Assembly (NCBI GenBank): GCA_938074535.1
Contig: CALJER010000009.1
Span: forward strand, 1 to 55,830
Direction: 5' to 3'
From: an uncultured archaeon
GTDB lineage: Archaea > Hadarchaeota > Hadarchaeia > Hadarchaeales > WYZ-LMO6
DNA length: 55,830 nucleotides
Shown here piece after piece: positions 1-55,830 of this stretch. The position numbers and the translations under genes were made by a program. A model generated the notes under the pieces. The model did not search any database, was not told the origin of the DNA, and was given only the letters and a program-made list of their open reading frames with translations. Positions within the stretch are counted from its first letter, which is position 1. Every line of letters begins with the position of its first letter.

Positions 1-1578
1 CTCCCATCCCACCCTTCCCAGAACCTCCGAGAGCCTCTCGCTGGAGGGCAGCCTCCCCTTCTCCTTCACCTCCTTCATCCAGAGGTCCAGCAGGGGCTTC
101 ACCGTGATGTCGAAGGCGCCCCCTGAGAGCCTGGAGTACTCGAGGGAGGAGAGCAGGAGGGAGAGGGTCTCCTCCGAGAGTCCCACCCAGGAAGTCCCGC
201 TGTGGTTCAGGAGGTAGATCTCCGCCCCCCTCTTCTCGGCGGACATGAGGCCCTCCACCCTCTTGATTTCCCTGTAAGCGGCTTCCACGGCCTTCTTCGC
301 CCTCGCCGTGTTCTCGTCCAACACCTGTATTTCCACGAACGTATCCATGGCCAGACCTTCCCCCACCACCCTGTCTCCCCTGACGTGGACGGTCAAGGGC
401 TGCACGGTCATGGAGCTCAGGAGGAGGGCGGTGAGGGCCGCCATTCCCAGGGTGGCTCCGGCCAGCTTCCTGCTTTCCCCTCCCAGCCTGGGAAGGAGGA
501 GGAGGGAGGAGGAGAGCAAGAGCTGGGAGAGGAGGAAGCCCCAGGCCATCCCCACCACCCCGAACCCCCTTCCCAGTACCACGATCCCTGCGAGTCCCAC
601 GGCCAGTGAGGAGGAATAGGAGAGGAGGACGGAGGAGGTTTCCTGCCTGGAGTAGAGGCGGGAGAGTTCGATCTGGGCGAGCACGGCGAGGGGGAGGGAG
701 AGGCTCATCACGCGCAGAACCTTTGCTCCCTCCCCGAAGCCAGGGAAGAAGGAGGGAAGGAACAGGGAGAGGAGGAGGGCGGAGAGGAGGAGGGGGAAGG
801 AGAGGAGGAGGGCCTTCTTTTCCGTTCTACCCACCCTCGTTCCCGCAGCCCTCTCCGGAAGGAGGTAGAAGAAGAGGATCTGGGGAAAGGAGGCGAAGAG
901 GAGGAAGAACCTGTTCCCGAACTGGTACATGCCCAGGTCCTCCCTCCCGAAGAGGGGTCCTATGACCACCTTGTCGAGGAGGTTGAAGGAAGCCGCTCCC
1001 AGGTCCACCGTCCACAGGCCCACCAGGAAGGCGGTGGGGGGAAAGGAGGGCTTTCCCCTCTTCACCCTGAGGAGGGGGAGGGAGAAGGGGAGGTAGGAGA
1101 GGGAGAGCCCCAGCAGGAGCCACCTCACCTCCCCCAGCCTGAGGTAGAGGAGGAAGGGGAGGAGGAGGGTGAGGGTCCTGGCCCCCGTCCAGAGCAGGAG
1201 GTACCCGAGGTAGGAGCGCCTGGAAAGCTCGAAGTGGAAGCTCAGGGAGAAGAGGGAGAAGGAGAGGAGGAGGAGGCCCGTCCACGGGTCCAGGAGGAGG
1301 GAGAGGAGGCCCCCCATGACGAGGGCGGGCAGGAGACCCAGAAGGAGGCAGCCCTCCAGCACCCCTTCCCCCTTCTTGGGATAGAGGACCAGGGAGGCCT
1401 TCCCCGCCCCCAGCAGGGAGATCCCCGAAAGGAGCATGGCCAGCGATACCTTCCAAGCCACCTCCCCATAGGCGAGGGGATGGAGGAGGAGGGCCAGCAG
1501 GATCCAGAAGAAGAAGCCGGAAAGAACGGCGAAGAGCTGTGCCGCTGCCACGTGGAGTACGCCACCTTTGGCCCCCAT
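1..1578 (-). CDS. apbE: Fusion protein, 3'-partial: N-terminal Wzx/MOP-superfamily flippase-like membrane domain + C-terminal ApbE FAD:protein FMN transferase
   Basis: Hand-translated; no stop codon in frame from ATG 1578 to base 1. N-term MGAKGGVLHVAAAQLFAVLSGFFFWILLA...AYGEVA and LLDKVVIGPLFGREDLGMYQFG are flippase-like. From ~370: GEGLAMDTFVEIQV...EIKRVEGLMS...EIYLLN...SGGAFDITVKPLLDLW (ApbE N-terminal motifs). Confidence 0.85.
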   Translation of the reverse strand, partial: MGAKGGVLHVAAAQLFAVLSGFFFWILLALLLHPLAYGEVAWKVSLAMLLSGISLLGAGKASLVLYPKKGEGVLEGCLLLGLLPALVMGGLLSLLLDPWTGLLLLSFSLFSLSFHFELSRRSYLGYLLLWTGARTLTLLLPFLLYLRLGEVRWLLLGLSLSYLPFSLPLLRVKRGKPSFPPTAFLVGLWTVDLGAASFNLLDKVVIGPLFGREDLGMYQFGNRFFLLFASFPQILFFYLLPERAAGTRVGRTEKKALLLSFPLLLSALLLSLFLPSFFPGFGEGAKVLRVMSLSLPLAVLAQIELSRLYSRQETSSVLLSYSSSLAVGLAGIVVLGRGFGVVGMAWGFLLSQLLLSSSLLLLPRLGGESRKLAGATLGMAALTALLLSSMTVQPLTVHVRGDRVVGEGLAMDTFVEIQVLDENTARAKKAVEAAYREIKRVEGLMSAEKRGAEIYLLNHSGTSWVGLSEETLSLLLSSLEYSRLSGGAFDITVKPLLDLWMKEVKEKGRLPSSERLSEVLGRVGWE

Positions 1579-1602
1579 TCCCAGTCCCTCCCTTCAGGAG
1601 GC

Positions 1603-1609
1603 TATATAT
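1603..1609. promoter_or_regulatory. TATA box, probably for the flippase-apbE gene
   Basis: TATATAT about 25 nt upstream of ATG 1578 in otherwise GC-rich DNA. Confidence 0.55.
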
Positions 1610-1813
1610 GGCTCTGGATGGCATCTTCGGGAAGGCTGCTTCCGTCTTCTGGTGTGTGGGGTGAAGGCGGTGCGGAGCTCGGGTGGAGTACCCCACCGGG
1701 GGCGCTTCTACCTCTGCCGAGACCGGTGGCGGTCGGGCTGAACTGGTGGGGACCCTCCCCCGGCCTTCCGCGCTGTGCCGGCGGTGGGGATAAAAGGACT
1801 CCGGGGTAGGTGG

Positions 1814-2392
1814 ATGATGCTCGAGGAAGCTGGAAAGATTTTCTTGGCCCTCTTCGTGATCATGGACCCGTTCGCCAGCATCCCGATCTTCCTCCTGGTC
1901 ACCAAGGGGCTGGAGGGGAAGAAGGTGGACCGGGCGGCCGGCTACGCGGTGGGCGTGGCTGCCCTAGTCCTCTTTTTCTTCCTCTTCCTGGGGGAGCCCC
2001 TCTTCCGCCTCCTGGGAATTGAGTTCTCCTCCCTGAGGATCGGGGGAGGATTGGTGCTCGGGGTGCTGGGGATGGAGCTGGTGCTGGGCAGGAGCCTCCT
2101 GAGGAAGGAAAAGAAGGGCTCTCCCGCCCTCTCCCTGATAGGTACCCCCATGCTCACGGGTCCCGGGGTCATCGTCTCCACCATGATCTTCGTGAAGAGC
2201 TACGGGTACCTTCCCGTGGTTCTGGCCTCCTTCCCCCTCCTGGCTTCGAGCTGGGTGGTGCTCAGGCTCTCCTCCTTCTTCAGCAGGGTGCTGGGGAGGG
2301 AGGGGGTGGAGATCCTTTCGAGGGTGATGGGTCTCCTCCTGGTGACGATAGCCGTGGACCTGGTCATGGGGGGAATAGAGGCGGCCCTCTGA
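1814..2392 (+). CDS. MarC family membrane protein
   Basis: FLALFVIMDPFASIPIF, IGGGLVL, PMLTGPG, SRVMGLLLVTIAV; about 6 TM segments. Confidence 0.9.
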   Translation: MMLEEAGKIFLALFVIMDPFASIPIFLLVTKGLEGKKVDRAAGYAVGVAALVLFFFLFLGEPLFRLLGIEFSSLRIGGGLVLGVLGMELVLGRSLLRKEKKGSPALSLIGTPMLTGPGVIVSTMIFVKSYGYLPVVLASFPLLASSWVVLRLSSFFSRVLGREGVEILSRVMGLLLVTIAVDLVMGGIEAAL

Positions 2393-2548
2393 GCGCAGCC
2401 TTCTGGCGGAGAGGTTTTTGAGCCGCGGCCGGTCCTCCTTTCCCGTTCGGCATGGTCCCCATGCCCGCGGGTCTCTGGACGCCCTTCACTGGGTGCAGGT
2501 GCCTCCGCCGCAGCCGGGGGAAAGGGGACCAAGGCGGGGGGAGAAAGT

Positions 2549-3211
2549 TCAGGGGCGGCCAAGCTTGGAGAGGTCCATCACCTCCCCTCCCTTCCTCCTC
2601 AGGAGTTCAGCGGGCAGATCCCACACCGCCCTCGCTCTCTCCACGATTACCCTGTCGCTGGAGGCCGAGACCTCGCAGGAGCTCACCTCCCTGTCCACCC
2701 CCTTCACCGCCCTGCACTTCGCCCTCACCCCGTACTTCTCCAGGATTTTGCCAGTCTCCCTGGCGAGTTCCCCGCTCCCGCTCGCCGGGCTATCGAAGAA
2801 AACCCTCACCTCCCCCGGCCCCGCCTCCCGGAGGAGAAGGGCCACCTCCTCCAGGGCCCCCCAGGTGTGCTCCCCCACCCTGTACTTCCCGAAGACCGTC
2901 CTCAGATCCCTGAGGAGACCGTCGTCGCACCTTATCACGGTATGCCCGAGCAGGAGGCTCTCGCACGTGATGATCACGTTGTACCCGTCCACCCCCAGGG
3001 TCCTTCCCCTGACCTCCCTCCAGGAGACCAGCTTCCCCCTGTTCCTCTCCGCCTCTTCCCTGGAGAAGACGCAGCGGGTGAGGAGGTGCCGCTCCCGGGA
3101 GGGAAGGCAGTAGTGGTCTGAGACCACCCTCACCGCCGTCTCCCTCGGATATCCCCTGTCCAGGAGGTACCGGAGGTCCCTGACGGCATCCTCCGTTTTC
3201 TCACTCCACAT
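2549..3211 (-). CDS. DUF434 domain protein (PIN/NYN-like fold)
   Basis: DLRYLLDRGYP N-terminus, VDGYNV, DDGLLRDL, SGEL; overlaps the leuS stop. Confidence 0.85.
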   Translation of the reverse strand: MWSEKTEDAVRDLRYLLDRGYPRETAVRVVSDHYCLPSRERHLLTRCVFSREEAERNRGKLVSWREVRGRTLGVDGYNVIITCESLLLGHTVIRCDDGLLRDLRTVFGKYRVGEHTWGALEEVALLLREAGPGEVRVFFDSPASGSGELARETGKILEKYGVRAKCRAVKGVDREVSSCEVSASSDRVIVERARAVWDLPAELLRRKGGEVMDLSKLGRP

Positions 3212-6059
3212 AGATGGCGGGCCTGAGGGGGAGGGCCCCCTTGCCCCTCCCCTTCGGGTCGTAGATCCCTGAATCGTCCTCCCGGAAGACCCTCACCTCT
3301 GCCCCCAGCTGCTTCTCCAGGTAGGAGGAATTTTCTCTCAGGATCGAGTACTCGTCCACTCCTTCGGAGAGGAGGACCAGCCTCTCTTCGGACAGGTCCC
3401 TGGCCCCCTCCAGCACCTTCGCCAGGAAAGGCGCCAGCTCGGTTTTGGGCTTTCCCAGCGTCCCCTCCAGGTGCCTGAGGAGCTCACCCCTGTCCTTCCT
3501 GCCCAGCGAGAGCAGCTTCAGGATCTCCCTGTGGGCCTCCCTCTTCCAGGCGGAGGGGGTGTAGAGGCAGACGAGCCTGGGCTTCACCTTCACCACCTTC
3601 GCGATTTTTCCCACATCCTCCAGCACGGAGGAGAGGAACTCCTCCGTGAGCTCGGCCTGGGGATCCTTCAGCCCCTCCTCCACCTCGGGCCAGGGGGCCA
3701 GGGAGACGAAGCCCTCCCCACCCATCCTGCTCCAGAGCTCCTCGCACAGGTGCGGGATGAAGGGGGCGAGCAGACGGACCCAGACATGGAGCACCTTCTT
3801 CACCACCTCCCCCCTCACCTCCTCCCCCCTCCAGGAAAGGTACTTCCTCACGTCCTGCTGGAGGAAGAAGAAGGAGTGCTGCAGGGCCCTCCTCGTCTCG
3901 AACCTCTCCATGGCCTGCGTGGCCTCTTCCACCCTCCTCTGGAGCCTGCTCAGGAGCCATCTCTCCGGAAGGCCGGGGGGGAGCCCCGAGGGGGGAAGGG
4001 AGAGGAGCTCCTCGCACAGGGAGTAGAACCTCTCCAGCGCCCTCACCATTCCCTCCGCCTCGACCTTCCTCCAGTTGAAGTCCTGCCAGGGCTCGGAGGA
4101 GGACATGAGGTAAAGTCTCACGGCATCGGCCCCGTACTCCTGCAAGGCTTTGTTCACCTCCACCAGGTTCCCCTTTGAGGAGGACATCTTCTGGCCCTCC
4201 AGAACCGCTATCCCGAAGCAGACGATTCCCCTGGGGAGGCGGTGGGGGAAGAGGAGCGCGTGGTGGAAGACGAAGAAGGTGAGGTGGTTGGGGATGAGTT
4301 CGCTGGCCGACATGCGGTAGTCCAGGGGGTACCAGTACTCGAACTCCTCCCTCAGGCGCCGCAGCGTGGGAAGGGGGATCCCCGAGGAGCGGGAGAGGGC
4401 TTCCGGATCTCCCCTGCCGTAGAAGACGAAGTCGAAGACCTCGTCCCCTATCTTCTCGGGATCCAGCTGCTTGAGGAGGTGTGAGAGGGGATAGTAGGCC
4501 ATGTAGACGGTGGAGTCGCTCAGCGATTCTATGATCCAGCTGGGGTCCCAGGGGGCCTTCGTGCCCATCCCCACCTTCCTGGTGCAGGGCCATTCACGGA
4601 GCCAGCTGATGGTGTGCTCGTACTGGGCCCTGGTCTCCGGCGGGATGAGCTCCATCCTCCCCAGGACTTCCCTGGTTTTTTCCTTCCAGCCCTCGTCCGC
4701 GTAGTTCAGGAACCACTGGTCCTCCACCACCTTTATCACCACGGGCGACCCGCACCTGCACCTCACGGGCTTGAGGGAGAACTCGTACATGAGGGCCGCC
4801 TCGCCCCTGGAGAGGAGGTCCTGCTTCACCAGGTTCTTGGCCTCGGAAACGGCCCTGCCGCCGTAGAAGGGTATCCACTCCCTCATCCTCCCCTTCGCGA
4901 ACTCCGCCCTGTAGACCCTGGAGGTGGCCTCCTCCAGTCTGGGGTCGAGCTGCCCTTTTATCCCCAGCCTCTGTACCTCGTCGGCCGCGGGGAACTCCCC
5001 GTATCCCTCCACCTCGATCAGGGAGAGCGGCCGGAGCCTCTCCTCCTCCACTCCGAGTCGCCTCAGCTCTTCAGGTCTCTTCTTGAGCTCCTCCAGCGCC
5101 ACGAGGTCGTAGGGGGCGTGGGAGGGGACGGAGCCCACCACCCCGGTGGCGTTGTCTGGATCCACGAAGTCGGCGGGAAGGATGGGCACCTTCTTCTTCG
5201 TGAGGGGGACCTCCACCTCCGAGCCGAACCTCACCTGGAAGGGTCTGGCCTCCCCCACCCTGTAGCCCTGCTCCGCCAGCTTGGGCACGGCCTGCTCGCT
5301 CACCACCCATCTCTCCCCGTCCACCTCCACCTCCACATAGTTGGCCTTGGGGTTGAGCCAGAGGTTGGTGACACCGAAGACGGTCTCGGGCCTGAGCGTG
5401 GCGGCGGGCAGGACCTTCCCGCCCGCCCGGTACTTCAGAAGGGTGAACTCCAGCACCTCTGCCTCCTCCCCCTCCAGCAGGTCGTGGTCCGTGACGGGGT
5501 TGCCGTCCCTCGGGCACCACCTCACCGGATGCTTCCCCCTCACGATGAGCCCGGCCTCCATGAGTTTGTGGTACTGCCAGGTCACGAACTTGCTGTAGGG
5601 CGGATCCACGGTGGTGAAATCCCTCCTCCAGTCTATGGAGAGGCCCAGCCACTTCATCCCCTTCTTGTAGCTGAGGTCGCTGATTTCGGCGAAGTAGGTC
5701 CCGAAGTACTTGGGGTCCTCCATCTTGGGCAGGAGGTCCTTGGGGACGCCGTACCGTCCGAGGAGGAGCTCCACGTAAGCCTGCTCCCTCCTGGCCACCC
5801 TCCTGGAGGCTCCCACGATGGGAGTTCCCGTGAAGTGGAAGGCCATGGGGAAGAGGACGTTGTAGCCCCTCATGCGCTTGTACCTGGCTATCACGTCCGG
5901 GATGGTGTAGGTGCGGGCGTGGCCTATGTGCATGGGGCCGGAAACGTACGGATAGGCCACGGTGAGGTAGAACTTGGGTCTCCCGTCGGGCTCCGCCTGA
6001 AAGATCCCCGCCCTCTCCCACTTCTCCTGCCACTTCCTCTCCAGCTCCTTGAAGTCCAT
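3201..6059 (-). CDS. leuS: Leucine--tRNA ligase, archaeal type
   Basis: AYPYVSGPMHIGH (HIGH), ATLRPET, editing-domain GVVGSVPSHAPYD, KMSSSKGN; 952 aa. Confidence 0.97.
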   Translation of the reverse strand: MDFKELERKWQEKWERAGIFQAEPDGRPKFYLTVAYPYVSGPMHIGHARTYTIPDVIARYKRMRGYNVLFPMAFHFTGTPIVGASRRVARREQAYVELLLGRYGVPKDLLPKMEDPKYFGTYFAEISDLSYKKGMKWLGLSIDWRRDFTTVDPPYSKFVTWQYHKLMEAGLIVRGKHPVRWCPRDGNPVTDHDLLEGEEAEVLEFTLLKYRAGGKVLPAATLRPETVFGVTNLWLNPKANYVEVEVDGERWVVSEQAVPKLAEQGYRVGEARPFQVRFGSEVEVPLTKKKVPILPADFVDPDNATGVVGSVPSHAPYDLVALEELKKRPEELRRLGVEEERLRPLSLIEVEGYGEFPAADEVQRLGIKGQLDPRLEEATSRVYRAEFAKGRMREWIPFYGGRAVSEAKNLVKQDLLSRGEAALMYEFSLKPVRCRCGSPVVIKVVEDQWFLNYADEGWKEKTREVLGRMELIPPETRAQYEHTISWLREWPCTRKVGMGTKAPWDPSWIIESLSDSTVYMAYYPLSHLLKQLDPEKIGDEVFDFVFYGRGDPEALSRSSGIPLPTLRRLREEFEYWYPLDYRMSASELIPNHLTFFVFHHALLFPHRLPRGIVCFGIAVLEGQKMSSSKGNLVEVNKALQEYGADAVRLYLMSSSEPWQDFNWRKVEAEGMVRALERFYSLCEELLSLPPSGLPPGLPERWLLSRLQRRVEEATQAMERFETRRALQHSFFFLQQDVRKYLSWRGEEVRGEVVKKVLHVWVRLLAPFIPHLCEELWSRMGGEGFVSLAPWPEVEEGLKDPQAELTEEFLSSVLEDVGKIAKVVKVKPRLVCLYTPSAWKREAHREILKLLSLGRKDRGELLRHLEGTLGKPKTELAPFLAKVLEGARDLSEERLVLLSEGVDEYSILRENSSYLEKQLGAEVRVFREDDSGIYDPKGRGKGALPLRPAIYVE

Positions 6060-6060
6060 C

Positions 6061-8793
6061 TCATCCCTCCAGGCACTTCCTGAGGCTCTCGAACGCCCTT
6101 TCCATGGCCTCTCTTAACCCCTCGGTCCTCGGTCCCCCGCCCTGTCCGAAGTTCTTTCTGCCCCCCCCTCCCCCTCCCAGGGCCTTTGCTGCCAGGGAGG
6201 CCACCGCGCCGCAGTCCACCCCCCTCCCCACCGCCTTCTCCCCTGCCGCCAGCACCAGGCTGGCCACCCTGCCAGCGCTTCCCAGGATGACCACCGTGTT
6301 GGGGTCCCTGCTCATTTCCTCGGCCAGCTTTATCATCTCCTCCGTCCCCGCCCCCTCCATCTCTTCCCTTATCACCAGGAACTCCCCCACCCTCGTTCCC
6401 CTCTCCCTCATGGCCGGAGAGGCCAGGCTCGCCAGCTTCTTCCTCAGGGCTTCCACCTCCTTCTGCAGGAGCTTCCTCTCCTCCACCAGCTTCACCACCG
6501 CCTGCTCCAGGCCTTCCTCCTGCACCCCCAGGAGGGAGCCCAGCCTCTCCCTCTCCTCCTCCCTCTTCCTGATTTCCTCCAGCGCAGCCTTCCCCGCCAC
6601 GAACTCCAGCCTCTCCACCCCGTCCTGGATGCGCTCCGTGCGGAGGATCTTCAGCATCCCTATCTCCCCCGTGCTCCCGCAGTGGGTGCCGGCGCAGGCC
6701 TGGGTGTTCCATCCCGCCACCTCCACCACCCTCAGCTTCTTTCCTGGAACCACCCCCCCCTGGTAGAGCGCGAAGCCGTACTTCCTCTCCGCCTCGTTCC
6801 TGTCCATGAAGCTGGTGCGGATGGGGAGATTGGCCAGGATGACCTCGTTCGCCCTTCTCTCCATCTCCGCCACTTCGTGGGGCTCCAGCCTTTTGAAGTG
6901 GGTGATGTCCAGCCTGGACCACCCCGGGTACTTCTGGGCACCGTGCTGCCAGACGTGGTCCCCCAGCACCCTCTTGGCGGCCTCCAGGAGCACGTGGGTG
7001 GCGGAGTGGTGGCGCATGAGGGAGCTCCTCCTCTCCCAGTCCAGTTTCCCGGTCACCTCGTCCCCCGGTTTGAAGGGATTGCTGGCCAGACGGTGGAGTA
7101 CTGCTTCCCCCACCTTCTCCACCTCCACCACCTCGGCCCTCTTCCCTTCCCCTTCGAGGATGCCGGCATCACCCTCCTGCCCTCCCCCCTCAGGATAGAA
7201 GGCGGTGCGGTCCAGCACCACCTCGTTTCCCCTGCTCAGCACCACCCTTGCCCTGAACTCCTTCAGGTAGGGGTTTTCGTAGAAAAGGAGTCTGGTGCGC
7301 GGCAGCCTCTCCTCCTTCCTCCCCTCCTCCGCTTCCGCCTTCACACCCGAGGCGTGCCTCTCCGCCACCTTGATGTAGAAGTCCTCCGGGACCTCCACCT
7401 CCACTCCCATCTCCTTCCCCACCTCCCTCACGAGCTCCGGTGGCAGGCCGTGGCTGTCGTAGAACTCGAAGAGCTTCTCCTGGGGGAGGGAGGAGGCCTG
7501 CGATTTGAGGGAGAGGAGGGTCCTTTCCACCAGCCTCCTCCCCCTGGCCATGGCCTCGGCGTACCTCCGCTCCTCCAGCTCCACCACCTTCAGGATGTAT
7601 TCCCTCCTCCTCTCCAGCTCGGGGTGGGAGAGGAAGTCCAGCTCCATGCTCATGAGCTCGGAGAGGGAGAGCTTGAGCCCCGCTTCCCTGAGGAGTCGGA
7701 GGGTTCTCCTCAGCACCAGCCTGGCGAGGTAGCCCTCCCTGGTGTTGCTGGGCGTGATCCCATCACCCAGCATGAAGGCCAGGCACCGCAGGTGGTCGGC
7801 TATCGCGTACAGGGCTTCCAGGGGAACCATCCAGCGGTCCAGCTGCTCCCTGCTCCATCCGGAGCGCTCCGCCACCCTCTCCCTGAGCAGCGCCAGGTCC
7901 CTTCCGCTCTCCACGTCGATAAGGCCCGCTGTCCTGGAGTGGAGCTCCAGGAGCTCCTCGGGGGGCCTCTCCAGGCCGGCCTCCTTCTCCAGGCTGCGCA
8001 GGAGGGGTCCGAAGACCGCCTCGTACACGGAGGTGCTCCCCTGGGAGATCCAGGAAATCCTCTCCAGCCCGTATCCCGTGTCCACGATCTGGAGGGGAAG
8101 CTTCCTGTACTCCTTTCCCACCACCTCGTACCTCATGAAAACCAGGGTGGCCAGCTCCAGCCCCCTGGCGTTCACCTCGAAGTCCTCTCCCGCGTTTCCT
8201 CCTCCCTCCCAGAAGTCCTCCACGTAGTTGAGCTCCTCCCCCCTTATCCCCAGCTCCTTCGTAAAGAACTCGTGGCAGAGCTCCACCGTCCTGTCCTTCC
8301 AGTAGATCCTCTCCCTCCTGGAGTTGAAGGCGTGGTGCCCGCCCATGTGGAAAAGGGTGAGGTGCCTCCCCGACCTGCCCACGTTGTCTATGTCGTTCAG
8401 GCGGATGCTGGGCTGGCTGACCACCAGCGGGTTGGCCGGCGGGGGCACCTGCCCGCTGGTGACCCAGGGCTGGAAGTTGGCTATGGAGGCGATGGTGAGG
8501 AAGATGTCGTCCCTCCACCTGGCCACCACCGGGTACCTCCCGATTACCTCGTGCCCTCTCCTCTCGAAGAAGCTGAGGAAGGATCTTTCCACCTCCTTCA
8601 AGCTGAGCCTTTTTCGGGTGGGGGGTCTGCCTATGAAGGAGTACTCGTCGCACGGCGTGTCGCCGCAGGTCCTCCTGTCGGGGTGGAGGGTCCAGAACCA
8701 CCTCCCGCACCCTTCGCACCTCCTCCTTTCGAAGCCCTCCTCCCTGAAGAGCCTCACCCGGTGGAGGCTCCCTCCCTTCCCAGAATCGAGCAT
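6061..8793 (-). CDS. alaS: Alanine--tRNA ligase, archaeal type
   Basis: N-terminal CxxC..FWT, RWRDD, DTGYGLER, editing HSATH...CAGTH, C-Ala GGGGG. Confidence 0.97.
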   Translation of the reverse strand: MLDSGKGGSLHRVRLFREEGFERRRCEGCGRWFWTLHPDRRTCGDTPCDEYSFIGRPPTRKRLSLKEVERSFLSFFERRGHEVIGRYPVVARWRDDIFLTIASIANFQPWVTSGQVPPPANPLVVSQPSIRLNDIDNVGRSGRHLTLFHMGGHHAFNSRRERIYWKDRTVELCHEFFTKELGIRGEELNYVEDFWEGGGNAGEDFEVNARGLELATLVFMRYEVVGKEYRKLPLQIVDTGYGLERISWISQGSTSVYEAVFGPLLRSLEKEAGLERPPEELLELHSRTAGLIDVESGRDLALLRERVAERSGWSREQLDRWMVPLEALYAIADHLRCLAFMLGDGITPSNTREGYLARLVLRRTLRLLREAGLKLSLSELMSMELDFLSHPELERRREYILKVVELEERRYAEAMARGRRLVERTLLSLKSQASSLPQEKLFEFYDSHGLPPELVREVGKEMGVEVEVPEDFYIKVAERHASGVKAEAEEGRKEERLPRTRLLFYENPYLKEFRARVVLSRGNEVVLDRTAFYPEGGGQEGDAGILEGEGKRAEVVEVEKVGEAVLHRLASNPFKPGDEVTGKLDWERRSSLMRHHSATHVLLEAAKRVLGDHVWQHGAQKYPGWSRLDITHFKRLEPHEVAEMERRANEVILANLPIRTSFMDRNEAERKYGFALYQGGVVPGKKLRVVEVAGWNTQACAGTHCGSTGEIGMLKILRTERIQDGVERLEFVAGKAALEEIRKREEERERLGSLLGVQEEGLEQAVVKLVEERKLLQKEVEALRKKLASLASPAMRERGTRVGEFLVIREEMEGAGTEEMIKLAEEMSRDPNTVVILGSAGRVASLVLAAGEKAVGRGVDCGAVASLAAKALGGGGGGRKNFGQGGGPRTEGLREAMERAFESLRKCLEG

Positions 8794-8823
8794 CCCAGAA
8801 TTCTCCCCCTCTCGGGGTTAAAA

Positions 8824-9750
8824 CTACCCTCCCTTCAGAGCGCCCAGGATGAGGGGGAGGCAGAGGGTGGCGTCCCCCTCCACCGTGACGTGTTTGGCCT
8901 TCCTGCCGATCTTGCCCCAGGAGATGGCCTCGTGGGTCCTGGCACCGGAGAGGCTCCCGTCGTACTCGTGGGCGGTGGTGAGATAGACGGCGTAGCTCAA
9001 TCCCCCCCCGAACTGGGCCCACCAGATCAGGTGGTGCTTGCTTATCCCACCTCCCACGATGAGGGCCCCCGTTCTCTTGGAGGACCATATCCTCTCGCTG
9101 AGGAGGCTCTCGTCCTTCAGGGGGTCGACTCTGAGGTCGTGGTCCCGGCAGAAGGACCAGAGCTGGTAACCGACGGCTCCGTCCGTCACCCCGGGCACGA
9201 TGACGGGGATCTTCCTCCTGTAGCACCAGTACAGGAAGGAATCTCCTTTGCGGATCCATTTGCCCAGCTCCCAGCAGAGCTCGTAGGTGGAGAGCTCCCT
9301 CCTCCCCGACCGGTAGAGCTCCTCCAGGAACTCCTGCATCTTCTCCTCTATGAGGAGGCCGTAGGAGGAATCCGGGACGAAGACGTTCCCCAGTCTGCTT
9401 ATTCCCCTCTTCCTCAGCTCCGCGTCGTCCACGTGGAAGCTCCCGTGGTAGTACTCCCCGTAGCTCCTAGCCAGATCGTGGTCCAGGGTTCCGCAGGTGG
9501 TTATGACCAAGTCGAAGAAACCTTCCTTCACGAAGTCCCTCACCACGCCCCTGGTGCCGGTGGCCATGAGGCAGGCGGGAAAGGAAAGCATCTTCAGGCA
9601 CTCCCGGTCCGAGAGCATCTCCCTGAGGATCTCCACCCCCCTGGCCAGGAGCTGGGCGTTGAAGCCCCCGCAGGACTCCATCTGCTTCACCAGGTCCCCT
9701 ATCCTGGTGCGGGAGGAGACCCTGAGGTCCTTAACGGCTCGCCCTTTCAT
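8824..9750 (-). CDS. dys: Deoxyhypusine synthase
   Basis: GGGISKHH, DGSLSGA, EAISWGK (active-site Lys), GDAT. Confidence 0.95.
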   Translation of the reverse strand: MKGRAVKDLRVSSRTRIGDLVKQMESCGGFNAQLLARGVEILREMLSDRECLKMLSFPACLMATGTRGVVRDFVKEGFFDLVITTCGTLDHDLARSYGEYYHGSFHVDDAELRKRGISRLGNVFVPDSSYGLLIEEKMQEFLEELYRSGRRELSTYELCWELGKWIRKGDSFLYWCYRRKIPVIVPGVTDGAVGYQLWSFCRDHDLRVDPLKDESLLSERIWSSKRTGALIVGGGISKHHLIWWAQFGGGLSYAVYLTTAHEYDGSLSGARTHEAISWGKIGRKAKHVTVEGDATLCLPLILGALKGG

Positions 9751-9770
9751 GAGTTTCAGGGAAAAGAGGT

Positions 9771-10076
9771 TCAGCCGAAGAGGGAGGCCAGCCCGGCCAT
9801 GGCTTCCTCTTCCGTCTTTTCCTCCTCCTTCTTCTCCTCCTTCTTTTCCTCGGCCTTCGGAGGAGCGGGAGCCGCCTGTGCGGCGGGTGCCGCGGCCGCA
9901 GCGGAGGCCCCTTTGAGGACCTCCTCTATGTTCACCCCCTCCAGAGCGGAGAGGAGGGTCTTTACCCTGGCTTCGTTCACCTCAACGCCCGCCGCCTTCA
10001 GCACGTTCGTCAGGCTCTCCTCATCGGGCTTCTTGCCCGCGGCGTGCAGCAGCATCACGGCGTGCACATACTCCAA
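9771..10076 (-). CDS. rpl12: 50S ribosomal stalk protein P1/L12
   Basis: [11 protein letters not shown], Ala-rich hinge, [13 protein letters not shown]; TTG start preceded by GGAGGT. Confidence 0.97.
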
Positions 10077-10120
10077 TTTCCATACCTCCTGAGAGAACTC
10101 ATCCCCTTACTCTTACCCCT

Positions 10121-10993
10121 TTATGAACCTTTCCCCTCCTCCAGCCTGGAGGAGAGATGAAGGGCCTGGAGGTGCGCTCTGGCCAGCAGTTCCGGCAGGG
10201 TCTCCCTGGTGGGGAAGGCGGGGGAGAGGGCGCGGGCCAGGGCGAGGGCGCCCAGGTGGGATTTGAGCAGCAGCGTGGGCAGCGTGAGCGGGGTGGGGTA
10301 CTCGAGGCCCAGGGCCAGGGCGAGGGCCTCCTGGTGCGCCCTGAGGAGCTCTCCCCTCACCACCTCCTCGTCCAGCTCCAGCAGGTCGCCCGAATAGATC
10401 AGGCCGCCGTCGTAGGCGGCCCGCAGCTTGAGGAGGAGATCCACGGGCTCCACTCCTATCTTGAGGAGGAGGTCGGCGGTCTCCTTCGTGATCACCTCCC
10501 CCTTCCTGACCACCGTGAAGTCCTCAGCCACCACCACCTTCCCCGCCTGGACCCTGGCCTTCACCCCCGCCCTCTGCAGCTCGCTGACCACGGGCCCTGG
10601 GGCAAAGTCTGTCTCCCCGGCCCTGATGACCACCTCCATCGAGGAGACCCTGCCCGGCTTGGCGGGGGCCTTCTCCTTCTCCTCTTTCAGGAGGCGGTTG
10701 AGCTTCACGGGCGGGAGATCGGCAAAGAGGAGGGCGCTCTGGCCCCTCAAGTGCTCCAGCAGCCCCTCCAGCCCCTTCCTCTCCTTGGAGGCCTCGGAGA
10801 GGGCCAGCCTGATGAGGGTGTTTTTGGCCACCACTATCTCCCCCTTCCCCCTCAGCTTCTCCCTGACCCTCTGGAAGAGGTGAGAGGGGAAGCCCTCGAA
10901 ATCCAGAACCCCCACCACCCTCGAGGAGAGGAGCTTCTCCTTCAGCTTCTGCAGCACCTCCGTCTTCCAGCTGGGATAGGAGGTCCTCTTCAT
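10121..10993 (-). CDS. rplP0: 50S ribosomal protein uL10/P0 (no acidic C-terminal tail)
   Basis: WK...KNTL, GETDFAPGP, LKLRAAYD; position between rpl1 and rpl12. Confidence 0.95.
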   Translation of the reverse strand: MKRTSYPSWKTEVLQKLKEKLLSSRVVGVLDFEGFPSHLFQRVREKLRGKGEIVVAKNTLIRLALSEASKERKGLEGLLEHLRGQSALLFADLPPVKLNRLLKEEKEKAPAKPGRVSSMEVVIRAGETDFAPGPVVSELQRAGVKARVQAGKVVVAEDFTVVRKGEVITKETADLLLKIGVEPVDLLLKLRAAYDGGLIYSGDLLELDEEVVRGELLRAHQEALALALGLEYPTPLTLPTLLLKSHLGALALARALSPAFPTRETLPELLARAHLQALHLSSRLEEGKGS

Positions 10994-11643
10994 CCTCTCG
11001 CCCCCAGCTTCACGGGCTTGCCCATGGTGGTTTTCACGTAAACGGCTTTGATCCGTCCCTTTCCCTTCTGCAGGGCCGTCTCCAGGGCCTCAAGCACGCT
11101 GAGGGCGTTCTCCGCCACCTCCTCCTCAGGCATCTCCTCACCCCCTATCCTGGCCCTGATGGCCGGCTGGTCCCTGGTCCTGAGGAAGAGGAGCTTGCGG
11201 TACCTCTCCAGGGCCTGCTGGAGGTTCACGTTGGGAGGAAGGGGCTTTGGGATTTTGTCCCTGGGACCCAGGATGCGGCCGAGCAACCTGCCGGCGAGGG
11301 GCATGAGATCCGGCTGCGCCAGGAAGACGTCGTACTCCCTGGCGAGCCTCTTGGCCTTCTTGGGGTTCTTCCCCAGCTCCTCCAGCTCCGCCCTGGAGAG
11401 CACCAGGTCGGCCCCGGCTTCCTTCGCTCTGAGGGCCATTTCTCCCTCTGCGAAGAGAACCACCCTCCTCTTCCTGCCGTTGCCGTGGGGGAGAAGGGCC
11501 TCGAAGGAGATTCTCTCCTCCGTCTTTTTCAGGTCCAGGTTCTCCAGCGTCACCTGGAGCTCCAGTCCCTGTTTGAACTTCCTTCCCTTTCCAGCCTCCT
11601 TCGCCTGTCTCACGGCCTCCTTCAGGGCTTCCTTCGAGATCAT
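10990..11643 (-). CDS. rpl1: 50S ribosomal protein uL1
   Basis: [25 protein letters not shown]. Confidence 0.96.
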
Positions 11644-12104
11644 CCGAGTTCCTCCCCGTACTTCCCTTCCTCTATCTCCCTCTGGACCTCCCTGGGGTCC
11701 TTGCCCTCCACCGTCACCCCCATGCTCTTGCAGGTGCCCAGCACCTCCTTCACCTTGCTCTTCAGGTTCTTACCACCCTTTTCCCTAGCGATCTTGACTA
11801 CCTGGGAGAGGGAGAGGTTGCCCACCGCTTCCTTTCCCGCCGTTTTGGCTCCCTTCTCAATCCCGAGCTCCTTCTTCACCAGCACCGACACGGGCGGTGA
11901 GCCCACCTCCACCTGGAACTCCTTGGTTTTCCGGTCCACCGTGAGGATGACGGGGACCTTCATCCCGCTGAACTTGGAGGTGGCCTGGTTTATCCTCTGA
12001 ACCACCTGCCCCACGTTCACCCCCAGGGGGCCCAAGGCCGGTCCCAAGGGTGGACCGGGGCTGGCCTTTCCCCCTTCCACCAGAAGCTTTATCCGGGTTT
12101 TCAT
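11640..12104 (-). CDS. rpl11: 50S ribosomal protein uL11
   Basis: [26 protein letters not shown]; start moved to ATG 12104. Confidence 0.96.
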
Positions 12105-12157
12105 CGAAACACCACCTTCTACCTCGCTAAAAAGGCTTCCTTTCAGGCCCTGCGGGC

Positions 12158-12640
12158 TCACTTCTCCTCTGCGCCCTTTCTCTGTATCACCTTCACGGAC
12201 TCCGACTTGACGGTCACGGGTATGGGCACGGTGGCTTCGAAGAACTCAACCGTTACCTCTTCCTTCTCCTTGTCCACCTGCACGATCCTGGCCCTCTCTC
12301 CCTTGAAGGGTCCTGAGGAGATCTCCACGAGATCCCCCACCTCCATCCTCGTCACGGAGGGCTGGGGAGAGAGGTACTGCTCAAGCTCCTCCATGGAGAG
12401 CTCACCCGAGACCATGCCCCTGGCGTGCTTCACGCCCGCCCTGGCCTTCTCCACCGAGCTCCTCCCGTAGGCCTCCACGAAGAGGTACCCCGAGAGGTTG
12501 GCAGGAGCCATCACGGCCAGGATGGGAAGGTCGTGCTTTTTGGCGTGGGTGATGAGCACATCTGCCGTGTTCTTCTCCTGCCCCACCGTAACCCTTATGG
12601 CATAGATGGAAGGTCGCTGGGCCTCTTCCCTCTCCTCCAA
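12158..12640 (-). CDS. spt5: Transcription elongation factor Spt5/NusG
   Basis: VGQE, GYLFVEA, KOW motif [14 protein letters not shown]. Confidence 0.96.
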
Positions 12641-12643
12641 GCT

Positions 12644-12811
12644 TCAGCCACCCCCCAGGATGAGACGGCCCATCGACATGATGAGGAACCCCACCACGCC
12701 GATGAGCAGCACCCCCAGTCCCGTGACCTTGGAGGCCTCCAAGAACTCTTCCTGTCCCGGTTTCCTGGCCACTAGAAGAACGCGCTTGATCTCGCTCAGC
12801 CTGAAGCTCAT
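12644..12811 (-). CDS. secE: Protein translocase subunit SecE/Sec61-gamma
   Basis: RVLLVARKP..EEF...KVTGLG + TM helix; between ftsZ and spt5. Confidence 0.93.
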   Translation of the reverse strand: MSFRLSEIKRVLLVARKPGQEEFLEASKVTGLGVLLIGVVGFLIMSMGRLILGGG

Positions 12812-13917
12812 ATGCTTCTCAGCCCCAAGTCTATCTGCTCGGGTTTGAGCCTGGGAGCGGGAGGCCTGGCCTGGGAGTGCGGCGAGTATACGCCCGTGAC
12901 CACCAGCAGGACCCTGAGGTTGTTCTTCATCTCCTCGTAGATCTGGGCCCCGCATATCACGTGTGCTTCGGGGTCGAGCACCTCCGAGACCTTACCAAAG
13001 ACCTTCCCCGCTTCGCTGAGGGTGAGGCTGGGGCCGCCCACCACGTTGATCAGGGCGCGCTTGCCCCCTGCGATGTCCGCCTCCAGCAGGGGGCTGTGGA
13101 TGGCCTCCTCCACCGCCTCCTCTGCCCTGTTCTCCGCGTCGGATTCCCCTATCCCTATCAGGGCGGTCCCGCTGTCCTTCAGGACGGTCTCCAGGTCCGC
13201 GAAGTCCAGGTTGATGAGTCCAGGCTTCGTTATGGTCTCCGTTATACCCTTCACGGCGTTCATGATGATCTGGTCGGCCACCTTGAAGGCTGCTCCCAGG
13301 GGCAGCCCGGGGGCCAGCTCCAGGAGCTTGTCGTTGGGGATCACGATCACCGCATCCACGTTCTGCTTGAGCCTCTCCAGCCCGGCTCTGGCGTTGAGCA
13401 TCCTCCTGTTGCCTTCCACCCTGAAGGGAAGGGTCACCACGGCCACGGTGAGGGCACCGAGCTTCTTGGCGATTTCGGCCACCACCGGTGCCGCCCCCGT
13501 ACCCGTCCCGCCCCCCAGCCCGCAGGTGATGAAAACCATGTCTGCTTCGTACAGGTGGTCCTTTATCAGGTCCTCATCCTCCCGGGCCGCCTGCTCCCCC
13601 TTGGAGGGATCGGCCCCCGCACCCAGGCCCCCGGTGGTCTGTTTGCCTATCAGGAGCTTCCGATCGGCCAGCGTGTAGAGGAGGTCCTGTGCGTCCGTGT
13701 TGATGGCAATGGTTTCGGCCCCGTAGATCCCCACCTCCATCATCCTGGAAAGCGTGTTTCCACCGCTCCCCCCGCACCCCACCACCAGGGTCCTCACTGC
13801 GGCCTTCTCCTGAATCTCCTTCAGCTCCTGGTCGGTGTATCCCTTGCTCCCGGGTTTGGCTATCTTGCCCAGCTCAGAAAGTCCAGGCTTCACGGGATTT
13901 GCAGATGGGGCACCCAT
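12808..13917 (-). CDS. ftsZ: Cell division protein FtsZ
   Basis: [32 protein letters not shown]; start set at ATG 13917. Confidence 0.97.
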
Positions 13918-13946
13918 TGCATCAGTGAAGAGAGGTTTTTTCGGTT

Positions 13947-14753
13947 TTAAACCTTTTGAGAAAGAGACTGTCTCACCGTGAGTTTGGTTATCCCCAGCTT
14001 CCTGGAGGCCTCCCCCACCACCTTCTTCTGTTCGGAGTTCAGCCCCTCCTCGTCCGAGAGGATAAGCCCCACCTTCCCCTGGGTTTTGAGCACGGCTTCC
14101 CGGAGGAGGTCCTGCGTGAGGGGAGCATACTTGGGCAGGAGGTGTCCCACCCAGCACTTGGTCTTGAGGACCGCTTCCGTGTGCCTGGGGGCGTAGTGGG
14201 GCCCCCCCACTCCCACGGCCCTGAGGCACTCTCCTGGCGGTGAGAGAACGGCCTTCGCCACCGCCTCCCCAGCCTCCTCCCTGGTCCACTCCTTCTTTTC
14301 GCTCCCTATCTCCACGAAGGTCACGGGGACGCTCAGGCCCGTGGGGCCGTGGTGCGTGGCCTCCAGGCACACCCGGTGGGGCAGGTCCATCTCCTCCTTC
14401 ACGAGCTGGAGGGAGCGGAGGATGGAGCCCACCGTTTCGGGCTTTGCCACCCCCAGCCTCCCCTCTGCGGGTTCACCGGGGACGTGCACGGAGAGGGTGG
14501 GGATGCCGGAGGTGCTGGCGTGCCTGGATAGGACCAGCACCTCGCTGGCCGGGAGGGGTAGGGATTTCATCCTCAGGGGATCCTCCTCCGAGGGCAGAAG
14601 CACGTAGTCGCCGTGCCTGTAGGCCTTTCCAAGCTTCTGGAAAGGGTAGAGCCTGAGGAGGTGGCGGCAGATGTTCTCCGCCGCCGGGTCCCCTAGCGAG
14701 GCCAGAAGCAGCCTGGTGCCCTTTTCCTGGTCCCCCCTTCCCCCAGAAGTCAT
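13947..14753 (-). CDS. dtdA: D-aminoacyl-tRNA deacylase (archaeal DTD2/GEK1 type)
   Basis: SRH, EATHHGPT, FVEIGS, GGPHYAP. Confidence 0.93.
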   Translation of the reverse strand: MTSGGRGDQEKGTRLLLASLGDPAAENICRHLLRLYPFQKLGKAYRHGDYVLLPSEEDPLRMKSLPLPASEVLVLSRHASTSGIPTLSVHVPGEPAEGRLGVAKPETVGSILRSLQLVKEEMDLPHRVCLEATHHGPTGLSVPVTFVEIGSEKKEWTREEAGEAVAKAVLSPPGECLRAVGVGGPHYAPRHTEAVLKTKCWVGHLLPKYAPLTQDLLREAVLKTQGKVGLILSDEEGLNSEQKKVVGEASRKLGITKLTVRQSLSQKV

Positions 14754-16645
14754 TTTTCCCGCTTCAGGAGACTCCTGAACTCATCCACCACGGCAGGATC
14801 CTCTATGGTGGAGTAGTCACCCAGAGGCTGGTCGAACAGAAGGGCCCTGATGAGCCTTCTCATGATCTTTCCGCTCCTGGTCTTGGGCAGCCTGTCCACG
14901 AAGAAGAAGCCTCCGAACACTACGAGGGGACCCATCAGGTTCCTCACCTTCTCCCTTATCTCCTCCTTGAGCTTCTCGGAGGGCGAGAAGCCCCCCTTCA
15001 GCACCACGAAGGCGCAGGCCACCTCCTTCTTCACGGGATCCGGCATTCCCACCACGGCAGCCTCCGCCACCGCGGGGTGGGAGAGGAGAGCGCTCTCCAC
15101 CTCAATGGCACCTATCCGGTGGCCTGAGATCTTTATCACCTCGTCCGTTCTGGCGATGAACCAGAGGTATCCGTCCTCGTCCTTCTTGGCCGCGTCGCCC
15201 GTGTAGTAGTAGGGAGGGATCCGGTTCCAGTACTCCTCCACGTACCTCCCCTCCTCCCTCCACAGGGTCTGGATGAGGCCTGGGAAGGGTTTTTTGACTA
15301 CGAAGATTCCTTCCACTCCCGGCGGAACGGGTTTTCCCTTCTCGTCCACCACCTCACCTTCCACGCCGGGCAGAGGAATGGCAGCCGATCCTGGCTTGAT
15401 GGGGAGGAGGGAGATGCCGTACGGGTTCCCCACGATGGGTCCCCCCGTCTCCGTTTGCCACATGTGGTCCACCACCGGCGCCCTGTCCTTCAGCACCTTC
15501 TTCTGCAGCCACTCCCAGGCGGGGGGGTTGAGGGGCTCCCCTGCGGAGGCCACGAACTTGATGGAGCTGAGATCGTACCTGGAGGGTGGTTCGTCCCCGT
15601 ACTTCATGAGGGTCCGAATGAGGGTGGGTGAAACCCACATCTTCGTGACCTTATGCTTCTCCACCAGCTTCCAGAGGATGTCGGGGGAGGGGTAATCGGG
15701 CGTGCCTTCGTACATCAGGGTGGTGGCCCCCACCAGCAGGGGCCCGAAAAGCACGTAGCTTGACCCCACGATCCAGCCTATGTCTGAGAGGCAGAACCAC
15801 ACATCCTTCTCCTCCAGGCCGTAGACCCACTTCCCCATGGCGTATACGTAAACTTGGTATCCTCCGTGCGTGTGCAGGGCCCCCTTGGGCTTGGCAGTAG
15901 TCCCGGAGGTGTATAAGATGAGGGCGGGCTCGTTTGCTTCCATCGGGACGAGCTCCGCGTCCTCCTTCCTCCCCAGCTTCAGGGCCTCGTCCCAGTAGAG
16001 GTCCCTTCCCTCCTTCATCTCCGTGCCTTTTTCCCCCCTCCTCAGGACCAGCACTCTCTCCACCCTGTTGGGGGACTCCAGCGCCCTGTCCACGATCTCT
16101 TTTAGGTGGATGGGGGTTCCCCTCCGGTAGGCGAGGTCGGAGGTGAGCACCACCTTCGCGTCGGCGTCGGCTATCCGCTCGGCAAGGGCGTGGTAGCCGA
16201 ACCCAGCGAAGACGGGGGAGTAAATGGCCCCTATTCTAAGGCAGGAGAGAATCCCTATAGCCGCCTCCGGGACCATGGGCATGTAGAGGGTCACCCGGTC
16301 TCCCTTCCTCACCCCCAAAGCCCTCAGGACGGAGGAGAACCTCTTCACTTCCTCAAGGAGCTGCTGGTAGGTCAGGATGCGGCTTTCACCCGTCTCCGCC
16401 GACTCCCAAATCAGGGCGGGTTTGTTCCCCTTGCCCCTCTCCACCTGGCGATCGAGGCAGTTGTAGGAAATGTTGGTGGTGCCTCCCACGAACCACTTGA
16501 AGAAGGGGTACTTTCCCTTCTCGAAGACCTTTTGGTACCTCTCGAACCAGTGGAGTTCCTCCGCTACTTTGCCCCACAGCTTCTCCGGGCTCTTTCTCCC
16601 CAGCTCTATCATCTTCTGGAGTTCTGGTGGCAGGGTGAGGGTCAT
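14750..16645 (-). CDS. acs: Acetate--CoA ligase (AMP-forming)
   Basis: YTSGTTAKPKG, DIGW, AGEPLN, WQTETGG, PKTRSGKIMRR. Confidence 0.92.
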   Translation of the reverse strand: MTLTLPPELQKMIELGRKSPEKLWGKVAEELHWFERYQKVFEKGKYPFFKWFVGGTTNISYNCLDRQVERGKGNKPALIWESAETGESRILTYQQLLEEVKRFSSVLRALGVRKGDRVTLYMPMVPEAAIGILSCLRIGAIYSPVFAGFGYHALAERIADADAKVVLTSDLAYRRGTPIHLKEIVDRALESPNRVERVLVLRRGEKGTEMKEGRDLYWDEALKLGRKEDAELVPMEANEPALILYTSGTTAKPKGALHTHGGYQVYVYAMGKWVYGLEEKDVWFCLSDIGWIVGSSYVLFGPLLVGATTLMYEGTPDYPSPDILWKLVEKHKVTKMWVSPTLIRTLMKYGDEPPSRYDLSSIKFVASAGEPLNPPAWEWLQKKVLKDRAPVVDHMWQTETGGPIVGNPYGISLLPIKPGSAAIPLPGVEGEVVDEKGKPVPPGVEGIFVVKKPFPGLIQTLWREEGRYVEEYWNRIPPYYYTGDAAKKDEDGYLWFIARTDEVIKISGHRIGAIEVESALLSHPAVAEAAVVGMPDPVKKEVACAFVVLKGGFSPSEKLKEEIREKVRNLMGPLVVFGGFFFVDRLPKTRSGKIMRRLIRALLFDQPLGDYSTIEDPAVVDEFRSLLKREK

Positions 16646-16684
16646 CCTCCCCTTCTTTCTCCCCCTCCTTAAAAAGATGCAGGC

Positions 16685-17749
16685 CTAACCCTTCCCGGCC
16701 TTTATTATTCTGTAGCCAGAGGCTTTCCTCAGCCTGTCCGTCACGGCCACCCCCAGTCCCCTGAGGGGCACCCCTTCGGCCAGGATCACCTCCACCCCTT
16801 TAGCCTCCAGCTCCCGGAGGGCCCCGAAGAGCCTCCTGGCAGCCTCCCTGGGCTCCTCCCTTCTTCCCAGCGAGGCCGATACCTCAGCCCTGCAGCGGGA
16901 GAGGGTTTCCTCCGTGGCCAGAATCCCCACTTTCTTCCCCCCCCTCCTTAGCTCCTCCGCCAGCTCAGAGAGCTTCTCCTTCACCGCCTCTGGCTCTCCC
17001 TCCACCACCCACATTTCCGCGCTTGGGGCGTAGTGCCTGTGCTTCATACCCGGGGACTTGGCCCTTTCCACCTCCACCTCCCTCTCGGCCAGGACGGAAG
17101 GGTGGAAGACCACCTCCCCCAGCACCTCCTCCAGGGCCTCCCTGGGAGTTCCTCCGGGGCGGAGGATCTGGGGAGGCCTGACCGTGAGGTCGAGCACCGT
17201 GGACTCCACTCCCACTGCCGTGGGGCCTGCGTCTAGGATCAGGTCTATCCTGCCGTCCAGATCCTGCAGCACGTGTTCGGCTGTGGTGGGGCTGGGTCTC
17301 CCGGCGAGGTTGGCGCTGGGTGCGGCCACCGGGGTCCCGCCCCCGCGGATGAGGGCCAGGGCTACCGCGTGCTTGGGCATGCGCAGGGCTATGGTGTCTA
17401 GGCCGCAGGTGGTGACGGAGGGGACGGAAGGGGAGCGCTTCAAGACCAGCGTGAGGGGCCCTGGCCAGAACCTTTCCACCAGCCTTTCCGCCTCCGGGGG
17501 TACCTCCACCGCCAGCCGGTCGATCTCCCCGGGCTCTCCTATGTGCACGATGGGGGGATTGTCCAGAGGCCTCTTCTTGGCCTCGAAGAGGGAGAGGACG
17601 GCCTTCGGGTTGAGGGCGTCTGCCCCCAGCCCGTAGACGGTTTCGGTGGGAAAGGCGACGAGGCCGCCCTCCTTCAGCCTCCTCGCCGCCGCCACAATCT
17701 TTTCGGGATCCGGGTTTCGTGGATCCACCCTCAGGACGAGCGTCTTCAT
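16685..17749 (-). CDS. sua5: L-threonylcarbamoyladenylate synthase Sua5
   Basis: FPTETVYGLGAD, APSAN, ESTV, PGMKHRHYAP, SUA5 C-terminal domain. Confidence 0.96.
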   Translation of the reverse strand: MKTLVLRVDPRNPDPEKIVAAARRLKEGGLVAFPTETVYGLGADALNPKAVLSLFEAKKRPLDNPPIVHIGEPGEIDRLAVEVPPEAERLVERFWPGPLTLVLKRSPSVPSVTTCGLDTIALRMPKHAVALALIRGGGTPVAAPSANLAGRPSPTTAEHVLQDLDGRIDLILDAGPTAVGVESTVLDLTVRPPQILRPGGTPREALEEVLGEVVFHPSVLAEREVEVERAKSPGMKHRHYAPSAEMWVVEGEPEAVKEKLSELAEELRRGGKKVGILATEETLSRCRAEVSASLGRREEPREAARRLFGALRELEAKGVEVILAEGVPLRGLGVAVTDRLRKASGYRIIKAGKG

Positions 17750-17923
17750 CCCTCTCCCTTCTTCCGGTGAAGTAAAAGAAGTCAGCTGGAGCGATGTCCA
17801 GAGTCAGGTGATTCAACTTAGGCCTTCATGACCGCGATGCGAGCCTAACCCCATATCTTTAAGCCAGCGCTCCATCCGTGGGAGGATGACGCGTTCCCAT
17901 TTCTGAGAGGAACTAAATTTAAG

Positions 17924-17996
17924 TGGGCCCGCTGGGATTCGAACCCAGGATCTTCGCCTCGTCAAGGCGACGTCATAGCCGCTAGACCACGGGCCC
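17924..17996 (-). tRNA. tRNA-Val(GAC)
   Basis: GGGCCCG acceptor; anticodon arm TCGCC-TTGACGA-GGCGA; GGTTCGAATCC T-loop; A discriminator. Confidence 0.95.
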
Positions 17997-18019
17997 ATCT
18001 TTTCTCTCTTCCCAGGCTT

Positions 18020-18667
18020 TTAACCCATCCTCCTGCCTCTCTTCAGTGGCAGGGCCATCACCACCCCTGCCAAGAAACCTCCCACATGGGCCCAGTACGC
18101 TACCCCGGAAGGGGCCCCCACCACCAAGAGGAAGGAAGCGCTGAGGATCTGGAGCACAAACCAGAAACCTAGGAAGAAGAGAGCGGGGATCATGACCACC
18201 CTGATGAAGTAGAAGTACATGACGGCGGTGAGCACCCTGGCTCGGGGGTAGAGGACGAGGTAGGCGCCCAGCACTCCTGAGATGGCACCGGAGGCTCCTA
18301 TGGTGGGGACGGAGGAGGAGGGGTCGGAGAGAAGGTGGGCGAGAGAGGCGGCCAGCCCGCAGAGGAGGTAGAAGGCCAGGAACCTCTTCCTCCCCAGTGC
18401 GTCCTCCACGTTGTCTCCGAAGATCCAGAGGTAGAGCATGTTTCCCCCTATGTGGAGGAAGCCCCCATGCAGGAACATGGAGGTAAGGAGGGTGTGCAGC
18501 TCCCTGCCTTCGAATACCGAGGAGGGCTTCATCCCGTACCGGTTTACGATCTCCTCGAAGGACCCCGAGAGGTAGGACCAGAGGAAGACCGCTGAGTTGA
18601 GGGCGATGAGGAGCAGGGTGAGGATCGGTCTGCGGCGGGTAGGGTTCTCGTCCTTGAGCGGAAACAT
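18020..18667 (-). CDS. Rhomboid family intramembrane serine protease
   Basis: SMFLHGG..HI.GNM, GDNVED, GASGAISG, AHVGG. Confidence 0.95.
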   Translation of the reverse strand: MFPLKDENPTRRRPILTLLLIALNSAVFLWSYLSGSFEEIVNRYGMKPSSVFEGRELHTLLTSMFLHGGFLHIGGNMLYLWIFGDNVEDALGRKRFLAFYLLCGLAASLAHLLSDPSSSVPTIGASGAISGVLGAYLVLYPRARVLTAVMYFYFIRVVMIPALFFLGFWFVLQILSASFLLVVGAPSGVAYWAHVGGFLAGVVMALPLKRGRRMG

Positions 18668-18744
18668 CCTGTTCAAGATGATTTGGGGGCGATATCTATT
18701 TTGGAGGATACCGTGAGAATTCGGCGGAAAGAAACGTGGTCAGA

Positions 18745-19188
18745 ATGAGGCTGTGGTCACTTCACCCCAGATATCTCGATGCTAAGGGCCTCGTTTCCCT
18801 CTGGAGGGAAGGTCTGCTGGCGAAGATGGTCTTAGAGGGCCGTCTCAAGGGCTATGCCAGGCACCCACAGCTCATCAGGTTCAGAAGGCACGAGAGGCCA
18901 GTGGTTTTGATGAACGCGTACCTCTATCAGATCTACCTTGAAGCGAGAAGAAGGGGCTACAATTTTGATCCCTCCAAGATAGAGCCCCTGATCTTGGAGG
19001 GAGAGATAGCGGTCACTAGGGGACAGCTGGAGTTTGAGTTCAGGCATTTGCTGGAAAAGCTCAGAAAAAGGGATAGGAAAAAGTTCGGAGAGCTAAAGGA
19101 TTTGCCCTCGGGCAGCATAGAGCCAAACCCCGTGTTCAGACCTACTGAGGGCGGAGTGGAGGAGTGGGAAAGAACGAAGAGAGCATGA
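18745..19188 (+). CDS. Pyrimidine dimer DNA glycosylase / T4 endonuclease V-like protein
   Basis: MRLWSLHPRYLD.KGLV.LWREGLLA, GY..HPQL.RF, RGYNFD. Confidence 0.85.
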   Translation: MRLWSLHPRYLDAKGLVSLWREGLLAKMVLEGRLKGYARHPQLIRFRRHERPVVLMNAYLYQIYLEARRRGYNFDPSKIEPLILEGEIAVTRGQLEFEFRHLLEKLRKRDRKKFGELKDLPSGSIEPNPVFRPTEGGVEEWERTKRA

Positions 19189-19264
19189 TTTTCCCGGCTT
19201 CTCTTTCCGTGCGGATCTTCAAAGGAGGGCTCCACCCCCCTGGCCAAAGACCAGGGAAAAGAGG

Positions 19265-19339
19265 TGGACCGGGCGGGATTTGAACCCGCGACCTCCCGCA
19301 TGCCAAGCGGGCGATCATACCAGGCTGATCTACCGGCCC
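19265..19339 (-). tRNA. tRNA-Ala(GGC)
   Basis: GGGCCGG/CCGGTCC acceptor with G3:U70; CCCGC-TTGGCAT-GCGGG anticodon arm; GGTTCAAATCC. Confidence 0.95.
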
Positions 19340-19384
19340 ACCCTACTGCCTCGGGAGGAAGAGATATAGAGGTTTTCGGCCGGT

Positions 19385-19570
19385 CTACCTCAGCCTCAGC
19401 CTTTGCACCGTCTTGGTCTTCCAGCTGTACCTGTACATCCTTCTGGTCCTGCCGAACCCGCAGGCCGCACACACCCCCTTCTGGAGGTGGAACGACCTCC
19501 TGCCGCACCTGCGGCACCTGATGTGGACAGGCTTGTGCCTTTTTCCCATCGAGGGGGTGCCCTTGGTCAT
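19385..19570 (-). CDS. rpl37e: 50S ribosomal protein eL37
   Basis: [15 protein letters not shown]...CAACGFG zinc finger. Confidence 0.96.
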
Positions 19571-19575
19571 CTTCC

Positions 19576-20383
<808 letters not shown>

Positions 20384-20401
20384 GGCAGGTTTAATTTTTC
20401 A

Positions 20402-21256
20402 GTGCTTCAAGCAGACGTGTTCTGGGTATATGGCATAGGTGCGATGGCCGCCACGGCGGCCGGCAAGCAGCTGGCGGAACTTGGTAAAGCCAAGGGAGAT
20501 TTCGCGAAGGCCACTCCCTTTGGAAGCCAATATTTTGCCCTCCTGCTCCTCTATCTCTCCCTCATCTTCGTGCCCGAAGCCCTCTGGCTGACCTGGAACT
20601 TTCCGCACTGGGAAACCATGCACCTGGCGGGGAGCCTTGAGGACATCCCAGCCTGGGGAATCGTCCTTTCGGCGGTGGGGGACATAGCGGTGGCGGTTCT
20701 TGGGTACTGGGTGGCCTACAGGCTCCTCAGCAGGGGTAGGTTCTACGCCGCGCACCTGCAGTGGGTCCTGGGCTACTTCCTCTTCTTCTTCGTGCTGATG
20801 TGTGGCTGGGACGGAAAGGGCTGGCAGAGGTTCATGTACGATCCCACGGTAAGGGGAGGGGTTCTCTGGACCCCGGGGACCTACATGAGCCCGGTGGACT
20901 TCGCCACGAGCAGGGTGGCTCTGACCCTCTACGCCATGGCCCTGCCCACCATCCTCCCGCTGGTGATTTGGGGCTACCTCTGGCTCAGGGAAGGGTTCTC
21001 GCTTCATGGTCTCTCCCAAGAGAAGGCCTCTGCCAAGGCTGCCGCGGGCGTGGGCTCCTACCTCGCGGGGGTGGGGATAGCCCTGGTTTCCGCGGGGGTC
21101 GTCACTGCCCTCATCCACCTCTTCTCCCCCCACCTGTGGCTCCCCCTGAGCTATGCCCTGGGTTTTCTGGTCTTCCTCCTTCCAAGCTACCTGCTCGCGC
21201 TGAAAAAGGGAAGGCCCCTCCACCGTGTCTTCCAGAAGTACTTCCTGACGGACTGA
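20402..21256 (+). CDS. Hypothetical multi-pass membrane protein
   Basis: 284-aa ORF with host-like codon use, about 7 hydrophobic helices and its own TATA box. Confidence 0.75.
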   Translation: MLQADVFWVYGIGAMAATAAGKQLAELGKAKGDFAKATPFGSQYFALLLLYLSLIFVPEALWLTWNFPHWETMHLAGSLEDIPAWGIVLSAVGDIAVAVLGYWVAYRLLSRGRFYAAHLQWVLGYFLFFFVLMCGWDGKGWQRFMYDPTVRGGVLWTPGTYMSPVDFATSRVALTLYAMALPTILPLVIWGYLWLREGFSLHGLSQEKASAKAAAGVGSYLAGVGIALVSAGVVTALIHLFSPHLWLPLSYALGFLVFLLPSYLLALKKGRPLHRVFQKYFLTD

Positions 21257-21318
21257 GGTTCACCCAGCTCACGGATGATACTTAAATCCTTAAATAAAGG
21301 GAAGTAAAGGAAGGTTGG

Positions 21319-21696
21319 GTGTCCATGAAGGCCTTCAAGAGGATCTTCCAGAAGACCCCGGGGGAGGCGGGAGGGGTACAGATTGTAGAGACCGAGACAA
21401 CCAAGGAGGCTAAGCTCGGAATAGAACCCATCCACATAAAGAGCATGAATCTGGAGTCTTCCGAGGACCTGAAGAAAGTGGGGGATGAGCTGCGAGCGGG
21501 CAACATCATGATCCTCAACATCACCTCCTTCATGAGCAGGGATGTGGAGGGCCTGAAGCAGGCCATAGCCCAGCTCAAGGGAATGTGCTACGCCATAGGC
21601 GGTGACATAGGCAGATTGGGGGACTCCTGGATAGTGGCCACCCCCAAGTACGTGACCATCCAGTTCAGGGAGCAAGGAACCGGCTCGGTCACCTGA
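21319..21696 (+). CDS. sepF: Cell division protein SepF
   Basis: ELRAGNIMILNI, GGDIGRLG, IVATP; TTAAATA box at 21290-21296. Confidence 0.88.
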   Translation: MSMKAFKRIFQKTPGEAGGVQIVETETTKEAKLGIEPIHIKSMNLESSEDLKKVGDELRAGNIMILNITSFMSRDVEGLKQAIAQLKGMCYAIGGDIGRLGDSWIVATPKYVTIQFREQGTGSVT

Positions 21697-23599
21697 GCCT
21701 TATCGCCTCCAAGTTGGGAGGGGCCCTCGTTTCCACCCTGAAGAGCTTGTGCAGGGTGCTGGCCAGGTTCAGGCACCTGCTTTCCTCCCCGTGGCAGCAT
21801 ATCACCCGGGAGGGTCTGGAGGAGAGCCTCCTGACGTAGTTGAGGAGCTGGTTCCTGTCCGAATGGCCGCTGAAACCGTCTATGGTCTCTATCCTCATCT
21901 TCACCTCCACTACCTCTGCCCTTCCGTCCTTCCCCCTCAGGGGCACCTCCCTCCACCCCTTCTGAATCCTGCGCCCAAGCGAGCCCTCGCTCTGATATCC
22001 CACGAACACCAGCGTGTTCCTTGGATCCGGGGCAAGCTGTTTGAAGTACTCCAGAACGGGGCCCCCCGTCATCATGCCAGCCGTGGCCAGGATCACGCAC
22101 GGCCCACCATCCACGATGGCCTGCCTGTCGCCCGGTTTTTTGACCTGCACGAAGATTTCGGAAAGGAAGGGGTTGTCTTCCTGGAAGATCAGCTTCCTCA
22201 GGGCGGGGGAGAGGTACTCAGGGTAGAGGGCGTGGATGGCCGTGGCCTCCCAGATCATCCCGTCCAGGTAGACCTCCCCGTCGAACTCCCCCCTGCGGTA
22301 GGCCTCCTCCAGCAGCATCATGATCTCTTGGGACCTGCCCACGGCGAACACCGGCACCAGCACCTTCCCCCCTCCCTCCATGGTCTCCCTCACCAGCTGC
22401 AGGAACTTCTGCTCGGCCTCCGCCCTGGGAAGCTGGACGCTGTCGGGCCCCCCGTAGGTGCTCTCTAGGATGAGGGTCTCCACCCTTGGGAAGGAACAGA
22501 CGGCGGGGAGGAAGAGCTTGGTCCTGTCGAACTTGATGTCCCCCGTGTAGACCACGTTGTGAAGTCCCTCACCGAAGTGGAGGTGAACCACCGAGGAACC
22601 CAGGATGTGGCCTGCGTTGTACAGGGCGATTTTGAGGTCGGGGGAAATGTCGGTGATCTCCCCCCACTCCAGCGTGATGCAGTGCTGCACGAAGGTGCGC
22701 ACCTCCTTCTGGGTGAAGGGGGAGGCCTTGTCCTCCCTCTCCCCCACCTCCAGGTAGTCGTTCAGCAGGAGCACGGCCAGATCCCTGGTGGGGGGCGTGC
22801 AGTACACCGGCCCGTCGTAGCCGTAGCGGTAGAGGTAGGGCAGGAAGCCCACATGGTCCAGATGGGCGTGGGAGATCACCACCGCGTCGAGTTCGGCCAG
22901 CCTGCACTCCGGTGCCTCTAGATGGGGATAGGCCCTGTCCTCCGAGGCCACGTTCACCCCACAGTCGAGCATCACCTTGCTTTCCGGAGTCTGGAGGAGG
23001 AGGGAGGACCGTCCCACCTCCCTGGCCCCCCCGAGCAGGGAGATCCTCAGCCAGTCCCCCCTGCCCCTGGGCTGCCTGTGGATTCTCCTTCCTATTCCCT
23101 GCAGGATTTCCAGCTTTTTCCCGCTGTTCTGCAGGAGGGAGAAACGGATGCCCTGGACGAGGTCGGACTGGATGGGCGGGGTCCGGACTACCCTGGGGGC
23201 CCACCCTATCTCCTTCATCACCATCCTCAGCGTGGAGCCGTCCCTTCCTATCGCCATCCCCGGTTTCTGTGCCTCCACCACCACCTCCCCCGTGGTCCTG
23301 TCGAAGAGGATGGTCGTTATCCCGGCTTCGGGCGGGATGAGCTCCCTTATCTTCTTCTCCGCCTCGGCTTCCTCCATCAGGAGCTGCGAATCAGGCCTCA
23401 GGATGATGCGCTTGTGGAGCTTTTTGGCCAGGTCCCTGATGGCGTCTCCACCTTCCGTGAGAAGGTTGAGGTTCTTACAGTACATGACGATTTTGGGCCC
23501 CTCGAATTCCACACGTGAAACCGACTCCCCCAGCACGGGGTCCTGTTTGACGAGCTCCTTCGCCTGCTGCAGCAGGTCTTCTGTCGCCATGATCTTCAC
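21689..23599 (-). CDS. fttA: KH/beta-CASP ribonuclease aCPSF1 (transcription termination factor FttA)
   Basis: EFEGP, KH domains, SHAHLDH, AGHILGS, GFSGHSD, CHGE; follows psmB. Confidence 0.96.
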   Translation of the reverse strand: MKIMATEDLLQQAKELVKQDPVLGESVSRVEFEGPKIVMYCKNLNLLTEGGDAIRDLAKKLHKRIILRPDSQLLMEEAEAEKKIRELIPPEAGITTILFDRTTGEVVVEAQKPGMAIGRDGSTLRMVMKEIGWAPRVVRTPPIQSDLVQGIRFSLLQNSGKKLEILQGIGRRIHRQPRGRGDWLRISLLGGAREVGRSSLLLQTPESKVMLDCGVNVASEDRAYPHLEAPECRLAELDAVVISHAHLDHVGFLPYLYRYGYDGPVYCTPPTRDLAVLLLNDYLEVGEREDKASPFTQKEVRTFVQHCITLEWGEITDISPDLKIALYNAGHILGSSVVHLHFGEGLHNVVYTGDIKFDRTKLFLPAVCSFPRVETLILESTYGGPDSVQLPRAEAEQKFLQLVRETMEGGGKVLVPVFAVGRSQEIMMLLEEAYRRGEFDGEVYLDGMIWEATAIHALYPEYLSPALRKLIFQEDNPFLSEIFVQVKKPGDRQAIVDGGPCVILATAGMMTGGPVLEYFKQLAPDPRNTLVFVGYQSEGSLGRRIQKGWREVPLRGKDGRAEVVEVKMRIETIDGFSGHSDRNQLLNYVRRLSSRPSRVICCHGEESRCLNLASTLHKLFRVETRAPPNLEAIRLR

Positions 23600-23609
23600 G
23601 CCGGAAGGA

Positions 23610-24230
23610 TCAGGAAAGCTTCAGGATCTCCTCTGGGGAGAGGGCCTGGATGCCGCTCTCCCTTATCACCAGCACCTCCACCTCGTTGCCGGTGGCGATG
23701 TCCCTCTTCATCGCGGTCCTGATGGCTTTCACGGCCACGGGCAGGACTTCCTTGACCCTGGCCCCCTCCTTCACCTCGCTCTCCAGGACCCCGTAGGCCA
23801 CAGGGGATCCCGATCCCGTGGCCACCATCCTCTCCTCCGTGAGGGTACCTTCCGTGCCTACGAAGTAGAGCTTCGGCCCACCCTCGTCCACTCCTCCCAC
23901 CAGCAGGTGGGCCAGGTAGGGTAGCAACAACTGCGAGTGGAGGAGGTTGGAGGCCATCTTGGCCACGGCGCTCACCGGAATGAGCCTGCCCTCCCTCACC
24001 GTGTAGAGGGAGGCCTCAGCCCTCAGCATCCTGACAAGGGCCTGCACGTCCCCCACTCCTCCGGCCACGGTGGCGGCCACCCTGTCGGTTATCTCGTAGA
24101 GCTTCTTGGCTCTCTTGCTGGCGATGAGGTGTCCGGCCGTGGCCCTGGTGTCCGCGGCCAGCACCACGCCGTCCTTGCAGACCACTCCCACGGTGGTGGT
24201 ACCGGTGAAGTTCTTCGGGTCTCTCTCCAC
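23610..24230 (-). CDS. psmB: Proteasome subunit beta
   Basis: TG|TTTVG processing site, GSGS, RD..TG. Confidence 0.96.
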   Translation of the reverse strand: MERDPKNFTGTTTVGVVCKDGVVLAADTRATAGHLIASKRAKKLYEITDRVAATVAGGVGDVQALVRMLRAEASLYTVREGRLIPVSAVAKMASNLLHSQLLLPYLAHLLVGGVDEGGPKLYFVGTEGTLTEERMVATGSGSPVAYGVLESEVKEGARVKEVLPVAVKAIRTAMKRDIATGNEVEVLVIRESGIQALSPEEILKLS

Positions 24231-24309
24231 CAGCTCAACTCCCAGAAAACGACCATTTTTTTCTCTGTGATTTCATATTTAAATTTTGTCTTTTCGATGG
24301 AAGTCGTGC

Positions 24310-25464
24310 ATGATCGGTTTTGAGGTGAAGAACGTTTTTGAGCACGTGGACAGGCTGGCGTACGAGATAGGGCCCAGGAGGGCGGGGAGCAAGGGAGACA
24401 GGAGGGCGGTGGAGTACCTCTCCTCCAGGCTCAGGGAGTACGGCCTAAAGGTCCGCGTGCAGGAGGTTGGCTTCGTGGACAGGACCCACCTCCTGGTCTT
24501 TCGGCTCTCGGCGGGCCTCCTCTTCCTCTCCCTCGCCTTTTTCCTTCCACCCCTTCCCTCCCTTCTCCTCTGGGCCCTCTTCCTCCTCCTTTCCGGGATG
24601 TCGGACAGGATCCTCCCCCAAAAGAAGACCTGCAATCTCTTGGCGGAGGTGGAGGGCGAGGGGGAGAGAAGGGTGCTGCTGGCGCACAGGGACTCCGCCC
24701 CCTGCGTCTCACGTCCGGGCCTGCTGGAGATTTCCCTCCTCCTCCTTCCCCTCTCCTTCCTTCTTCCCTCCCTCCTTCTCCTCCTCAGGCTCCTCTTCCC
24801 CTCCCTCTGGCCCTGGGGAGGTTTCCTCTCCCTCTTCCTCTTCGCCCTCTTCCCCTCCCTCCGCCTTCTCTCCCTCTCCTCCAGGGTCTCACCCGGGGCC
24901 AACGACAACGCCTCGGGGGTCTCCCTTCTCCTGGAGGTGGCCAGGATCAGCTCCCAGCTCAGCCCCAGACCGCCCCTGCTCCTGGTGTTCACGGGAGCGG
25001 AGGAGGAAGGCCTCCGGGGAGCAAGGGTCCTCGCCTCCGGGGGGATGCTCAGGAGGGAGGATCGCATCCTGAACGTGGATACGGTGGGCGTGGGAAGAGC
25101 ATATCTGGTGGTGGGGGGTGGTCTCCTCCGCAGGACAAAGACCCCGCGGGACCTCAACGAGGAGGTGGGGAGGTGCCTGAGGGAGGAGGGCCTCAAGCCG
25201 GGGGAGTGGTGGACTGTTTTCTCCGTCCACGACCACCTTCCCCTGGTTCGCAAGGGATTTTCGGCCACCACCCTCACCGCAGACACGGGGCTCCGCAGGG
25301 CCTCCTCCCTCTCGAAGCTCCTCAGGCTCAACGGGGCGGGCAGGAGGGGGTGGAAGTACCTGCACACGGAGGAGGACCTTCCTCCCAGGTTGGAGCTCCA
25401 CACGCTGGAGAGGGTGGGTAAGGCCCTGCTGAGGTTCGTGGGCGCTGAGGGGACAGCCGGGTGA
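24310..25464 (+). CDS. Membrane-embedded M28 family metallopeptidase
   Basis: AHRDS, GANDNASG, GAEEEG, NVD, H near C-terminus; two Leu-rich TM insertions. Confidence 0.85.
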   Translation: MIGFEVKNVFEHVDRLAYEIGPRRAGSKGDRRAVEYLSSRLREYGLKVRVQEVGFVDRTHLLVFRLSAGLLFLSLAFFLPPLPSLLLWALFLLLSGMSDRILPQKKTCNLLAEVEGEGERRVLLAHRDSAPCVSRPGLLEISLLLLPLSFLLPSLLLLLRLLFPSLWPWGGFLSLFLFALFPSLRLLSLSSRVSPGANDNASGVSLLLEVARISSQLSPRPPLLLVFTGAEEEGLRGARVLASGGMLRREDRILNVDTVGVGRAYLVVGGGLLRRTKTPRDLNEEVGRCLREEGLKPGEWWTVFSVHDHLPLVRKGFSATTLTADTGLRRASSLSKLLRLNGAGRRGWKYLHTEEDLPPRLELHTLERVGKALLRFVGAEGTAG

Positions 25465-25468
25465 GGGG

Positions 25469-26464
25469 ATGGAGCTCTCTCTCTTTCTTCCCATAGCGGC
25501 CTCCCTCCTCCTGGCCGCCGGCATGGGTGCGAGCGACACCGCCGACGCCATGGGGACGGCGGTGGGGGCCAGGATTCTCTCCTACCGGAGGGCCGTCCTG
25601 CTTTTCGCCCTCTTCCTCTTCCTGGGGGCCGTGCTTGAGGGGGGGAAGCTGGTGGAGCCCGTGGGCAGGGAGGTGGTCTCCGGACCCCTCTTTTCGGACC
25701 ATCCCCTTCCCCTTTCCTTGGTTCTGCTCCTCTCCGGCGCGGCGGTGGTGGTCAGCGCCTGGTTCGGCGTTCCCCTCTCCACCCATCAGGTGATCCTGGG
25801 GGGAATGATCGGAGGTGGGATGTCGGGAAGCCTGATGGTGGGCCCCGGGGGGGTCGGACTGCAGGGGGGAAAGGTGCTGCAGGTGGTGCTGGCCTGGTGC
25901 TTTACCCCCTTCCTCTCCCTCCTCCTCTCCTTTTTCCTCTGCCGCGCCCTCAGGCACCTCTTCCTCTCGGTGAAGAACCCTGCAGGTCTGAACCTCCTCT
26001 TTTCCCTGGGCGTGGTTTCCAGCGGATGCTACATGGCGTACGTGATGGGAGCCAACGGCCTGGGCACCGTGATCGGGAGCTTCTTCGCCACCAGAAGGGG
26101 TGAGCTCACCCCTTCCTTTCTCCGCACCATGGCCCTTGGAGGTGCCGCGCTCGTGGTGGCGGGCGCCTTCGCCCTGGGAGAAAGGGTGGTGAGGACCGTG
26201 GGGAGCGGTTTGGCCCCCCTCTCGCCCACCAGCGCCATAGCCTCCCAGCTCAGCGCGGGCCTGAGCGTGCACCTCCTCACCCAGTACGGCCTTCCGGTTT
26301 CCATGAGCCATGCCATCGTGGCCAGCGTGGTGGGGGCGGGCCTGGCCATGGATGTCTCCACGGTGAGGACGAGGAGGGTGAGGGATCTGGTCCTGGTTTG
26401 GGTGCTCTGTCCCCTCCTCACCTTCGCGCTGGGTGGGCTCTTCTACGCCCTCTACTTCCGGTGA
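25469..26464 (+). CDS. PiT family inorganic phosphate transporter (divergent signature motifs)
   Basis: GASDTADAMGTAVG, GVPLSTHQ, VVRTVG, GLPVSMSH. Confidence 0.88.
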   Translation: MELSLFLPIAASLLLAAGMGASDTADAMGTAVGARILSYRRAVLLFALFLFLGAVLEGGKLVEPVGREVVSGPLFSDHPLPLSLVLLLSGAAVVVSAWFGVPLSTHQVILGGMIGGGMSGSLMVGPGGVGLQGGKVLQVVLAWCFTPFLSLLLSFFLCRALRHLFLSVKNPAGLNLLFSLGVVSSGCYMAYVMGANGLGTVIGSFFATRRGELTPSFLRTMALGGAALVVAGAFALGERVVRTVGSGLAPLSPTSAIASQLSAGLSVHLLTQYGLPVSMSHAIVASVVGAGLAMDVSTVRTRRVRDLVLVWVLCPLLTFALGGLFYALYFR

Positions 26465-26465
26465 C

Positions 26466-27143
26466 TCAAACCCTGAAACCGTAGATGAGGATGAGCAGGA
26501 GGTGGCTGGCCTCCTCCGCCTGGTCCGAGATGTCCCCTATCCCGTGGATGATCTGGTCGAGCTGCATGACGGTCAGGGGATCGAGGTCCTTCTCCCTTTC
26601 GTAGAGGTATACGATCAGCCCCTGCTCTATCAGATCAGACTCGTGCTCCCTCCTCCCCACTTCCTTCGCCTGAGCCTCCGCCAGGTCCATGTTGGAGAGG
26701 AGGGTCTTCACGGAGGAGGAGAGGGCCTCCGTGCAGCACTTGGCCAGCTCCCCCATCTTCACCATTCCCTCCCTCAGCCTCTCCATCCTCTTTCCCGCCC
26801 TTTTCATCACCTTCCAGGTTCTTTCCCTGCTCAGGATGGTCCTGCTCACCTCCTCCGTCACGTCCGATACGTTGTCCAGCTGGGAGCCCAACCTGGCCAG
26901 GTCACCGCGGTAGGCGGGTAGAAAGGCCCCACCGGCCAGAGCGCGGTTGAACTTTCCCAGCCTGTCGTCAGCCTGACTTTCCAAGAGGGTGACCTCCCTC
27001 CCCAGGCAACAGGCCCTTTCCCACTCGAAGGAGGAGAAGGCCTGGATCATCTCCTCGAACTTCCTCACCACCGCCAGCACGGCCTCGGAGTGAAGCCCAA
27101 GCAGCCTGAGCGTCTCCCTCTCCCTTCCCTTCCACATCCTCAT
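26466..27143 (-). CDS. DUF47 / PhoU-like phosphate transport accessory protein
   Basis: LESQADD, GAFLP..RGD, REHESD, ISDQAEE. Confidence 0.85.
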   Translation of the reverse strand: MRMWKGRERETLRLLGLHSEAVLAVVRKFEEMIQAFSSFEWERACCLGREVTLLESQADDRLGKFNRALAGGAFLPAYRGDLARLGSQLDNVSDVTEEVSRTILSRERTWKVMKRAGKRMERLREGMVKMGELAKCCTEALSSSVKTLLSNMDLAEAQAKEVGRREHESDLIEQGLIVYLYEREKDLDPLTVMQLDQIIHGIGDISDQAEEASHLLLILIYGFRV

Positions 27144-27643
27144 ACCCCCGTCTTCCTTCCCACCCTCCTGAGCTCGGAACCGCAGGCGGAGCAGCGCACG
27201 GCTTTCACGGAGTACCTCCTCCCGCAGGCGGGACAGACCTTCGACCACCTCAGCACCTCTTTTATACCAGGCATCAGCAGCCCCCGGTAGGGTATTCCCA
27301 TGAGGCCCGCCAGGTTCTGGATGCCGTAGTCGTCCGTGACCACCTCCACCTCCCTCCCCCCCTTCTTCAGCGAGAGGGCCAGGGCGAGAAGCCCCAGGTC
27401 CGTGTCGGAGAGCCTGTTGCCAGTTTTCTCCGCCAGTCTCTTCACCTCTACCTTCTCCCCGGCTGGTGGTTCCAGGATCGTGACCTTCCTGCCCAGCAGG
27501 CCGGCCTCCAGCCTGGAGCGGGAGAGTCCCCCCCTCAGCTCGTCCAGGACCGAGGTTACGGTTACCTGCTCGGTCTCTTCCTTCCCCGGAGAGAAACCCC
27601 CTATCAGGGCAGAGGTGTCTAGAACATACACCTTGCTCACCAT
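27140..27643 (-). CDS. nob1: NOB1 family PIN endonuclease (rRNA maturation)
   Basis: VLDTSA, LSDTD, TDDYGIQN, C-terminal CPAC...CSACGS zinc ribbon. Confidence 0.93.
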   Translation of the reverse strand: MVSKVYVLDTSALIGGFSPGKEETEQVTVTSVLDELRGGLSRSRLEAGLLGRKVTILEPPAGEKVEVKRLAEKTGNRLSDTDLGLLALALSLKKGGREVEVVTDDYGIQNLAGLMGIPYRGLLMPGIKEVLRWSKVCPACGRRYSVKAVRCSACGSELRRVGRKTGV

Positions 27644-28437
27644 ATCTTCTCCCTCAACCTCCTGTAAAAGTTGCCCCTCCACCTCAGGAAGGAGACGGGC
27701 CGCTCCGATTTGAAGAGGGAGATCCTTTCTCCGGGCTCCACCCTCTCCAGGAACTGCCCGTCGATCACGACGGAAGCCTGGTTGTCTGCTCTCGTCACCT
27801 CCACCTCTACCTTCCTGGAGCTCGGGATTACCATGGGAGGGATGGGGGGGGAGGTACACAGCGGGGTGAGCACCAGCGCCTCCATCCCGGGCTCCACCAC
27901 GGGACCTCCCGCTGAGAGGGAGTGCCCGGTGCTCCCGGTGGGGGTGGCCACCACCACTCCGTCCCCCCTGGCCTCGTAGAGAGCTTCGCCCTCCACCAGG
28001 ACCCTGAAAGAAACGGACTTTCCCGGCAGGAGCCAGGTGACGCAGGCGTCGTTGATGGCGTCGGGGAGCCTCTTCTTTCCCACCTCCGTGGCCAGCGCCA
28101 TCCTCCTCTCCACCTCCAGCTCCCCCCTCAGCATCTTCTTCACGGCTTCCTCGGCCTCAGAGGGAGGGACCTCCGCGAGGAAGCCCCTCCTGCCCAGGTG
28201 GATGCCCAGGAGGGGGAGGTGCGGGGCGAGCAGGTGAGCGCCGAGGAGGGTGCCGTCCCCACCCACGGTGAGGAGGGCCTCCACCTCCATTTCCCCCACC
28301 TCCTTTCCCTTCCTACCCAGCCTCTTGGCCAGCTTCTTTTCCAGCACCATGGATCCCTCCGGTGCGGTCTTCAGGAGCTTGCGGACGAACTCGAGAGCGG
28401 GAGGAAAATCGAGACGGGCCACCACCCCCACCCTCAT
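27637..28437 (-). CDS. nadK: NAD(+) kinase
   Basis: GGDGT, GRRGFL, ND, GDGVVVATPTGST.HSLSAGGP. Confidence 0.93.
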   Translation of the reverse strand: MRVGVVARLDFPPALEFVRKLLKTAPEGSMVLEKKLAKRLGRKGKEVGEMEVEALLTVGGDGTLLGAHLLAPHLPLLGIHLGRRGFLAEVPPSEAEEAVKKMLRGELEVERRMALATEVGKKRLPDAINDACVTWLLPGKSVSFRVLVEGEALYEARGDGVVVATPTGSTGHSLSAGGPVVEPGMEALVLTPLCTSPPIPPMVIPSSRKVEVEVTRADNQASVVIDGQFLERVEPGERISLFKSERPVSFLRWRGNFYRRLREKIW

Positions 28438-28559
28438 CCGTGTCACCACCCTTACTCGGTTGAGGCTTCTTTTAACCCCACCGAAGGGGGTCACGGTTTT
28501 CTGGAGATGGAGGAATCAAAAACCTCTTTAAAGGAGCTGGCTTAGAGTAGTAGAACTCC

Positions 28560-28946
28560 ATGAAAGAGGTAGTGGAAGTGGGAAAGCTCAGGGAGGGCAG
28601 GTTCATCATCATAGACGGGGAGCCCTGCAGGATCGTGGGCTACAGCACCTCCGCCCCCGGAAAGCACGGGCACGCGAAGGCGAAGATAGACGCCATAAGC
28701 TTCTTCGACGGTCAGAAGAGAACGGTGATAAAGCCCACCAGCGCCAAGGTGGAGGTCCCCATCGTGAAGAGGGGGAACGCCCAGGTGCTGGCGGTGGTGA
28801 AGAACAGCGCCCAGCTCATGGACCTAACCACCTACGAGACCTTCGAACTCCCCATCCCGATGGAGCTCAGGGGGGACATCAAGGAAGGCGCAGAGGTCGA
28901 GTACATAGAGGCCCTGGGAAGGCGCAAGATAGAGAGGGTAAAGTAG
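28560..28946 (+). CDS. eif5a: Translation factor aIF5A
   Basis: SAPGKHGHAK hypusination motif; TTTAAA box at 28527-28532. Confidence 0.97.
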   Translation: MKEVVEVGKLREGRFIIIDGEPCRIVGYSTSAPGKHGHAKAKIDAISFFDGQKRTVIKPTSAKVEVPIVKRGNAQVLAVVKNSAQLMDLTTYETFELPIPMELRGDIKEGAEVEYIEALGRRKIERVK

Positions 28947-28981
28947 TATTTTAGTGTTGTAACCCCATCCGGTCTGAGAGC

Positions 28982-30556
28982 TTGAAGTTTGAGGTGGAGA
29001 GGATAAAGGCCCAGGCCGAGGAGGATTTCGAGAGGGCCTGGAGGGAGAGCAGGAGGCTCCTGAGGGAGGAGAAGGGTTCCCACCGCCACGCCAGGAAGAC
29101 CAGGACCCACCCCCTCATGGACCTGCTGGTGGAGGTGAGGAAGGTGCTGCTGGAGGAGGGGTTCGCGGAGGTGGTCCTGCCCATGATCGTGGAGTCGTCG
29201 GAGGTGGTGAAGCAGTACGGGCCGGAGGCGCCGGTGATCCTGGACAGGGTCTTCTTCCTGGCGGGTCTGGAAAGGCCGGACATAGGCATGAGCAGGAAGG
29301 AGAGGGAGGCCGTGCGGAGGCTGGTTCCCGGCTTCAACAGGTTCGAGGAGCTCCAGTCCCTCCTGAGGAGGTACAAGAAGGGGGAGGTGAGCGCCGACGA
29401 CCTGCTGGAAGCGATGGTGGAGGAGCTGGGGGTTTCAGAGGAGGAGGCCTCCAGCATCGTGCAGGGAATCTTCCCCAAGTTCAGGGAGATGAAGCCCGTC
29501 CCCTCCACCCTCTCCCTCCGCTCCCACACCACCTCCCTCTGGTTCCCGGCCCTGGCTGAGTTCCTGAAGAGGGAGCCGCTGCCCGTCCAGCTCTTCTCCA
29601 TAGGGCCTAAGTTCAGGAGGGAGCAGAGGCTGGACAGGACCCACCTCTACGAGTCCTGGACCGCTTCCCTGGTGGAGATGGACGAGGACCTCTCCCTGGA
29701 GGACGGGAAGGAGGTCACCAGGAGGATCTTCAAAAGGCTGGGGTTCGGGGAGGTGGAGCTCAGGATGAAGGGAGCCACCTCCAAGTACTACGCTCCAGGG
29801 ATGGAGTTCGAGGTCTTCCTCACCTCCAGGGGTGAGGAGGTGGAGGTGGCGGACGGGGGAATGTACAGCCCCGTGGCCCTCAGCCGCTACGGCATCCCCT
29901 ACCCCGTTTTCAACCTAGGGATAGGGCTGGAGAGGCTCCTGATGATCAGGATGGGGGAGGGGGACGTGAGGAGGCTGGTCTATCCCTACCTCTACGCCGA
30001 GCCCTCCTTTTCCGATCGGGAGCTGGCGGGGATGGTGAGGGTGGGGGAGCAGCCCCTGACGGAGGAGGGAAGGAGGATAGCGGAAGCCATCCTGAAGGGG
30101 GCCAGGGAGCACGCCGATGCTCCCAGTCCCTGTGAGTTCGAGGTCTACAGGGGGGAGGTGGGGGGGAGGAGGGTGGTGGTGAAGCTGGTGGAGCCGGAGG
30201 AGGGGACGAAGCTCATAGGACCCGCAGGCTTCAACACCCTCTACATCTTCGACGGCAACCTGGTGGGGGTTCCCCCAGAGGGATGGAAGGACGACGAGTT
30301 CCTCCGGAAGGTGAGGAGGGAGGGAGTGGACACGGGCATCACCTACATGGGTGCGCTGGCCTCGCTGGCAGCCCGCAGGATAGAGGAGGCAGCGGAGGAG
30401 GGAAAACCGGTGAAGGTGAGGGTGAGGAACGTGAAGTCGCCCTCCGACATCAATGTAGTGGTGGAGGAGGTGGCGCAGCGCTACCTGACCTCCAGAAGGA
30501 AGAGGGTGGACGTGAGGGGTCCGATGTTCACCACCGTTACGGCTGAGTTCGCTTAG
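28982..30556 (+). CDS. sepS: O-phosphoseryl-tRNA(Cys) synthetase
   Basis: QYGPEA..ILDR.F.LAGL.RPDIG, RSHTT, FRREQ..D.THL, SKYYAP, GLERL, SPCEF, GPA; TTG start. Confidence 0.93.
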   Translation: MKFEVERIKAQAEEDFERAWRESRRLLREEKGSHRHARKTRTHPLMDLLVEVRKVLLEEGFAEVVLPMIVESSEVVKQYGPEAPVILDRVFFLAGLERPDIGMSRKEREAVRRLVPGFNRFEELQSLLRRYKKGEVSADDLLEAMVEELGVSEEEASSIVQGIFPKFREMKPVPSTLSLRSHTTSLWFPALAEFLKREPLPVQLFSIGPKFRREQRLDRTHLYESWTASLVEMDEDLSLEDGKEVTRRIFKRLGFGEVELRMKGATSKYYAPGMEFEVFLTSRGEEVEVADGGMYSPVALSRYGIPYPVFNLGIGLERLLMIRMGEGDVRRLVYPYLYAEPSFSDRELAGMVRVGEQPLTEEGRRIAEAILKGAREHADAPSPCEFEVYRGEVGGRRVVVKLVEPEEGTKLIGPAGFNTLYIFDGNLVGVPPEGWKDDEFLRKVRREGVDTGITYMGALASLAARRIEEAAEEGKPVKVRVRNVKSPSDINVVVEEVAQRYLTSRRKRVDVRGPMFTTVTAEFA

Positions 30557-30639
30557 TCCCTTATCCCATTTTTCTGGAAACGTGCCCTCTCGGAAGGCCG
30601 GCATGCCGCTTTCGGGTTGGGTGGAGTGCGGTAGTGTTG

Positions 30640-30651
30640 AAAGAATTATAA
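30640..30651 (+). promoter_or_regulatory. BRE/TATA promoter of the 30673 gene
   Basis: Purine run followed by TTATAA about 22-27 nt upstream of GTG 30673, flanked by imperfect inverted repeat GTAGT...ACTAC. Confidence 0.55.
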
Positions 30652-30672
30652 GTCCTTGATACTACTTCTATC

Positions 30673-31857
30673 GTGCCAAAAATACTTGTCCTTGGAGGAG
30701 CAGGTCACATCGGTTCAGCAATAGTCTCCGAACTGCGTAGTCTGGACCCATCCTCGGAAATAACCATCGCTGACAAAAACGTTGAGAAAGCTGAAGAGAT
30801 AGCGGAGACAGTCGGCGGCAGCGTAAAAGTTTTGCAGGTTGATGCCGCATCCGAAGCTTTGGTGGATGCCATAAGGGGTTTTGACGTGGCCGTTAGCGCA
30901 CTGGGCCCCTTTTACAAGTTTGGTGTTCCAGTCCTGAAGGCCGCTTTGAGGGCCGGCGTTAACTTCGTCGACATAAATGATGATTACGACGCCACGGAAG
31001 AAGCCTTAAAACTCCATGGAGAGGCGCAGGAGAGGAGGGTTACGGCCCTCATCGGAATGGGAGCAACACCGGGAATAACAAACCTTCTGGCCCGTCATGG
31101 GGCGCAAAAGCTGGATGAGGTTTCCGACATTGGAACCTACTGGGTTTGGACAGCCATAGATCCCACCATGGGGCCGGCCATCATAGACCACTATTTCCAC
31201 GCCATAACGGGCATGATTCCAACCTATAAAAACGGGGAGTGGATCAGGGTTAGAGCCCTTTCAGAGCCGGAACACTACGAGTTTCCAGAGCCTGTGGGTA
31301 CGTGGGAAGTTGCTCATGCGGGCCATCCCGAGCCCGTCACAATACCGAGGTACATCAAAGTCAAAAATGTCTGCAATAAGGGAGGGATCTGGCCCTCAGA
31401 CCTAAACGAGATAGCAAAGGTTTTCTCGACTCTTGAGCTGACGAGCCTGAAGGAAATAAAGATAGGCGGACATGTTTTTAAGGCCAGAGAGGTTGCTTTG
31501 GGCATAACCCTGGCGCTGTTCGAGATAACGCCCCCCGAAGCGATGGAGAAGTCAATTGGGCCCCTTTACGAGCGCTTAGGTGACTACGCTCTGAGAGGTC
31601 TCGGCCTGGCAGTGGTTGTTAGAGGTGTTAAGGAAGGAGGGGAACGCGTCCTCAAATATGGCATAGCATGCAAAGACGCAGCGAAAGCCACAGCCCTGCC
31701 AGCGGCGCTGGCTGCCCTGGAGCTTGCAGGGACAGAAGGGGTTAGGGCGGGAGTCTATCCACCGGAGGCCAACGTACTCAGCGTTGAGAAGCTCGTCAGC
31801 GATATCAGAAAAGAGATCGAAATAGAATTGATCGAAACAGAAATCAAAACCCTCTAG
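30673..31857 (+). CDS. Saccharopine dehydrogenase-like NAD(P)-dependent oxidoreductase
   Basis: LGGAGHIG Rossmann motif, GPFYKFG, VDINDD, GMGATPG, HPEP. Confidence 0.88.
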   Translation: MPKILVLGGAGHIGSAIVSELRSLDPSSEITIADKNVEKAEEIAETVGGSVKVLQVDAASEALVDAIRGFDVAVSALGPFYKFGVPVLKAALRAGVNFVDINDDYDATEEALKLHGEAQERRVTALIGMGATPGITNLLARHGAQKLDEVSDIGTYWVWTAIDPTMGPAIIDHYFHAITGMIPTYKNGEWIRVRALSEPEHYEFPEPVGTWEVAHAGHPEPVTIPRYIKVKNVCNKGGIWPSDLNEIAKVFSTLELTSLKEIKIGGHVFKAREVALGITLALFEITPPEAMEKSIGPLYERLGDYALRGLGLAVVVRGVKEGGERVLKYGIACKDAAKATALPAALAALELAGTEGVRAGVYPPEANVLSVEKLVSDIRKEIEIELIETEIKTL

Positions 31858-32059
31858 TGACGTCGAAGGATAATTGAGGGAAGGTGGGGCTTTTTGGGAG
31901 AGGAATGTATAAGCGCCCCTCCGCCGGAAACAACGCAAGCTTTTAGCTCGGGAGAAAAGGGCGAGAGGGACCGCGGGATGGCTAAGAGTTGGAAGGTGTT
32001 TGCCTGCATCCCTACGGGAGGAAGGCGGTCTCAGAGGGTCAGGTCCTGGCTCCGCTGGG

Positions 32060-32878
32060 TCACCGGAAGTACCTGCGGAGGCTCTCCATTCCCCTCCTGG
32101 CCGCCTCCACTGGACGTTCTGGATCCCAGAGCTCGGCTATGACCATCCCCCTGTAGCCCGCTTCATGCAGAGAGGAGGAGAGGGAGGAAAAATCGATTTC
32201 CCCTTCACCTGGCACCAGGTGGTCGTCGTCCCCTCCCCTGTTGTCGTGAACGTGAACGTGCAGAAGGCTCTTCCCCATGGCCCTGATGTGGGAGCGCACG
32301 TCGAGTTTCCTCCCCTCAGCCCTCTCCCTCAGGTTCGCGTGCCCCACATCGTAGGTTATCCACGCCCCCGCCTCCTCCACCACCTCCCTCAGCTCCCCCG
32401 GTGTCGAGAAGGGGCTGGAGATGGTCATCCCGTTCTCCACGGTCAGCTTCACCCCCACCTCCCTCGCCCGGGAGGTCAGGGAGCGCAGGAGGGAGAGGCA
32501 CTTCTTCTTGCTCAGCTCGAAGAACTCGCTGGTGGGCACCCTGCTGGATCCCGTGTGCACCACCACCACCTCTCCGCCCAGGAGCCTGCAGGCCTCCATT
32601 CCCCTCTCGGCAAGCCTGCGGTTGAGCTCGAACACTTCCGGCAGGTGGCTTACTGGGTTCAGGTCCACGAAGCTGGTGTGGACGGAGGGCTCCAATCCCC
32701 TTTCCTCCAGCTCCCTCCCGAGGTCCCTCAGCCTTTCCCGGTCCTCCTCCCACCTCAGGGAGAAGTGGGGGACCTCGTAGATCACCTCCAGGCACTCGTA
32801 CCCCAGCTCCTGGACCAGGGGCAGGGCCTCCTCCAGTTTCCCCTTCACGAAGAGCAGGCTGGAGAGCCCGAGCTTCAT
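32060..32878 (-). CDS. Sugar phosphate isomerase/epimerase (AP endonuclease 2 TIM barrel)
   Basis: VH, VEN, DVGHA, HVHDN...DH..PGEG.IDF, AE. Confidence 0.88.
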   Translation of the reverse strand: MKLGLSSLLFVKGKLEEALPLVQELGYECLEVIYEVPHFSLRWEEDRERLRDLGRELEERGLEPSVHTSFVDLNPVSHLPEVFELNRRLAERGMEACRLLGGEVVVVHTGSSRVPTSEFFELSKKKCLSLLRSLTSRAREVGVKLTVENGMTISSPFSTPGELREVVEEAGAWITYDVGHANLRERAEGRKLDVRSHIRAMGKSLLHVHVHDNRGGDDDHLVPGEGEIDFSSLSSSLHEAGYRGMVIAELWDPERPVEAARRGMESLRRYFR

Positions 32879-32941
32879 CTGGAAGGCATCATCTCCCGGT
32901 GTTTAAATAGTATCTCGGGCAGAGGTGCGTCTGTTTGCTGG

Positions 32942-34108
32942 TCAGAAGCGCCTGGGAACCTCTCTGGGCCATCCCCTGAAGAGGAGGAAGGAGAGGGGAG
33001 CCCCGCAGAGGAAGAGGAGGAAGGAGGCCCACATCACTGAAGGGGGGGAGAGGGAGTAGAGGTAGCCGCCCGCTGCGGTTCCCAGGGAGGAGCCGAGGTA
33101 GAAGGAGAGGTCCACGAAAGCCTCCGCCCTCCCCCTCAGGGCCTGAGGTGTGAGGAGGGCCACCGAGCCCCTTTCCACCCCGTAGGTGAGGGAGCCGCAC
33201 AGGTTGATGATGATAAGGGAGAGGAAAATCCCCGAAACGGAGCGGGTGAGGACGAGGAGGGGGGAGAGGCTCTCCAGCAAGAGCAGGTGGCTGTAGAGGA
33301 AGGAGAGAGGCGCCTGGCCGAGCCTCCGGCTGAGGGGGAGGGCCAGAGGGTAGGCAAGAGAGGAAAGGGCCAGGGCCAGTCCGAACTCCGCAAAGCTCAT
33401 CAGCTCCAAGTCTCTCACCGCGTACAGCACCAGGAAGAAGTTGAACATGGCGAGGGCGCTGATGAGGAGGAGGATCCTGAGCAGGATCAGGCCCTTAAGC
33501 AGCCTGTGGAGGGAGAGGAAGTCCCTCAGGGGGTTCCATACCGTTTTTCTCCTTACCTGCAGGGTTTCGGTGAGCGACCAGGACCTAACCACCGCCGCGG
33601 CCAGGATCACGGTACCACCGGCCAGGAAGGCCGTCCTGAGCCCGGGTAAGCCCCAAGTGTCCCTCATCATCCCCCCCAGCACGGGAGAAAGGGAGTAGGG
33701 CAGGTGCTCAGCCACCACGGCCAGCGTGAACATCCCCAGCAGGCCCTTCCTGGCGGAGTCCATGATCATGGCGTTGAAGGAGGGGAAGTAGAAGTAGGCG
33801 GCTCCCTCCAGCAGGGCGGCCACCACGAGGTCGAAGGTACCGCGGGCCAGGGAGTAGAGGAGGAGGGAAAGACCGAGGAGGGCGGTGCCCCACACGATGG
33901 GCCTCTTCCTTCCCAGCCTGTCCGCCGCCAGCCCCCCCGCCAAGAAGGAAAAGACGCAGACGAGGCTCCGCAGGGAGCTGATCATGCCAGCGGTCAGCGG
34001 ATTCCCGGTGAGGGAATAAGCGTACTCGGAGAAGTAGGGGTAGGCCAGGCCCACCGAGAAGCTGACGACGGCGGCGGAGAGGAGGAGAACCCTGACGTTG
34101 TTCCTCAT
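32942..34108 (-). CDS. MFS transporter
   Basis: GGLAADRLGRK motif A; about 12 TM segments. Confidence 0.88.
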   Translation of the reverse strand: MRNNVRVLLLSAAVVSFSVGLAYPYFSEYAYSLTGNPLTAGMISSLRSLVCVFSFLAGGLAADRLGRKRPIVWGTALLGLSLLLYSLARGTFDLVVAALLEGAAYFYFPSFNAMIMDSARKGLLGMFTLAVVAEHLPYSLSPVLGGMMRDTWGLPGLRTAFLAGGTVILAAAVVRSWSLTETLQVRRKTVWNPLRDFLSLHRLLKGLILLRILLLISALAMFNFFLVLYAVRDLELMSFAEFGLALALSSLAYPLALPLSRRLGQAPLSFLYSHLLLLESLSPLLVLTRSVSGIFLSLIIINLCGSLTYGVERGSVALLTPQALRGRAEAFVDLSFYLGSSLGTAAGGYLYSLSPPSVMWASFLLFLCGAPLSFLLFRGWPREVPRRF

Positions 34109-35238
34109 CCTCTCACCAGGCGGAGGAGGAAGGGTAGGGAGAGGAGCTCGGCCGCGACGGAGAAGGCGGCGAGCAGGAGGGGGGAGGGGTAGAGCAGGCC
34201 CATCAGGGCATTGCCCGCGAAGCCCGAGAGCCCGTAGAGGGAGGAGAAGAGCCCGTAGGCGGTACCCCTCTTCGCGGAGGGAACCACCTCACCCACGGCG
34301 GCCCTCATCACCGTCTCCTGCGTGCCCATGGCCGCCCCCCAGAACACCACGCCTACGAGGCCCGCCGCCCTCCCCCCCAGCAGGAAGGCCAGGGGGGCGA
34401 CGGGGAGGGAGAGGAGGGGAACGAGGAGGAGAGAGGAGAGGCCCTTCCGGTCGTAGGTCCTTCCCGCCCAGAGGGCCAGGAGGGCGTCCGTGCCCATGGC
34501 AAGGGCGAAGAGGAGGGGGATTTCGGTGTCGGAGAAGGAGGAGGTGAGGCGGTAGGCCAGAAGGGGGAAGGTCAGGAAACCGCAGGTGGAGAGGACCACG
34601 AAGAGGAGGTAGAGCCTGAAGCTGCCAGGGATCCCTCCCCTTCCCCCCCTCTCCAGCCTCGAGGGATGGGGATAGAGCCTCCAGCTCAGGAGGAGGAAGA
34701 CCAGCAGGAGGAGGGCAGGGAAGAAGAGAGGGGTGAAGGCCCCCCTGTACCCCCTGAGGGAGAGCAGGAGGGCGAGGAAGAGGGGGCCGATCACCGCTCC
34801 CACCTGGTCCAGGGCCTCGTGGAGGGCGAAGCCCCATCCCCTCCCCACCCGGGAGGCCGCATGGGAGAGGATGGCGTCCCTAGGAGGAGTCCTCACGGCC
34901 TTTCCCGTCCTCTCCACCAGCAGGAGGAGGACGGCCAGCTCCCAGGAGCCTGCCAGACCTAGGAGGGGAAGAAGGAGGAGGGGGAGGTAGCCCGCCACCG
35001 TTAGTGGCCAGTATCCCCAGCGGTCCGAGAGGTAGCCGGAGAGGGGGCGGAGGCCGTACCCCAGGAACTCACCCAGGCCGGAGGCAGCCCCAACCACGGC
35101 GGCGCTCGCCCCCAGGGAGGCCAAGAAGGGACCGGCCACGCCCCTGACCCCCTCGTACACCACGTCCCCCAGCAGGCTCACCAGACCCAGCAGGAGGATG
35201 AGCCTCAGGGCCCTCTTCTTGGTTTCCGGCACCTTCAC
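34105..35238 (-). CDS. MFS transporter
   Basis: GYLSDRWG, ERTGKAVRTPPRDA, RGTAYG. Confidence 0.9.
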   Translation of the reverse strand: MKVPETKKRALRLILLLGLVSLLGDVVYEGVRGVAGPFLASLGASAAVVGAASGLGEFLGYGLRPLSGYLSDRWGYWPLTVAGYLPLLLLPLLGLAGSWELAVLLLLVERTGKAVRTPPRDAILSHAASRVGRGWGFALHEALDQVGAVIGPLFLALLLSLRGYRGAFTPLFFPALLLLVFLLLSWRLYPHPSRLERGGRGGIPGSFRLYLLFVVLSTCGFLTFPLLAYRLTSSFSDTEIPLLFALAMGTDALLALWAGRTYDRKGLSSLLLVPLLSLPVAPLAFLLGGRAAGLVGVVFWGAAMGTQETVMRAAVGEVVPSAKRGTAYGLFSSLYGLSGFAGNALMGLLYPSPLLLAAFSVAAELLSLPFLLRLVRG

Positions 35239-35626
35239 CCTCTTTTTTGGGAATATAGGAGCTTTTTCTTTGAGGTTCGGTTTCAGTGCGGGATTTCCAA
35301 GTTGGTTGTAGAGGAGAAAGTGAGCTAGAATCCATTCCCCGGCTGCTCCTTCATCTGGAAAGGAAAAACAATGAGTTGTTTCATGCTGATATCCCTCAGT
35401 CCCCCGGGCGAAGTCATGTTCTTACCAAATGGAGGGGCGTTACAAAAGTGCAGCGCTTCTTCCCGCACAGAAATCAAGTTTTTGCGGCCAGAAACCCTGT
35501 ACTGGTAGCGATGTTTGGAAAAAGGAAAATTTCACCGGTATATCTCCAGCGCCCGCAATCGGATTCGAATAGCGAGGAGAACCGCATGCAGTTGGCGGTG
35601 TTACCAATTTCGAACAATTGAGTTCG

Positions 35627-36298
35627 TCACTTGCTGGGCGCGGAAAGGTTATCTCTTGGTCCAATGACGCTGTAAGTATCTACCAGATGTAACAATTCCA
35701 GCACGAAATCTTTCCTCCGGTAATCTTTTGAACTCGGATCCTTCAAATATCTGATTAAATCGTTTAGAATGTGGGGTATTTCTATTACAAACACGCCTTT
35801 TTCTCTTAAGGTCTCGATGACCTCCCCTTTCCTTATTTTCCTACTCCCCATGGTGTGCTCTTCATGCAGGTGTGGACAGACGAGCACTCTTCCGAAATCC
35901 TCCGAGCCAAATATCTCTTTTCCCTTCTCGTAGACCTCCTCTTTTAAAAAAGTGTTTTTCAACTCCCGCCTCGGAATTGTTTTTGGAACAAATTTTTTCC
36001 CTTTCATCAATTCAATATCACTAGAAAGCCTTCCAAGAAGATCGTATGAAGCTCCGGGGTATTCAAACCATCCTTTACATTCAACCAGCAGATTCTTCGG
36101 TAGTTCGCCAGGTTCGAAGGGAATCGAAACTTTGTCCAATTTGGGGTGCGTACAAATCAAATCTATATCCATAGGGGTCGTTGCTTTGACGCTTTCCCTG
36201 CTAGGCCTAACTGGAATCGAAGTATCGGTGTGGTACCCCAGTTTTTTTGAAAACCAACATCGGGTGATTTCAACGACCGCATTTAAGGGTACCGGCAT
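35627..36298 (-). CDS. Hypothetical protein, PD-(D/E)xK nuclease-like, in low-GC islet
   Basis: 223 aa from ATG 36298; DIDLIC...LLVECKG; TTAAAAA box about 24-30 nt upstream; the longer ORF-track start overlaps the LUD gene. Confidence 0.7.
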   Translation of the reverse strand: MPVPLNAVVEITRCWFSKKLGYHTDTSIPVRPSRESVKATTPMDIDLICTHPKLDKVSIPFEPGELPKNLLVECKGWFEYPGASYDLLGRLSSDIELMKGKKFVPKTIPRRELKNTFLKEEVYEKGKEIFGSEDFGRVLVCPHLHEEHTMGSRKIRKGEVIETLREKGVFVIEIPHILNDLIRYLKDPSSKDYRRKDFVLELLHLVDTYSVIGPRDNLSAPSK

Positions 36299-36384
36299 AC
36301 TGCTTTTACTTCGGGGGCACTTTTTTAAGCCTTCGGGAATGTGGTTTTGCCCTTCAGGTTGCTCAAAACAGGTACCGCGAAAAG

Positions 36385-37641
36385 CTACGGTTGGGGCCTC
36401 CTCTCCCCGAACGGATTCCCCGTCTTCCGTATGTTCTCCGCCACCGAAATGTGGGGAGGTAGCACGAGCCCCCTCTCGCATGCCTCCGCCCTCAGCCTCT
36501 CGATGATGCTGGGAAAGTCTATGGAGCCGGGGCAGATCTCCCTGCAGGCCCCGCAGCCCGTGCAGGCGAAGAGTCCCGCCCTTACCGCCTCCTCCGGGCC
36601 CAGCACGAACCAGGTCCTCACCACCCCTACGGGCCCCGCCCCCACCCTGGAGGAGAAGGCCTGGGCCGCCTCCAGCAGGACGGGACAGACCGAGAGGCAG
36701 GCCCCGCAGTTGCAGCAGTAGAGCACCTCCTCCAGCCCCATCCTCACGGCCTCCCTCCTCCATCCGTCCAGCAGGACCACGTGCACCTCCTTCGCCCCGT
36801 GCATCCCGAACTGCTCTATCCCCATCACGTCCGCCGTCCTTGAGGGTCCCCTGATGAAGGAGTGGTAGGCCCCCGTCACCGTGAGGAAGGCCTCGCAGGT
36901 CTTCATCACCGTGGCCGCATCCTCCAGCGTAGGCACGATCTTCTCTATTCCCGCCACCGCCAGGTGCTTCTCAGGCAGTCTGGTGATGAGGCTGATGTTC
37001 CCCTCGTTCTCCACCAGCCCCACCGCCCCCTCCTCCGCCGCGATGGCGTTGGCCCCTGTGAGGCCGACCTTCGCCTCCAGGATCCTCTCCCTGAGCCTGA
37101 GCCTGGAGGCCTTGATGATCTCCTCCACGTCGGGCGGCAGTTCCCTCCCCACCTCCCTGGAGAGGGCCCTGGCCACTTCCTCCAGCGTGAGGTGAACGGC
37201 CGGGCCAACCGGGTGCAGCGGTTCTTCCCCGGCCAGCTGGATGATCCTGTCGCCCAGGTCGGTCTCCACCACCTCCACCCCCCTCTCCTCCAGCCTCTCC
37301 ACCAGGTCCAGCTCCTTCAGGGTGTTGGACTTCGACTTCACCACCACCCTCTCATCACCCATCTGCTTCAGCAGGTAGTCCACCGCTTCGCCCCCCCTTC
37401 GGGCTTCGAATACCTCGCACCCCACCGCCCTCAGTGAGTCCTTCGCCAGCCCCACCAGCTCCTCCAGCCTCCCCACCGCGCCCTCCTTGATCCTCCTGTA
37501 CCTCTCCATCATCTTCCTGAGCCTTCCACCGTCTGCCCTCAGCCTGGAGAGGACCACCGAGGCAATCACCTTCAGCGTTTCCGCCCTTCCCCCCTCCATC
37601 CCCCTCCTGAGCCTTTCCCCGGTCTCCTCGTACAGGCCCAT
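36385..37641 (-). CDS. LUD-domain (LutB/LldF-like) protein with 2x[4Fe-4S]
   Basis: VKSKS, ETDLGD, TGAN, ENEGN, GPSRTAD, CCNCGAC..CP, CTGCGAC..CP. Confidence 0.9.
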   Translation of the reverse strand: MGLYEETGERLRRGMEGGRAETLKVIASVVLSRLRADGGRLRKMMERYRRIKEGAVGRLEELVGLAKDSLRAVGCEVFEARRGGEAVDYLLKQMGDERVVVKSKSNTLKELDLVERLEERGVEVVETDLGDRIIQLAGEEPLHPVGPAVHLTLEEVARALSREVGRELPPDVEEIIKASRLRLRERILEAKVGLTGANAIAAEEGAVGLVENEGNISLITRLPEKHLAVAGIEKIVPTLEDAATVMKTCEAFLTVTGAYHSFIRGPSRTADVMGIEQFGMHGAKEVHVVLLDGWRREAVRMGLEEVLYCCNCGACLSVCPVLLEAAQAFSSRVGAGPVGVVRTWFVLGPEEAVRAGLFACTGCGACREICPGSIDFPSIIERLRAEACERGLVLPPHISVAENIRKTGNPFGERRPQP

Positions 37642-37642
37642 C

Positions 37643-38338
37643 TCATCCCTCCATCAGCTCCCTCACCAGCATGGAGAGGTCCTTCACCTCCATCCTCCCC
37701 TCTGCGGCCTCCCTCAGGTGGTGGTAGCAGAAGGGGCAGGAAGTGACCAGGAGCTGGGCACCTGCTTCCAGAGCGTCCCCCACCCTGCTGCGCGACACTG
37801 CCGAAGAGAGCTCCCGGAAGGCCGACCTCACCCCTCCCCCCGCCCCGCAGCATCGGGAGAACTCGCGGGAGAGGGACATCTCCAAGAGCTCCAGCCCGGG
37901 CACGCTTTTCAGGATCTCCCTGGGCTCCTCATAAAGCCCCCATTCCCTCCCCAGGTGGCAGGAGTCGTGGTAGGTGGCTTTCACCTCCCTTCTCCCCAGC
38001 CTCAGTCTCCCCTCCACAAGCAGGCCGCGGAGGAGCTGGGTGAGGTGCAGCACCTCCACCCCTGGCAGGGAGTACTCCCTGCGGAAGGTCGAGTAGCAGC
38101 CTGGGCAGGCCGTCAGGAGCCTCCTCACCCCCAGCCTGGAGAACTCCTCCTCGTTCCTCCTCCTCACCTCCTCCGCCTCCTCCACCTGCCCCGTCCTGAA
38201 GAGCACGGAGCCGCAGCAGGTCTCTCGATCGAAGAGGCGGAAGGGCAGGCTCACCTTCCTGAGGATCTCCACCGTGGCCTCCGCTATTCCCCTCTCCCTG
38301 AAGGTGCTCATGCACCCCCTGAAGAACCAGAGCTCCAC
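37643..38338 (-). CDS. CCG-domain Fe-S protein (GlcF/HdrB/LutA-like)
   Basis: FRGC, CCG, CPGC, YHDSCHLGR, CCGAGGG, CPFC. Confidence 0.9.
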   Translation of the reverse strand: MELWFFRGCMSTFRERGIAEATVEILRKVSLPFRLFDRETCCGSVLFRTGQVEEAEEVRRRNEEEFSRLGVRRLLTACPGCYSTFRREYSLPGVEVLHLTQLLRGLLVEGRLRLGRREVKATYHDSCHLGREWGLYEEPREILKSVPGLELLEMSLSREFSRCCGAGGGVRSAFRELSSAVSRSRVGDALEAGAQLLVTSCPFCYHHLREAAEGRMEVKDLSMLVRELMEG

Positions 38339-39478
38339 CTATCCCCACCTCTCCAGCAGGAACTCGACCAGGTCCACCACCCTGAGCCCTAGTCCGAAGG
38401 CCTCGGCCGTTTCCCTAAGCTGCCTCAGGCAGAAGGGGCAGGCGGTTACCAGCACCTGGGCCCCCGTCTCCCTTGCCTCCTCCAGCCTCCTTTTGGCCAC
38501 CTGCTTGGAAGCGTCGGGATAGCCGGCTCTGAAGCCCCCTCCAGACCCGCAGCACCAGGAGTTCTCCCTGTTTCTGGGCATCTCCACGAGTTCCACCCCA
38601 GGGAGGGAGGAGAGCAGTCTCCTGGGCTCCTCGTACACCCCCATGTGCCTCCCCAGGTGGCATGGATCGTGGTAGGTCACCCTCACCTCTCCCCCCCTCT
38701 CCGCCCTCAGTCTCCCCCTCTCCCTGTCTAGGAGCTGCACGAGATGCAGGACCCCCACTTCTGGCTCCACTCCGAGCTCAGGGTAGTCGCTCTTCCAAGC
38801 CCTGTAGCAGCCCGGGCAGTTCACCACCACCTCCCTCGCCCCCCTCCTTCCCACCTCCTCCAGATTGTGCCTGGCCATTCCCTCCACCGTCGCACCGTCC
38901 GCTTCCCCCTGTCCCGTCCTGAGAAGGAAAGAACCGCAGCACCACTCGTCCCCAAGTAGGGTGAACTCCAGCCCCATCCTCCCCAGCAGCTCCACCACCT
39001 TTCCCGCCAGCTCCTTCTCCCTGTAGGAGGAGGTACAGCCCGCGAAGTAGACCAGGGGGGCCTTCCCGGGGAGGTGCAGCCCGGGAGGGAGCCAGGAGAG
39101 CCTGCTGGCGTGGGGCTCCAGGTAGGGGTTGTGCTCCCTGGCTACGTGGCCGCCCCTCTCCCCGTACTTGGGGGGGAGGAAACCCCTCTCCCTCAGCCTT
39201 TCCCTGGCGGCCTCGATCACCCTCGAAGGTCCCGCCCCCACCGGGCAGACCGCGTCGCAGTTCCCGCAGAGGACGCAGGAGAACATCCTCTCCGCCACCG
39301 TGTTGGATGGGGGAAGATCGCCCCGGAGCAGGTGGGCGCACAGGGCCATCCTCCCCCTGGGCGCCCTGGACTCCACCCCCCAGAGTTCCAGGGAGGGGCA
39401 CTGGGTGCGGCAGAGGCCGCAGGCGGTGCTGGAGCTCATGCAGGCGTTGATTTTGGTGCGGAGCTCCTCCAGCCTCAT
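38339..39478 (-). CDS. Fe-S oxidoreductase GlcF/HdrD-like (2x[4Fe-4S] + 2 CCG domains)
   Basis: C...CGLC...CP, CVLCGNC...CP, YFAGC, CCG, YHDPCHLGR, CCGSGGG, CPFC. Confidence 0.9.
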   Translation of the reverse strand: MRLEELRTKINACMSSSTACGLCRTQCPSLELWGVESRAPRGRMALCAHLLRGDLPPSNTVAERMFSCVLCGNCDAVCPVGAGPSRVIEAARERLRERGFLPPKYGERGGHVAREHNPYLEPHASRLSWLPPGLHLPGKAPLVYFAGCTSSYREKELAGKVVELLGRMGLEFTLLGDEWCCGSFLLRTGQGEADGATVEGMARHNLEEVGRRGAREVVVNCPGCYRAWKSDYPELGVEPEVGVLHLVQLLDRERGRLRAERGGEVRVTYHDPCHLGRHMGVYEEPRRLLSSLPGVELVEMPRNRENSWCCGSGGGFRAGYPDASKQVAKRRLEEARETGAQVLVTACPFCLRQLRETAEAFGLGLRVVDLVEFLLERWG

Positions 39479-40950
39479 TTCTCCTCCCACCACCTCTCCA
39501 TCAGGGCCACCCTGGGGATGCCATCCAGGGCCATCTTCCCTGGGTTCAGGATCCCCTGCGGATCCAGCAGCCTCTTCAGGGAGCGCATGAGTTCCAGCGC
39601 GTACCCGTGCTCCTCCTCCAGGTAGGGGGCCTTCCACAGCCCCACCCCGTGCTCCGCGGTGAGCGTCCCTCCCAGGGATAAGGCAAGCCTTATGGCCTCC
39701 TCCTGGAACCTCCTGGCCCTCTCCACCTGCTCTGGAGACTCCGGTACGAAAGTGGAGCCTATGTGAACATTACCGTCACCCACGTGACCAAAACATACCC
39801 CCATGATACCCCTTTCCTCCATGAGAGCCTTTACCCTCCTCACATACTCCAGCATCTTGGAAAGGGGCAGCCCCACATCCACGGAGGCCTGGAAGACCAG
39901 CCTCGGGGTTTCCGGGCTGGGAAGGAGCTTGGTGAGGGAGGCGCTGATTTTCTCCCTGGCTTCCCACAGCCTCCTCCCCAGGGCCTCGTCCTCCACCCCC
40001 ACCGTTTCCGCTCCCTTCCCTCTGCACGCCCTCACCATCTCCTCCATCTCCCCCTCCACCGCTTCCCGGTACCTCCCGTCGGAGCGCAGCAGGAGCGCCC
40101 CCTTTCCCTCCGGGAGGGAAAAGCCGCTCATGTTCAGGGCGAGGAGGCAGAGCTCGTCCAGCAGCTCCAGGGAGGCCGGGGTGATGCCCCTGCCCAGGAT
40201 CTCCATGGCGGCCTCGAAGGCGCCCTCCAAGGAAGGGAAGACGGCCATGGTGGTTCTGCGGATGGGCGGGTAGGGCTCCACCCTCAGGGTGATCTCCGTG
40301 ATCACGCCCAGCGTCCCCTCCGACCCCACGAAGAGGTCCTTCAGGGAGTAGCCCGAGGCGGACTTCGCGACCTTCCTCCCCAGCCTCACCACTTCTCCCC
40401 CCGCCAGCACCACCTCCAGGGAGAGCACGTAGTTCCTGGTGGCCCCGTACTTCACGGCCCCCGAGCCGCTGGCGTTGGTGGAGACCATCCCCCCTACGGT
40501 GCAGGCCATGGCGCTTCCCGGTTCCGGGGGGAAAAAGTACCCCCTCCGCTCCAGCTCCCGGTTCAGCTCCGCGTAGGTGGCCCCAGGTCCCGCCACCACC
40601 ATGCGGTCCTCCACCCTCGGTTCTATCCTGTTCATCTTCTTCAGGTCCAGCACGATTCCCCCCTCCACAGGGATGAGCTGTCCCGCCAGGCTGGTCCCTG
40701 CCCCCCTGGGGATGACGGGTATGCGGTGGAGGGAGGCGAACCTGAGGATCCGGGAGACCTGTGAGGTTTCGAGGGGAGTGACCACGGCGTCGGGGAGGAA
40801 CTTGAACTTGGGAAGGTAGTGCTGGAGGCCCCTCAGGAAGTGGTCGGCGGAGTAGGGGAGGAGGTCCGCCTCCTCCGTGAGCACATTCTCCCTTCCCACC
40901 ATCCCCGCCAGTTCCCTTTCCAGTTCCCTCCTTTCTGGCCGGGAGCTCAT
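39475..40950 (-). CDS. FAD-linked 2-hydroxyacid oxidoreductase (GlcD/D-lactate dehydrogenase family)
   Basis: PRGAGTSL, GSEGTLG, GHVGDGNVH, EHGVG, LNPGK; start at ATG 40950. Confidence 0.92.
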   Translation of the reverse strand: MSSRPERRELERELAGMVGRENVLTEEADLLPYSADHFLRGLQHYLPKFKFLPDAVVTPLETSQVSRILRFASLHRIPVIPRGAGTSLAGQLIPVEGGIVLDLKKMNRIEPRVEDRMVVAGPGATYAELNRELERRGYFFPPEPGSAMACTVGGMVSTNASGSGAVKYGATRNYVLSLEVVLAGGEVVRLGRKVAKSASGYSLKDLFVGSEGTLGVITEITLRVEPYPPIRRTTMAVFPSLEGAFEAAMEILGRGITPASLELLDELCLLALNMSGFSLPEGKGALLLRSDGRYREAVEGEMEEMVRACRGKGAETVGVEDEALGRRLWEAREKISASLTKLLPSPETPRLVFQASVDVGLPLSKMLEYVRRVKALMEERGIMGVCFGHVGDGNVHIGSTFVPESPEQVERARRFQEEAIRLALSLGGTLTAEHGVGLWKAPYLEEEHGYALELMRSLKRLLDPQGILNPGKMALDGIPRVALMERWWEEK

Positions 40951-41543
40951 CTCCTCCCCCCGGCCATCCCCAGCTCCAGCGCCCTCAGGTTGGGACTGTT
41001 CTCCCCGAAGAGCTCCACCACGACCTTTCTGAAGCTCTCGGGACGGAGGGGGAGCCAGCCAGAGGCCGCCAGACATCCCACCATCACCACGTTCTGCATT
41101 CTGGCGTCCCCGGCCTCCTTGGCCAGCTCGGTGGCCTCCACCACCACCACCTCCTTCGAGAGCTCCCTTATGGCCTCCAGGACCTTTTCCACCTCGGGAT
41201 ATTTTGTTTGCCCGGAGAGGACCTCCAGGGGATAGACCGGTCTGGGGTTCACCATCACCCTTATGCCTGGGTTGCCGTAGGTCCCGAGGGCCCTGAGGGT
41301 CTCCACGGGCTCGAAACCCAGCAGCACGTCCCCCCTCCCCTCGGGCATGAGGGGACTGTAGGCCCTCCTCCTGGAGAGCCTGAGGTGGCTCATCACCGAA
41401 CCTCCCCTCTGCGTGGCGCCGTAGGTCTCGCCCACGGATACCTGGAAGCCTTCCTCGGTGGCAGCCGAGCCTATGAGCAGGGAAGCCAGCAGGTTCCCTT
41501 GTCCCCCCACGCCCACCACCAGCACGTTCAGGGGATCCTTCAT
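40947..41543 (-). CDS. iorB: Indolepyruvate:ferredoxin oxidoreductase beta subunit
   Basis: GVGGQG, ETYG.TQRGGSV.SH, N.VMVG. Confidence 0.92.
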   Translation of the reverse strand: MKDPLNVLVVGVGGQGNLLASLLIGSAATEEGFQVSVGETYGATQRGGSVMSHLRLSRRRAYSPLMPEGRGDVLLGFEPVETLRALGTYGNPGIRVMVNPRPVYPLEVLSGQTKYPEVEKVLEAIRELSKEVVVVEATELAKEAGDARMQNVVMVGCLAASGWLPLRPESFRKVVVELFGENSPNLRALELGMAGGRR

Positions 41544-43462
41544 CCTCCCTCCTCCACCACAATGGCCCCTGCCGGGCAGAGCTTGGCGCAGAGCCCGCAG
41601 CCCGTGCAGAGGACCTCGTCTATCTTGGCCTTGTTCTTGGGGTAGTCCCAGATGTTGGCGGGGCACCCCAGCACCCTGGAGCAGAAGGCCATGCAGCCGC
41701 ACTCCTCCCCTATGCACTTTTCCTGGTTCACGTGCACCCTGGGCCTCCTCTTCCTCTTCTCGCCCTCGGTGAGCGGGCAGGGGTGCCTGAGCACCAGGAC
41801 CCTGGGCCCCTTCCCCTTCAGCATCTCCTGGAGGGTCCTGGTGGCCTCGTCCACCTCGAAAGGATCGCAGACCCTCACCTCCACCCCTATCCCCCTGCAG
41901 AGGTCCTCCACCCTTATGGGGGCGGAGGGTTCGCCCGAGGCCGTCACCCCCGAGCCGGGATGCGGCTGGTGACCCGTCATTCCCGTGGTGGAGTTGTCCA
42001 GCACCACGTGCAGGAGGTTGGAGGAGTTCCACTTCGCGTTGAGGAGAGCGGGGATGCAGGCGTGATAGAAGGTGGAGTCCCCGGAGACGGAGACGACAGG
42101 GCGATCGAACCCGAACCTCTCCAGCTTCCCGAAGCCACAGGCCGTCCCTATCCCTGCTCCCATGCAGTGGAGGGTCTGCTCCACCGAGAAGCCCGTGGGG
42201 AGGAGGCCCATGCTGTAGCACCCTATATCCCCCGTTACCACGGCTTCCCTTCCGTCCCACTTCAGGGCCCTCTTCATTACCCAGAAGGAGGCGCGGTGGG
42301 GGCAGCCGGGACAGAAGGCCATGGAGCGCCCGGGCACGTACCCGCTCACCAGCTCCTCCCCCCTGCTCGCGTACTCTGGCGGCCTGGGGGAGTAGCTCAC
42401 CCCTCTCAGCCCGGAAAGGGCCCTGAGGACCAGCTCCGTGTTCAGCTCCCCCACGGCGGGGATATGGCCGCTCTTCTTCCCGTAGAAGTTGAGGGGTCCC
42501 AATCCTCTGGAGGCGAACTCCGCGGCCAGCGCCTTCACGTTCTGTTCCAAGAAGGGGTCTATCTCCTCCACGAAAAGGACCCCCCCGGCGTGGCTTAGGT
42601 GTTTAAAGAGCAGCTCTTCTGGCAGGGGCCAGGTGGTACCCAGCTTCAGGATTCCCACCGAGTCCTGGAGGCCCAGGAGCTCCACCGCCTCAGCGGAGTA
42701 AGTGTAGGAGGGCCCGGAGGTGAGGAGGAGGAGGTCGGGGTTCTCCGGTCCCTCGTACCGGTTGAAGGGGGAGGTCTCGAACTTCTCCGCGGCCGTCCTC
42801 ATCTTCTGATGCAGCATATCGTGGAACATGCAGGTGAAGGTGGAGCTTCCAGACGTCCAGGGGGGAGGAGCGGCGAACTCGGGCTTTCTCCTTTCCCTGT
42901 GGAGGGGGCCCAGCTCCACCACCCCCCTAGAGTGGGAGAGTCGGGTCACGCTCCTGACCATGCAGAGGAGGCCCAGCTCCTCCGAGAGCTCAAAAGCCCA
43001 CTTGGTCATCTCCTTGGCCTCCTGCGGGGTAGAGGGCTCCAGGAGGGGGACGTCCGCGAGCCTGGCGTAGTTTCTGGTGTCCAGCTCCGTGGTGGTGGAG
43101 TGGGCCGCTGGGTCGTCACCTGTGACCAGCACGAGGCCTCCCCTCGTCCCCGACAGGTTCACGGTCATCAGGAAGTCGGAGCACACGTCCACTCCCAGGT
43201 TCTTCATGGCGGTGAGGGCGCGAAGGCCCGTGGCAGCCGCGGCTCCAGCCACCTCCAGGGCCACCATCTCGTTGGTGGACCACTCCACGTAAAGGTCGAA
43301 CTCCTTCGAGGCCTCCAGCAGGGCCTCCACCACCTCGGAGGCCGGGTTCCCCGGGTAGCCCGAGCACACCTGCACCCCGGCCTCCAGGGCCCCCCTGGCT
43401 ATGCCCTCGTTGCCGCTCAGCAGCAGCCTCTTCCCGGGTCTGTCCAGTCCTATCCTGCTCAT
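41540..43462 (-). CDS. iorA: Indolepyruvate:ferredoxin oxidoreductase alpha subunit
   Basis: GNEGIARG, YPG.P, NE..A.E, CPGCPH, DIGCY, GDSTF.H, DNSTTGMTG.Q, C-terminal ferredoxin. Confidence 0.95.
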   Translation of the reverse strand: MSRIGLDRPGKRLLLSGNEGIARGALEAGVQVCSGYPGNPASEVVEALLEASKEFDLYVEWSTNEMVALEVAGAAAATGLRALTAMKNLGVDVCSDFLMTVNLSGTRGGLVLVTGDDPAAHSTTTELDTRNYARLADVPLLEPSTPQEAKEMTKWAFELSEELGLLCMVRSVTRLSHSRGVVELGPLHRERRKPEFAAPPPWTSGSSTFTCMFHDMLHQKMRTAAEKFETSPFNRYEGPENPDLLLLTSGPSYTYSAEAVELLGLQDSVGILKLGTTWPLPEELLFKHLSHAGGVLFVEEIDPFLEQNVKALAAEFASRGLGPLNFYGKKSGHIPAVGELNTELVLRALSGLRGVSYSPRPPEYASRGEELVSGYVPGRSMAFCPGCPHRASFWVMKRALKWDGREAVVTGDIGCYSMGLLPTGFSVEQTLHCMGAGIGTACGFGKLERFGFDRPVVSVSGDSTFYHACIPALLNAKWNSSNLLHVVLDNSTTGMTGHQPHPGSGVTASGEPSAPIRVEDLCRGIGVEVRVCDPFEVDEATRTLQEMLKGKGPRVLVLRHPCPLTEGEKRKRRPRVHVNQEKCIGEECGCMAFCSRVLGCPANIWDYPKNKAKIDEVLCTGCGLCAKLCPAGAIVVEEGG

Positions 43463-43463
43463 C

Positions 43464-44516
43464 CTACACCTCCTTCAGGTAGCGGGCCCCCAGTCTCTCC
43501 CTCTCCTCCTCGCTCCTCTTCTTCTTCATGAGGCTGGCTTCCCTGAGGTGCTCCAGCCTCTCCCTCTCCAGGGGCGCCGTCTCCACCTCCCCCCTCCTGC
43601 TCGCCTCCTCGAAGAGCTCCCTCCCCCTCTCGCTCCTGAGGATCACGGTGTTCCATCCCTCCTCCCCCTCCACCATCCCCACCGAGAGGTCGGCCAGCTC
43701 CGCCGTCATGTCGAAGCAGACCCTGCAGGAGGGCGGGATGAAGCTCCTCACCTCGTCCAGGGGGAGCTCCACCCTCCCGTCCTCCGTCTCGGCCACGAAA
43801 AGGTTGGCGGGCGGTGGAGGGATGTCGAACCTCCTCACCCTCCTCCCCCCCAGCTTCGTCCTGAGGAACTCCCCGGCCCTGTGGGAGAGGGCCCAGGTGC
43901 AGAAAAGCCCCACCACCAGCTCCACCCTCGACACCTCCCACTCCTCCTCGTAGGCCTGGATCTTCCTGAGGGCCAGCACCTGGCAGGGCGTGCCCACGAA
44001 GGCCATTCTTCCCCCCTCTTCCTTCCTCAGCAGCCTCACCACCTCCCCCACCGAGGGGGAAAGCAGGTACCTGGATCTGGCGCACCGGAGCACCTCCTCC
44101 TCAGTTCTAGCTGCCGTGGGCTCGGGGTAGACCCCATCGGAGGATCCCGTGAGGACCACGGAGTCCACCTTCCCCTCCCTCAGGGCGTGCAGGAGGAGGG
44201 AGGAGACGGTCCCCCCGTACTGCGCCCTTCCCCTCACCTCTTCCCTCGCCGCCCTGGCTTTGAGCACGGAGGAGTGGAACCCCAGCACCGGATCCGTCCT
44301 GAGGGCCCCGAAGGTCCTCCTCTCCAGGTGGGGGAGGTTCACCTCCGTCCTGGGGCAGAAGAGGTAGCACCTGCCCTCCTCCCTGCCGCACGGTTCCAGG
44401 AGAACGGCCCTTCCCTCCACCGCGTTGAGGTAGGGACAGATGGAAGTGCAGGCCCCGCAGCCCGTGCAGAGGCTGGAGGAGAGAACCTTGGACTGGAGTT
44501 CCAGGGGCCCGCCCAT
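43464..44516 (-). CDS. Coenzyme F420 hydrogenase/dehydrogenase beta-subunit family (FrhB/FdhB-like) protein
   Basis: CTGCGAC..CP, QYGG.VS, GTPCQ, GLFC, CRVC.D.TAELADLSVG, GWN; TTAAAT box at 44540-44545. Confidence 0.88.
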   Translation of the reverse strand: MGGPLELQSKVLSSSLCTGCGACTSICPYLNAVEGRAVLLEPCGREEGRCYLFCPRTEVNLPHLERRTFGALRTDPVLGFHSSVLKARAAREEVRGRAQYGGTVSSLLLHALREGKVDSVVLTGSSDGVYPEPTAARTEEEVLRCARSRYLLSPSVGEVVRLLRKEEGGRMAFVGTPCQVLALRKIQAYEEEWEVSRVELVVGLFCTWALSHRAGEFLRTKLGGRRVRRFDIPPPPANLFVAETEDGRVELPLDEVRSFIPPSCRVCFDMTAELADLSVGMVEGEEGWNTVILRSERGRELFEEASRRGEVETAPLERERLEHLREASLMKKKRSEEERERLGARYLKEV

Positions 44517-44894
44517 CCCCTTTTTTTTGAATCCTCCAGATTTAACCCCACTGCCTTGCTCCCATTTCAACAGGGCTGAACCAAAGGGACAGGACGGAAC
44601 TCCTAGAGCGGGGGGTACTGGTGTCCTGCCGATTCCTGCAGTCAAGTCCCGGATTCAAACCACCTGCGCGGCTCACAACCGAGTCCCACCGCTCAGAATT
44701 CCTCTCCTAGCGGTTTTCCTGGCTCCCCCTGTTTTCCTCTTTTTCTCCTCATAATGCCGGCGGGGCTCATGGCTCCGAGTGGGCGAAACCTCGCCTTTCA
44801 AGGCCTTATCTAGGGTTCCCGCTATTCCCTTTTCGGGGGGGAGAGAAGAGGAAAGGATCTGCCCCCTCCGCCCGGCCTACCTCAGAAAGGAGGG

Positions 44895-45950
44895 CTAACC
44901 TGAGGGAATGTGTTCGGGGGGCCTGACCAGTCTGAACTTCATCGCCCCGTCCTCGCACCCCACCACGCACACACCGCACCCGAAGCACTTCTCGGGTATC
45001 ACCCTGGCTTTGTACTTCCTGCTCCCCTCCGGCCTCACCAGCTCCACGGCCTCAAAGGGGCATCTCTCCAGACAGGTCTGGCATCCGGTGCACTTCTCCT
45101 GGTCCACATAGGCCTCGAACCTGCTCTTGGCGGTGAGCTTCTCTGGAGGGACCCCTCCGTACCTGTAGAAGTTGAAGAACTCGCAGCAGTCCGGACAGCA
45201 GTTACAGATGGTGTTGATGGTGAGCTTGGAGTGGTTGGGCCCCATGTGTACCAGTCCGTCCCTTTCAGCCTTCTCAAGCACCTCCAGGGCCTCTTTCTTC
45301 GTCAGGGACCTCCCAGAGCCCCTCTTCACCACATACTCCGCCCCCCTGTGGAACTGGGTGCAGTGCCAGACCTCCCTCTCCCTGGTGTGCTTGCAGGGCT
45401 CCCCCACCCCCTCCTGCACCAGCCTGCAGGAGCAGGGCACCACCCCCAGCTGGGTCTGGGAGTTAACAATTTGCACGATGTCCTCGCACGGGAGAACCCC
45501 TTCCAGGCCCTTCAGGGCACCGCTGGCGGGGATGACCCTCCAGATGGGCTCCGTGAAGAGGGTTCCCAGGAGCTCCCCCACTCCCTTGTAGAACTCCTTT
45601 CTTCCGAAGTCGTGCCAGAGCTGGAAGTACTTCTTGTCCTTCTCCAGATCGAGGTGCTGGGTGGCGAGGGTAGCGTCGTGGAGCTGCACCAGATCCCTGG
45701 CGAACCTGAAGAAGTCCCTCTTGTCGAAGTCTTTGGGGAAGACCACCCCCTTCCTCCACAGCTCCTCCAGGATCCCCCTCACCTTCTCCTCAGGCATGCC
45801 GAGGTTGTTCGCCACTTCCTGAACGCTCCCCGGGAGGGCAGCGGCCACCCTAGCCTGTTCAGAAGTCATCAGGTACTCTAGGATTTGCCTGAGGAAGGGA
45901 GACTCGGGAAAACCAAGGCCCTCCATCAAAAGGCGAAAGGGATCCTCCAT
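44895..45950 (-). CDS. 4Fe-4S binding protein with N-terminal HTH-like region and Cys-rich core
   Basis: CSCR...C, ICNCCPDCC, C-terminal 2x CxxCxxCxxxC. Confidence 0.85.
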   Translation of the reverse strand: MEDPFRLLMEGLGFPESPFLRQILEYLMTSEQARVAAALPGSVQEVANNLGMPEEKVRGILEELWRKGVVFPKDFDKRDFFRFARDLVQLHDATLATQHLDLEKDKKYFQLWHDFGRKEFYKGVGELLGTLFTEPIWRVIPASGALKGLEGVLPCEDIVQIVNSQTQLGVVPCSCRLVQEGVGEPCKHTREREVWHCTQFHRGAEYVVKRGSGRSLTKKEALEVLEKAERDGLVHMGPNHSKLTINTICNCCPDCCEFFNFYRYGGVPPEKLTAKSRFEAYVDQEKCTGCQTCLERCPFEAVELVRPEGSRKYKARVIPEKCFGCGVCVVGCEDGAMKFRLVRPPEHIPSG

Positions 45951-45980
45951 CTCTGGTACTTTTCCTTCCGGGTTAAAAGG

Positions 45981-46799
45981 TTAAGGGGAGAGGAGGAACT
46001 CCAGCACGGTTTCCGTTACCTTTTCTATATCTTCCTGCAGCTCGTGGGCGGAGTTCTCGAAGTAGACCAGCTTGGCGTTGGGTATGCGCATCGCCATGAC
46101 CTCCGCGTTCTCCGGAGGGATGTATCTGTCCTTCTTTCCCGCTAGGATGAGGGTGGGTGCCCTTATCTGGGGGAGGCGGTCGCAGGCATCGAAGTTCAGG
46201 ATGGCTTCAACCTGCCTCACGATTCCCTCAGGGGGAGTGGGGGCGACGAGGATGAGGTCTATGGCCACCTCTACCAGACCCGGGTTCTCCTTCATGAATT
46301 CCTCACTGAAGATGAAGGGGATGAGCCTACCGGCCGCCTCCCGGTCCCAGCCCTTCTGGGAGAGGAGGCCAAGAATCTCCGTGACCATCTGGGCGGCTTC
46401 CCCCGGGATGGGCACCGCCTTGGGCCCTCCGCAGAAGGTGGAGGCCAGCACCAGCTTCTCCACCCTGTGGGGATGGTTGATGGCCAGTTCCTGGGCGATC
46501 ATCCCCCCCATGGAGATGCCCAGCACATGCGCCTTCTTTATCCCCAGGGCCTCCATGAGGCCTGCCGTGTCGTCGGCCATCATCTTTATGGAGTACTCCT
46601 CCTTGTCCGAGACATCCGTCCTGCCGGCCCCCCTGTTGTCGAAGGTGATGACCCTGAAGCGCTCGGACAGCCTGGGCAGGAAGTATACGGGGTCCCAGCA
46701 GTCGGCGTTCCCCATGAAGCCCATGATGAGCACAAGGGGGAAGCCTTCCCCCCGGGTGTCGTAGTACATCTCTATGTCGCCGACCCTTACCTTTGGCAC
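45981..46799 (-). CDS. Alpha/beta fold hydrolase (PcaD/MhpC-like)
   Basis: FDNRGAG, GISMGG nucleophile elbow, catalytic D and H; GTG start 46799. Confidence 0.9.
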   Translation of the reverse strand: MPKVRVGDIEMYYDTRGEGFPLVLIMGFMGNADCWDPVYFLPRLSERFRVITFDNRGAGRTDVSDKEEYSIKMMADDTAGLMEALGIKKAHVLGISMGGMIAQELAINHPHRVEKLVLASTFCGGPKAVPIPGEAAQMVTEILGLLSQKGWDREAAGRLIPFIFSEEFMKENPGLVEVAIDLILVAPTPPEGIVRQVEAILNFDACDRLPQIRAPTLILAGKKDRYIPPENAEVMAMRIPNAKLVYFENSAHELQEDIEKVTETVLEFLLSP

Positions 46800-46834
46800 G
46801 TTTCTTTTCCTCGACCAGGGATAAAAAGCATGCC

Positions 46835-47755
46835 TTACAGCTCCAGCACCCTGGCCGCGTTCTTTCCCAGGATGGCCTCGATTTCCTCGGAGGTGAACCT
46901 TATCCCCGCGGCCTCCACCTGCGGAGGAGGGTTCCTGAGCTTGTCCACCCACTGGGTCTCGCTGAGGAGGGGCTTGGGGGTCATGGGCCAGTCGCTCCCG
47001 AAGAGCACCCTGTCGCTACCCACCATGTCGCAGATGGTTCTGAGGGCCTTGTAGAAATAGGTGGAGGATTCGCAGTAGTTGCCCCACGCCGCCGTGTCTA
47101 GGTACACGTTGGGCTTCATCATGGCCACGGACATGGCCTCCTCCCACCACCCGAACCCCAAGTGGGCCATGATGATCTTCAGATCTGGGAAGTCGGCTGC
47201 CACATCGTCCACATACACTGGACGGGCGAACCTGCTCAGGAGAGGCGGGGGTTCGGTGCCGGTGTGGATGAGGACGGGGACCCCGTACTCCTCGCACTTC
47301 CGGTAGAGGGGGTAGCACGCGGGGTCGTTGGGAAAGAAGCCTGAGGTGGGGTGGAGCTTGAGCCCCCCCATTCCCCACTCCCCCAGTCCCCTCTCCAGGA
47401 CTTCCGCGGCGTTCTTTCTTCTGGGGTCCACCCCCACGAAGGCGATGAAGCGGTCGGAGTAGTTCTTGGCGATCTCGGCGAAGAGGCGGTTTAGTTCTTC
47501 GATGGGGATTTTAGGCTCGCCCAGCCTCAACCCCCAGTCCAGGGGGAGGATGATCGCCTTTTCTATTCCGGCACCGTCCATCTCCGCCAGCAATTCTTCT
47601 GGAGGGGCGTGCCAGAAGCTGGGCATGACGGTTTCCAAAACCTCCTCCTCGCTCATGCTGGGTATCATGTGGTGGATTAGGGAGGCAAGCCCTTTCCAGA
47701 AGGGCTCGGGCAGCCAGTCCTTCTCCCACAGATGGGTGTGTGCGTCGATGAGCAG
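46835..47755 (-). CDS. Amidohydrolase_2 family metallohydrolase (probable CTG start)
   Basis: Frame extends upstream of the ORF-track start to include LIDAHTH; also LKLHP, HTG, AHLG, FGSDWP. Confidence 0.88.
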   Translation of the reverse strand: MLIDAHTHLWEKDWLPEPFWKGLASLIHHMIPSMSEEEVLETVMPSFWHAPPEELLAEMDGAGIEKAIILPLDWGLRLGEPKIPIEELNRLFAEIAKNYSDRFIAFVGVDPRRKNAAEVLERGLGEWGMGGLKLHPTSGFFPNDPACYPLYRKCEEYGVPVLIHTGTEPPPLLSRFARPVYVDDVAADFPDLKIIMAHLGFGWWEEAMSVAMMKPNVYLDTAAWGNYCESSTYFYKALRTICDMVGSDRVLFGSDWPMTPKPLLSETQWVDKLRNPPPQVEAAGIRFTSEEIEAILGKNAARVLEL

Positions 47756-47808
47756 GGTCTCCCCATCACTCTCTTTCTGCTAACCTTTAATCCTGCCGGG
47801 CACCGGGC

Positions 47809-49046
47809 TCAGAGGAGGTAGAGGAAGGTGGAGTAGATGAGGAGGTTGAGGAAGGTGAGGGGAACCCCCACCCTGACGAACTCCCAGAAGCCGAGGGTCT
47901 CCCCCCGCTTCTCGGCGTTCTGGATGATGGTGACGTTGCTGGCCGCCCCCAGGATGGAGAAGTTCCCGGCGACGGTACTTCCTGCCGCCAGGGCCGCGAG
48001 TTCCCTGCAGGAGGCCCCCGCATGCTCCAGCATGGGAAGATAGAGGGCAACCAGAGGGACGTTAGAGAGGAGCTGGCTGAGGAGCACGCTCACCATGAAG
48101 ATGCCGGGGAGGGAAAGGAGGTTAAAGCCCCCCTCCTCGATCCTCCGCTGGAAGAAGCCCGTGTTCCAGACACTTCTCATCAGCACGAACATGGAGGCGA
48201 AAAAGATCAAGGTGTGCCAGTCCACCCTGCGGAGCACCTTCTTCCTTTTCGGGCCCAGCAGGAGGACGAAGAGGGCTGGGACCATGGCGACGTACGTGAG
48301 CCTGAAACCGAAAGAGGGGAAAAAGGAGACTAGGATCACCTTTCCGGCTATCATCGCTCCCAAGAGAAGGAGGGAAAGCTTGGATGTTCTGGCCAGCTCC
48401 GGGTCCTTTATCGGGTTTTTCGGATGGATGAGGGGGGAAGAGTGGAACTCCCTCCGGTAGAAGAGCTTCAGAAGGAGGTAGGCCAAAAGCAGGTTCAAGA
48501 GGGTGGGGAGGAGAAGGTACCTAGAGAAGGTGAGGAAAGGATCGGGCATCTCACCCTTCACGGCTATCAGGAGGTTCTGTGGGTTCCCTATGGGGCTTGT
48601 GACGCTACCTATGGTGACGGCGAAGGCCAAGGCAAGGAGCATGAGCTTGGGGGAAATCCTATGCTGGCGGGCCAGCAAAAGCATTATCGGCGTTCCGATG
48701 ATGGCGATGGTGTCGTTCATGAGGAAGGCCGAGAGGAAGCCCATGCCGAAGAGGACTAGTAGGAGAAGGGAGTCCACGATGTCGCCCTCGCGAACATTCT
48801 GGAGGAGAGCCGGGAGAGGTACCCGCTCTCCTCCAGTGCCCCTCCCACCACAAACATCCCAAAGAGGAAGAGCATCACGTCGGGGTCGATGGAGCGGAGG
48901 GCATCCCCAGGGGAGATTTGCCCTGTGAGCAGGACGGCCAGGGCCCCAAGGGACATGATTTCCCATATCTGGAATCTGAAGTTCCCCACCTGCCTCACCG
49001 CCACGAGCAGGAAGACGGCCGCCAGCACTGCCAGAGGGATAACCAT
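47809..49046 (-). pseudogene. ArsB/NhaD/CitMHS (IT superfamily) anion transporter split by a 1-nt frameshift near 48780
   Basis: N-half (FLFGMFVVG.ALEESG) in ORF 48756..49046; remainder (NDT, SPIGNPQN, LSNVP, GAASN) in ORF 47809..48966. Confidence 0.8.
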
Positions 49047-49176
49047 ACTCCTCGCCTTCCTTTTGGAGAGTGAGTGTGTAGTCGATGCGAGGTTAAGGAC
49101 TTTCGGTGGGGCCTGGTAGGACTAAGTATCGCATTGGAAGGTTGGGGAAAAATTTTACACCTTCAGGTCACACAGG

Positions 49177-49248
49177 AGCCGGGGGCCGGAATCGAACCGG
49201 CGTAAAGCGGGTCTGCAGCCCACCGCCTAACCACTAGGCTACCCCGGC
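49177..49248 (-). tRNA. tRNA-Cys(GCA)
   Basis: GCCGGGG/CCCCGGC acceptor, U73; GTGGG-CTGCAGA-CCCGC anticodon arm with G37; GGTTCGATTCC. Confidence 0.95.
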
Positions 49249-49318
49249 TCAACCCCCTCCCCCTTTCCCGATAAATCCCTTTGGGAGCCTTTTTAGTCCC
49301 CCCTTCCCTCTTTTGGAG

Positions 49319-49600
49319 ATGTACAGGGTAATCCTGGAAGTGAAGGAGGTGAGGGGTTTCTGCGCCGCCGGCTACAAGCCGGGGGACAGACTGGTGATAC
49401 AGGAGCCCTCCGTTCTCTCCGAGAAGAGCGCCAACGTCTGCCTCTACGCCATAGGTGCCTTCCTGCCCTACCTGACCGCCCTCTACCGGGAGACCCCGCA
49501 GGAGGACTGGGTGAACCTAGTTCAGGAACTCCAGTGTCCCGATGTCCACAACACCGTGGTCTTCAGGGTGGTCAGGGAAAAGCTCGGCCGAAGCCTTTAA
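49319..49600 (+). CDS. TIGR04076-like small Cys-containing protein
   Basis: V.G.C..GYK.GD, C..A, QCPD...VVF. Confidence 0.78.
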   Translation: MYRVILEVKEVRGFCAAGYKPGDRLVIQEPSVLSEKSANVCLYAIGAFLPYLTALYRETPQEDWVNLVQELQCPDVHNTVVFRVVREKLGRSL

Positions 49601-49626
49601 GCCTGGTCTGGAAGGGGGGGAATGGC

Positions 49627-50091
49627 ATGAAGGGAGACACCCGGAGGGTCCTCAACTCCAAGATCCTCCATGGCCTGAGGGTGAGGGAGGTGATGAACCG
49701 GGAACCACCCACGGTGTCACCCGATACCCCCCTCGAGGATCTCTTCGAGCGCCTGCTCACCCAGGCGGAGGACTTCCTCCTGGTGGTGGATGAGAAGAAA
49801 AGGCTCTTGGGAGTGATCACGGAGAGCGATGTGCTTCAGGCTCTCCACCCCCACGTCCCGGGAACGGTGGTGGGCTCCCTGTGGAAAGAAACCAGGAAGG
49901 CGGCGGCTAGAATCGCCAGGGAGATCATGAGTCCGAACCCCATCACGGCAACCCCCGACATGACCATTTACCAAGCCCTCAACCTGATGCGCGTGCACAA
50001 GGTGCGCCGTTTGCCAGTGGTGAAAGGTCGTAGGCTGGTGGGGCAGCTCTCGGTGAAGAACATCCTCGAAATACACAAGTTCGTGAGGTAG
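49627..50091 (+). CDS. CBS domain pair protein
   Basis: VREVM, LLGVITESD, AREIM, RRLPVV..LVG. Confidence 0.9.
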   Translation: MKGDTRRVLNSKILHGLRVREVMNREPPTVSPDTPLEDLFERLLTQAEDFLLVVDEKKRLLGVITESDVLQALHPHVPGTVVGSLWKETRKAAARIAREIMSPNPITATPDMTIYQALNLMRVHKVRRLPVVKGRRLVGQLSVKNILEIHKFVR

Positions 50092-50099
50092 GTGCAGGC

Positions 50100-51347
50100 T
50101 TGGAGGCAGAGTTCTCCCGCATGCTTCTCTACCTATCCCTCTGCCTCCTCGCGGCCAAGCTGGGCGGTCTTCTGGCCCTCAGGCTCAGGCAACCCAGCGT
50201 GTTCGGTGAGTTGTTGGTAGGCATCCTTCTCGGTCCCTCCGTGGCCGGCTGGCTTTCAGCGGAACTCTGGGGGAACTGCTGGTGCCTGGATCCTCAGAGC
50301 CAGGCAGGAATCTTCGTGCACTCCCTTGCGGAGATAGGCATCATCGTCCTCATGTTTCTCGCCGGTCTCTCCGTGGATGTCGAGGAGTTCAAGAAGGCCG
50401 AAAAACCAGCGGCCATCGTGGCAACGCTGGGGGTGGTGGTGGCCTTCCTCTTCGGCTTCTCCCTGGCCTCCCTCTATAGCTGGTCCAGGGAGGAGGCAGC
50501 TTTCGCGGGAGGGGTTCTGGTGGCCACCAGCGTGGGGTTGTCGGTGAGGTCCCTCCTCGATCTCAACCGGCTCGGCACAAGGGTGGGGATGGTTATCTTG
50601 GGGGCCGCGGTCATGGACGACATTTTCGGCATCGTTGTTCTGAGCCTTCTCGTGGGCCTAGTCTATGGAAGTATCTCGGTTTTCGGGCTCTTTGAGTCCG
50701 TGGCCTTCATGGTCGCCTTCTTCATCCTCGTGTTGGTGGGGGGCTTTAAGGCCGGACCCAGGATCCTCACCCGCGTAAGCCACTGGAGGGTGGAGGAAGC
50801 CATCCTCTCGGTGGGAATGGCTCTGGCCCTACTCGCTGCCGCGCTGGCGGAAACGGTGAACGTGGCGGCCATCACCGGGGCCTTCCTGGTCGGGTTGGTG
50901 CTCAGCCGGTCTCCCGTGTCGAGCTCCCTTAAGGAGAAGGTTTCTACGTTGGGCTACGGTTTCCTCATCCCCCTCTTCTTCGTGGACATGGGGGTGAGAA
51001 CCGATCTGGGGGCCCTCGGGGGGTTGAGGCTGCTGGCCCTCCTCTTTCTCTTTGTTTCCGTTTTGAGCAAAATAGTAGGCTGCGGGCTGGGTGCGCTGTT
51101 GGGTGGGTTAGGAGCGAAGGACTCCCTGAGGGTGGGGATTGGGATGGTACCGAGGGCGGAGGTGGCCCTCATCATCGCTGCCACGGGTATGAGGGCAGGG
51201 GTGGTGGGGAAGGACCTCTTCTCCCTCACGGTTCTCACGGTGCTTTTCACTTCCCTCCTCACTCCACCGCTTCTGAGGTGGGCTTTCTCGGAGGAGGAAG
51301 CGCAACACGGCCGCGGGGTCCGGAGCGGATCCGCCGTGGTTCACTAA
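50100..51347 (+). CDS. Cation:proton antiporter (CPA2/NapA-like)
   Basis: P.VFGELLVG.LLGP, ATSV, AAVMDD, PLFF..G, K..GC, PRAEV. Confidence 0.92.
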   Translation: MEAEFSRMLLYLSLCLLAAKLGGLLALRLRQPSVFGELLVGILLGPSVAGWLSAELWGNCWCLDPQSQAGIFVHSLAEIGIIVLMFLAGLSVDVEEFKKAEKPAAIVATLGVVVAFLFGFSLASLYSWSREEAAFAGGVLVATSVGLSVRSLLDLNRLGTRVGMVILGAAVMDDIFGIVVLSLLVGLVYGSISVFGLFESVAFMVAFFILVLVGGFKAGPRILTRVSHWRVEEAILSVGMALALLAAALAETVNVAAITGAFLVGLVLSRSPVSSSLKEKVSTLGYGFLIPLFFVDMGVRTDLGALGGLRLLALLFLFVSVLSKIVGCGLGALLGGLGAKDSLRVGIGMVPRAEVALIIAATGMRAGVVGKDLFSLTVLTVLFTSLLTPPLLRWAFSEEEAQHGRGVRSGSAVVH

Positions 51348-51505
51348 TTTTGAGCTCGAGCCCCCTCAACTCTGGTTGGCGAGTCATGGTCTTCCCCTAT
51401 CACGGATTTTTCTGAACCATGCAAGCACATGCCGGAACAACCCTAGATTTGTGGACCATCAAAGGTGTTCCACCCCAGTCCGGCTTGAGAGACTGGAAGT
51501 TAGAT

Positions 51506-52753
51506 TTACAGGGCGGGGCCTGTTCTTCCCCACCAGACCTTCAGGTGCCAGATGACCGAGAGCAGGGCGGCGAGCGAGGCTGCTGCCACGACTAGGAGCA
51601 GGAGGGAGCTGGTTGGTGGGGTTGGGGTGGCGAAAGTGAAGTCCCCGGAGATTTCCAGGTTGTTGTCGATATTTACCGACTTTACCCGGAAGTGGTAGGT
51701 TGTGCCGGGGGACAGGCCGTAAAGGGTCACGGAGTGGCTGGTGGTGACTCCTTCGGTGGCTGTGCATCCGTAAGCCGTGGTGATGCCGTATTCCACGATG
51801 CTGGATGAGGGTTCGACCGTCGTCCAGGAGATCACTGCCGAGGTCTGGCCGGGGGAAGAGATAACATTTGAAATCCCGGGGATACCTTGGGAGGTCGCGT
51901 AGGTGTTGGCCTCGAGGGTGTTGCTGGTAGACTTCGCCAAATCGCTGAAGGAGATGTCGCTACCGGTGTTGCCCGTGCACGTGTTGAAGGAGAGGACGTT
52001 GCTTTTGGAGTACCAGAGAGTAATGCCCTCCAAGTTGTTCTTCACGATGTTCCCGGAGAGGACGTTGTAGTCAGAACTCGAAAGACTGATGCCCTCCGAG
52101 CTGTTCTCCACAACATTCCCTGAGACGGTGTTGTAGTCAGAACTCGAAAGACTGATGCCATGCCAGTTCTTCTTCACGGTGTTCCCGGAGATGATGTTGT
52201 GGTCAGAGTTCGAGAGGTGTATACCAGACTGGGAGTTGCTCTCCATGGTGTTCCCGGAGATGATGTTGTGGTCAGAGTTCGAGAGGTGGATGCCGCACCG
52301 GGAGTGGTTCTTCACGGTGTTCCCGGAGATGATGTTGTAGTCCGAGTCCTCTAGGTAGAGGGCGTACAAGTTATTTTCAAGCGTGGAGTTCTCTACTCTC
52401 CCATTTCGCACGTTGTAAAGGTAAATTCCGTAGTACCTCTCTCGCCCCTTTTCCACCGTCACGTTCCTGATGATGAAATACTTGGTGGTGTTTCTGATGT
52501 GGATTCCGTGGGTCGAGGAGGCATCGATCAACCAGTTCTCTATGAGGTAGGGATTTTCGGCCGTCCCGTCTCCCCCGCCGTTGACTCCATTCCCTGGCGT
52601 GAAGCTGCTGTCGCCATCGATGCAGATGGGGGATCTCGGGGCCGGTGAAGCCGAAACAGCGGGTGCGAGGAGCGATAACTCGAACAGAACCGAGCTGGCC
52701 AGGATCAGCAGGGTGAGCACGGTCCCAGCTGCCGGATCCCACTTCTGGTCCAA
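51506..52753 (-). CDS. Secreted, membrane-anchored right-handed beta-helix (NosD/CASH) protein with fibronectin type III-like domain
   Basis: Signal peptide, G.GT.ENPY.IE, repeats GI.LS.SD.N..SGN, FN3-like LSPGTTYHFRVKS, C-terminal TM. Confidence 0.85.
   Translation of the reverse strand: MDQKWDPAAGTVLTLLILASSVLFELSLLAPAVSASPAPRSPICIDGDSSFTPGNGVNGGGDGTAENPYLIENWLIDASSTHGIHIRNTTKYFIIRNVTVEKGRERYYGIYLYNVRNGRVENSTLENNLYALYLEDSDYNIISGNTVKNHSRCGIHLSNSDHNIISGNTMESNSQSGIHLSNSDHNIISGNTVKKNWHGISLSSSDYNTVSGNVVENSSEGISLSSSDYNVLSGNIVKNNLEGITLWYSKSNVLSFNTCTGNTGSDISFSDLAKSTSNTLEANTYATSQGIPGISNVISSPGQTSAVISWTTVEPSSSIVEYGITTAYGCTATEGVTTSHSVTLYGLSPGTTYHFRVKSVNIDNNLEISGDFTFATPTPPTSSLLLLVVAAASLAALLSVIWHLKVWWGRTGPAL
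52030..52340. repeat. Intragenic tandem repeats (66/69-nt period) encoding beta-helix coils
   Basis: 42-nt identity at 52178-52219 and 52247-52288, partial third copy at 52316; 30-nt identity at 52064 and 52130. Confidence 0.9.
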
Positions 52754-52925
52754 CCTCTTGCGCCCCCAGGGCTCTTGATTTTTGGTGCTATTAAGCTGTT
52801 TTTGAAGCGGAGCCTGTTTTTGACTCTTTCCTCAGTTTTGCAGGATAATGCGCTGGGCAGGCTAAAGCAGGCTTTTCAGAGGGTTTAATTCAGGGGTAAT
52901 CTACAAAGGTTCCCGGTTTTGAACG

Positions 52926-53001
52926 TGGTGGGCCCGCTGGGATTCGAACCCAGGATCTGCGGTGTGTGAGACCGCCGTCATAGCCGCTAGACCACGGGCC
53001 C
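52926..53001 (-). tRNA. tRNA-Val(CAC), CCA encoded
   Basis: GCGGT-CTCACAC-ACCGC anticodon arm; body otherwise identical to the tRNA-Val(GAC); ends ACCA. Confidence 0.95.
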
Positions 53002-53104
53002 GTAGAACCTCACCACTTGCCGCATAAAGGATTTGCCCTCCTCCAACGGGGCGCCCTTTCTCCACCGCCTTAAAAGCTAAATCCCACCGTCCAAAAGAAA
53101 ACAT

Positions 53105-54967
53105 GTGGAGGAGTGGAGGAGGAAGTACCCTGAGAAGTTCCTCCCGGAGGAGGAAATCTTCAGAAGGATTCGCCGGGGGAGCAGGATCTTCGTGGGCACG
53201 GGGTGTGGGGAGCCCCAGCACCTCCTCACCTCCTTCGTGAAGTGGGTGGAAGCCCACCCCAAGGCCCTCTTGGGGACGGAAATCTTTCAGGTTTGGTCTC
53301 TGGGGGTCTCGGCCTACACCGAACCTAAGTTCAGGGACAATTTCAGGGCCAATTCCTTCTTCGTGGGGCCCAGCACCAGAAGGGCCGTGAACGAGGGTGA
53401 GGCTGACTACACCCCCATCTTCCTCTCGAAAGTACCGGGACTTCTCAGGGAGGGCTTCATCCCAATCGACGTGGCTTTAGTGCAAACCTCCCCACCAGAT
53501 CCGCATGGATACCTCAGCTTGGGCATAAGCGTGGATATCACCAAGGTGGCCGTGGAGAGTGCTGATCTGGTGGTGGCGCAGGTCAACCGGCACATGCCAA
53601 GAACCCACGGTGACGGCTTTTTGCACCTGGAGGAGGTGGACTTTGTGGTCCCCTGGGACGAGCCCCTTTTGGAGTATGAGGAGAGGCTCCCCGATGAGGT
53701 CTCTCAGAGGATAGGTAAGCATGTTTCCAGCCTTGTGGAGGATGGGGACACCCTTCAGGTGGGGTATGGGAGCATCCCCAACGCCGTCCTTTCCAACCTT
53801 GGAGACAGGAGACACTTGGGGATACACTCGGAGCTCTTCACGGATGGGATGGTGGAACTGATGAAGAGCGGTACGATCGACAACTCCAAGAAGAGGGTCG
53901 ACCGGGGAAAGGCCGTGGCCAGTTTTTGCATGGGCAAAAAGGCCACCTACGACTTCTTGAACGACAACCCGGCGGTGGAGTTCAGGACGGTTGACTATAC
54001 CAACGATCCCTTAATCATAGCCAGGCAGCACCACATGGTGGCCATAAACAGCGCCTTGGAGATAGACCTGACGGGGCAGGCCACGGCCGAATCCATAGGC
54101 GGTTTCTTCTACAGCGGGCTGGGCGGACAGGCTGACTTCATGAGGGGTGCGGCCCTGGCCAGACACGGGAAAGCCGTTCTGGTCCTCCAGTCCACGGCTG
54201 AGGGGGGAAGGGTCTCACGTATAGTTCCCCGTCTGAAGGAAGGGGCAGGAGTGACTCTCAACAGGGGGGATGTGCAGTACGTGGTCACGGAGCACGGTGT
54301 GGCCTACCTGCACGGGAAGAGCGTGAGGGAGAGGGCCATGGAGCTCATCCGCCTGGCCCACCCTGACTTCAGGCCCTGGCTCATCGAGGAGGCTAAAAAA
54401 CTGGGCCTCGTTTTCAAGGACCAGGTTTATGTCCGGGGGGAGTATCCGGAGGAGCTAGAGACCATCAAGAGGACGAAAACGGGTCTGGAGATTTTCCTGC
54501 GGCCCGTGAAGCTCAGCGACGAGCCCCTCCTGAAAGAGTTCTTCTATTCCCTCTCCGACGAGAGCCTGTATCGCAGGTTCATGTCCCCCAGAAAGGACAT
54601 GCCTCACGAGCAACTGCAGAAGTTCGTGGTCGTCGACTACATCAGGCAGATGGTCCTCTTGGCCGTCCTGAGGAGGGAGGAGAGGGAGAAGGTGGTAGGG
54701 ATGGCCCAGTATGTGCTGGACGAGGCAACCAACTTCGCGGAGGTGGCTTTTGCCGTGAGGGACCAGTACCAGAACCAGGGGGTGGGGAGGGAACTGCTGA
54801 GACAGCTTACCTACATTGCGAGGAGGCGCGGTATCTTCGGCTTCACGGCCCAAGTGCTGGCCACCAACCGACCCATGTTGCGCCTTTTCGACAGCATGAA
54901 CTTTTCCACCCAGAAGAGGGTGTCCGAAGGGGTGGTGGAGCTCAGGATGAGGTTCAGAAGATCATAA
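53105..54967 (+). CDS. Acetyl-CoA hydrolase/CoA-transferase fused to C-terminal GNAT acetyltransferase
   Basis: GEPQ, SPPD.HGY.SLG, LQVGYG.IP, GIHSE, GGQADF, VTEHG; then YRRF...AEVAFAV.D.YQNQGVG. Confidence 0.92.
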   Translation: MEEWRRKYPEKFLPEEEIFRRIRRGSRIFVGTGCGEPQHLLTSFVKWVEAHPKALLGTEIFQVWSLGVSAYTEPKFRDNFRANSFFVGPSTRRAVNEGEADYTPIFLSKVPGLLREGFIPIDVALVQTSPPDPHGYLSLGISVDITKVAVESADLVVAQVNRHMPRTHGDGFLHLEEVDFVVPWDEPLLEYEERLPDEVSQRIGKHVSSLVEDGDTLQVGYGSIPNAVLSNLGDRRHLGIHSELFTDGMVELMKSGTIDNSKKRVDRGKAVASFCMGKKATYDFLNDNPAVEFRTVDYTNDPLIIARQHHMVAINSALEIDLTGQATAESIGGFFYSGLGGQADFMRGAALARHGKAVLVLQSTAEGGRVSRIVPRLKEGAGVTLNRGDVQYVVTEHGVAYLHGKSVRERAMELIRLAHPDFRPWLIEEAKKLGLVFKDQVYVRGEYPEELETIKRTKTGLEIFLRPVKLSDEPLLKEFFYSLSDESLYRRFMSPRKDMPHEQLQKFVVVDYIRQMVLLAVLRREEREKVVGMAQYVLDEATNFAEVAFAVRDQYQNQGVGRELLRQLTYIARRRGIFGFTAQVLATNRPMLRLFDSMNFSTQKRVSEGVVELRMRFRRS

Positions 54968-55033
54968 GTGAAGTTATTTTCTTGGGGTTAGGGCCTTCCC
55001 CCCCAGGAGCACTTCCGAAAGTGGTCGCAAAAA

Positions 55034-55830
55034 CTATCCGCTTTCTACCTTGAGGCCTTCCCCTCCCAGGGTTACGGGCAGAGGTTTTCCTCCGACCCTC
55101 CTGATAGCTCGCGAAACTTCCCCTTCCCTGCCGGGGCAAAGGGCCAGCATACACCCTCCTCCCCCACCCCCGGTGAGCTTAGCTCCCAGAGCCCCCGCCT
55201 CCCTCGCCGCCCTTATGAGCTTCTCCAGAGCCGGGGAGCTCACGCCGAGGGCCGCCAAGCAGGCCTGGTTCGCGTTCATCAGCTCTCCCGTCCTCCTCAA
55301 ATCACCCCTCCTCAGGGAGCTGAGCCCGGCATCCGTGATCGTACCCATGAGCCGGAAAAGGGCCTCCACCTGCCCAGGGTGCTCCTCCTTCAGTCGCTTG
55401 ACCTTTCTCACCATGGGCCCAGTGGCGCTGAAAACTCCCGTGTTTCCCACCACGAAGCTAGGGGCGGGCAGGTTGGAAAATCTCCTCACCTTCTTTCCCT
55501 CCATCCTAAGGAAGCCCCCATAGGTGGCCACCGAAACACCGGCCCGGCTGGCCACGGACTGGATTTCCAGCTCCGTTCTGAAAGCTAGGTCCACCACCTT
55601 ACGGGGATCCGCTTTCCCCCCCAGCAGGTGCAGGGCGGCCGCGACCGTGGCCACGCTGGTGGCGGAGGAGCTGGAAAGCCCAGCCCCCACGGGTAGGTCG
55701 GAGGAGATTTCCACCTCCAGCCCGCATCCTTCCCCCACCTCAGAAAAAACGAGCTCTAGGGCCTTCGCCACGTAAGAGAACCTTTCCCCTTTGAGCCTCA
55801 CCTCCGGCCTTCCCCCCATCACCACTTCCC
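55034..55830 (-). CDS. mvk: Mevalonate kinase (5'-partial)
   Basis: GHMP motif PVGAGLSSSSA, GELMN.NQ, GAKLTGGGGGG. Confidence 0.88.
   Translation of the reverse strand, partial: EVVMGGRPEVRLKGERFSYVAKALELVFSEVGEGCGLEVEISSDLPVGAGLSSSSATSVATVAAALHLLGGKADPRKVVDLAFRTELEIQSVASRAGVSVATYGGFLRMEGKKVRRFSNLPAPSFVVGNTGVFSATGPMVRKVKRLKEEHPGQVEALFRLMGTITDAGLSSLRRGDLRRTGELMNANQACLAALGVSSPALEKLIRAAREAGALGAKLTGGGGGGCMLALCPGREGEVSRAIRRVGGKPLPVTLGGEGLKVESG

Follow-up and report, generated by a model that had tools for sequence, protein, structure and literature searches.

The protein encoded at the left end of the 55,830-nucleotide stretch of DNA analysed here (the window) joins a transporter-fold membrane domain of the MOP superfamily to an ApbE flavin transferase, and the same architecture recurs in related archaea. 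The favoured reading, tentative and given somewhat less than an even chance, is that the membrane domain is a re-purposed flippase that passes FAD outwards to the ApbE domain tethered to it, for flavinylation of RnfG and RnfD. The wider possibility that a branch of Wzx-type flippases was re-purposed as a FAD exporter, became joined to ApbE and proved portable between archaea and at least three bacterial phyla is put forward with slightly more reserve.

The gene lies on the minus strand, where the frame that begins at the ATG at 1576-1578 is open over 526 codons to base 1; a stop codon is found five codons upstream of this ATG. The ORF runs off the contig end and is called only with open-ended frames allowed, which may explain its absence from the ORF track mentioned in the earlier note. 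Since the window is G000:C9:1-55830, the point at which the gene is cut is the contig end; positions 1-1578 of the window thus hold a genuine minus-strand gene truncated by the end of contig C9. The stop-free frame claimed in the earlier note, which had been made from the DNA letters, is therefore confirmed, and all of its motifs were found: FFFWILLA at residue 22, DKVVIG at 202 and GREDLGMYQ at 211 in the membrane domain, AMDTFVEI at 410 and GAFDITV at 487 in ApbE. The note was also right about the architecture, an in-frame fusion of a MOP/Wzx-like 12-TM domain to ApbE, and the rest of the ApbE domain, which it had proposed to seek, was recovered on contig C7. This C-terminus (G000:C7:2-448, plus strand; 148 aa) matches ApbE profile positions 143-256 (E 1.7e-38, 132.6 bits) and is separated from the C9 part by an unassembled gap of about 34 residues, as judged by alignment to the closest relative; the gap is expected to span about 100 bases and to code for the GGIAKGYA region. 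The full-length protein is expected to have about 708 aa. Upstream of the fusion in the window are genes for MarC, DUF434+DUF5616 and LeuRS. The features of the gene within the window are as follows.

1..1578, minus strand: partial CDS of the Wzx-like/ApbE fusion, 526 codons, truncated on its 3' side where contig C9 ends.
484..1578, minus strand: residues 1-365, 12-TM MOP-superfamily domain of the Wzx/Polysacc_synt branch, N-terminus predicted cytoplasmic.
403..483, minus strand: residues 366-392, short K/R-containing cytoplasmic turn and 13th TM helix, from hydropathy and the AF2 model.
1..402, minus strand: residues 393-526, first 134 residues of the ApbE domain (Pfam PF02424), predicted extracytoplasmic.
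970..975, minus strand: Asp202-Lys203 in TM7, family signature, from the alignment.
910..912, minus strand: Arg223 in TM8, fused-clade-specific switch, from the alignment.
1453..1482, minus strand: His33-Trp42 (HPLAYGEVAW), outer TM1-TM2 hairpin, from the alignment.

The earlier note had suggested looking for the fusion in related genomes, and all 12 complete relatives from Candidatus Hadarchaeales encode it as a single uninterrupted ORF of 685-729 aa with the order 12-TM MOP-fold domain, 13th TM helix and complete ApbE domain. The same continuous fusion is found in about 85 database clusters. A strong ApbE match is present in 15 of 41 Hadarchaeales genomes, in all 15 in the fused form, and the fusion is the only ApbE found in its Hadarchaeales genomes. 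Two separate genes wrongly joined by assembly or gene calling might be suspected because the window gene is broken at a contig end and one relative, G034, has an in-frame TGA. This explanation is hardly credible, however, as the junction lies well within C9 and in frame, with neither a stop nor a frameshift at nucleotides ~400-480, and the same ORF is found in 12 independently assembled relatives as well as in database clusters from several sources. Assembly artefact and frameshift were rejected on these grounds; an open fusion frame with such recurrence is far beyond chance expectation. The fused architecture was not found described in the literature searched, in agreement with the earlier claim that it is undescribed; the supplementary gene-cluster tables of PMC8238504 and PMC9973259 might list it. 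Public databases already contain fusion proteins, labelled only FAD:protein FMN transferase.

Profile, fold and motif comparisons strongly support the C-terminal domain as a full member of the ApbE family with catalytic motifs. PF02424 matches residues 411-526 of the window protein over positions 1-109 of its 266, scoring 79.4 bits (cut-off 25.6; E 4e-22), and reaches 282.8 bits over positions 1-258 of 266 in the closest full-length relative; the profile is matched by 13/13 family members. The NCBIfam ApbE equivalog gives a sub-threshold match (28.9 bits versus 498) because the window protein is truncated and fused. As the window copy is truncated, the fold was compared using a model of an 86%-identical relative, which matches 1vrm with E 3.5e-19 and TM 0.87 (ApbE-fold matches TM 0.82-0.87) and also the FmnB, Ftp and Vc ApbE structures. 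The alignment of the ApbE domain with 1vrm (E 6.4e-49) includes the motifs TSGDY, HHILDP and DADALST. All three, the second in the form HH(I/L)xDP, are nearly invariant across the family alignment, are present in the protein's own C7 fragment and align with E. coli Ftp as well as with 1vrm. The catalytic Ser-His-Asp of Vc ApbE is Ser241, His257 and Asp285 (PMC12052999), and TSGDY/HHILDP/DADALST are taken to be the corresponding triad, the presumed equivalence to the Vc numbering coming from the motifs.

The fusion thus shares profile, fold, motifs and a predicted extracytoplasmic site with ApbE/Ftp/FmnB (PF02424; 1vrm, 6nxi, 4ifu, 7esa), and is likewise encoded beside Rnf substrates. Known ApbEs are described as cytosolic or, where membrane-bound, as lipoproteins or proteins with a single anchor (PMC12052999), whereas in the Hadarchaeal protein the 13th helix connects ApbE to a transporter-fold domain of 12 TM helices. 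ApbE is also fused in the trypanosomatid fumarate reductase (PMC12052999), and FMN_bind-ApbE fusions are listed in databases for Brocadiales and Planctomycetota proteins. These fusions likewise join ApbE to a functional partner, but they join the enzyme to its protein substrate, whereas the Hadarchaeal partner is a transporter-fold domain that, on the favoured reading, would provide the small-molecule substrate. Among the best 120 long ApbE proteins listed, none was an independent fusion with a transporter of a different family; this counts against FAD export, though weakly, as these proteins were selected by words shared with the Hadarchaeal ApbE.

The AF2 model of window residues 1-392 (pLDDT 93.3, pTM 0.91) has the 12-TM MOP fold, with two six-helix lobes around a central cavity. 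Its best Foldseek match is WzxE (9g9p; E 1.8e-8, TM 0.77, rmsd 3.7 A, probability 1.00). In VIA-align, 14 MOP chains score Z 17.3-24.6 and the next match 7.2; over about 360 residues MurJ reaches Z 24.6, MATE 23.0 (MATE chains 17-23) and WzxE 21.8. Searching PDB sequences with the N-domain profile gave 0 matches at E up to 10, so that only fold comparison ties this domain to solved structures. Hydropathy and the positive-inside profile, with alternating K/R-rich loops, predict an N-in protein of 13 TM helices with ApbE outside, the side on which the earlier note had expected it. There is strong support for both ends of the 12-TM domain being cytoplasmic, as are both termini of WzxE (PMC11706664), and for TM13 taking the chain outside. 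TM13 is absent from the standalone relatives, which match only profile positions ~5-368.

Within the superfamily, the domain is assigned by sequence to the Wzx/Polysacc_synt branch. Polysacc_synt_3 matches 6/13 and Polysacc_synt 5/13 family members (E up to 0.1; best 1.8e-7), and many database members have precomputed PF01943 or PF13440; the window protein itself scores 17.2 bits, below the cut-off of 23. MatE has no match to the 526-aa window protein at E up to 1 and is absent among the Pfam families reported for the 13 family members, and assignment to the MATE family was rejected. The analogy that had been drawn with the MATE exporters Bfe (Shewanella) and YeeO (E. coli) thus holds for the superfamily fold and fails for the family, which is Polysacc_synt/Wzx by sequence, phylogeny and standalone context. 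Bfe and YeeO are also separate genes and, so far as described in PMC5655446, are neither fused nor linked to apbE.

Standalone homologues of about 380 aa are linked to the fusion by profile, with E down to 1e-114, and pass the flippase profile cut-off, e.g. P0134 at 45.5 bits. A homology search with P0134 gave 11 matches, of which the only two labelled are named "O-antigen/teichoic acid export membrane protein". The standalone relatives lie in glycan-synthesis clusters at 17/22 loci, and ApbE was found in 0/80 standalone-relative loci (493 kb); together these observations point to a lipid-linked glycan as the ancestral substrate. In the phylogeny the fused forms are one clade nested among the standalone relatives. 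Descent of the membrane domain from glycan flippases of the Polysacc_synt/Wzx branch is supported by these comparisons, and the alternative in the earlier note, a glycan flippase, therefore describes the ancestry; the present role is favoured as changed, given the rnf context and the fixed cavity-helix substitutions. The domain could still be a lipid-linked glycan flippase, with the fusion providing co-regulation or co-localisation of envelope maturation. Its nesting in this family, the Polysacc_synt or Polysacc_synt_3 matches of some members and WzxE as the top Foldseek match all fit such a role, which is nevertheless improbable in view of the substitutions, gene neighbourhood and distribution described below. 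The genome also encodes a separate canonical Polysacc_synt flippase on contig C13 (112-115 bits), which argues against the fused domain filling this role. Compared with the Wzx flippases (WzxE, 9g9p/9g95), the fusion domain shares 12 TM helices, two six-helix lobes and termini inside, but is more compact (~365 aa vs ~410-420).

Conserved residues, placed by helix and topology only, fall into a retained and a changed set. Asp202 and Lys203 in TM7 are conserved at 99% and 99% in fused proteins and at 98% and 91% in standalone proteins; Tyr218 (100%), Gly38 (100%) and Trp25 (99%) are conserved in the fused clade. Altogether 25 positions of the family signature remain conserved at a level of 80% or higher, mostly in TM1, 2, 7 and 8, the helices described as forming the cavity of WzxE (PMC11706664). 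Retention of the signature on the cavity helices argues for a transporter domain that is still under constraint. The changed set comprises Gln14, His33, Trp42 (from Tyr), Trp130, Arg223 (from Gln) and Gln352, all fixed in the fused clade. Position 223 is Arg in 76/76 fused rows, whereas Gln occupies 96% and Arg 0% of 132 standalone rows. In the His33-Trp42 hairpin the fused-specific His33, Ala36 and Trp42 stand beside the shared Tyr37-Gly38. The fixed switches, together with Gln223 being retained in the nearest standalone proteins, argue for a change in specificity, and substitutions on cavity helices, including Gln-to-Arg223, count against an unchanged glycan flippase.

The fused-specific residues sit in the outer half of the membrane domain and could instead be a docking surface for ApbE. 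This bears on an unlikely alternative in which the 12-TM domain has lost transport and serves as a scaffold or assembly factor that keeps ApbE membrane-bound, possibly in contact with nascent RnfD/RnfG/RnfE, while FAD exits by another route. ApbE enzymes are normally just anchored, by lipid or helix (PMC12052999), the outer face is where ApbE or Rnf subunits could bind, and the gene always accompanies rnf. TM13 by itself would be enough as an anchor, however, and conservation of the mechanistic signature on the cavity helices in the fused clade equals or exceeds that in working flippases; a passive scaffold is not expected to retain such a signature. The other exit route that a scaffold would call for was not found in the genome, as described below for known types of FAD exporter.

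A complete rnfCDGEAB operon is located on C7, convergent with the 3' end of the fusion gene, and rnf genes are in the same locus as the fusion in 12/12 relatives, an rnf rather than a glycosyltransferase context. Fused ApbE is carried by 15 of the 16 RnfD-bearing genomes among the 41 Hadarchaeales genomes, and the 16th has a fusion fragment. Proximity to rnf and a presence that tracks Rnf both speak against a retained glycan-flippase role. Unlike Wzx flippases, the fused clade was not found next to glycosyltransferases, and its membrane domain differs from them also in the fixed cavity-helix substitutions and in a partner enzyme that uses a soluble nucleotide cofactor. The only FMN_bind protein in the genome is RnfG, with a candidate site E-A-V-T-G-A-T, and RnfD has a candidate site E-G-V-S-T-A-T. 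The search for substrate motifs that the earlier note had proposed gave the candidate RnfG site [D/E]-x-x-[S/T]-G-A-T in 14/18 loci searched. For RnfD, [D/E]-G-[VI]-[ST]-[TS]-A-T occurs in 9 of these loci, all Hadarchaeales, and deviates from the published D-x-x-[S/T]-G-A-[S/T] motif at the Gly position, where Gly is replaced; the sole bacterial RnfD seen (L062) has the canonical site. The neighbouring RnfG, and probably RnfD, are thus candidate flavinylation substrates on the basis of their motifs.

The source of FAD for ApbE has been called an open issue (PMC5655446). Its supply is known only for the Listeria ECF exporter and suspected for MATE proteins (PMC9973259, PMC5655446): Bfe and YeeO, MATE members of the MOP superfamily, are the precedent for export of FAD or FMN by such a transporter and are possible suppliers of ApbE (PMC5655446). 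In Listeria, the ECF-type FAD exporter EetB-FmnA-EcfA/A' is encoded together with FmnB, an ApbE (PMC9973259), so that there too a flavin transferase outside the cytosol has an FAD exporter dedicated to it; that exporter, however, is of an unrelated, ATP-driven and multi-subunit class, whereas the Hadarchaeal domain has the MOP fold. The genome studied here encodes a riboflavin cluster together with riboflavin kinase. EetB (PF07456) and the ECF S-component (PF12822) have no match in it at E up to 0.01, and the only sign of a MATE protein is a cut-off-level MatE match (24.9 bits) on the canonical C13 flippase. A known type of FAD exporter was therefore not found in this genome, which is 93.6% complete. 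Flavin synthesis is cytoplasmic, but the FAD that ApbE uses must be available on the outer side, and from this it is reasoned that the membrane domain would carry FAD. Another substrate or direction is rather unlikely but fits the diversity of MOP transporters; candidates are riboflavin or FMN for the non-covalent flavin of Rnf, AMP removal, the Mg2+/Na+ environment, or inward flavin salvage, in which the Treponema ApbE/Ftp is described as acting (PMC4767422). Flavin import is not needed where riboflavin is synthesised de novo, and FAD is the simplest candidate since it is the defined substrate of ApbE (PMC12052999).

In bacterial MAGs the fused gene forms two clades nested within archaeal clades; it has thus reached bacteria at least twice, still fused. 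The fusion is the only ApbE in 4/5 of those bacterial genomes, and in one of them it immediately precedes an rnf operon that is far more divergent. Archaea and bacteria use different lipid carriers and glycans. Transfer with the fused form kept despite these differences argues for a substrate common to both domains of life, and against a glycan flippase. The cavity-helix substitutions, the company of rnf, the status as sole ApbE and the form kept in bacteria all speak in favour of a changed role.

Under the favoured reading of FAD export to a tethered ApbE, the inference already drawn in the earlier note, the fusion would work as an autonomous "export and attach" unit in Rnf maturation. The flippase descendant, with its remodelled cavity, would take FAD, or a closely similar flavin nucleotide, through the membrane and release it at the outer vestibule next to the tethered ApbE, which would transfer the FMN moiety to Thr of RnfG and RnfD with release of AMP. 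The diphosphate bridge of FAD resembles the phosphate- or diphosphate-sugar head group gripped by the cationic residues of Wzx-type cavities, and by this analogy Gln-to-Arg223 fits re-targeting toward the FAD diphosphate. As a counterpoint, transport of a soluble nucleotide would be without precedent in substrate class within the Wzx/Polysacc_synt branch.

The fusion of ApbE to a transporter fold is a Rosetta-stone hint and provides a concrete one-gene candidate for how FAD crosses the membrane. Were the domain a scaffold or still a flippase, the fusion would be an unusual anchor for a known enzyme. If FAD export is correct, a flavin-export system would be proposed for archaea for the first time, and the Wzx/PST branch would gain a class of substrate new to it, a flippase cavity having evolved to accept a soluble dinucleotide. 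A single-gene cassette would then both supply the covalent FMN of Rnf and install it, which is relevant to the way in which archaea of the deep subsurface build their main ion pump.

The fusion gene runs on the minus strand as 526 open codons from an ATG at 1576-1578 to base 1; five codons upstream of that ATG there is a stop. All of the motifs that the earlier note quoted for a MOP/Wzx-like transporter fused to ApbE are found in this frame. The window starts contig C9 of the source genome (1.2 Mb, 53 contigs, 93.6% complete) and spans its first 55,830 bases; the gene is therefore truncated by the contig end. The Pfam ApbE match at residues 411-526 covers profile positions 1-109 of 266 (E 4e-22). 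The remaining part (profile positions 143-256, E 1.7e-38) opens contig C7 of the same genome in matching orientation (G000:C7:1-448, locus L009/L031), and alignment to the closest relative, an 86%-identical full-length protein, places about 34 residues in the gap. Reverse-complemented C9 should run into the start of C7, and the ~34-codon gap should encode the GGIAKGYA region; this join would put the window beside an rnf operon. The upstream neighbours, none with an evident flavin or glycan link, are as follows.

1775-2389, plus strand: MarC-family membrane protein, divergent from the fusion gene
2552-3211, minus strand: DUF434+DUF5616 protein
3201-6059, minus strand: 952-residue ORF whose translation reads like leucyl-tRNA synthetase

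The 526-residue protein matched 15 of 40 related genomes. An uninterrupted ORF of 685-729 amino acids from a conserved Met is present in 12 relatives, with 41-86% identity to the closest relative, used as alignment reference. The remaining three matches comprise a copy cut by a contig end (G004), a copy with an in-frame TGA (G034) and a 42-residue fragment only (G011). There is a single TGA in G034, close to the gene's 5' part and at the end of a contig (G034:C51:4155-5741, L020); it may reflect sequencing error, a pseudogene or recoding. ApbE is present in all 13 aligned fusion proteins (best E 1e-92), and clusters with the same length and architecture in a large protein database number about 65 in one search and about 85 in another. 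Named members are labelled Candidatus Hadarchaeales or Hadarchaeota, and the proteins are called 'FAD:protein FMN transferase' or 'thiamine biosynthesis lipoprotein' only. The fusion is real and conserved, and an artefact of assembly or gene calling is scarcely conceivable.

Alignment-averaged hydropathy gives 12 paired transmembrane helices (TM1-12) whose K/R-rich loops are confined to one side; next in the profile come a short turn containing K/R and the 13th helix (TM13), at residues ~367-389. Because of the loop pattern and the positive-inside rule, the N-terminus is predicted to lie inside and ApbE outside. The nearest solved structure, WzxE, is described as having 12 TM helices and both termini in the cytoplasm (PMC11706664); TM13 would therefore take the chain out. 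AlphaFold2 modelled the full-length closest relative with pLDDT 86.5 and pTM 0.78, and the window's own residues 1-392 (the N domain) with pLDDT 93.3 and pTM 0.91. The relative's model matches structures of ApbE, Ftp and FmnB over its C-terminal domain (1vrm, E 3.5e-19, TM 0.87). End-to-end sequence alignment with T. maritima ApbE (E 6.4e-49) includes TSGDY, HHILDP and DADALST, all three of which are on the source genome's own C7 fragment. By motif equivalence, and not residue-by-residue alignment to V. cholerae ApbE, these are taken as the Ser-His-Asp catalytic triad given for that enzyme in a 2025 review (PMC12052999). Elsewhere, FMN_bind is joined to ApbE in many proteins of 520-610 amino acids from Brocadiales and Planctomycetota (P0076-P0120, P0299-P0309), which links the enzyme to a substrate domain; CBM-like (PF16011+PF06452) or beta-helix domains precede ApbE in others.

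As modelled, the N domain has an unambiguous MOP-superfamily fold, with 14 MOP chains aligning over ~360 residues (MurJ Z 24.6, MATE 23.0, WzxE 21.8; next match 7.2). The top Foldseek match is inward-facing WzxE (E 1.8e-8, TM 0.77, rmsd 3.7 A), above MurJ and MATE. In the Pfam scan the window protein scores 17.2 bits against Polysacc_synt_3 (cut-off 23) and has no MatE match; 6 of 13 relatives match Polysacc_synt_3 and 5 of 13 Polysacc_synt (best E about 2e-7). A profile of the N domain finds 2,114 matches at E <=1e-3, and 252 at E <=1e-30, among 1.84 billion representative proteins. Behind a handful of fusions are many standalone proteins of ~375-395 amino acids that cover profile positions ~5-368, i.e. 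12 TM without TM13, several of which exceed the Pfam Polysacc_synt cut-off. Long forms of the standalone family also occur (P0154, P0177, P0198; 629-922 amino acids), with C-terminal parts that have no Pfam match.

Standalone relatives were collected at 80 metagenome loci (493 kb, median GC 29%), none of which contains ApbE by an HMM built from our own alignment. Neighbours were scanned at 22 loci (25 with long flanks, minus three near-duplicates), taking three ORFs per side and comparing 117 ORFs with Pfam. Glycosyltransferases (GT2, GT4), PMT_2/GT-C enzymes, or sugar-nucleotide epimerases, dehydratases or aminotransferases are found at 17 of the 22, and glycan genes are absent from this span at the other five (L064, L070, L084, L127, L138). 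The nearest relatives are thus glycan flippases by context. These compact flippases (~380 amino acids; L064-L143) are mostly on low-GC contigs and often directly adjoin PMT_2/DUF2079-type GT-C proteins (~515-535 amino acids) and a GT2; at L064 and L070 they lie beside archaeal ribosomal protein genes. In a FastTree of 76 fused rows (some duplicates) and 133 standalone rows, rooted on a single distant outgroup, the source genome's canonical flippase, all 76 fused rows are monophyletic (support 1.0) and sit 12 nodes deep within the standalone family, sister to standalone P0128. On this tree, the fusion arose once, from a flippase.

Residues were compared between 76 fused and 132 standalone rows, leaving out P0128. 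The same residue is conserved in both groups at 25 positions, concentrated on TM1 (Phe24, Trp25, Ala29), TM2 (Tyr37, Gly38), TM7 (Asp202, Lys203) and TM8 (Leu215, Tyr218, Pro232, Tyr238, Leu240). WzxE's central cavity is described as 'mostly formed by TM1-2 and TM7-8' (PMC11706664). Conservation at these positions in the fused clade is at least that in standalone proteins. A further 14 positions are fixed in the fused clade and rare among standalone proteins. The sharpest switch is Arg223 on TM8 (Arg in 100% of fused rows; Gln in 96% and Arg in 0% of standalone rows), with Gln in the two closest standalone proteins and Arg in two truncated fused-type fragments. His33 is found in 97% of fused versus 1% of standalone rows, Trp42 of the fused clade is Tyr in 82% of standalone rows, and Gln14, Trp130 and Gln352 are also fused-specific. 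By topology, His33, Ala36, Trp42, Asp202-Lys203, Tyr218 and Arg223 would map to the outer half of the cavity helices, on the side that holds the tethered ApbE. The N domain as a scaffold or assembly factor, for which the fused-specific residues could serve as a docking surface, is rather unlikely; undiminished conservation of the cavity helices speaks against decay to a passive anchor. An unchanged glycan flippase, as the context of the standalone relatives might suggest, is very unlikely beside the switched positions.

The fusion gene is also linked to rnf. On C7 a complete rnfCDGEAB operon is convergent with its 3' end, and the sole FMN_bind protein of the source genome is RnfG. Its site, E-A-V-T-G-A-T, can be set beside the published flavinylation motif D-x-x-[S/T]-G-A-[S/T], in which replacement of Asp is described as having minor effects only (PMC12052999). 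The RnfG site is conserved across relatives. RnfD of the source genome (L031, G000:C7, 2934-3962) has E-G-V-S-T-A-T, and Hadarchaeal RnfD consistently has Ser/Thr where the motif has Gly, in the pattern [D/E]-G-[VI]-[ST]-[TS]-A-T-P-L (L031, L032-L034, L040-L042, L050); Synergistaceae RnfD has the canonical D-G-I-T-G-A-T (L062). All 12 relatives have rnf genes at the fusion locus: rnfCDGEAB is immediately convergent in eight, an rnfB fragment lies at the contig end in one, and an rnfGEAB cluster is adjacent or 6 kb off in three. These three (G009, G012, G015; L036-L038) belong to one Hadarchaeales family with a split rnf operon, and their RnfD lies 8-10 kb away on the same contig (G012, G015) or on another contig (G009). 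Strong ApbE matches occur in 15 of 41 Hadarchaeales genomes, the fused gene every time, and two more (G016, G039) reach ~24 bits over part of the profile only; no standalone ApbE was found among the 41 genomes searched. RnfD occurs in 16 of the 41, namely the same 15 and G011, which has the fusion fragment.

Lumazine synthase, a second DMRL-type gene, DHBP synthase and an archaeal CTP-dependent riboflavin kinase form one cluster on contig C5 (G000:C5:30685-32597), and flavins are therefore made inside the cell. The DHBP synthase sits in a 447-residue open frame, possibly a fusion. The source of FAD for ApbE is treated as an open issue in the V. cholerae ApbE paper, which puts forward Bfe and YeeO, both MATE proteins, as candidates (PMC5655446). 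In Listeria, the ECF transporter EetB-FmnA is described as supplying FAD (PMC9973259). The 93.6%-complete archaeal genome shows an apparent lack of ALTERNATIVES: neither EetB (PF07456) nor an ECF S-component (PF12822) turned up in the searches. Its sole MatE match is at cut-off level, on the canonical Polysacc_synt gene of contig C13, and no alternative exporter is recognisable. The C13 gene (G000:C13:3070-3912; L029:1468-2970) encodes 501 amino acids (Polysacc_synt 112 bits, MurJ 32 bits, MatE 23-25 bits); apart from it and the fusion, no MOP-superfamily gene was detected.

When one genome per species was scanned by pattern, the N domain turned up at 20 loci. Eleven are labelled Hadarchaeota/Hadesarchaea, at least nine of them the same genomes as in the Hadarchaeales set, and the rest six Dehalococcoidia, two Actinomycetota (including Candidatus Hakubella) and one Synergistaceae (L051, L052, L055-L060, L062); database rows are also labelled Acetothermia and Atribacteraceae. 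ApbE follows in the same frame at 19 of 20, and the contig of the remaining one ends first. In an IQ-TREE of 21 rows with a midpoint root only, the bacterial rows fall into two clades, both nested within the archaeal rows: two Actinomycetota rows (100/100), and Dehalococcoidia with Synergistaceae (100/100), sister to a Hadarchaeotal row (100/100). This suggests inter-domain transfer at least twice, in a direction that rests on the midpoint root; mis-binning of short contigs may account for some of the bacterial labels. The Hakubella contig is 7.6 kb and its rnf genes look Hadarchaeal. Four of five bacterial genomes examined have no ApbE other than the fused gene. The Synergistaceae copy is directly upstream of an rnfCDGEA operon with products only 35-47% identical to those of the source genome (fusion, 39-50%); the gene thus travelled independently of rnf and settled by another rnf. 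Two Dehalococcoidia loci have rnfC/D ~4 kb away, and none was seen within the stretch examined at three others. Lipid carriers and glycans differ between archaea and bacteria. Since the fused form and its cavity residues are kept in bacteria, a substrate that archaea and bacteria share, for instance FAD, is favoured.

We tentatively propose, at somewhat less than an even chance, that the membrane domain exports FAD to the ApbE tethered to it. Points against this are that a soluble dinucleotide would be new as a substrate of the Wzx/Polysacc_synt branch, that the fused-specific residues could serve for docking, and that no independent transporter-ApbE fusion was found among the 120 long ApbE proteins listed. 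Transport of another small molecule, or work in another direction, is quite unlikely. Judged by titles and abstracts, no paper on ApbE with flippase fusion or with Wzx concerns this protein. The word 'flippase' is absent from the 2025 ApbE review and from the main text of a 2021 survey of 31,910 genomes, as is 'Polysacc' from the latter. The fusion proteins are already public, under a generic name. If the export function is true, they would represent a new kind of flavin exporter.
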